In this document: piece after piece, positions 1 through 32,000 of the stretch | Layout of the letters: every line of letters starts with the position of its first letter | Position numbering within the stretch: position 1 is the stretch's first letter | Source: Mobilicoccus caccae | GTDB lineage: Bacteria > Actinomycetota > Actinomycetes > Actinomycetales > Dermatophilaceae | Length of the DNA stretch: 32,000 nucleotides | NCBI RefSeq assembly: GCF_030161635.1 | Contig: NZ_BSUO01000001.1 | Span: forward strand, 817,199 to 849,198 | Reading direction: 5' to 3' | The notes under the pieces: model-generated | The model's input: the letters and a program-made list of their open reading frames with translations, nothing else | Databases searched by the model: none | What the model was told of the DNA's origin: nothing | Translations under genes and position numbers: made by a program

Positions 1-867
1 GGAGTCTCCGAAGCGTGGTTCTACAAGTGGATCAAGCGCGCCGACGGTCCCGGCGCTGCCAGCGGGCTGTTCACCGACACCGACCGCCGCCGCGACACCG
101 TCGACCGCGCGGTGCGCGTCGCGTTCAAGAACGCCAAGGGCCTGCACGGCTCACCGCGCTTGCACGCCGACCTGCGCGAGGCTGGCTGGCAGATCAGCGA
201 GAAGACGGTCGCCGAGTCGATGCGCCGCCAAGGCCTGGTCGCCCGCGTCATCAAGCGGCGCAGCGGCCTGACCAGGCAGGACAAGACCGCACCCAAGTTC
301 CCGGACCTGGTGCGTCGCAACTTCACCGCGCCGGCGCCGAACTGCAAGTGGGTCGGCGACATCACCGAGATCCCCACGGCCGAGGGCAAGCTGTACCTGG
401 CCACCGTGATCGACCTGTACTCGCGCCGGTTGCTCGGCGCGGCCACCAGTGCCCACCCCGACGCTGACCTGGCGTGCGCGGCGATCCAGATGGCCGTGAC
501 CGCTCGCGGCGGCAAGGAGGCGATCTGGCGCGAGGACGAGTCCGACCGGGTCATCTTCCACACCGACCGGGGCTCGACCTACACGGCGACCTCGTTCACC
601 CGGCTCTGCGCCGACCTCGGGATCCGCCAGTCGATGGGCCGGGTCGGGTCGTGCTTCGACAACGCCGCCGCCGAGGCGTTCTTCTCCTCCCTGGAGTGGG
701 AGGTCCTGTCCCGGCAGGCGTTCGACACCCGAGCCCAGGCCCGGGCCCTGGTCATCGACTGGGCCTACGGATTCTACAACCACCAACGCCGGCATAGCGC
801 GGCTGGCATGATGTCACCGGTCAACTACGAGCAGTCCACCGCAGCGTCCGTCCCGGACGCCGCGTAG
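1..867 (+). CDS. IS3-family transposase OrfB (DDE/rve integrase core), 5' end cut by window edge
   Basis: Frame 1 is open from nt 1 (GVSEAWFYKWIKRA...) and runs into listed ORF 112..867. Motifs WVGDITEI, FHTDRGSTYT, CFDNAAAEAFFSSLEWE and YNHQRRHSA are typical of IS3 OrfB. Confidence 0.9.
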   Translation, partial: GVSEAWFYKWIKRADGPGAASGLFTDTDRRRDTVDRAVRVAFKNAKGLHGSPRLHADLREAGWQISEKTVAESMRRQGLVARVIKRRSGLTRQDKTAPKFPDLVRRNFTAPAPNCKWVGDITEIPTAEGKLYLATVIDLYSRRLLGAATSAHPDADLACAAIQMAVTARGGKEAIWREDESDRVIFHTDRGSTYTATSFTRLCADLGIRQSMGRVGSCFDNAAAEAFFSSLEWEVLSRQAFDTRAQARALVIDWAYGFYNHQRRHSAAGMMSPVNYEQSTAASVPDAA

Positions 868-905
868 CCCGAAGCCCTCCACGATCCGGGGGAACCACAC
901 CCGGC
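1..905 (+). mobile_element. Right-hand part of an IS3-family insertion sequence; the right end lies somewhere between 868 and about 905
   Basis: The transposase ends at 867. aztD-like coding sequence resumes in frame 3 by about 906 (..LTAVTYDMPHAGHVV..). The terminal repeat cannot be defined because the left end is outside the window. Confidence 0.6.
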
Positions 906-1849
906 CTGACCGCGGTCACCTACGACATGCCCCACGCCGGACATGTCGTCCTGCATCACGGCCGGACCGTGTTGTTCGCCGACGGCGACGGGACGATCCT
1001 CGCGATGGATTCGGACAAGGTCGCCGACACCGGCCGCGGCCCGACGCGCTACGGCGCCGACGCGGCACATCACGGTGTCGCCATGGAGCTGGCCGACGGG
1101 TCGCTGCTCACCACGCAGGGCACCAAGGACGCGCGCACGACGATCCAGAACAAGAAGGGCTCGACGGTCCTCAGCGAGACCAAGGACTGCCCGGGAGTCC
1201 ACGGCGAGGCCGCGGCCAAGCCCGACACCCACGGCGACGTCGTGGTCTTCGGGTGCGAGAACGGCCCCGTCGTCTTCCGTGACGGCGCCTTCCACAAGGT
1301 GCCGGTCAAGGACGCCTATTCCCGCTCGGGCAACCTCGCCGGATCCGACGCTTCGCCGATCGTGCTCGGGGACTACAAGGTCGACAAGGACGCCGAGCAG
1401 GAGCGACCGACGCGGGTCGCGTTGATCGACACCCGCAACGACAGCCTCAAGCTCGTCGACCTCGGCTCGCCGTACTGGTTCCGCTCGCTCGCGCGCGGCC
1501 CCGAGGGTGAGGGGCTCGTGCTCACCTACGACGGCAGCCTGCGCGTCATCGACGAGGAGAAGGGGACGCAGACGGCCTCGATCAAGGTCATCGAGCCCTG
1601 GCAGGAGAAGAAGGACTGGCAGGAGCCGGGCCCGGCGATCAAGGTGGCCGGCGACAAGGCCTACGTCACCGACGCCGAGAAGAAGAAGCTGCACGTCGTC
1701 GACCTGCACAAGAAGGCCGTGAGCAACACCTACGACCTGCCGCACACGCCGGTGGAGATCGCCGTCACCACCGGTGAGGCGGAGAACCCGGCGAAGAGCG
1801 CCGACGGCCACGGCCACGAGGGGAGGGCCACGAGGGTCACGACCACTGA
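906..1849 (+). pseudogene. aztD: AztD-like periplasmic beta-propeller zinc metallochaperone. N-terminal part removed by the IS3 insertion, plus an apparent 1-nt frameshift near the 3' end
   Basis: Motifs PHAGHVVLHHGRTVLFADGDG, AAHHGVAMELADGSL, CPGVHGEA, GNLAGSDASPIVLGDYK and FRSLARG match my recollection of AztD-family proteins. No signal peptide or N-terminus is present. The listed frame stays open to 3287. Adding one G to the G4 run at 1820-1823 gives a His-rich tail ...DGHGHEGEGHEGHDH and a stop at 1847-1849, just before a terminator hairpin. Confidence 0.6.
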
Positions 1850-1862
1850 GCCGGACCTGACG

Positions 1863-1906
1863 CGGCGACGCCTCCCCGATCCTGGTCGGTCGGGGAGGCG
1901 TCGCCG
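1863..1906. terminator. Bidirectional stem-loop between the convergent aztD-like and lipase genes
   Basis: 15-bp perfect stem cggcgacgcctcccc (1863-1877) / ggggaggcgtcgccg (1892-1906) with a 14-nt loop. No U tract, which is common for actinobacterial terminators. Confidence 0.55.
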
Positions 1907-1937
1907 GTGGCAGGCGGCAGGCCTGAGGTCGCGAGCG

Positions 1938-3215
1938 TCAGAGGAGGCGGCGGTTGGAGAGCTGCTTGGTGCCGGCGAAACGTCCCTCGAACCACAACTG
2001 GGCAGCGGTGGCGTGGGTGAATCCGCCGGTGAGGTGGCTCACATTGAGGTGGGTACGCAGTTGGACGTCGGCTCCCTGCGCACACCAGTCTTTGGCGAGC
2101 TGCTTGCCGACGGCGTAGGGGACGACGTCGTCACCCAACGCGTGGGTGACGAGGACAGGGACCGCCGGCTTGAGCCTCCCGATCCGGCTGTCGGCGATGG
2201 CGCTGCGCATCGGCTCGGTGTCGAAGGACGTGTAGAGGGGCTTGCCGTCCTTGGTCAGCGTCGCGGTCTTGAGGCCACCGAACGTCGTGATCTCCAGCGC
2301 GCAGTGGTCCTCGGCGCGGCGCAGGGTCTCCAGGCCGGCCTCGTTGAGCGAGTCCTTCGGGTCGATGTGGTAGCCCGTCATGAGGCCGATCGCCGAGTAC
2401 AGGGTGAAGGCCGAGTAGAGGGAGCCTTCGATCTTCCTGCCCACGGGGACGAGGTCGGCCGGGACCGCTCCGGCGGCGGCGCCCTTGATGTCGAGCTCGG
2501 GTGCGTAGGAGGGGGCGAGCTCGGCGGCCGCCGCCACCGCTCCACCACCCTGGGAGTAACCGTTGAGGCCCACCGGGTTGGAGCTGTCGATGCCGGTGAA
2601 CCCGAGTCCTGCTGCGGCGCGGGCCATGTCGAGCACTGCGTGGGCCTGGGCCTCCCGGACCATGTAGGTGTGCGACCCGGGGGTCCCGAGCCCCTGGTAG
2701 TCGGGGATCGCGATGGCGTACCCGCGCAGCAGCAGGTTCTTCATGAACAGGATCTCGTACTGGGAGAACTGCTGGAACTTGCGGGAGGCGGCGCAACGGT
2801 CGCCGGTGCCCTGTGTGCCGGGGGCGTGGACGATGATCGGACGCTTCTTGCCCGGGGTGATCCACTTCGCGCGCGGCACGACGACGAGGCCGGTGAGGGC
2901 GATGGTGTTGCCCTCGCGGTCCTTGCTCGAGTACATGACGCGGCGCGCGTCGAAGCTCAGGTCGTTGGCGCGCAGCGGGTCGGCCACGGTGTCGCCGTGC
3001 TCCTGCCGGATGACGGTGCCGGGCTTCGCGGGCAGCGCGCTGGGCGGTTCGTAGAACGCGGGACGGGGGCCTTCGGCGACGCCGGTCAGCGTGGCGGCGC
3101 CGGCGGTTCCGGGGATGTCGCCCGGGCTCGCGGAGGCGGGAACGGCGGCGGCGGAGACGAGAAGGGCGCACGCGAGGAAGGTGCCGCTCCCCCGAAGGAG
3201 CCTGGACGCAGACAT
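1938..3215 (-). CDS. Secreted lipase, LIP family (alpha/beta hydrolase)
   Basis: Start chosen at ATG 3215, with AGGAG 5 nt upstream. Signal peptide MSASRLLRGSGTFLACALLVSAAAVPASA. Nucleophile elbow GYSQGG. Length and layout are typical of the secretory lipase family. The upstream part of listed ORF 1938..3392 has no coding character. Confidence 0.8.
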   Translation of the reverse strand: MSASRLLRGSGTFLACALLVSAAAVPASASPGDIPGTAGAATLTGVAEGPRPAFYEPPSALPAKPGTVIRQEHGDTVADPLRANDLSFDARRVMYSSKDREGNTIALTGLVVVPRAKWITPGKKRPIIVHAPGTQGTGDRCAASRKFQQFSQYEILFMKNLLLRGYAIAIPDYQGLGTPGSHTYMVREAQAHAVLDMARAAAGLGFTGIDSSNPVGLNGYSQGGGAVAAAAELAPSYAPELDIKGAAAGAVPADLVPVGRKIEGSLYSAFTLYSAIGLMTGYHIDPKDSLNEAGLETLRRAEDHCALEITTFGGLKTATLTKDGKPLYTSFDTEPMRSAIADSRIGRLKPAVPVLVTHALGDDVVPYAVGKQLAKDWCAQGADVQLRTHLNVSHLTGGFTHATAAQLWFEGRFAGTKQLSNRRLL

Positions 3216-3250
3216 GGGAACTCCTGGGTGAAAGCCGGGATGGTGAGAGG

Positions 3251-3280
3251 AACCTACGCAGGAGTAACCGGCCACCGCAA
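3251..3280 (-). promoter_or_regulatory. Candidate sigma-70-type promoter for the lipase gene (TTGCGG-N18-TAGGTT)
   Basis: On the minus strand, ttgcgg (3280-3275) and taggtt (3256-3251) are separated by 18 nt, about 35 nt upstream of the ATG. Motif match only. Confidence 0.25.
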
Positions 3281-3394
3281 CGGTTGACTTTCGGCTGCCC
3301 GTGTGCCTACTGACGAGTAGTTCCGGGGTGGTGGGTCGGGTTCCATCGCCGGGGATCACGAACTCCCTTCGGCGCCCACGACATCGGGCCACGG

Positions 3395-3448
3395 CCTCCT
3401 CCTCACTCGGGCCGCGTCGACGTCGAGGCGGCCCGAGTGAGGAGGAGG
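3395..3448. terminator. Very strong stem-loop downstream of the COG0523 gene
   Basis: 21-bp perfect inverted repeat cctcctcctcactcgggccgc (3395-3415) / gcggcccgagtgaggaggagg (3428-3448) with a 12-nt loop. It starts 25 nt after the stop at 3474. Confidence 0.65.
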
Positions 3449-3473
3449 GGGTCGAGATGCGGGAAGGGACGCT

Positions 3474-4586
3474 TCAGCGGGTGTAGCGGGTCATCGCGTG
3501 GAGGCGGTCCGGGTCGAGGGGGCCCTCCTCGGACAGGCACGCCCGCATGGCTTCCTCGACCGCCTCGGTGTCGATGCCGGTGCCGATGGCGACGAGCTGG
3601 GTGATCGGGGCGGTGTCGGCGGGCCAGGGTCGCTTCTCGAAGGCGAGCCATCCGCCGACGGCCTGGACGATGTACTGACGGTCGTTGCCGGGCACGTCGA
3701 CGTGTGTCCGCCCCTTGACGCGGTACACCCCCGGCGCCCGATGTTCGAGGAACGCGACGAGACGCCGCGGGTCCACGGGCAGCGGCGACTCGACGCTCAC
3801 CGACGAGTAACGGTGATGCGCGTGGTCGCACGCGTGGTCGTGGCAGGACTCGTCAGCGCCGACCGGGGCTTCGTCATGGTGGTCGTGCTCGTCGTGCCGG
3901 TGGTCCTTCGCGCCGTGCTCGAGCAGGAGGTCGGTGAACGACAGCTGCCCGGTGGGTGCGTCGCGCTCGGCGGCGTCGAACAGCAGCGTGGGGTCGATGC
4001 GCCCGTAGGACGTCCGGACCACGGGCGTGCCGGGTGCGTGGCGCTGCAGGGCCTCGGTGAGACGCTGCGCCGCCTCCGGGTGGTCGTGCAGGAGGTCGTC
4101 CTTGTTGACGACGAGCAGTGAGGCCACCTGCAGGTGATCGACCGCGACGGGCAGGGGGTCGATCGCCCCGTCGGGCCCGGGCAGCCAGGCCGCCGCGTCG
4201 AGGACCTCGACGATGCCCCCGAACCGGATCCGGGTGACCGTGCTCGACAGGAGCATCCGCGCCAGTTCACGCGGTTCGGCCAGACCCGAGGCCTCGACGA
4301 CGATGACGTCGAGGTCCATCGACGGCCGCGCCAGCAGGGCGAGCGTGTCGTCGAGTTCGCTCGGGTCGGACAGGCAGCACAGGCACCCGCCCGAGATCGT
4401 GGCCGTCGCGTCGACGTGCCCCTGCACGAGGAACGCATCGACGTTGATGTCGCCGAAGTCGTTGATGACGACTCCGATCCGGCCCATCCCCTGACGCAGG
4501 AGGTGATTGAGCAGCGTCGTCTTTCCGCTGCCGAGTCCTCCGGAGACGACGATGACGGGCACACGACTTCTCGTGCGGACGGACAT
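3474..4586 (-). CDS. COG0523/CobW-family G3E GTPase, putative zinc metallochaperone
   Basis: P-loop GGLGSGKTTLLNHL, metal-binding CxCC (GGCLCCL), and a His-rich insert HGAKDHRHDEHDHHDE...CHDHACDHAHH. RBS aaggggga lies upstream of ATG 4586. Confidence 0.9.
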   Translation of the reverse strand: MSVRTRSRVPVIVVSGGLGSGKTTLLNHLLRQGMGRIGVVINDFGDINVDAFLVQGHVDATATISGGCLCCLSDPSELDDTLALLARPSMDLDVIVVEASGLAEPRELARMLLSSTVTRIRFGGIVEVLDAAAWLPGPDGAIDPLPVAVDHLQVASLLVVNKDDLLHDHPEAAQRLTEALQRHAPGTPVVRTSYGRIDPTLLFDAAERDAPTGQLSFTDLLLEHGAKDHRHDEHDHHDEAPVGADESCHDHACDHAHHRYSSVSVESPLPVDPRRLVAFLEHRAPGVYRVKGRTHVDVPGNDRQYIVQAVGGWLAFEKRPWPADTAPITQLVAIGTGIDTEAVEEAMRACLSEEGPLDPDRLHAMTRYTR

Positions 4587-4637
4587 CGTTCCCCCTTCGA
4601 CGACGGCTCCACCGACCAGGCGGCGGAGGCGGCCGTC

Positions 4638-5582
4638 TCAGTCCTCTTCGTCGGCGGAGGCCGCGTTGGAGATGGACGAACGGTCGAACGGGGTGCGTTG
4701 GTAGACGCTGTAGTTGAGCCAGTTCGCGTAGAGCAGGTAGGCGTGGGAGCGCCACCGCTGGCGCGGCGGCTGCGCGGGGTCGTCGCCTGGGTAGTAGCCG
4801 CGGGGGACGGCGATGTCCTTGCCCTTGGCGATGTCGCGGTCGTACTCGCCCTTGAGGGTGTCGCGGTCGTACTCGGGGTGTCCGGTGACGAAGATGCGCC
4901 GACCGTCCTTGCTGGCGGCGAGGTAGAGGCCGGCCTCCTCGGAGGTGGCGATGACCTCCAGGTCGGGCTCGGCCTCGATGTCGGCGATCGAGGTGCCCGT
5001 GTGGCGGGAGTGCGGCGCGAGGAAGGTCTCGTCGAAACCACTGACGGTCGGGGCCAACGGCTGGTGCACGCGGTGCTCGAAGACGCCGAACATCTTGGCG
5101 TCGAGCTCGTGCTTGTCGATGCCGTAATGCCGGTACAGGCCGGCCTGCGCGCCCCAGCACACGTGCATCGTCGAGTACACGTTGGTGCGGCTCCAGTCGA
5201 GGATCTCGCACAGCTCGGGCCAGTACTCGACCTCCTCGAACCGCAGATGCTCCACGGGCGCCCCCGTGATGACGAGGCCGTCGAACTTCTCGTCCCGCAC
5301 CTGGTCGAAGGTGCGGTAGAACGCGTCGAGATGCTGACGGGCGGTGTTGCGCGACTCGTAGCTGCGCATCGTCAGCAGCGTGATCTCGACCTGCATCGCC
5401 GTGTTGCCGAGCAGACGCAGCAGCTGGGTCTCGGTGTCGATCTTCGTCGGCATGAGGTTGACGATGGCGATCGACAACGGCCGGATGTCCTGCATGTCGG
5501 CGCGCTCGCGTGACATGACGAAGACGTTCTCGCCCGCGAGCGTGCGACGGGCAGGTAGTGCGTGCGGGATTCTGACGGGCAC
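4638..5582 (-). CDS. metA: Homoserine O-acyltransferase, MetA type (succinyl- versus acetyl-CoA specificity not decidable from sequence)
   Basis: Collinear with E. coli MetA: [82 protein letters not shown]. Start set at GTG 5582 by alignment to the MPIRVP N-terminus, with GGGAG upstream. The listed ORF extends to 5657. Confidence 0.88.
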
Positions 5583-5702
5583 GAGTAGGACTCCCGAGTG
5601 ATCGAGGAACCGGTCCGGGCCTGGCCGGGGGTGTGTCCACGATACGGCTCGGGTCACGGACGGGTCGGGCCGGTCCGGCGGGCGGAAGGCGACACCTCTA
5701 GA

Positions 5703-5727
5703 TGTACTGACCGGACACGTTGATCGA
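5703..5727 (+). repeat. Left terminal inverted repeat (IRL) of the IS481-family element
   Basis: tgtactgaccggacacgttgatcga, compared with the reverse complement of 8678-8702, tgtactgaccggggacgttggtcaa. Confidence 0.75.
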
Positions 5728-5744
5728 CTACATGCCGTGAGGTC

Positions 5745-5793
5745 ACCTCCTGGTTGGTGCCACTTGTTATACTTGTGGCACCAACCAGGAGGT
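5745..5793. promoter_or_regulatory. 19-bp perfect inverted repeat (operator or RBS-sequestering hairpin) enclosing an extended -10 and the Shine-Dalgarno of the AbrB-like gene
   Basis: acctcctggttggtgccac (5745-5763) / gtggcaccaaccaggaggt (5775-5793), with 11-nt spacer ttgttatactt. TGtTATACT lies at 5765-5773. The right arm contains AGGAGG (5787-5792), 5 nt before ATG 5798. Confidence 0.6.
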
Positions 5794-5797
5794 CAGC

Positions 5798-6046
5798 ATG
5801 GACATGGATCAAACGCCCCCACCGGGCAAGTACGCCGCGACGGTCAAGGTCGGCCCCAAGGGACAGGTCGTCATCCCCAAGGGTGCGCGGGAGCTCTTCG
5901 ATATTCACCCGGGCGACACCCTGCTCCTGCTCGCTGACGCGAACCAAGGGATCGCTTTGATGCGCCAGGAGACGCTCGATCAGATCGTCATGCAGGCGAT
6001 GCCTAGCCATCAGGCCCCCGTGGACTCCGAGGGTGATGAGGGATGA
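5798..6046 (+). CDS. AbrB/MazE/SpoVT-family DNA-binding protein (82 aa)
   Basis: SpoVT-AbrB signature VKVGPKGQVVIPKGARELFDIHPGDTLLLL with an acidic C-terminal tail. Strong SD. The stop overlaps the next start (ATGA at 6043-6046). Confidence 0.8.
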   Translation: MDMDQTPPPGKYAATVKVGPKGQVVIPKGARELFDIHPGDTLLLLADANQGIALMRQETLDQIVMQAMPSHQAPVDSEGDEG

Positions 6047-6972
6047 AGAATGTCGTGAGCTGTGCGGCTGTCAGCCGCAACTTCGGCAGCTTCACTGCCC
6101 TCGAAGACGTCTCCTTCAAGGTCCGCGAAGGAGAGATCTTCGGGGTCGTGGGCCCGAATGGTGCTGGTAAGACGACCCTGTTGAACTGCCTGGAAGGACT
6201 GGACCGCCCCTCGTCTGGGCACGTCGAGGTGCTCGGCTGCGACCCCATCAAGGACCAGCACTCGTTGGCTCAGCAAATTGGGGTCCAGCTGCAAAGCGCG
6301 GCCCTGCCACCTCGCCTCACTGTGCAGGACGCCCTCGAGCTCTACTCCGCCCTCTACGAGCGTCCGCGGCCTTGGCGCGAACTGCTGAAGGATCTGGGGA
6401 TCAAGGACAAGGCCAACGCCCGCGTTGACAGGCTCTCGGGTGGGGAGCGTCAACGAGTGTTCGTCGCCCTCGCCTTGATCAACCGTCCCCAGCTCGCCTT
6501 CTTGGACGAGCTCACCACCGCTCTCGATCCTCAGTCACGTCGAAACATGTGGGACACCGTCGAGCACGTCCGCGATAGCGGTGCAACGGTCGTTCTCACA
6601 ACCCACTACATGGAGGAGGCCGAACGGCTATGCGACCGTGTAGCCATCATCGACCACGGCCGGTTGGTTGCTTTGGACACAGTGGCTTCCCTCATCCAGC
6701 AACACGCCGGCGAAACCACGGCGAAGCTCATCCTGTCGGCGTCGCCTAGCGCAGAGTTCGACCTCAACGGAGTTCCTGGCGTGACCAGCGCTCGAACAGA
6801 GGGACGGGAACTGACCATCCGCGGCACTGCGGACGGGCTGCAGGGCGTCCTTGCTGCACTGGCGGCACACCGCATCACCGTAACGAGCATGAGCACGACG
6901 ACCCCCGGCCTTGAAGACGTCTTCCTGGCCCTCACCGGTCGACACATCACCACCGAGGAGCAGGCGGCATGA
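6043..6972 (+). CDS. ABC transporter ATP-binding protein (ABC-2/DrrA-like exporter ATPase)
   Basis: Walker A GPNGAGKTT, signature LSGGERQR, Walker B LAFLDE and H-loop TTHYMEEAE. ATGA overlaps at both ends. Confidence 0.92.
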   Translation: MKNVVSCAAVSRNFGSFTALEDVSFKVREGEIFGVVGPNGAGKTTLLNCLEGLDRPSSGHVEVLGCDPIKDQHSLAQQIGVQLQSAALPPRLTVQDALELYSALYERPRPWRELLKDLGIKDKANARVDRLSGGERQRVFVALALINRPQLAFLDELTTALDPQSRRNMWDTVEHVRDSGATVVLTTHYMEEAERLCDRVAIIDHGRLVALDTVASLIQQHAGETTAKLILSASPSAEFDLNGVPGVTSARTEGRELTIRGTADGLQGVLAALAAHRITVTSMSTTTPGLEDVFLALTGRHITTEEQAA

Positions 6973-7721
6973 ACGCATATCGAGCCCTTCTCAAAGCCCT
7001 ATGGCGCTCCCAGCGCCGCGACCCTGTAGGCCTGTTCTTCTCTTTCGGTTTCGCGCCGGTTTTGGTGCTGGCCTTGGGTGTGATCTTCGGTAACGATCCG
7101 CGACCGGAGTTCGGTGGACGGGGATTCCTCGATGCGACCCTGCCCGCCTTCGCCTCTCTTGTTCTCGCCATGACCGGGGTCCTCCAGGTGCCCGTGGCGA
7201 TGCTGACCCTTCGTGACACGGGCGCACTCCGACGCCTGAGTCTTACGCCGCTGCGTCGTTCCACCTTCATCGCAGCGAGCCTCACCGTGCACTTCGTCGT
7301 AGGTATTGCGGGCATGCTCACCGCTTTGGCGATTGGGATCGGGGTTTTCGGGGTGCCCATGCCTAGCCACGTCCCAGGTGTCCTGGCCGTGTGCCTCATC
7401 GGGCTCAGCACCTTCCTCGCAGTGGGTTGCGCGCTTGCTGCGCTCTATCCGTCCGCCACTGCCGCTACGGGCATAGGGAACGTGCTCATGATCCTGCTCA
7501 TGCTCACATCCGGAGCCTTTACGCCATTGGCGGCGATGCCGTCGGCGATTCAGCAGATCGTTAAGTATTCACCCGTCCGTTGGTTCGTCGAAGCCGCTCA
7601 ACACGCGTGGGACGGCGACCCACTAGCCGCCATGATCATGCCGGTGTTTCTTCTGTGCGTTGTACTCGCCGTCGCTGCTCTCGTTGGCCGGTGGCGCTTC
7701 CAGTGGGAGCCGGTCCGATGA
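6969..7721 (+). CDS. ABC-2 family transporter permease
   Basis: Six predicted hydrophobic segments. N-terminus MNAYRALLKALWRSQRRDP is typical of ABC-2 permeases. The C-terminus ..GRWRFQWEPVR aligns without gaps to the resident paralog at 19101..20069 (..VRRYLKWEPRR). Confidence 0.88.
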   Translation: MNAYRALLKALWRSQRRDPVGLFFSFGFAPVLVLALGVIFGNDPRPEFGGRGFLDATLPAFASLVLAMTGVLQVPVAMLTLRDTGALRRLSLTPLRRSTFIAASLTVHFVVGIAGMLTALAIGIGVFGVPMPSHVPGVLAVCLIGLSTFLAVGCALAALYPSATAATGIGNVLMILLMLTSGAFTPLAAMPSAIQQIVKYSPVRWFVEAAQHAWDGDPLAAMIMPVFLLCVVLAVAALVGRWRFQWEPVR

Positions 7722-8707
7722 CGACGCACGCGAACGCCGCTCTCACACCTCGCCACCGACTCAAGGTCGCCCGCCTCGTCGTCGACGAAGGATGGCCGAT
7801 CAGCGAGATCGCAGCCCGGTTCCAGGTGTCGTGGCCCACCGTGAAGCGTTGGGTAGACCGCTATCTGTCCGGCGAGTCCATGCAGGACAGGTCCTCGCGC
7901 CCGAAGAACTCACCGACCAAGACATCGCTCGCGGTCACGAAGCGCTGTATCAGCCTGCGAATGAGGCTGCGAGAAGGACCGGTTCAGCTCGCCGTGCGCG
8001 TCGGTGTCGCTCCATCGACCGTGCACCGCATCCTGCGCTCGACTCGATTGAACCGACTTGCTTACCTCGAACGCGCCACTGGCGAGCTAGTTCGCCGGTA
8101 CGAACACCGCTACCCTGGCTCCCTCGTCCATGTAGACGTGAAGAAGTTCGGGAACATCCCCGATGGCGGTGGCTGGCGCTACGTGGGCCGCCGCCAAGGA
8201 GAGAAGAACCGTTCCGCCACCCCCGACAAGCCGAAGAACAAGTGGCGCGATCCCAAGCTCGGGTACGCCTTCATCCACACCGTGATCGACGATCACTCAC
8301 GAGTGGCGTACTCCGAGGCCCACGACGACGAGACCGCCACCACTGCGGTCGCTGTGCTGCACCGTGCGGTCGAGTGGTTCACCGATCGTGGCGTCACTGT
8401 CGAACGAGTCTTATCAGACAATGGCGGTGCCTACCGCTCGCACCTGTGGCGCGGCACCTGCGAGGAGCTGTCCATCACCCCGAAGCGGACCCGCCCCTAC
8501 CGGCCGCAAACCAACGGCAAGGTCGAACGCTTCCATCGCACAATGGCCGACGGATGGGCTTACGCTCGCTGCTACACCAGCGAGCAGGAGCGTCGCGACG
8601 CACTCGCTGACTGGCTCCACCACTACAACCACCACCGGCCGCACACGGCCTGCGACTACCAGCCGCCCATCTCCCGATTGACCAACGTCCCCGGTCAGTA
8701 CAGCTAG
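7718..8707 (+). CDS. IS481-family DDE transposase
   Basis: MTTHANAALTPRHRLKVARLVVDEGWPISEIAARFQVS (HTH), HVDVKKF, SDNGGAY and RPYRPQTNGKVERFHRT (DDE triad). ATG 7718 overlaps the permease stop. The TAG at 8705-8707 lies outside the IRR, in the flanking CTAG. The listed ORF begins earlier, at 7580. Confidence 0.92.
   Translation: MTTHANAALTPRHRLKVARLVVDEGWPISEIAARFQVSWPTVKRWVDRYLSGESMQDRSSRPKNSPTKTSLAVTKRCISLRMRLREGPVQLAVRVGVAPSTVHRILRSTRLNRLAYLERATGELVRRYEHRYPGSLVHVDVKKFGNIPDGGGWRYVGRRQGEKNRSATPDKPKNKWRDPKLGYAFIHTVIDDHSRVAYSEAHDDETATTAVAVLHRAVEWFTDRGVTVERVLSDNGGAYRSHLWRGTCEELSITPKRTRPYRPQTNGKVERFHRTMADGWAYARCYTSEQERRDALADWLHHYNHHRPHTACDYQPPISRLTNVPGQYS
8678..8702 (-). repeat. Right terminal inverted repeat (IRR) of the IS481-family element
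   Basis: The reverse complement reads tgtactgaccggggacgttggtcaa. It overlaps the last codons of the transposase. Confidence 0.75.
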
Positions 8708-8711
8708 CGCC

Positions 8712-9281
8712 TCAACTGCCGTCGGCGGTGAGGATCTCCCTGCTCCAGGTGTCGTCGGTGCGGGTGTAGACGATGCGCAGGTGCTTGCGGTCCGGTGATC
8801 CCTGCCAGAACTCGATGCGATCGGGGCGCACCCACCACAGGCGCCAGTCGCCATCGGCGACCAGGGACTGCGCCTGCGGGCTGCGGGCGGCGAGATCGGC
8901 GGCGCTCTCCTCGGGAGTGCCCTCGACGGCGCGACCGCGCACACGGACCGCCCGCGTGAGGGGCTGCCACCAGAAGCTCAGTGCCGCAGCAGGATTGTCG
9001 GCGAGTTGCTCACCCTTGCGGCTCGAGGCGGTGCTGGCGAAGGCCCAGCCGCGTTCGCCGACGTCCTTGAGGATGAGCAGTCGGGCATCCGGAATCCCGT
9101 CGGCGTCTGCGGTGGCCAGGGTCGTCGTCCGCGGCTCCGGCACGCCGGCCGTGACGGCGTCCTCCAGCCAGTCGAGGAAGAGCGCGGTGGGCTCGGCGGG
9201 GAGTCGCTCCAGGTCGAGGGTGGGCGGCGTACCGGTGAGGGCGGGGATGGCCGCGAGGCGGCGGCGCACGTCGTCGGTCAT
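8712..9281 (-). CDS. pdxH: Pyridoxamine 5'-phosphate oxidase (PNPOx) family protein
   Basis: TTLATADADGIPDARLLILKDVGERGWAFASTASSRKGEQLADNPAAALSFWW and the C-terminal RIEFWQGSPDRKHLRIVY match the PdxH pattern. The start overlaps the upstream gene's stop (ATGA). Confidence 0.75.
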   Translation of the reverse strand: MTDDVRRRLAAIPALTGTPPTLDLERLPAEPTALFLDWLEDAVTAGVPEPRTTTLATADADGIPDARLLILKDVGERGWAFASTASSRKGEQLADNPAAALSFWWQPLTRAVRVRGRAVEGTPEESAADLAARSPQAQSLVADGDWRLWWVRPDRIEFWQGSPDRKHLRIVYTRTDDTWSREILTADGS

Positions 9282-10084
9282 GCCTCGATCGTGTCACCTC
9301 TCCTCGAGCTGATCACCCCGGTTCGCCGGACGGCTCGCTCGTCCCGGGCGACCCGTCGTCGCACCAGCCCTGACGGACACGCCACGGAGGCCGCCCGGGC
9401 ACGATCGGTGGTCCACGGCCACGTCATCGCGGCGAAGACGACGGCGAGCAGCGCTGCCACCGACAGCAGATACCACGGCCACGGCCCGAGCAGGTCGAGA
9501 GCCGAGGCGACACCGGGAGGCTCGGAGACGAAGCCGTAGTTCGTGCCGAGGACCGCGTTGACCGCGAGGGCGACCCCGGCCCAGCCCAGCGTCGTGAGGT
9601 AGCCGGCGGCGAACCCCCGCCAGGTCGGACGGTAGCCGAGCCCCCACACCAGCACGATCGGCGCGACCAGGGCGACGACGTGGAGGAACCAGTACATGCC
9701 GAACTCCAGGGCGGGGTTGCGGAAGTACACGAGATCCGGGGTGAGGACCGCCTGGAGATTGAGCGTCAGCCCCCAGTAGTAGGACATGACGACGGCCCAG
9801 CCCGAGCGCGTGATGAGCGCGACCCCGGTGATGACGCGCAGCCAATCCGAGAGGTGGAACGGCAGGGACTGGTGGACGTCGAAGTGCCCGGGCAGCCACC
9901 ACCACACCATCCACCCCAGGCCGGCGGCCAGCATGACCCACCCGAACGCGCCGACCCAGCGCTCGGCACCCGGCCGTCGCGCGGCCGGCACACCGACGGC
10001 GATGGCGACGATGGTGATCGCCAACACGACCAGGTGGGGCGTGCTGTAGTTCTGCATGAACCCGATCTCGGGCACTCCTGCCAT
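9278..10084 (-). CDS. TIGR02206/YwaF-like integral membrane protein
   Basis: Polytopic hydrophobic protein with FMQNYSTPHLVVLAI, LPFHLSDWL and YWFLHVV motifs. Start at ATG 10084 or 10057. The rest of listed ORF 9278..10759 is antisense to the DUF488 gene and is not credible coding sequence. Confidence 0.6.
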   Translation of the reverse strand: MAGVPEIGFMQNYSTPHLVVLAITIVAIAVGVPAARRPGAERWVGAFGWVMLAAGLGWMVWWWLPGHFDVHQSLPFHLSDWLRVITGVALITRSGWAVVMSYYWGLTLNLQAVLTPDLVYFRNPALEFGMYWFLHVVALVAPIVLVWGLGYRPTWRGFAAGYLTTLGWAGVALAVNAVLGTNYGFVSEPPGVASALDLLGPWPWYLLSVAALLAVVFAAMTWPWTTDRARAASVACPSGLVRRRVARDERAVRRTGVISSRRGDTIEA

Positions 10085-10147
10085 CACGGCTCGGAGCGTA
10101 GCGGCCCGGCGGTCCGCAGCGGGGGAGCCCGGGGGTAGCCTCACGAA

Positions 10148-10675
10148 ATGGGAGAACTCCTCACCTTCGGGCACGGACGCCTCTCGGCCGAGGAACTCCT
10201 GGCGATGGTCGACGACGCCGGGATCCGGCGGGTCGTGGACATCCGACGCTTTCCGGGGAGCCGCGCGAACGAGGCCGCGGCGCGCGGACGGATCCCGGAG
10301 ATCCTCGCCGAGGGCGGCATCGACTACCGCTGGGACGAGCGCCTCGGTGGTCGCCGCCGCCTGACGAAGGAGGAGGACGCGAACTCGCCGGACACGTGGT
10401 GGCGGGTCGCCGCCTTCCGCGCCTACTGCGCGTGGACACGGACGCCGGAGTTCCGTTGCGGACTCCACGAACTCCGCGACGACGTGGCGGCAGTGCGCAC
10501 GGCGGTGATGTGCTCGGAGACCGTGTGGTGGCGGTGCCATCGGCGCATCGTGGCCGACGTCGTCACCGTCGACGGCGTCGACGTCGAGCACCTCCTTCCG
10601 GGCGGGCGCCTGGATCGACACATGCCCAGTGCCGGGGCACGCGCGGGTCCCGACGGGCTCGTCTGGGACGGATGA
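10148..10675 (+). CDS. DUF488 family protein
   Basis: LLTFGHG..VVDIRRFPGSR...VMCSETVWWRCHRRIVAD is the DUF488 signature (conserved C-E...CHR). Confidence 0.75.
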   Translation: MGELLTFGHGRLSAEELLAMVDDAGIRRVVDIRRFPGSRANEAAARGRIPEILAEGGIDYRWDERLGGRRRLTKEEDANSPDTWWRVAAFRAYCAWTRTPEFRCGLHELRDDVAAVRTAVMCSETVWWRCHRRIVADVVTVDGVDVEHLLPGGRLDRHMPSAGARAGPDGLVWDG

Positions 10676-10956
10676 CGGCGCGGCCGGAGGATGCGGTTGC
10701 ACACAGCCGACGCCACCAGACCTCGGGCGAGCACGACGGCGGCGCCTACACGGCCTCACGGCATCACGAGATCGCGCTCATGTGCGACGACCTCGACTCG
10801 ACGGTCGACGAACTGCGTTCTCGAGGTGCGGAGTTCGCCGGCGACGCGCAGGAGATGGGCTTCGGTCGCGGCATCATGCTGAGGGTCCCCGGGGCTGACG
10901 ACATCCTGCTCTACCAGGCGCACCACGCCGCGGCGTACACCCTCGGCGACGCCTGA
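10672..10956 (+). CDS. VOC/glyoxalase-family protein, C-terminal module only (possible gene remnant)
   Basis: HHEIALMCDDLDSTVDELRSRGAEFAGDAQEMGFGRGIMLRVPGADDILLYQ resembles the second beta-alpha-beta-beta-beta module of VOC proteins. Only about 30 residues precede it. The ATG overlaps the DUF488 stop (ATGA). Confidence 0.45.
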   Translation: MTARPEDAVAHSRRHQTSGEHDGGAYTASRHHEIALMCDDLDSTVDELRSRGAEFAGDAQEMGFGRGIMLRVPGADDILLYQAHHAAAYTLGDA

Positions 10957-10969
10957 GGCTGCACAGACG

Positions 10970-11004
10970 ACGCGGCGGCGCCCGATGACCGGGCGCCGCC
11001 GCGT
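10970..11004. terminator. Bidirectional stem-loop between the convergent VOC-like and DUF808 genes
   Basis: 15-bp perfect stem acgcggcggcgcccg / cgggcgccgccgcgt with a 5-nt loop. Confidence 0.6.
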
Positions 11005-11020
11005 GTCGCGTGCGGATCGA

Positions 11021-11977
11021 TCAGTGCGCGGCGCCGGCCTCGTGCTTCTTCTTGGGCCAGGGCAGGACGTGCATGATCGCGACGATGACGGCGCCCACGA
11101 TGAGGCCGAGGATCGCCGAGCCGACGGTGTTGGTGAGCCACTTCAGCGCCGGAGCGGCGGCGCCGGCGGCATGACCGACGACCTCCTCGGCGTGGTGGAC
11201 CAGCGCGTACGGCCCGTGCCAGCCGAGGGTGTCGAAGCCGAGCAGGAGGATGTGGCCACCGACCCACAACATCGCGGCCGTGCCGATGACCGACAACGCA
11301 GTGAGCACCTTCGGCATCCCGCTGACCAGCAGGCGCCCCAGCTTCTGCACAGCACCGGACTTGTTCTTCGTCAGGTGCAGGCCGATGTCGTCCATCTTGA
11401 CGATGAGCGCGACGACGCCGTAGACGCCGATCGTGATGCCGATCGCGACGACGATGAGGATGACCGCGCGCGACCAGAAGCTCTCGGCGGCGACCTCGTT
11501 GAGGGAGATGACCATGATCTCGGCCGACAGGATGAAGTCGGTGCGGATGGCGCTGGAGACCATCTGGTCCTCGGCCTCGGGCCCCTGCAGCACGGCGGGA
11601 GTCGTCTCCGCCTCCTCGTGCGGGTGGATCTTCTCCCAGATCTTCTCGGCGCCCTCGTAGCAGAGGAACGCGCCGCCCAGCATGAGGATCGGCGTGAGCA
11701 GCCAGGGCAGGAACTGACTGAGCAGCAGGATCGCCGGGAGGATGAACAGGAGCTTGTTGCGCAGCGACCCCAGGGCGATCCGCTTGATCGCCGGCAACTC
11801 GCGGTCGGCCTTGAACCCGATGAGATACCTGGGAGTGACGGCCGTGTCGTCGACGACGACGCCGGCGGCCTTGGCGCTCGCGCGGCCGGCAGCGGCACCG
11901 ATGTCGTCGACGGAGGCGGCTGCGAGCTTGGCCATCGTCGCCACGTCGTCCAGCAACGCGACGAGACCGCCGCTCAT
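11021..11977 (-). CDS. DUF808 (YedI-like) inner-membrane protein
   Basis: N-terminus SGGLVALLDDVATMAKLAAASVDD and LMLGGAFLCYEGAEK are collinear with E. coli YedI. Confidence 0.85.
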   Translation of the reverse strand: MSGGLVALLDDVATMAKLAAASVDDIGAAAGRASAKAAGVVVDDTAVTPRYLIGFKADRELPAIKRIALGSLRNKLLFILPAILLLSQFLPWLLTPILMLGGAFLCYEGAEKIWEKIHPHEEAETTPAVLQGPEAEDQMVSSAIRTDFILSAEIMVISLNEVAAESFWSRAVILIVVAIGITIGVYGVVALIVKMDDIGLHLTKNKSGAVQKLGRLLVSGMPKVLTALSVIGTAAMLWVGGHILLLGFDTLGWHGPYALVHHAEEVVGHAAGAAAPALKWLTNTVGSAILGLIVGAVIVAIMHVLPWPKKKHEAGAAH

Positions 11978-12082
11978 GAGCGGCCCCCAGGGCCGAGAGT
12001 GATCGTCATGGGATCACGGTAAGGCTCTCGGCAGGCGACCGCGATGCAGCGCCCCGGGACGCGGCGTCGCCGGCCGGGATCG

Positions 12083-12111
12083 CCCGGGCGGGGAGGTCGT
12101 CCCCGCCCGGG
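12083..12111 (-). terminator. Stem-loop downstream of the DJ-1/PfpI gene
   Basis: 12-bp perfect stem cccgggcgggga / tccccgcccggg with a 5-nt loop, 15 nt after the stop at 12127. Confidence 0.55.
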
Positions 12112-12126
12112 CGGCGGCGTTCGGGC

Positions 12127-12645
12127 TCAGAGCCCGAGGGCGTTCACCAGGGCGTCGTTGAACGCCGGGAGGTCGTCCGGGATGCGGGAGGAGATGAGGT
12201 TGCCGTCGACGTGGACCTCTTCGTCCACGTACGTGGCGCCCGCGTTCGTGATGTCGTCACGAATCTTGTTGACGGCAGTGACGGTTCGACCCGAGAGGAC
12301 ATCCGCCGAGATGAGCAGTTGAGGCCCGTGGCAGATGGAGGCGACCGGCTTGCCGGAGGCCACGAAATCGCGCGTGAAGTCGACCGCGGTCTCGTCGATG
12401 CGCAGGTTCTCCGGCGAACCGCCGCCGGGGATGATGAGGAGTTCGAAGTCGCCGACGGTGGAGTCGGCGATCGTGGCGACGGCGTCGACCTTCGCGCCCT
12501 TCTTGCCCGTGAGCGTGCCTGTGCTCATGCCGATGACGGTGACGTCGACGCCCTGGGCGTCCAGGGCCTCGATGGGGCTGGTGGCCTCGGAGTCCTCGAA
12601 GTTCTCGGCGAGGATCATCGCCACACGACGGGGGGTGCTGCTCAT
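12127..12645 (-). CDS. DJ-1/PfpI family protein (type-1 glutamine amidotransferase-like; protease or deglycase)
   Basis: Nucleophile elbow ASICHGPQLL and IIPGGGSPENL. ATG 12645 is preceded by GGAAGGA. The listed ORF starts at an upstream GTG (12660). Confidence 0.85.
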   Translation of the reverse strand: MSSTPRRVAMILAENFEDSEATSPIEALDAQGVDVTVIGMSTGTLTGKKGAKVDAVATIADSTVGDFELLIIPGGGSPENLRIDETAVDFTRDFVASGKPVASICHGPQLLISADVLSGRTVTAVNKIRDDITNAGATYVDEEVHVDGNLISSRIPDDLPAFNDALVNALGL

Positions 12646-12782
12646 GGTGGTCCTTCCCACGGAGTTCGTCGGACGCCGACCATCCTCTCGTCCATGGCGA
12701 CGAGCCGCGACCTGGGCGATCCCCGCAGAACGCCCGGGGCGACAGCTGGTCGTCGGTGTGGCGGATGGGTCATGGTGAAGCC

Positions 12783-13738
12783 ATGACGAGACTGCTGTGG
12801 CCCGACGTGCTCGACACCCCGACCTTCGACGACACCGAGGTGATCGTCTACGACGCCGCTGCGCCCTTACCGGAATCCGCGGCGGACGCCGATGTCTTCG
12901 TCGTGTGGGGACGGGACGGTCGCCGTATCCCCGACGACGCGCGTCTGTTGACGCGGGTGCGTCTGGTGCAGGGGCTCATGGCCGGCACCGAGGCCTTGGA
13001 GTCCGCCGGGTTCGGCGCGGACGTGGCGATCTGCTCAGGAGTCGGGTTGCACGATCGGCCGGTCGCCGAGCACGCCCTCGCGCTCCTGCTGGCGCTGGTC
13101 CGCAGGGTGCCGGACTGCCTCGAGGCGCAGCGTGAGAGTCGGTGGTTGAGCGAGTACGCCGGTCATCAGCCGTTGCACCACGAGGGTCCCGTCACGACGC
13201 TCATCGACGCCCGCGTGCTCATCTGGGGATTCGGGAGCATCGCGGCGACGCTGGCACCGATGCTCACCGCCCTCGGCGCGCAGGTGCGCGGTGTCGCGCG
13301 CAGCGCGGGGAGCGGCACGGATATCCGGTGGTCACCGAGGAGGATCTCGATGCGGCGCTCGCGGAGACCGACGTGCTCATCTCGATTCTTCCCGGAGGCC
13401 CGGCCACGCGCCACGCCCTCGACGCGGCCAGGTTGGAGCGCCTGCCCGAGCACGCCTACGTCGTCAACGTCGGTCGCGGGTCGACCGTGGATGAGGACGC
13501 CCTGGTCGAGGCGCTGAACGCCGGGCGCCTCGGCGGGGCCGCCCTCGACGTCATGGAGACCGAACCGCTGCCCGCCGATTCGTCGCTGTGGAGCGCCCGC
13601 AACATCGTCCTCACCCCACACTGCGCCGGTGGGAGGCCGGTGGGCGCGTCCGACCTCGTCGCCCACAACCTCGCGGCCATGAACACGGGATCTCCGCTGC
13701 GCAATCAGGTCGCCGGCGCCCCGGGCGCCACCACCTGA
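12783..13738 (+). pseudogene. D-isomer-specific 2-hydroxyacid dehydrogenase (NAD-binding), interrupted by an apparent 1-nt frameshift
   Basis: The N-terminal half is in the frame of ORF 12756..13517 (..VLIWGFGSIAATLAPML..GVARSAG). The C-terminal half is in the frame of ORF 13142..13738 (ERHGYPVV..VVNVGRGSTVDEDALVEAL..LDVMETEPLP..LTPHCAG). The two join at the G4 run 13307-13310. Confidence 0.8.
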
Positions 13739-13796
13739 GGACCGGCAACGGCGAGACCGGAGCTCATGACCTCCGGGCTCGACGCCACCCTCCGGT

Positions 13797-14894
13797 TCAG
13801 GTGAGACGGGGTGCTCGGGCCAGTGCCGTCCCGACGCCGCGCAGCGCTCGGTCCCGGGCGGGTTGGAGCCGGGTGGCCAGGGCCACCTGCATGAGTGCGT
13901 GGGAGGTCCGCCGCAGGACGGCGCCCGGGAGGAGCCGGCGCGCCTCGTACCGCGTCAGGGCGCTCCCGAGGTCGCGGGTGTTCAGTTCCGAGGCGAGGAT
14001 GCGCGCGCCGACGAGCGCCTCACAGGCACCCCGTCCGAGATTCGGTGTCATCGCGTGCGCCGCGTCACCGACGAGCACCGCGCGACCGTGGACCAGCCGC
14101 CGCATCGGCGGTGCCTCGTAGATCCGTTGCGCGAGCGTCGTCTCCGCGTCCGCCCGGCCGAGGACGTCGAGCACGACCGGGGCACGGTCGGCGGTGCCCT
14201 CGAAGACGCGACGGGCCTCCGCGAGCGCCTCGCCGACGTCGACGACCAGCGACCGACGCCACGGATCGCCGCCGGCCTCCGCGGGCAGGGCGCCGAGGTG
14301 GCTCACGTGCGTCGTGAACCAGTAGGTGCCGCCCGGCGCTTCGACGACGCCCGCGAGATCGCCACGCCCCCAGTACTCCCCGTTCTCGGGCGGCGTCCCG
14401 GGCAGGAGTCCGCGCAACGCCAGCCACGGCGTGAGGCGGGGCACGGTGTGCTCACCGAACGCGGAGCGCCGCACGACGCTGCGCACGCCGTCGGCACCGA
14501 CGACCAGGTCGGCCGGCAACCTCTCGGGCCGGTCCACCCGCTCGTGCACCCGGCGGACCGTGTCCGGCACCGCCTGCTCCAACAGCTCGATCAACGCCGG
14601 CCGCAGGATCATCTGCATCGACGCGTCCGCGGGCGGACTCACCAAGGGACGGCCGGTCGCGTCCCGCAACGACCCCGTCCCCACCTCGTGGACGAGCCGG
14701 CCGGCACGATCACCGACTCCGAGATCGTCGAGCACGCGCCGGGCATCGGGCCACAGCGCCAGGGAGGATCCGGCCTCGGCCCGCTCGGGACGCTCCTCGT
14801 GGATCGTCACCGCGAACCGCTCCGGGTCCAGCAACCCCGCGAGGGCCAGGCCCGCGATGCTGCCGCCGACCACGGCGACGCGTGTCCTGCTCAT
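13797..14894 (-). CDS. FAD-dependent monooxygenase (UbiH/salicylate-hydroxylase-like)
   Basis: VAVVGGSIAGLALAGLL (GxGxxG), GADGVRSVVR and LVGDAAHAMTPNLGRGACEAL. ATG 14894 overlaps the upstream stop (ATGA). The remainder of listed ORF 13797..15803 is an out-of-frame read through the amidotransferase gene. Confidence 0.85.
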   Translation of the reverse strand: MSRTRVAVVGGSIAGLALAGLLDPERFAVTIHEERPERAEAGSSLALWPDARRVLDDLGVGDRAGRLVHEVGTGSLRDATGRPLVSPPADASMQMILRPALIELLEQAVPDTVRRVHERVDRPERLPADLVVGADGVRSVVRRSAFGEHTVPRLTPWLALRGLLPGTPPENGEYWGRGDLAGVVEAPGGTYWFTTHVSHLGALPAEAGGDPWRRSLVVDVGEALAEARRVFEGTADRAPVVLDVLGRADAETTLAQRIYEAPPMRRLVHGRAVLVGDAAHAMTPNLGRGACEALVGARILASELNTRDLGSALTRYEARRLLPGAVLRRTSHALMQVALATRLQPARDRALRGVGTALARAPRLT

Positions 14895-15592
14895 CGGGGC
14901 GTGGCGAGGTCGGCGAACGCCGCCAGGACCGGCGCCCAGGCTCGGTGGACGGCCGGCATCTCGCGGCGGATTTCGACCATGGCGGCCTCCGCCCGCGCCA
15001 CCGATCCGGCCTCCCGCTCCTCGCTCTGCGACGCGGCCCACGAACCGACGATGTCGACGTCGACCTCCGGATGGCACTGGACGCCCCAGGCACGCGGCCC
15101 GTACCGCAGCACCTGGATGCCGCCGCGGGGATCGTGGGCGAGCACGGTCGCGCCGGCCGGCGGGACGGTGACCAGGTCGCCGTTCCAGTGCACGACCCGC
15201 GCGTCGGCCCTCAGGTGCGCGAAGAGCGGGTCCTCGCGCCCCGCGTCGGTGAGTCGCACGGGAAAGACGCCCCAGAGCGGGTCGGGATGCCGCTCCACGG
15301 TGCCGCCGAGGGCGACCGCACCCAGTTGGTGGCCGAGGCACACCAGCAACGTGGGGATGCCTGCGCCGATCGCCTCGCGGATGAGGCCCTTGGTGGGGGC
15401 GAGCCACGGGTACTCGGCGTCCTGGTAGGCGTTCATCTCGCCGCCGAGGACGATCAGGCCGGAGTGCCCCGCCACCGATGGCGGCAGGTCCTCGCCCTGA
15501 TAGGGACGGACGACGTGGGTCGGGGGTCCGTCGTCGGCGATGAGGAGTCCGGCGGGAGCGTCCGCCTCGTGCTGCACGACCAGGATGCTCAT
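14891..15592 (-). CDS. Class-I glutamine amidotransferase (GuaA-N-terminal-like, stand-alone)
   Basis: MSILVVQHE.., nucleophile motif PTLLVCLGHQL, and WGVQCHPE supplying the His and Glu of the triad. ATGA overlaps at both ends. Confidence 0.8.
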   Translation of the reverse strand: MSILVVQHEADAPAGLLIADDGPPTHVVRPYQGEDLPPSVAGHSGLIVLGGEMNAYQDAEYPWLAPTKGLIREAIGAGIPTLLVCLGHQLGAVALGGTVERHPDPLWGVFPVRLTDAGREDPLFAHLRADARVVHWNGDLVTVPPAGATVLAHDPRGGIQVLRYGPRAWGVQCHPEVDVDIVGSWAASQSEEREAGSVARAEAAMVEIRREMPAVHRAWAPVLAAFADLATPR

Positions 15593-16437
15593 GTGTGCCC
15601 TTCGGATCGGCGTCGATGACTCGATCGATGGAAGCACATCGGCGGGGTGGGCGCCCGTGGATCAGAACCGGTGGCGGGGGTGCCTCCCGCTGCGCCCCGA
15701 CCCGGGGACCCGGAGGCCACCATCGCGAGGAACTCGCTGAACATCGGCTCCCACGAGGAGCACACGGCGTCCATCCGCTCCAGATCCGGTTCGAGCGCGG
15801 CACGGGCCTCGGGGGTGAACAGTGGATGTCCGGCCTCGAGCAGCTCGGTCAGGGCCGCGCGGTCGAGGTAGGGGTGGCCCTGAAGCCCCCACGTCTGGGG
15901 CCCGAACCGGACGGCCTGGGGAAGGCCGGACTCGTCGACCGCGAGAACGGTGGACCCGACCGGCAGCCGGGTGAGGCCGAGGTCGCTCCACTCGATCCAG
16001 CGGGCGGTGGAGGGGACACGTGAGAACAAGGGGTCCAGACGCCCCTGGGCGGTGCGCGTGACCGCGCGGAGTCGGACCGGGATCGGCTCGGGAATCCCCG
16101 GCTGTGCGCCGAGGGCCCAGGCCACGAAGTGTGCTCCACCACCGATCCCGAGCGTGGGCATCTCGCGCCCGACGGAGGTGACGAGCAGGGCACCCAGGCC
16201 GCGGGTGTGGATGCGTTCGTCGTAGGGGCTGACAGCGCCCCCGACGACGAGCACTCCACAGAGGTTTTCGATACGCGGCAGGTCAGCAGCCGGATCGACC
16301 TCGTGCAGGGCAATGGTCACGCCGGAGTCCCGGCACCACTGAAGCAGCCTTTCGGGTGTCCGGACGCCCGGCAGGAGAGCGACGAGACAGGTAGACACCT
16401 GACCATCGTACTGAACGGTCGACCTGGAAGCGATCAC
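15589..16437 (-). CDS. Class-I glutamine amidotransferase-like protein with a degenerate active site (Cys to Gly, Glu to Tyr)
   Basis: Same fold signature as the downstream paralog, but PTLGIGGGAHF replaces PTLLVCLGHQL and WGLQGHPY replaces WGVQCHPE. Start uncertain (GTG 16437 or GTG 16398). Low-complexity C-terminal tail. Confidence 0.65.
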   Translation of the reverse strand: MIASRSTVQYDGQVSTCLVALLPGVRTPERLLQWCRDSGVTIALHEVDPAADLPRIENLCGVLVVGGAVSPYDERIHTRGLGALLVTSVGREMPTLGIGGGAHFVAWALGAQPGIPEPIPVRLRAVTRTAQGRLDPLFSRVPSTARWIEWSDLGLTRLPVGSTVLAVDESGLPQAVRFGPQTWGLQGHPYLDRAALTELLEAGHPLFTPEARAALEPDLERMDAVCSSWEPMFSEFLAMVASGSPGRGAAGGTPATGSDPRAPTPPMCFHRSSHRRRSEGHT

Positions 16438-16541
16438 GGCGCCCGGGCCTGCGACCAGCGGGTTGTTCGAACCCCGTGGCCAAACTTAACGAACAGGCCC
16501 TTCCGGTGCGAGCAGAGAACGCGCACAGCCGATCTCGGCGT

Positions 16542-17771
16542 TCACACCACGACGGCTCCGGACCTGACCGTCGCGAGGAACCGTTCGATACGGCCCACGG
16601 CCTCGGCGAGCTCGTCCTCGTGCGGCAGGGTGACGATGCGGAAGTGGTCGGTGTGCGGCCAGTTGAGGCCGGTCCCCTGCACGACCAGGACCTTCTGCGC
16701 CTTGAGGAGTTCGAGGGTGAAGGCCTCGTCGTCGGCGATCGGGTACACCGCGGGGTCGAGGCGGGGGAAGGCGTACAGCGCCCCCTTGGGCATCGTGCAC
16801 GAGACGCCGGGGATGCTGTTGAGCATCTCGACGGTGATGTTCCGCTGCCGCGCGAGCCGGCCGGTGGGGTGCACGAGTTCCTCGATGCTCTGCCGGCCGC
16901 CGAGGGCCGTGGCGATGGCGTGCTGCGCGGGGTGGTTGGCGCACAGGCGCATGTTGGAGAGGATCTCGATGCCCTCGATGTAGCTCTGCGCGTGCTCCTT
17001 CGGGCCCGAGATGACGAGCCACCCGCTGCGGAACCCGGCTACGCGGTAGCTCTTGGACAGCCCGTTGTAGGTGAGGCACAGCAGGTCGGGAGCGAGCGAC
17101 GCGGTGGGGATGTGGACGGCGTCGTCGTAGAGGATCTTGTCGTAGATCTCATCGCTCATGAGGATGAGCCCGTGCTTGCGGGCGATCCCGACGAGCCCTT
17201 CGAGGACCTCACGTGAGTAGACGGCGCCGGTCGGGTTGTTCGGGTTGATGATGACCATGGCCCGGGTGCGGTCGTTGACCTTGGCCTCGATGTCCGCGAG
17301 GTCGGGCGCCCAATCGGCCTCCTCGTCGCAGAGGTAGTGCACGGGAGTGCCGCCCGCGAGCGAGACCGTCGCCGTCCACAGCGGGTAGTCAGGCGCCGGG
17401 ATCAGCACCTCGTCGCCGTTGTCGAGCAACGCCTGCAGCGTGGTCGTGATGAGCTCGCTGACCCCGTTGCCGAGGTAGACGTCCTCGATGTCGAAGCCCT
17501 CGACGCCGCGCTCCTGGTAGTACTGCACGATCGCGCGGCGGGCCGAGACGATGCCCTTGCTGTCGGAGTATCCGACCGAGGAGGCGAGCTGGCGCCGCAT
17601 GTCGACGAGGATGCCCTCGGGCGCCTCGAAACCGAACGGGGCGGGGTTGCCGATGTTGAGCCGGATGATGCGGTGACCCTCGTCCTCCATCCGCTTGGCC
17701 TCGGCCGGGACGGGTCCCCGGATCGCGTAGTGGATGTCGGCGAGCTTGCGGGACTGGGAGACCGGGCGCAT
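16542..17771 (-). CDS. alaA: Alanine/glutamate-pyruvate aminotransferase (AlaA-type PLP-dependent aminotransferase)
   Basis: Near-collinear with E. coli AlaA: IRGPV..LNIGNPAPFGFEAP..GYSDSKG..IINPNNPTGAVYS..YNGLSKSYRVAGFR..MRLCANHPAQHAI..HFRIVTLP. Start at ATG 17771. Confidence 0.9.
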   Translation of the reverse strand: MRPVSQSRKLADIHYAIRGPVPAEAKRMEDEGHRIIRLNIGNPAPFGFEAPEGILVDMRRQLASSVGYSDSKGIVSARRAIVQYYQERGVEGFDIEDVYLGNGVSELITTTLQALLDNGDEVLIPAPDYPLWTATVSLAGGTPVHYLCDEEADWAPDLADIEAKVNDRTRAMVIINPNNPTGAVYSREVLEGLVGIARKHGLILMSDEIYDKILYDDAVHIPTASLAPDLLCLTYNGLSKSYRVAGFRSGWLVISGPKEHAQSYIEGIEILSNMRLCANHPAQHAIATALGGRQSIEELVHPTGRLARQRNITVEMLNSIPGVSCTMPKGALYAFPRLDPAVYPIADDEAFTLELLKAQKVLVVQGTGLNWPHTDHFRIVTLPHEDELAEAVGRIERFLATVRSGAVVV

Positions 17772-18180
17772 GCGCTCATCATGGCACCGCCGGTGGTGTA
17801 GGGCCGCGAACGGCACAGACCTCGAGGCGCTCTCTTCACCTCACCTCACGGGCCGCGTCGAGGCGCCGCGACTCCTCGTCGTCGTGGCGGCGAGGACCGG
17901 GGTGCCGCCGACAGAGTCGCAGGTCAACAGGACTTCGCGCCAAGTCCTTGGTTCCACCCGCTGCCCGTCGATAGGGGATGCGGAGCGTGGCGGGCGGCGG
18001 AGGAGGGGCCGCCGCCCGTCACGCGCCTTTCCACCCCGCCGGCGCACTCGCGCCCGTCGCTGCAGGGTGATGAACCCCCCGGCCGGCATGACGAACGTCA
18101 TCCCCGCCCCGTGCACGCCTCACCCGGACCGATGCCCGGGCTCATCGCCTCACCGCCCCGACCGGCACCACGATGAAGAC

Positions 18181-19104
18181 ATGACGACAACGCTTCTTCG
18201 TGCAACCGGGCTCCACCGCCGCTACGGCCACCCCCGCACCGGGTTCGAGGCCGTGCGCGGTGTCGACATCGAGGTCGGGCCGGGCGAGTTCTTCGCCCTC
18301 CTCGGCACCAACGGTGCGGGCAAGACCTCGACGATGGACCTGCTCGAGGGCGTCGCCCGCCCGACCGCGGGCAGCGTCGAGATCGCCGGCCTCGACCCGT
18401 TCACCGACCGCCGCCGCCTGCGTCCGCACATGGGTGTGGTGCTGCAGAACGCCGGGTTCTCCGGGGACCTCACGGTTCTCGAGACCGCCCGGATGTGGGC
18501 GGGCACCATGGCCGCACCGCGACCGGTCGAGGAGGCGCTCGCCATCGTCGACGTGCACGAGCGTCGCGACGTGCCGGTGCAGAGCCTGTCCGGTGGTGAA
18601 CGCCGGCGCCTGGATCTGGCCCTGTCGATCATGGGCAAGCCCCGCATCCTCTTCCTCGACGAGCCGACGACCGGCCTCGATCCCGAGAGCCGCCACCGCG
18701 CCTGGGACGTCCTCGGAGGCCTGTTGGACGACGGAACGGCGATCGTCCTCACCACGCACTACCTCGAGGAGGCCGAGCGGCTGGCCGACCGGATCTCGAT
18801 CATGCACGAGGGACGGATCGCCACCTCGGGGACGCTGTCGGAGATCGTCGCCGGCGCACCCGCCACGATCTCCTTCCAGACCCCGGGGGTCACCCTCCCG
18901 CGGATCCCCGACGCGCGCGTCGAATTCGACGGCCCGCGCACCGTCCTGCGCACGCCGGAACTGCAGCGCACCCTGCGCGAGCTGCTCGCCTGGGCGGGCG
19001 ACGACATCGACCTCGTGGGCCTGCGTGCCTCGGCCGCCTCGCTCGAACAGATCTTCCTCGAGATCGCCGGCACCACCGACGCCGCGCAGTCGGCCGCCGC
19101 GTGA
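18181..19104 (+). CDS. ABC transporter ATP-binding protein (ABC-2 type exporter)
   Basis: Walker A GTNGAGKTS, signature LSGGERRR, Walker B LFLDEPT and TTHYLEEAE. Start at ATG 18181; in-frame upstream ATGs exist but lack homology support. Confidence 0.9.
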   Translation: MTTTLLRATGLHRRYGHPRTGFEAVRGVDIEVGPGEFFALLGTNGAGKTSTMDLLEGVARPTAGSVEIAGLDPFTDRRRLRPHMGVVLQNAGFSGDLTVLETARMWAGTMAAPRPVEEALAIVDVHERRDVPVQSLSGGERRRLDLALSIMGKPRILFLDEPTTGLDPESRHRAWDVLGGLLDDGTAIVLTTHYLEEAERLADRISIMHEGRIATSGTLSEIVAGAPATISFQTPGVTLPRIPDARVEFDGPRTVLRTPELQRTLRELLAWAGDDIDLVGLRASAASLEQIFLEIAGTTDAAQSAAA

Positions 19105-20069
19105 GCGGGCCGACCATGACCACGCCAGCTTCGAATCACCAGGAGACAGCGATGCACAGCGAGACCTCCACGACCGACCCGACCACGCGCGACACGACCG
19201 CCCGCGACACGACCACCCCCGGCGGCGTGACGCCGACGGGCTCGAGCGTCGCCACCGCCGCTCGCCCCGTCACCCTTCCGGAGGTGCGCCCCGCGAGTCG
19301 CCTCAAGCAGGCTCTCTCCCTCGCCGGCGCGGAGTGGCGCCTGCTGCGGCGCAACAAGGTCGCCCTCATGAACACCCTGCTCATGCCGGCACTGATCGTG
19401 GTGTTCTTCTCGGCGATGCCCATGGGCAACGATCTGGGCTTCGGGCGACTCGCCCCGATCCTCATCCTCGGAACGGCGCTGATCTTCGTCGTCTACTACA
19501 CCCTCGTCACCGCGCTCGTCGCCCGCCGTGAGGCCTACGTGCTGCAGCGGTTGCGCACCGGCGAGGCGTCCGACGCGGTGATCCTCACGGGGCTCTCGCT
19601 GCCCTTCGCGCTCATCACGATCCTGCAGACCGTGCTGTGCGTCCTCGGCGCGGCCCTGCTGCTGGGCGTGGGGATGCCGCCGAACGTGCTGCTGATCGGC
19701 GTGGCCATGGCGCTCGGCACCATCGTGTGGTCCCTGCTGGGCATCGCCTCCACCGGATTCACCCGCAGCGTCGAGCACGCCCAGATCACTACTCTCCCCT
19801 TGATCTTCGTGCCGCTGCTCCTGTCGGGCATCTCCTTCCCGCTCACGATGCTGCCCGACTGGGCCCAGCGCATCGCCGCCTGGACCCCGCTGAACCCCGT
19901 CGTCGAGCTCATGCGGCTCGGCATGGCGGGAGTGGACGCCGACGGCACCGCGCTCACCTTCGCCGAGACGTTCACCGCGGCCGGCATGCCCGTGCTCGTG
20001 CTCGTCGTCTGGACCGTCCTCGCCGCCTGGCTCGTGCGCCGCTACCTGAAGTGGGAGCCGCGCCGGTGA
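19101..20069 (+). CDS. ABC-2 family transporter permease with a Thr-rich N-terminal extension
   Basis: GTG 19101 overlaps the ATPase stop (GTGA); alternative ATGs at 19116 and 19152. Six hydrophobic segments. C-terminus ..LVRRYLKWEPRR. Confidence 0.85.
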   Translation: MSGPTMTTPASNHQETAMHSETSTTDPTTRDTTARDTTTPGGVTPTGSSVATAARPVTLPEVRPASRLKQALSLAGAEWRLLRRNKVALMNTLLMPALIVVFFSAMPMGNDLGFGRLAPILILGTALIFVVYYTLVTALVARREAYVLQRLRTGEASDAVILTGLSLPFALITILQTVLCVLGAALLLGVGMPPNVLLIGVAMALGTIVWSLLGIASTGFTRSVEHAQITTLPLIFVPLLLSGISFPLTMLPDWAQRIAAWTPLNPVVELMRLGMAGVDADGTALTFAETFTAAGMPVLVLVVWTVLAAWLVRRYLKWEPRR

Positions 20070-20088
20070 CATCGGTGCTCACGGACGA

Positions 20089-21389
20089 GTGGCAGGCATG
20101 ATCGGAACCATGGATCACTCCGCCACCACACACGCCACCGGGGCGCGGGCCGACGACATCGTCGGTCCGCGCAGCGAACGTGAACGTCGCCGCTTCGAGG
20201 CCTACTGCCGCTGGTCGATGCACGTGATCCTGCTCGGCGCCGGAGTCGTGGCGGCCGCGGGCTCCCTGTCGGCCGGACGCGCGGGGGTGCGCGCCCACGG
20301 CTGGAGCCCGGAGACCGGGCTGCTCATCGGCGCGGTCTCCGCCGGAGTCGCGATCGTGTGGACGGCGCTGGCCATCGCACTCACGGAGTTGCTGTGCACC
20401 GAGCGCCCGGTGCCGCCCGTCGTCGTCCGCTCCTTCGCCGTCATCTCGGTGATCGGGATGGTCGGGCAGGCGGCTCTGGTGCCCTCGACCGGGATCCGTG
20501 AGCAGGGTGCGGGACCGTTCATCGGCCTGGGACCCGCCATCCTCATCGGCACGGCAGCGGTCGCCGCCCTCACCAAACGGTGGCGTCTCGTGCTGGCCGG
20601 CACGGTGATCGGGTTGATCGTCCTCTACCTGGTGTACGTGGTCGGGCCGCCCGGGCTGTCCACCCCGCGGCCGCGGCCGTGATGGTCATGACGACGTGGC
20701 TGTGCATCGTCATCGTCCCCACGGCGATGGCGACGCGATGGATGATCGACGTCGTCCGCCGCCTGTGGCGGTCGCGGCAGGTGGCCGCCGACCTCGCCGT
20801 CGCCGAGGAACGCCTGCGCTTCTCCCGCGACCTGCACGACGTCTTCGGACGCACCCTGTCCACCGTCGCGGTCAAGAGCGAACTCGCCGCCGAACTCGCC
20901 CGGCGCGGCGACGACCGCGCCGCCGAGGAGATGATGGCCGTCCGCGAGATCGCGCAGAGCGCACTGACCGACGTCCGCGGGCTCGTCCGCGGCTATCGGC
21001 GTATCCAGCTCGACGACGAGGTCATCGGTGCGCGGTCGGTGTTGCGCGCCGCCGGGATCCGCACCCGCGTGCTGGGACTGGACGACCCCGAGGCGGTCGC
21101 GGCGCGGCTGTCGGACCCGGCCGCGGAGGCGCTCGCGTGGGTCGTCCGCGAAGGCGTCACCAACGTGCTCCGGCACGGCCAGGCCGGCGAGGTGCGCATC
21201 ACCGTCGACGAGGCGCCCGACCACGTTGTGCTGACCATCGAGAACACCTCGCTCAACGCCGTGACCCGCACGCCGGGCGGGACCGGACTCATCGGTCTGC
21301 GGGAGCGGGTGGAGGCCGTGGGCGGATCACTCGAGGCGGGCCCGTCGGAGTCCGGATTCGCGCTGGTCGCCGGGGTTCCGCTGCACTGA
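20089..21389 (+). pseudogene. DesK/NarX-like sensor histidine kinase (HisKA_3 + HATPase_c). The membrane domain and the kinase core are in different frames
   Basis: ORF 20089..20682 encodes 4-5 TM helices. The frame of ORF 20580..21389 encodes one more TM (AAVMVMTTWLCIVIVPTAMA), the H-box EERLRFSRDLHDVFGRTLS, and N/G boxes (REGVTNVLRH, GTGLIGLRERV). They join with +1 nt between 20644 and 20680. Alternatively these are two genuine genes overlapping as TGATG at 20680-20684. Start is ambiguous (GTG 20089, ATG 20098 or ATG 20110). Confidence 0.7.
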
Positions 21390-21413
21390 GCTGTGGAGCG
21401 CGAGGAGGCAGCG

Positions 21414-21449
21414 CGGCCGACGAGGCGCGACACCCTGCGGCTCGTCGGC
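21414..21449 (+). other. Stem-loop in the kinase-regulator intergenic region (possible attenuator or processing site)
   Basis: 10-bp stem ggccgacgag / ctcgtcggcc with a 16-nt loop, inside the 97-nt gap between the kinase stop and the regulator start. Confidence 0.3.
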
Positions 21450-21486
21450 CCGCCGCCCGGTTAGCCTGCTCACAGGAGGTGCCGCC

Positions 21487-22092
21487 ATGGTCCGTCTGCT
21501 GCTGGCCGACGACGAGAACATGTTCCGCGACGCGCTCGCGACCCTGCTCGGTCTGCAGGACGACCTCGAGGTCGTGGCCCAGGCCGCGTCGGGGGCCGAG
21601 GCCATCGCCGTCGTCCGCTCCAGCGAGATCGACGTCGCCGTGCTGGATCTGCAGATGCCGGGCATGGACGGCATCGCCGTGGCCGAGACGTTGCTGGCCA
21701 TGACCCCACCGGTGAGCTGCCTCATCGTCACGAGCCACGGACGCCCCGGTTATCTCAAGCGGGCTCTGGAGCTGGGCGTTCGCGGGTTCCTGCCCAAGAC
21801 CGCCTCGGCCGGAGTGCTCGCCGACGCCATCCGTGCCGTGCATACCGGTGGTCGGTATGTCGACCCCGAGTTGGCCGCCGACGCCATCGCCGCGGGGGCC
21901 AACCCGCTCTCGGCCCGCGAGGCCGACGTCCTCGAACTCGCCGCGGAGGGCGCTCCCGTGGACGAGATCGCGGCCCGTGCTCATCTGTCACCGGGAACGG
22001 TGCGCAACTACCTGTCGGCGGCCGTGGCCAAGACCGGCGCGAACAACCGGCACGAGGCCGTGCATTTGGCCCGCGACCGCGGTTGGATCTGA
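21487..22092 (+). CDS. LuxR/NarL-family two-component response regulator
   Basis: Receiver domain LLLADDE..VAVLDLQMPGMDG..LIVTSH and C-terminal HTH LSAREADVLELAAEG..EIAARAHLSPGTVRNYLSAAVAKTG. AGGAGG lies upstream of the ATG. Confidence 0.92.
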   Translation: MVRLLLADDENMFRDALATLLGLQDDLEVVAQAASGAEAIAVVRSSEIDVAVLDLQMPGMDGIAVAETLLAMTPPVSCLIVTSHGRPGYLKRALELGVRGFLPKTASAGVLADAIRAVHTGGRYVDPELAADAIAAGANPLSAREADVLELAAEGAPVDEIAARAHLSPGTVRNYLSAAVAKTGANNRHEAVHLARDRGWI

Positions 22093-22099
22093 CCGACGA

Positions 22100-22133
22100 A
22101 CTCGGACCGCCTCCGGGTGGAGGCGGTCCGAGT
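22100..22133. terminator. Bidirectional stem-loop between the convergent response regulator and nitric-oxide reductase genes
   Basis: 15-bp perfect stem actcggaccgcctcc / ggaggcggtccgagt with a 4-nt loop. Confidence 0.65.
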
Positions 22134-22158
22134 CGGTGGGAGTTGGTGGGAGCCGGCG

Positions 22159-24576
22159 TCAGTTCGTGGCGTCGGCGTGATCGGTGGAGCGTGGTTCGGC
22201 CTCGGTCGAGCCCGGCACGGTGTGGGGGCCGCGGTCCTTGAGGGCGTGGCCGGTGAGCAGGCCCACCATGAACAGCCCGATCGAGAGGGCACCCACGGCG
22301 AAGATCGTGTCACCCGGGGTGCGCATCCACCGAAGGACGGTGAGCACGGGGTCGTACAGGAACTCCGGGCTGCGGGCGTACCACAGGCCCTCGTTCATGC
22401 TGGCCCACGCCTGGGCCAGACCCAGCGGCAGCAGGCTGAGCAGCGCCATGGCCAGCAGTCCGCCGTTCATGGCCCAGAAGCCCAGCTTGAGCGGCCAGTC
22501 GTTCCACTCCCGCCCCGGCATGAGGCTGCGCACGCAGAACAGCATGAGACCGATGCCGAGCATCCCGTACACCCCGAACAGCGCGGTGTGCGCGTGCAGG
22601 GGAGTGAGGTTGAGGCCCTTGACGTAGAACAACGAGATCGGCGGGTTGATGAGGAACCCGAAGACGCCGGCGCCCAGCATGTTCCAGAACGACACCGAGA
22701 TGAAGAAGTAGATCGCCCACTTGTAGCCCGCGACCCACTCGCTCACGCGGAGGATCTTGAGGTTGCGGAACGCCTCGAAGCCCATCAGCGCCAGCGGCAC
22801 GACCTCCAGCGCACTGAACGTCGCACTCCATGCCATGACGGCGTCGCTGCCACCCGAGAAGTACAGGTGGTGACCGGTGCCGATGATGCCGCCGAGGAGG
22901 AAGATCGTCGTCGCGGCGAGCGTGGCCGTCGTCGCCATCCGCGGACGCACGAGGCCGAGGCGGGCGAAGAGGAACGCGATGACCACGGTGGCGAAGACCT
23001 CGAAGAAGCCCTCGACCCACAGGTGCACGACCCACCAGCGCCAGTACTCCAGGATCGACAGGTGGCTGTCGCGGCCCATGCCGAACGCGGCACCGAAGAA
23101 CGAGGCGATCGCGAAGCAGCTGATGAGCAGCATGATGATGAGCGTGCGCTGCGAGCCACCGGCCAGCGGCGCGTTGGCCGTCGGCGCGGCGCGGCCGCCC
23201 TTGGCGCGGCGCACGGCCGGCCACATCGACCGGAACATGAGGAAGAACCACAGGAACAGGCCGATGAAGAGCCCGATCTGCCAGAGACGGGCCAGGTCGA
23301 GGTACTCCATGCCGGTGGTGCCGAGCCACCAGTTCATCGGGGTGCCGTACCCCATCTTGCCGGTGATGGACAGCCACTGGCCGGCCATCGAGCCGGCGAC
23401 GACGACGATCAGCGCGCCGAACAGCACGTTGACGCCGAGGCGCTGGAACTTCGGCTCGAAGCCGCCCACCGCGGGGCCGACGTAGAGACCGGTGGCGAGC
23501 CAGGCCGTGGCGATCCAGAGGATGCCGAGCTGGGTGTGCCAGGTGCGGGCGACCGCGTACGGGAGGATCTGATCGATGGGGATGCCGTAGAGCGCGCCGC
23601 CCTCGACCCCGTAGTGCGCCGTGATAATGCCCACCGCGATCTGCAGCACGAACAGGGCTCCGACCACGAAGAAGTACTTGAGCGTGGCCTTCTGCGAGGG
23701 CGTCGACTCGTATCCGAGCAGCGGGTCGTTCGACGGCGGACGCTTGGTCACCTCGTCCTCGGGGTGGTGGCTGTGGTACCAGACCATGCCCGCGATGCCC
23801 ATGAGGAGCACGATGAAGCTGATGATGCTCCACAGGATGTTCGGCGCGTTCGGCACGTTGTCGACCAGCGGCTCGTGCGGCCAGTTGCGCAGGTAGGTCG
23901 CGTCGCCGGGCTCGGTCTCGGTGGACGCCGCCCAGCTACCCCAGAAGAAGAACGCGTTCATCTTGCGCATCGCCTCGGGGTCGTCGATCGTCCCGGCCGG
24001 GATGGCCATGTCGACGTTGCCGTTCATGAAGACGTCGGCGTAGTGCGCGGCGTTCGCCTCGTAGGCGGCGGCCCGGGCCGGGCTGATCGTGATCGTTCCG
24101 GTCGACGGGTCGTAGGTGTTGGTGCGGAACGCCGTGACGACGTGGGCGTCGATCGCGCCCTTGTCCTCCGGAGAGGCGGCGTCGTAACCGGGCAGGCCAC
24201 GCTCCTGCACGTAGGAGCTCTGCACGTGGACCGCCTCGCGGTGCAGCCAGTCGGCGGTCCAGTCGGGGGCGACGTAGGAGCCGTGGCCCCACACCGATCC
24301 GATCTGGTGGCCGCCGATGGACTGCCAGACCTGCTGGCCGGCGAGCACGTCGCCTTCGTTCACCAGCACCTCACCGTCCGTCGAGACGACCTGGGTGGGG
24401 ATCGGCGGTTTGTTGTCGTTGATGTCGACGCCCATCCAGATGAGGACGCTGAACGACCCCACGACCACCGCCAGCAGCGCGGCCCACCATCGCCGCTGAG
24501 CGATGAAGTGGTGCCGGGCGTCGTCGTCGTCCGGTGGTGGGGTGGCGTCCTGTCGAGCCGGAAGCGTGGTACTCAC
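22159..24576 (-). CDS. norZ: Quinol-dependent nitric-oxide reductase (qNOR, single-subunit NorB/NorZ type)
   Basis: 805 aa. N-terminal TM plus a periplasmic cytochrome-c-fold-like domain fused to a heme-copper-oxidase core: WWVVHLWVEGFFEVF, GTGHHLYF and HAHTALFGVYG. GTG start at 24576 with AGGAG 7 nt upstream. Confidence 0.92.
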   Translation of the reverse strand: MSTTLPARQDATPPPDDDDARHHFIAQRRWWAALLAVVVGSFSVLIWMGVDINDNKPPIPTQVVSTDGEVLVNEGDVLAGQQVWQSIGGHQIGSVWGHGSYVAPDWTADWLHREAVHVQSSYVQERGLPGYDAASPEDKGAIDAHVVTAFRTNTYDPSTGTITISPARAAAYEANAAHYADVFMNGNVDMAIPAGTIDDPEAMRKMNAFFFWGSWAASTETEPGDATYLRNWPHEPLVDNVPNAPNILWSIISFIVLLMGIAGMVWYHSHHPEDEVTKRPPSNDPLLGYESTPSQKATLKYFFVVGALFVLQIAVGIITAHYGVEGGALYGIPIDQILPYAVARTWHTQLGILWIATAWLATGLYVGPAVGGFEPKFQRLGVNVLFGALIVVVAGSMAGQWLSITGKMGYGTPMNWWLGTTGMEYLDLARLWQIGLFIGLFLWFFLMFRSMWPAVRRAKGGRAAPTANAPLAGGSQRTLIIMLLISCFAIASFFGAAFGMGRDSHLSILEYWRWWVVHLWVEGFFEVFATVVIAFLFARLGLVRPRMATTATLAATTIFLLGGIIGTGHHLYFSGGSDAVMAWSATFSALEVVPLALMGFEAFRNLKILRVSEWVAGYKWAIYFFISVSFWNMLGAGVFGFLINPPISLFYVKGLNLTPLHAHTALFGVYGMLGIGLMLFCVRSLMPGREWNDWPLKLGFWAMNGGLLAMALLSLLPLGLAQAWASMNEGLWYARSPEFLYDPVLTVLRWMRTPGDTIFAVGALSIGLFMVGLLTGHALKDRGPHTVPGSTEAEPRSTDHADATN

Positions 24577-24665
24577 GAGGTACTCCTACCAAAAAACACG
24601 ATATTGACCGTGCAAAACATACGCCCACCGAGGTGGCAAGCCGAGCGCTGGGTTCCCGGTCAGGT

Positions 24666-24681
24666 CGTGACTTGCATCACA
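24666..24681. promoter_or_regulatory. Crp/Fnr-family-like palindrome upstream of norZ (TGTGA-N6-TCACg in gene orientation)
   Basis: The plus strand reads cgtgacttgcatcaca, a 9/10 match to TGTGA-N6-TCACA, centred about 97 nt upstream of the norZ GTG. An AT-rich tract and a TATGTT hexamer (24621-24616) lie downstream. Motif match only. Confidence 0.35.
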
Positions 24682-24841
24682 ATCCGCGCCAGGGGCGAGG
24701 CCGAGCGTACTCCCGTTCCGGCCCGGATCGAGGCGCGATCCCGCGGCCGGTTCCCCGGGTCGGCCTCCTGGCGCCGGCCATCGAGTCGCCATGCAGCACA
24801 AAGCTCCGCGCGCATGCGCGAGGAGCCCGGTGCTGCCTGTC

Positions 24842-24881
24842 TCAGTCGACGTCAGTTGACCTCAGTTGACCTCGGTGACCG
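24842..24881. repeat. Four tandem 10-bp units at the 3' end of the oppF-like gene
   Basis: tcagtcgacg / tcagttgacc / tcagttgacc / tcggtgaccg. The third unit holds the oppF-like stop codon. Units 1 and 2 supply TGA in the other two frames on the minus strand. Confidence 0.7.
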
Positions 24882-26055
24882 AGGCCGGTCCGGTGAAGCT
24901 GCCGGTGACCCCTTGGGGGTTGCCCGGGTTCTGGAACTGCTCGCCTCCGGACGGGTCGACCTCGTGGGGTGCCAGGGTGCCGTCGGCGATGCTCTCGGCC
25001 CAGTGGCAGGCCACTTTGTGCGGTCGTTCGTCGGCAGCGCGACCGGTCGTGTGGATCACCCGGAGTTCGGGACGCTCGGTGTCGCAGCGGCTCTCCTGCC
25101 GCCAGGGGCAGCGGGTGTGGAAGCGGCAGCCGCTCGGCGGGTTGGCCGGGCTCGGCAGGTCGCCGGCGAGGAGGACGCGTCCGCGTCGGTCCTCCACCGT
25201 GGGGTCGGGCACGGGCACGGCCGACATGAGCGCGCGGGTGTAGGGGTGCAGCGGCTCCTCGTACAGCGCGTCGGCGTCGGCCTCCTCGACCAGCGCGCCG
25301 AGGTACATGACGCCCACGACGTCACTGATGTGGCGCACCACCGCGAGGTCGTGGGCGACGACGAGATAGGTGAGACCGAACTGCTCCTGCAGGTCCTCCA
25401 GGAGGTTGACGACCTGCGCCTGGACCGAGACGTCGAGGGCCGAGACCGGCTCGTCGGCGACGATGAGCTTGGGGTCGACCGACAGGGCGCGGGCGATGCC
25501 GATGCGCTGACGCTGGCCACCGGAGAACTCGTGGGGGTACTTCTTGAGTGCGGCGGGCGGGAGGCCGACGGCCTTCAACAGGTCGCGCAGGCGGGTGCCG
25601 GCGGCCTTCTTGTCCTTGACGAGTCCGTGCGCCTGCATGCCCTCGAGCAACAGGGACTCGATCGACTGCCGCGGATCCAGGCTGGAGAGCGGGTCCTGGA
25701 AGACCATCTGCATGTCCTGGCGTCGCCGCCGCAGGGTCTCACCCTTGAGCGAGGCGATGTCCTCGCCGTCGAAGTGCACCGAGCCGGCGGTCAGCTCCTC
25801 CAACTGCAACAGCGCGCGGCCGAACGTCGACTTGCCACATCCGGACTCACCGACGAGCCCGTAGGTCTCGCCCTGACGGATCTGCATGTCGATGCCGTCG
25901 ACCGCGTAGACGTGCCCGACCGTCCGGTCGAAGATGACACCGCGCTTGATGGGGAAGTGGACCTTGAGTCCCTTGACGTCGACCAGGACGTGCTCGTCCG
26001 GGCCGGCCCCGAGATCGCCCGAGGACACCTCACGGTCGGAGGCTGCGGTACTCAT
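24862..26055 (-). CDS. Oligopeptide/dipeptide ABC transporter ATP-binding protein (OppF/DppF-like)
   Basis: Walker [10 protein letters not shown], signature FSGGQRQR, Walker [13 protein letters not shown] and the oligopeptide C-terminal domain ([20 protein letters not shown]). ATG 26055 overlaps the upstream stop (ATGA), with GGAGGAG as RBS. About 45 aa C-terminal extension. Confidence 0.9.
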
Positions 26056-27140
26056 CGGGTCTCCTCCGGGTTGGGAACGGGATTGTGGCAGCGCAGCGCT
26101 CGCGGTCGGACCGAGCGGCTCGGCTCGTCGACGAGCTCCGGGGTCTGCTCCCGACAGATCTCGATGGGCTGCGAGCACCGCGGCGCGAAGGCGCACGCAT
26201 GCGTCCACGGCAGGTTGTCCGCCACCGACCCGGGCACCGGGTTGAGGCGCTCACCGCGCGGGGCGTCCAGACGGGGGATGGAGGCCAGCAGCCCGTTGGT
26301 GTAGGGGTGGCGGGGAGCCGCGAACAACTCGTGCCGGTCGGCGCGCTCGACGATCCGGCCGCCGTAGAGGACGTTGACGCGGTCGCAGAGACCGGCGACG
26401 ACACCCAGGTCGTGCGTGATCATGATGAGCGCCGTGCCGGTCTCCTCGACGAGTTCGCGCAGCAGCATGAGGATCTGCGCCTGGATCGTCACGTCGAGGG
26501 CGGTGGTCGGTTCGTCGGCGATGAGCAGCCGCGGTTCGCAGGCCAGCGCCATGGCGATGAGCGCGCGCTGGCGCATCCCGCCGGAGAGCTGGTGCGGGTA
26601 CTCCTTGAGCCGCCGGTCGGGGTCAGGGATGCCGACGCGCTTCAGCAGATCGGCCGCCACCGGCCGGGCCTCGGAGCGCTTGAGTCCCCGGTGCCGTTCG
26701 ATGACCTCGGTGACCTGCAGGCCGATCGGCACGACGGGGTTGAGCGAGCTGAGCGGGTCCTGGAAGATCATCGCCACGTCGCTGCCGCGTCGATCGCGCA
26801 TCTGCTTGTCGGACAACGTGAGCAGGTCGGTGCCGTCGAAGTCGACGCGTCCGGTGACCTTGTTGCCGCGGTGGGGGAGCAGCCCCATGATCGCCAGCGA
26901 GGTGACCGACTTGCCGCAGCCGGACTCGCCGACCAGGCCGACGGTCTGGCCGGGCTGCACCTCGAAGGTGACGTGATCGACGGCCGTGAACGACTCCTGC
27001 CCCTGGCGGGTGAACTCCACGGTGAGGTCCTCGACGCGCAGCAGCGGGCCCTCCCCGCGGGCGTGATGACGTCGACCGTCGCCGGCGCCGGCCGCGTCGG
27101 TCGCCGTGGCCGCGGTGCTTCCGCTGGTGGTGCGGGCCAT
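26052..27140 (-). CDS. Oligopeptide/dipeptide ABC transporter ATP-binding protein (OppD/DppD-like)
   Basis: [30 protein letters not shown] and [19 protein letters not shown]. Confidence 0.9.
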
Positions 27141-27142
27141 GG

Positions 27143-28141
27143 CTATCGCCTCGTCTTCGGGTCGAGTGCCTCACGCAACGACTCGCCCATGAGGGTGAAG
27201 CCGAGCGCGACGACGATGATGCACGCCGCGGGGTAGAACGCGAGATGCGGGAATCCGGCCAGGTACTGCTGGGAGGCGCCGAGCATCTGTCCCCACTCGG
27301 GGAGACGGTCGTCGGGGTTGCCCAGGCCGAGGAAGGAGAGCGCGGCCGCGTCGATGATCGCCACGGCGAGCACGAGGGTGGCCTGCACGATGACCGGGCC
27401 GAGCGCGTTGGGCAGCATGTGCCGGAACACGATCGGCGCCTTCTTGACCCCCAGGGCCCGGGCGGCGAGCACGTGGTCGCTGTACCGCTGGGCGATCATC
27501 GAGCCGCGTAGGAGGCGGGCGAAGATCGGGATCTGCACGATCGCGATGGCGAGGATGACCGTCCACTGGCTGGGGTTGGCGAAGATCGCGGCGATCGAGA
27601 ACGCCATGAGCAGGCTCGGGATCGAGAGCATCACGTCGACGATGCGCATGACGAGGGCGTCGACCCAGCCGCCGAACGCGCCGGCCAGGGTGCCGAGCAC
27701 CAGGCCGCCGAAGAGTCCGCCGAGGGTGGCCAGCACACCGACGATGAGCGTCTGACGGCTGCCCACCATCAGGCGTGAGAGCAGGTCCCGCCCGAACCAG
27801 TCGCCACCGAGGACGTACCCGGGCTGGGGGCCGGGGATGGGGTTGGTCTGCTGCCGGATCTGCGGGTACAGGTCCTGGGCCGTGGGGTCGTGCGGGGCGA
27901 TCCACGGGGAGATGATCGCGAGCACGACGAACGAGAGGGTGATGAAGGCGCCGAAGAGGAACAGCGGGTTGCGGCGCAGGCGACTCCACGCGCTGGCCAG
28001 CAGGCTCACGCCCTCGCCGGAGTCGATACGGCCCGCGTCGGCGACCGCCACCGAGGAGTCGGACCCGCCCGCGGCTGCGGGAGCTCCCCGGGCCGACGAC
28101 GCGGCCAGGGAGTCGATGCGGTCCTTCTTGGAAGAGTTCAT
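27143..28141 (-). CDS. Oligopeptide/dipeptide ABC transporter permease (OppC/DppC-like)
   Basis: N-terminal OppC-type segment RLRRNPLFLFGAFITLSFVVLAI and BPD_transp_1 core. The start overlaps the upstream stop (ATGA). Confidence 0.88.
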   Translation of the reverse strand: MNSSKKDRIDSLAASSARGAPAAAGGSDSSVAVADAGRIDSGEGVSLLASAWSRLRRNPLFLFGAFITLSFVVLAIISPWIAPHDPTAQDLYPQIRQQTNPIPGPQPGYVLGGDWFGRDLLSRLMVGSRQTLIVGVLATLGGLFGGLVLGTLAGAFGGWVDALVMRIVDVMLSIPSLLMAFSIAAIFANPSQWTVILAIAIVQIPIFARLLRGSMIAQRYSDHVLAARALGVKKAPIVFRHMLPNALGPVIVQATLVLAVAIIDAAALSFLGLGNPDDRLPEWGQMLGASQQYLAGFPHLAFYPAACIIVVALGFTLMGESLREALDPKTRR

Positions 28142-29150
28142 CGCGCCGTCCTCACACGCGGGTCGATGACCGCGTACAGCAGGTCGACGACGAGGTTGAC
28201 GAATACGTAGACGGCCGCGGCGGCCATGATGAGCAGTTGGAGCATCGCGTAGTCGCGGAGCTCGAACGACCTGGCCAGCGCGTCGCCGATGCCTGGGAAG
28301 GCGAAGACCTTCTCGGTGAGCACGGCCCCGGCCAGCAACGACCCGACCTGCAGACCGATCGTCGTGACCACCGGGAGCATCGCGTTGCGCAGCACGTGGC
28401 GGTTACGGATGACCGGCAGGGTGAGGCCCTTGGCCTCCGCGGTGCGCACGTAGTCCTCGTCGAGCACGTCGAGCACGCTCGCGCGGGTGATGCGGAAGAT
28501 CACCGCGAACGGGATGGAGGACAACGCGATTCCGGGGAGGATGAGGTGTTTGAACGCGTTCCAGGCGGCGTCCCACTCGCGTGTGAGCAACCCGTCGAGC
28601 ACGAAGAAGCCGGTGATGCGGGTGGCGTCCATCGTGGCCGACTGACGGCCCGAGGCCGGGAGCCAGCCCAGCTCGATCGCGAAGACGTAGCGGAGCAGGA
28701 AGCCGAGGAAGAAGACGGGGACGGCGACGCCGACGAGGGAGAGCAGCACCCCGCCGAGGTCGAGCGGACGACCGCGGTGACGGGCGGCGAGGTATCCGGC
28801 CGGCACGCCGATGAGCACGGCCAGAAGGATGGCGAACAACGACAGCTCGATCGTGGCCGGAAAGCGTTCCACGAGGATCGAGACGACCGAGCGCCCGGGG
28901 AGCACGCCGGTGGAGACACCGAAGTCGCCGGACAGGGCCCGCATGAGGAATCGCCAGTACTGCACCCAGATCGGCTGGTCGAGGCCCAGGGCGGCCTCGA
29001 GCTGCGCTCGGGTCTCGGGGGTGGCCCGCTCGCCGAGCAGCGCGGAGACCGGGCCCCCGGCAGGGATCTCAGCCACGCGAACAACAACAACGAGAGGACG
29101 AGGACGACCAGCACCATCTGGGCCAGGCGTCTGACGATGTACCTCAGCAC
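28138..29150 (-). pseudogene. Oligopeptide/dipeptide ABC transporter permease (OppB/DppB-like), with an apparent 1-nt frameshift after codon about 32
   Basis: The canonical N-terminus MLRYIVRRLAQMVLVVLVLSLLLFAWLRSLPG is in the frame of ORF 28500..29150 (GTG 29150, GGAAGG RBS). The rest (GPVSALLGERATPE.. to the stop) is in the frame of ORF 28138..29076. The two join at the C5 run 29053-29057. Confidence 0.85.
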
Positions 29151-29226
29151 GGGAGGACCTTCCGAGAGTTCACCCGAACGGGTCCGGCCGCGTGGTTCGC
29201 GGCCGGACCCGTCGAGTCGGGGCGGA

Positions 29227-30906
29227 TCAGTTCGAGACGGTGACCTGGTCGAACTTCTCGTCGGTCAGCGGGCTGGGCGTCACACCCTCGACACCCTTGG
29301 CCAGGGCGATGGCGGGCGGGCTGTGGCTGATCGGGATCGCCGGGAGGTACTCCTGCATGATCTTGGCGTTGATGTCCTCGTACTTCTTGGCGCGCTCCGC
29401 CTCGTCGACGGTGCCGTCGGCGTCCTTGAGAGCCGCCGACAGGTCCTTGCCCCAGGGGTACTCGGAGGTCTTGAAGCGGTTCTCGGTGTCGCCGAAGAAC
29501 GTGCCGATGAAGTTGTCGGCGGTGTTGTAGTCGCCGGTCCACCCGAGGAAGAAGGCTCCGGCCTGTCCGGCGTCGACCTGGTCGAGGTAGCCACCGTTCC
29601 AGGGCTTGGTGGTGGGCTGGACCTTGATGCCGACGGCCTCGAGGTCGGTGCGCATCGCCTCGTAGAGACGCTGCGGGGCCGGCATGTACGGACGCGTCAC
29701 CTCGGAGGGGTACCAGAACTTGAGGGTGAAGCCCTCGGCGCCGGCCTCCTTGAGGAGCTGCTTGGCCTTCTCGGGGTCGTACGGCGCGACCTGCAGGCTC
29801 TTGTTGTAGCCGGCGACGGTCTCGGGGATGAACTGCGTCGCGGCCTTGGCGCCCTCGGGCAGCTGGGTCTGGACGATCTGCTCACGGTTGATGGCGTGCT
29901 GGATCGCCTGACGGACCTTGAGGTCCTTGAGCTCGGGGTTGGCCTTGGCGTTGAGGCCCAGGTAGAAGACGTTGAACGCGGGGCGGACCTCGACCTTGTT
30001 GCCCTCGCCCTTCAGCGCCTCCCAGTCGACGGGGTTCGGGAAGTCATACCCCTGGATGCTGCCGGCCTGGAGCTCCTGACGACGGGTGCTCTCGTCGGGG
30101 ATGATGCGGAAGATCAGCTTGGAGAGCTTGGCCTTGGTGCCGTGGTACTCCTCGTTGCGGGCGAGGCTGATGGTGCCGTTGGCCTGGTCGTAGCTTTCGA
30201 ACTTGAGCGGCCCGGTGCCGGTGGGGTGCTTGGTGGCGTACTCGGAGAACACGAAGCCCTCACCCTGCGCCTTGACGTCGTTGGCCTTGTACTGATCCAT
30301 CGCGGTCGGGCTCTGCATCGCGAACGAGGAGAGGCCGAGCAGCGCCGGGAACTTGCTGGTGACCCGGTTGAGCACGATGTCGACGGTCTTGGGGTCCTTG
30401 GCCGTGCACGACTTGTAGAGCGAGTCGGCCTTGCCGTCGGTGAATCCGCCGAAGTTGTCGGTCCAGTACTGCGACACCGCGGCCGTGGCACCGGCACCGG
30501 TCTGGCCGTACATGCGCTCGAAGTTCTTGCAGACGGCCTCGGCGTTGAAGTCGGTCCCGTCGTGGAACTTGACGCCCTCCTTGAGGGTGAAGGTCCAGGT
30601 CAGGCCGTCGTCGCTGGGCTTCCACTCGGTGGCGAGAGCGGGTGCGGGGTCGGCCGTGCCGGGCTTGAAGCCCACGAGGCCCTCGAACATCTGACGGGTG
30701 ACGCGGAACGTCTCGCCGTCGGTGGCGTAGAAGGGGTCGAGCACCTTGGGAGCGCCCGCCGCGCCGAAGGTGAAGGTGCCGCCGCCTCCGCCCTGCGTAC
30801 CACCGCCCCCGGAGGTGTCCTCGCGCTGCGACTGGGCGCACGCGCCGAGGGTGAGGACGAGGATGGAAGAGGCTGCGACTGCGGCCAGCGACCGGATCCG
30901 GCTCAT
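29227..30906 (-). CDS. ABC transporter substrate-binding lipoprotein, family 5 (OppA/DppA-like)
   Basis: Lipobox LTLGAC after a signal sequence, a Gly-rich linker, then the SBP_bac_5 pattern (FTFGAAGAPKVLDPF..TRQMFEGLV..WKPSDDGLTWTFTLKEGVKFHDG). Confidence 0.9.
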   Translation of the reverse strand: MSRIRSLAAVAASSILVLTLGACAQSQREDTSGGGGTQGGGGGTFTFGAAGAPKVLDPFYATDGETFRVTRQMFEGLVGFKPGTADPAPALATEWKPSDDGLTWTFTLKEGVKFHDGTDFNAEAVCKNFERMYGQTGAGATAAVSQYWTDNFGGFTDGKADSLYKSCTAKDPKTVDIVLNRVTSKFPALLGLSSFAMQSPTAMDQYKANDVKAQGEGFVFSEYATKHPTGTGPLKFESYDQANGTISLARNEEYHGTKAKLSKLIFRIIPDESTRRQELQAGSIQGYDFPNPVDWEALKGEGNKVEVRPAFNVFYLGLNAKANPELKDLKVRQAIQHAINREQIVQTQLPEGAKAATQFIPETVAGYNKSLQVAPYDPEKAKQLLKEAGAEGFTLKFWYPSEVTRPYMPAPQRLYEAMRTDLEAVGIKVQPTTKPWNGGYLDQVDAGQAGAFFLGWTGDYNTADNFIGTFFGDTENRFKTSEYPWGKDLSAALKDADGTVDEAERAKKYEDINAKIMQEYLPAIPISHSPPAIALAKGVEGVTPSPLTDEKFDQVTVSN

Positions 30907-31066
30907 GAAGGAACCTTTCTCAGGGGCCGGGCGGGCCCGGCGGTGGACTGTCGCGAACAGTACTTAACGACCGGGTCCACGTCCGGTGATCCGGCTCACA
31001 CGGGCGCGTCGTCACCGAATCGAGACCTGGCCTCAGGCCCTCGCGTCATGCCCATGTGCCCTCACG

Positions 31067-31098
31067 CAGCGACGGCGCCCCGGGGGACGCCGTCGCTG
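31067..31098 (-). terminator. Stem-loop downstream of the CBS-domain gene
   Basis: 11-bp perfect stem cagcgacggcg / cgccgtcgctg, extendable through ccccgggg, 28 nt after the stop at 31126. Confidence 0.5.
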
Positions 31099-31125
31099 AT
31101 CGGATGTCTGGTGTTCAGGTGAGTT

Positions 31126-31553
31126 TCACTGCTGCACATACTCGATGAGTTGATCGCGCTCGTCCTGCAGGAGCGCCATCCGGGCCTTGACCACGTCTCC
31201 GATGCTGACGATGGCCACCAGATCGGTGCCGTCGATGACCGGAACGTGACGGAACCGGTTCTGCGTCATGAGGTCGGCCAGGGCCACGACGGTGTCGCGG
31301 GCCGTGCACGTGCGCACCTCGGAGGTCATGATGTCGGCGACGGTCAGATCGCGGAGTCCTGCGCCGTGCTCGGGCAGCGCCCGCACGACGTCGCGCTCGC
31401 TGACGATCCCGTCGATGCGGATCCCGTCGGTCGAGACCACGACGGCGCCGATGCGGTGCTCGGCCAGCAAGGTCGCCAGCGCGGCGACGGTATCGGTGGG
31501 GGAATCGTGACGACGTCGGAACCCTTGGCCCTGATGATATCGGCGATCAACAT
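31126..31553 (-). pseudogene. CBS-pair domain protein, with an apparent 1-nt frameshift after codon about 18
   Basis: N-terminus MLIADIIRAKGSDVVTIPP is in the frame of ORF 31344..31553. The remainder TDTVAALATLLAEHRIGAVVV...IGDVVKARMALLQDERDQLIEYVQQ is in the frame of ORF 31126..31998. The two join at the G5 run 31498-31502. Confidence 0.8.
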
Positions 31554-31671
31554 GACGACACGTTACCGACAACTGGGGCCCGGAGTCACCGGTGGCTCGT
31601 GTGCATTCTCGTGATTCCCCCTGGAACACAGATGGATCCGGGCACGATCCCACCTTTCGGACTCCGGCATC

Positions 31672-32000
31672 ATGGCGCGGGTGAGGATCGTGCCCGTCGT
31701 CGCCGCCGCCATCGTCGACTCCCTGGAGCGGCCCACGACCGTGCTCGCGGCAAGGCGCACGCGGCCGGAGCACCTCCGCGGACGGTGGGAGTTCCCCGGC
31801 GGCAAGGTCGATTCCGGGGAGAGCCCCGAGCAGGCGCTGCACCGCGAGCTGGCCGAGGAACTGGGTGTGCGGGTCGTCCTCGGTGATCGACTCCCGGGCC
31901 CGTTGCCCGGTGGCGACTGGCAGTTGGTGCCGCCGTACCGCATGGGGGTGTGGCTCGCCCGGATCGTCGAGGGGACGCCGCGACCACTGCAGGATCACGA
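31672..32000 (+). CDS. Nudix hydrolase (MutT-like), 3' end cut by window edge
   Basis: Not in the ORF track because it has no stop in the window. My own translation from ATG 31672 gives [59 protein letters not shown], which contains a perfect Nudix box (GX5EX7REUXEEXGU). Confidence 0.85.

Follow-up and report, generated by a model that had tools for sequence, protein, structure and literature searches.

Positions 5703–8702 of the window (the whole 32,000-nucleotide stretch of Mobilicoccus caccae DNA that was analysed) are, judged by sequence comparison, an IS481-family insertion sequence with passenger genes, i.e. a transporter IS (tIS). This 3,000-bp element was identified as a transporter IS because a three-gene operon has been captured between the left repeat and the transposase gene. 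Its 25-bp imperfect terminal inverted repeats enclose four genes in one orientation, joined at each step by an ATGA overlap: an AbrB-type regulator, a DrrA-like ABC ATPase, an ABC-2 permease and the transposase. The initial annotation had proposed these four gene identities, which were borne out by Pfam/NCBIfam-type profile matches, and had taken the regulator, the exporter and the IS481-family transposase to form one 3.0-kb mobile unit inside the inverted repeats, as was then confirmed by the recurrence of the unit in unrelated contexts with NCTAGN duplications. In a tIS the passengers lie inside the transposase's own repeats and move with it; here conservation covers the 3.0-kb unit in full, and in unrelated contexts homology stops at the repeats. 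In a composite transposon the cargo would be flanked by two complete IS copies, both with a repeat pair of their own; the element has one transposase gene and two repeat sequences, and no internal repeat or second transposase was found in the window. Domain searches showed that the adjoining host genes are HTS/MetA on one side and PNPOx on the other. We hold the full reading, an autonomous IS481-family tIS with a captured operon, an operon-coupled transposase, horizontal spread and a position at an inversion junction, to be very probable.

The left terminal inverted repeat (IRL, 5703–5727, plus strand) reads TGTACTGACCGGACACGTTGATCGA and was defined by repeat search and by alignment of copies; the right one (IRR, 8678–8702, minus strand) has the reverse complement TGTACTGACCGGGGACGTTGGTCAA and lies within the 3′ end of the transposase gene. 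The inverted arms 5698–5725 and 8680–8707 (28 nt, 86% complementary) are the longest inverted pair within 5400–9000. The match of the two repeats at 21 of 25 positions, the identity of their first 12 nt and the CTAG one base outside each end had all been pointed out earlier and can be read directly from the sequence. Imperfect terminal inverted repeats starting 5′-TGT, as found here, are a feature of the IS481 family. With up to one mismatch, TGTACTGACCGG was found nowhere in the 32 kb but at the element's two ends, so this 12-mer, whose frequency had been raised as a check, is not common in the window. The 20-mer TGTACTGACCGGNNACGTTG, with up to three mismatches, also occurs in the window only at the two ends (0.02 matches expected; 0 of 100 shuffles reached two), which leaves no internal left repeat near 7718, where a separate IRL was to be looked for. 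A search of 5728–8677 for left-repeat-like sequence, allowing 3 mismatches in 18 specified bases, gave nothing. The IRL is unchanged in seven aligned copies, and the 26 nt shown at the IRR are identical in all other copies examined.

The transposase (7718–8707, plus strand, 329 aa) matches NF033577 transpos_IS481 over model positions 1–284 of 284 with 334.2 bits (cut-off 224). It is a single, intact ORF with the Pfam domains HTH_23, HTH_28, rve and rve_3, and the arrangement of an N-terminal HTH followed by an rve core in a single-ORF DDE transposase is that of the IS481 family. The catalytic D, D and E were assigned by motif only (HVDVKK at 138, VIDDHS at 189 and NGKVERFH at 266). The gene begins with an ATG that overlaps the TGA of the permease gene and finishes with a TAG 4 nt short of the PNPOx stop codon, which bears out the remark that there is no room for terminal repeats beside this gene. 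The TAG (8705–8707) is outside the element, in the flanking hexamer, and the last codon, A plus NC, encodes S, N, T or I depending on the target. The predicted substrates of the transposase are the two ~25-bp repeats beginning TGTACTGACCGG, and the 3,000-bp unit would insert whole at NCTAGN, duplicating those 6 bp.

The first cargo gene (5798–6046, plus strand) encodes an 82-aa DNA-binding protein that exceeds both curated cut-offs of the AbrB/MazE/SpoVT family (PF04014, 34.5 bits against 24.7; TIGR01439, 50.6 against 28.3) and matches the solved AbrB and SpoVT structures weakly. Its exact sequence is present on 181 contigs, and it is presumed to be the autoregulator of the operon. The ATP-binding subunit (6043–6972, plus strand, 309 aa; PF00005, E = 6.7e-31) starts in an ATGA overlap with the regulator stop and has its nearest solved nucleotide-binding domains among those of ABCA type; the ABC-2 permease (6969–7721, plus strand, 250 aa; PF01061, E = 8.6e-24) starts in the same way at the ATPase stop, and the sequence collection lists it, unchanged, in 471 blocks. 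The DrrA1-3_C match of the ATPase is below cut-off and the DrrB-family matches of the permease are weak. The scores for TIGR01188 drrA (258.6 bits, cut-off 312) and TIGR01247 drrB (30.9 bits, cut-off 223) fall short of the curated DrrAB subfamily, and only the general ABC_tran and ABC2_membrane thresholds are passed. By these profiles the cargo transporter resembles DrrAB-type ABC-2 exporters, and it would most likely expel a toxic small molecule or peptide.

Upstream of the regulator is a perfect 19-bp palindrome with an 11-nt loop (5745–5793, plus strand; arms 5745–5763 and 5775–5793, 100% complementary), which gave z = −6.45 when folded as RNA. The loop contains TG-n-TATACT (TATACT at 5768–5773) and the ribosome-binding site AGGAGG (5787–5792) falls in the right arm. 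We infer that the palindrome is a putative promoter/operator of the cargo operon; a sigma-70 consensus scan of 5500–8900 gave no match anywhere, the proposed promoter included. The element shares the core GTTATACTTGT, which precedes the regulator gene, with the stand-alone homologous operons of Corynebacterium casei and Saccharomonospora marina, and the cargo would have come with its own promoter/operator. Among copies of the element the palindrome region is a hot spot, with 9-, 18- and 27-bp duplications and one 50-bp deletion.

The near-identical unit (93–99.7% nucleotide identity) was found in at least 12 unrelated contexts in Nesterenkonia, Brachybacterium, Brevibacterium, Corynebacterium and Propioniferax. 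When 5200–9200 was compared by BLASTN with 80 loci holding related transposases (numbered with L), full-length matches to 5698–8707 of 96.4–99.6% were obtained in Nesterenkonia halobia (L002), Brachybacterium massiliense (L003), Brevibacterium mcbrellneri (L004), B. iodinum (L005) and Corynebacterium spp. (L006 and L022); Propioniferax innocua (L080) also matches, with an internal deletion. Homology extends at most 14 nt beyond the CTAGs in all loci so compared. This answers the call for further copies with different flanks: full-length copies exist in many genera and their homology ends at the repeats. Perfect 6-bp NCTAGN duplications, the target duplication of the IS481 family, are present at 12 distinct sites of this same element (L001–L006, L022, L080, L093/94, L097, L098 and L100), and two further copies have imperfect ones (GCTAGC and ACTAGG in L095/96; TCTAGA and TCTAGC in L101). 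NCTAGN is the target motif of IS481 itself as well. The cargo-free relatives that had been predicted at about 1.0–1.3 kb were also found; they are 1,101–1,105 bp long, with the same repeats, a 116–119-nt leader and the NCTAGN duplication. Going by the organism names on the records, recent horizontal transfer has carried the element into actinobacteria belonging to several orders.

At 63.4%, the GC content of the element is below that of the two flanks (69.5% and 70.1%). Its genes have a GC3 of 0.72–0.80 against 0.88–0.94 in host genes, and all seven CTAGs of the 32-kb window lie within or at it. The lower GC and GC3 and the concentration of CTAG mark the element as foreign, and the computed values uphold the earlier description of a compositionally foreign interior. 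The same three-gene operon occurs as a chromosomal locus without a transposase in C. casei, Nigerium massiliense and S. marina.

These stand-alone versions, together with the cargo-free 1.1-kb relatives, could suggest that an ordinary 1.1-kb IS481-family element merely sits beside a resident regulator-ABC operon, 5703–5727 being a chance or relic repeat and the cargo host DNA. Such an element would need a left end that 5728–8677 does not offer even at three mismatches, and the overlap of the transposase ATG with the permease stop leaves no space for one; the cargo is moreover absent at both sites in conspecific contigs and foreign in GC3 and CTAG content. Since 12 distinct sites hold the entire 3.0-kb unit together with a 6-bp duplication, this reading was rejected, having been refuted by repeated full-length copies with target duplications, and we regard it as extremely improbable. 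That the unit is an inactive passenger of a larger mobile element (a plasmid, ICE or composite transposon) might be argued from the copies on plasmid-like contigs, such as L100 with its replicase and resolvase, and from the several decayed copies with shortened transposases (L080, L094 and L101). However, in each context the homology between copies ends a few bases from the repeats at most, the genes beside them are housekeeping genes unrelated to one another, no complete copy lacks a 6-bp duplication of its own, and the unit has a single transposase gene and no internal repeat. Passive carriage is accordingly very improbable, and an autonomous element remains the preferred reading.

The copy in the window differs from a simple insertion in that its flanking hexamers are both NCTAGN yet unequal: TCTAGA on the left (5697–5702) and GCTAGC on the right (8703–8708), each half of the target duplication of a different ancestral site, A and B respectively. 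Both sites are empty in conspecific contigs that are 99% identical to the window. Site A (L087, L089 and L091) reads ...GGCGACACC TCTAGA GGGCGCCC... and joins the 3′ end of an APH-aminotransferase gene to the metA upstream region; site B (L082) reads ...GGAGGAGG GCTAGC GCCTCAACTG... and joins the GntR-side intergenic region to the PNPOx stop codon. The initial annotation had put the insertion between the stop of the pdxH-like gene and the region upstream of metA and predicted the empty site cgacacctCTAGcgcctcaactg; this part did not hold, the real empty sites being two different loci, and the conspecific contigs show them without cargo, so that the feared case of cargo there without repeats did not arise. 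A second, inverted copy is present in M. caccae, with permease GMA40475, ATPase GMA40476 and AbrB GMA40477 in reverse order, ~1,690 annotated proteins away from the first. Its neighbours, the APH-domain protein GMA40472 on one side and GntR GMA40478 with MCD GMA40479 on the other, are the missing partners of sites A and B. The two copies would have inserted at distant NCTAGN sites in opposite orientation, recombination between them would then invert the intervening chromosome segment, and the window copy would be one of the two hybrid junctions. A single insertion whose hexamers became unequal by point mutation, or whose flanks were mis-joined by an assembler across the 3-kb repeat, would need no inversion; the L101 copy does differ at one duplication base, and assemblers are able to mis-join across repeats of 3 kb, which would give the same picture. 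Point mutation cannot explain, however, why metA and PNPOx have different neighbours across an intact NCTAGN in the 99%-identical contigs. The neighbours of the second copy are reciprocal and in the order predicted by an inversion, and the record is one 4.39-Mb contig, suggesting, without proving, that the repeat was spanned. A single insertion is thus unlikely. Because of the unequal hexamers, the two distinct empty sites and the reciprocal neighbours of the second copy, the window copy is, by these comparisons, a recombinant at the junction of a large inversion, the inversion itself being deduced from protein accession order. For genome annotation, unequal flanking hexamers can thus reveal IS-mediated inversion.

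As the transposase lacks a leader of its own, the most likely course is that both its transcription and its translation are those of the final gene in the cargo operon, which would place it under the AbrB-type autorepressor. This coupling to the cargo promoter is read only from the gene overlaps and the absent leader; the transposase may instead be driven by a weak promoter inside the permease gene, in its 3′ end. A stronger version is doubtful: the transposase would be hard-wired to the cargo circuit and made only upon release of the AbrB-type repressor, transposition being induced by the very signal for which the cargo is useful, presumably the exported toxic compound; the tIS-specific palindrome would pair AGGAGG with CCTCCT in transcripts from outside and so silence read-through, and the operator-core duplications and deletions would be selected tuning.

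Among the closest described relatives is ISArsp12, an IS481-family element with passenger genes on plasmid pA2H1 of Arthrobacter sp. ANT_H2, itself related to ISPfr21 of Propionibacterium freudenreichii (PMC6305408). Its terminal repeat TGTACTGACCGGACACGTTG has an IRL equal to ours at 24 of 25 positions, and it likewise makes a 6-bp NCTAGN duplication, CCTAGA (PMC6305408). In both elements a regulator gene and then genes for membrane transport lie between IRL and transposase, in the same orientation as the transposase. The ISArsp12 cargo is ArsR with a single permease, in 2,615 bp, whereas here it is AbrB with a two-component ABC-2 exporter, in 3,000 bp; in ISArsp12 a ~80-nt spacer (hairpin and ribosome-binding site) separates cargo and transposase, in place of the ATGA overlap. 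By usual IS naming practice, the same IS or isoform requires ~95% amino acid or 90% nucleotide identity. With 79.2% amino acid identity between its transposase and that of the pA2H1 ISArsp12 copy, and a different cargo, the element would not count as the same IS or an isoform of ISArsp12/ISPfr21.

Tn5564/IS5564 of Corynebacterium striatum pTP10 is an IS481-family element with the cmx chloramphenicol exporter. It too has an efflux gene directly upstream of a co-oriented IS481-type transposase, with a TGATG stop/start overlap, one inverted-repeat pair bounding the whole, a CCTAGG duplication and a spread over many actinobacterial plasmids and beyond (PMC8304765). It differs in its repeats (TGTGATGTCCAGG...), in a transposase only 61% identical to that of the element and in a cargo of one MFS exporter of known substrate with no regulator; its pTP10 copy is interrupted by IS1513. 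TnRErm46/ISRe46 of Rhodococcus equi is a 6.9-kb IS481-family element carrying erm(46), in which a single transposase, again the last gene, mobilises upstream cargo including a regulator and transport proteins; ISRe46 has NCTAGN direct repeats beside TGT... inverted repeats and multiple documented insertion sites (PMC6794481). Its cargo is larger (six genes, including a TetR regulator, a membrane transporter, an ABC ATPase and erm(46)) and its repeats are different (TGTTGCGGGTC...). The movement of TnRErm46 is documented across isolates, whereas that of the present element is deduced from comparative sequence only. The stand-alone operons contain these three genes, identically ordered, with permeases 57–73% identical and, in C. 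casei and S. marina, the same ATPase/permease gene overlap; unlike the element they lack a transposase and terminal repeats and keep a fixed chromosomal context within a species, and a search for a characterised function for them found none. The earlier doubt about novelty was justified, the concept and close relatives (Tn5564, ISArsp12 and TnRErm46) being already described. No description of the AbrB and ABC-2 exporter combination as cargo of an IS was found in the literature; the element belongs to a known kind, the passenger-carrying IS481-family elements.

It provides a clean, well-bounded case of an insertion sequence moving a complete, predicted self-regulated efflux system between bacterial orders. 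Near-identical copies occur in human-associated isolates and other actinobacteria (Corynebacterium, Brevibacterium, Brachybacterium, Propioniferax and Mobilicoccus), and this spread suggests that export of the pump's substrate, whatever it may be, has recently been selected for. Should that substrate prove to be an antimicrobial, the element would represent a mobile resistance determinant that has gone unrecognised and is built like the cmx element Tn5564. At least six further cargo modules are found in sister elements with the same ends: glyoxalase; NmrA with WYL; DUF2938 with XRE-cupin; DUF2268 with MerR/TipAS; a TfoX-containing module; and ArsR with a permease. The clade therefore appears to be a recurrent gene-capture platform and a good system in which to study how an IS acquires passengers.

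The longest inverted pair within 5400-9000 joins 5698-5725 to 8680-8707 (28 nt, 86% complementary). With the flanking CTAG-N set aside, the repeats occupy 5703-5727 (the left inverted repeat, IRL) and 8678-8702 (the right, IRR); they match at 21 of 25 positions and are identical over the first 12 nt; the element that they enclose is 3,000 bp long. In the 32-kb window the 12-mer TGTACTGACCGG, with up to one mismatch, was found at the two element ends only, and a 20-nt pattern spanning both ends, with up to three mismatches, also matched just these two places, against an expectation of 0.02 (none of 100 shuffles reached two). With this pattern and threshold no hidden left end was detected near the start of the transposase gene.

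Four ORFs, all on the forward strand, were found in the element: an AbrB/MazE-type DNA-binding protein (5798-6046, 82 aa), an ABC ATPase (6043-6972), an ABC-2 permease (6969-7721) and an IS481-family transposase (7718-8707; it scores 334 bits with NF033577, whose cut-off is 224). An ATGA overlap joins each start to the preceding stop. The GC content of the element interior is 63.4%, compared with 69.5% and 70.1% in the flanks, and GC3 is 0.72-0.80, compared with 0.88-0.94 in host genes, a composition that supports a foreign origin. The sequence features described in the initial annotation were all found to be in place. CTAG occurs seven times in the 32-kb window (about 28 would be expected from shuffles), at 5698, 6003, 6746, 7363, 7623, 8087 and 8704, all of them in or at the element; the other 29 kb contain none, so this host offers very few target sites to this IS family.

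A scan for relatives of the transposase, using one genome per species, gave 80 loci, which were searched with window positions 5200-9200 by BLASTN. Full-length matches to 5698-8707 were obtained in six genomes: Nesterenkonia halobia (99.6%), Brachybacterium massiliense (99.5%), Brevibacterium mcbrellneri (99.1%), Brevibacterium iodinum (97.9%) and two Corynebacterium species (98.9% and 96.4%). A copy in Propioniferax innocua also matched but has an internal deletion. In the matches among these loci homology never extended more than 14 nt beyond the CTAGs. The exact permease protein is indexed in 471 blocks of the collection, and its look-up gave further contexts (L093-L102, 93-99.7% identical), among them Corynebacterium doosanense and a Brachybacterium isolate. 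The exact-sequence look-up of the window transposase matched no record, and a close cluster (P0001, 98% identical, 143 members) served as a stand-in. Megablast against PLSDB plasmids found no full copy of the element and only distant pieces of the transposase.

Comparison of the flanks gave the true ends of the element as TGTACTG...CAGTACA, bracketed at 12 distinct sites by a perfect 6-bp NCTAGN direct repeat. In the fetched comparison loci this repeat reads CCTAGA (L001), ACTAGA (L002), GCTAGT (L003, L100), GCTAGC (L004, L022), GCTAGA (L005, L006, L097), CCTAGG (L080, L098) or TCTAGA (L093/94). This is the behaviour expected for an IS481-family element, and the same NCTAGN repeat has been reported for ISRe46/TnRErm46 (PMC6794481). 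The full-length copies in other genomes and the repeats at 12 sites confirm, with high confidence, the earlier claim that the 3.0-kb segment is an IS481-family transporter IS (tIS). It is a cleanly defined element that has spread widely and recently across actinobacterial orders, carrying an uncharacterised efflux system.

The initial annotation had the element inserted simply between metA, on its left, and the pdxH-like PNPOx gene, on its right. The window copy has unequal flanking hexamers (left TCTAGA, right GCTAGC), and metagenome contigs 99% identical to the window flanks contain two separate empty sites. At site A (L087, L089, L091) the sequence ...GGCGACACC TCTAGA GGGCGCCC... leads from an APH-aminotransferase gene to metA; at site B (L082) ...GGAGGAGG GCTAGC GCCTCAACTG... 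parts the PNPOx gene from a GntR regulator and malonyl-CoA decarboxylase. Exact-sequence matches give Mobilicoccus caccae as the host; its record is one 4.39-Mb contig, in which metA is GMA38786, the cargo GMA38787-89 and PNPOx GMA38791. About 1,690 annotated proteins away lies a second copy of the cargo in reversed gene order (permease GMA40475, ATPase GMA40476, AbrB GMA40477, the protein accessions of this record). On the transposase side it is bordered by an ERCC4-domain protein (GMA40470) and an APH-domain protein (GMA40472), on the AbrB side by GntR (GMA40478) and malonyl-CoA decarboxylase (GMA40479). These are exactly the absent partners of sites A and B, ordered and oriented as predicted for an inversion.

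The unequal hexamers, the two empty sites and the reciprocal second copy lead us to replace the simple insertion by another reading: the window copy is best seen as an inversion junction between two copies. One copy would have entered site A and the other, oppositely oriented, site B, after which homologous recombination between the two would have inverted the intervening segment. The same arrangement could arise in the assembly, by a mis-join across the 3-kb repeat; as the second copy is known from the order of protein accessions, the mis-join stays as a minority alternative to a real inversion. Given an inversion junction, the empty site that had been predicted, with metA joined directly to PNPOx, is not expected to exist, and the real empty sites A and B differ from it.

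Some further observations concern these flanks. The exact ending of L083-L086 at 8708 was considered as a sign of IS occupancy there in those samples and rejected, as a branch between the L081-type variant (GTAGCC) and the GCTAGC variant gives the same break point. Upstream of metA (the equivalent of ~5690-5702) conspecific and near-conspecific contigs show two arrangements (L088, L090, L092 versus L087, L089, L091), with the APH-aminotransferase gene in one, an unrelated divergent gene in the other and CTAG at the break point in both; this locus therefore varies between strains independently of the IS. The closest homologues of the M. caccae GntR/FCD regulator beside site B (P0186), besides itself, are ~70% identical and all from Paracoccus or other Rhodobacteraceae, with no actinobacteria, and the region of GntR and malonyl-CoA decarboxylase may be a horizontal acquisition in its own right.

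Copies with possible signs of rearrangement were also seen at other loci. In C. doosanense (L095/L096, CP006764, locus coordinates 6735-9734) the flanking hexamers are unmatched (GCTAGC and ACTAGG) and a lone IRL 12-mer is present at locus coordinate 2288, 4.4 kb upstream of the copy, which hints at another IS-mediated rearrangement. L100:5526-9221, on a plasmid-like contig (ena:ERZ27280527 k141_264544), contains the element's left-hand 2,051 bp (99.95% identical), joined head-to-head within the first ~90 nt of the transposase gene to a sequence that resembles the left half of another tIS, one with adh_short and TetR. A transposase is no longer present, yet GCTAGT is found at both outer ends, and L100 may be a composite that has lost its transposase and was mobilised in trans.

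That IS481-family elements can carry passenger genes is already established. ISArsp12 (pA2H1, Arthrobacter) has an ArsR regulator and a permease upstream of its transposase; its repeats are TGTACTGACCGGACACGTTG, its duplication is CCTAGA, and it is reported to be 86% identical to ISPfr21 (PMC6305408). Its structure was confirmed here (2,615 bp); its left repeat matches that of the window element at 24 of 25 positions and its transposase is 79% identical. In the literature searched, the repeat sequence of the window element appeared in the ISArsp12 paper only (PMC6305408). Tn5564/IS5564 (C. striatum pTP10) has a cmx exporter as cargo, the cmx stop overlapping the transposase ATG, with one repeat pair, a CCTAGG duplication and a transposase 61% identical to that of the window element. 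TnRErm46 (6.9 kb) carries erm(46) (PMC6794481).

Fetched loci with the same kind of ends fell into two groups, cargo-free (1,101-1,105 bp) and cargo-bearing. The cargo-bearing sister elements (seen at L007, L010, L012, L014, L015, L016, L019, L020, L021, L034, L035 and L044) have at least six other cargo classes; they share this type of terminal repeat and have NCTAGN duplications. Their cargoes include a glyoxalase (2,041 bp, and about 2,485 bp), an unknown protein with TfoX_N (2,509 bp), a WYL regulator with NmrA (2,744 bp), DUF2938 with an XRE-cupin regulator (2,173-2,206 bp) and DUF2268 with a MerR/TipAS regulator (2,783 bp), always placed after the IRL and ahead of the transposase. The window element thus joins a clade in which the space from the left repeat to the transposase is repeatedly occupied by a regulator plus an effector module, and its features would not surprise a mobile-element specialist.

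The transposase ORF is intact (329 aa), with N-terminal HTH domains and an rve core; contexts for the D, D and E motifs, assigned by motif only, lie at about residues 140, 191-192 and 270. Public annotation names it only "IS481 family transposase". The ORF crosses the right repeat (8690-8707 region) and stops at the TAG of the flanking NCTAGN. As this stop is supplied from outside the element, the last codon is A+NC and the last residue depends on the target, with S, N, T and I all represented (L001-L006, L022 and L080 were also examined). Cargo-free relatives have a 116-119-nt leader before the transposase, and a hairpin-containing spacer and ribosome-binding site before the gene are kept in L010, L012, L014, L016, L019 and ISArsp12. 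The window transposase is without a leader of its own and its ATG overlaps the permease stop, so it is most likely expressed from the cargo operon, as a fourth gene under the AbrB-type autorepressor. That the cargo's own repressor controls transposition seems unlikely.

The stretch from the left repeat to the first gene contains a perfect 19-bp palindrome (arms 5745-5763 and 5775-5793), with TG-n-TATACT (TATACT at 5768-5773) in its 11-nt loop and an AGGAGG ribosome-binding site in its right arm. Its core, GTTATACTTGT, is also present upstream of the AbrB gene in stand-alone operon homologues of Corynebacterium casei and Saccharomonospora marina, which suggests that the cargo was captured together with its native promoter/operator. 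This core is the sole hypervariable spot among the copies (alignment A1; L001:6036-6083 and the leaders of L006, L022 and L093), varying by 9-, 18- or 27-bp tandem duplications of GTTATACTT(GTGGCAC...). A Propionibacteriaceae MAG copy has lost the whole palindrome through a 50-bp deletion between two GAGGTCA repeats. A sigma-70 consensus scan of 5500-8900 gave no promoter, a negative that says little for a high-GC actinobacterium. Scanning the whole window for Rfam families and tRNAs gave no hits, neither a riboswitch upstream of metA nor a tRNA target.

A defence-system reading of the AbrB/MazE and ATPase pair was unsupported, the PADLOC scan giving generic ATPase matches only. A toxin-antitoxin reading of the MazE-like protein was rejected: no toxin gene is present, and stand-alone exporter operons start with the same protein. 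Against PDB sequences the permease had no match and the ATPase matched only ABCA-type nucleotide-binding domains, which give no clue to the substrate. The exporter is of the ABC-2/DrrAB-like class, although its scores stay under the curated cut-offs for DrrA and DrrB, and by analogy its most likely role would be the export of a toxic small molecule or peptide.
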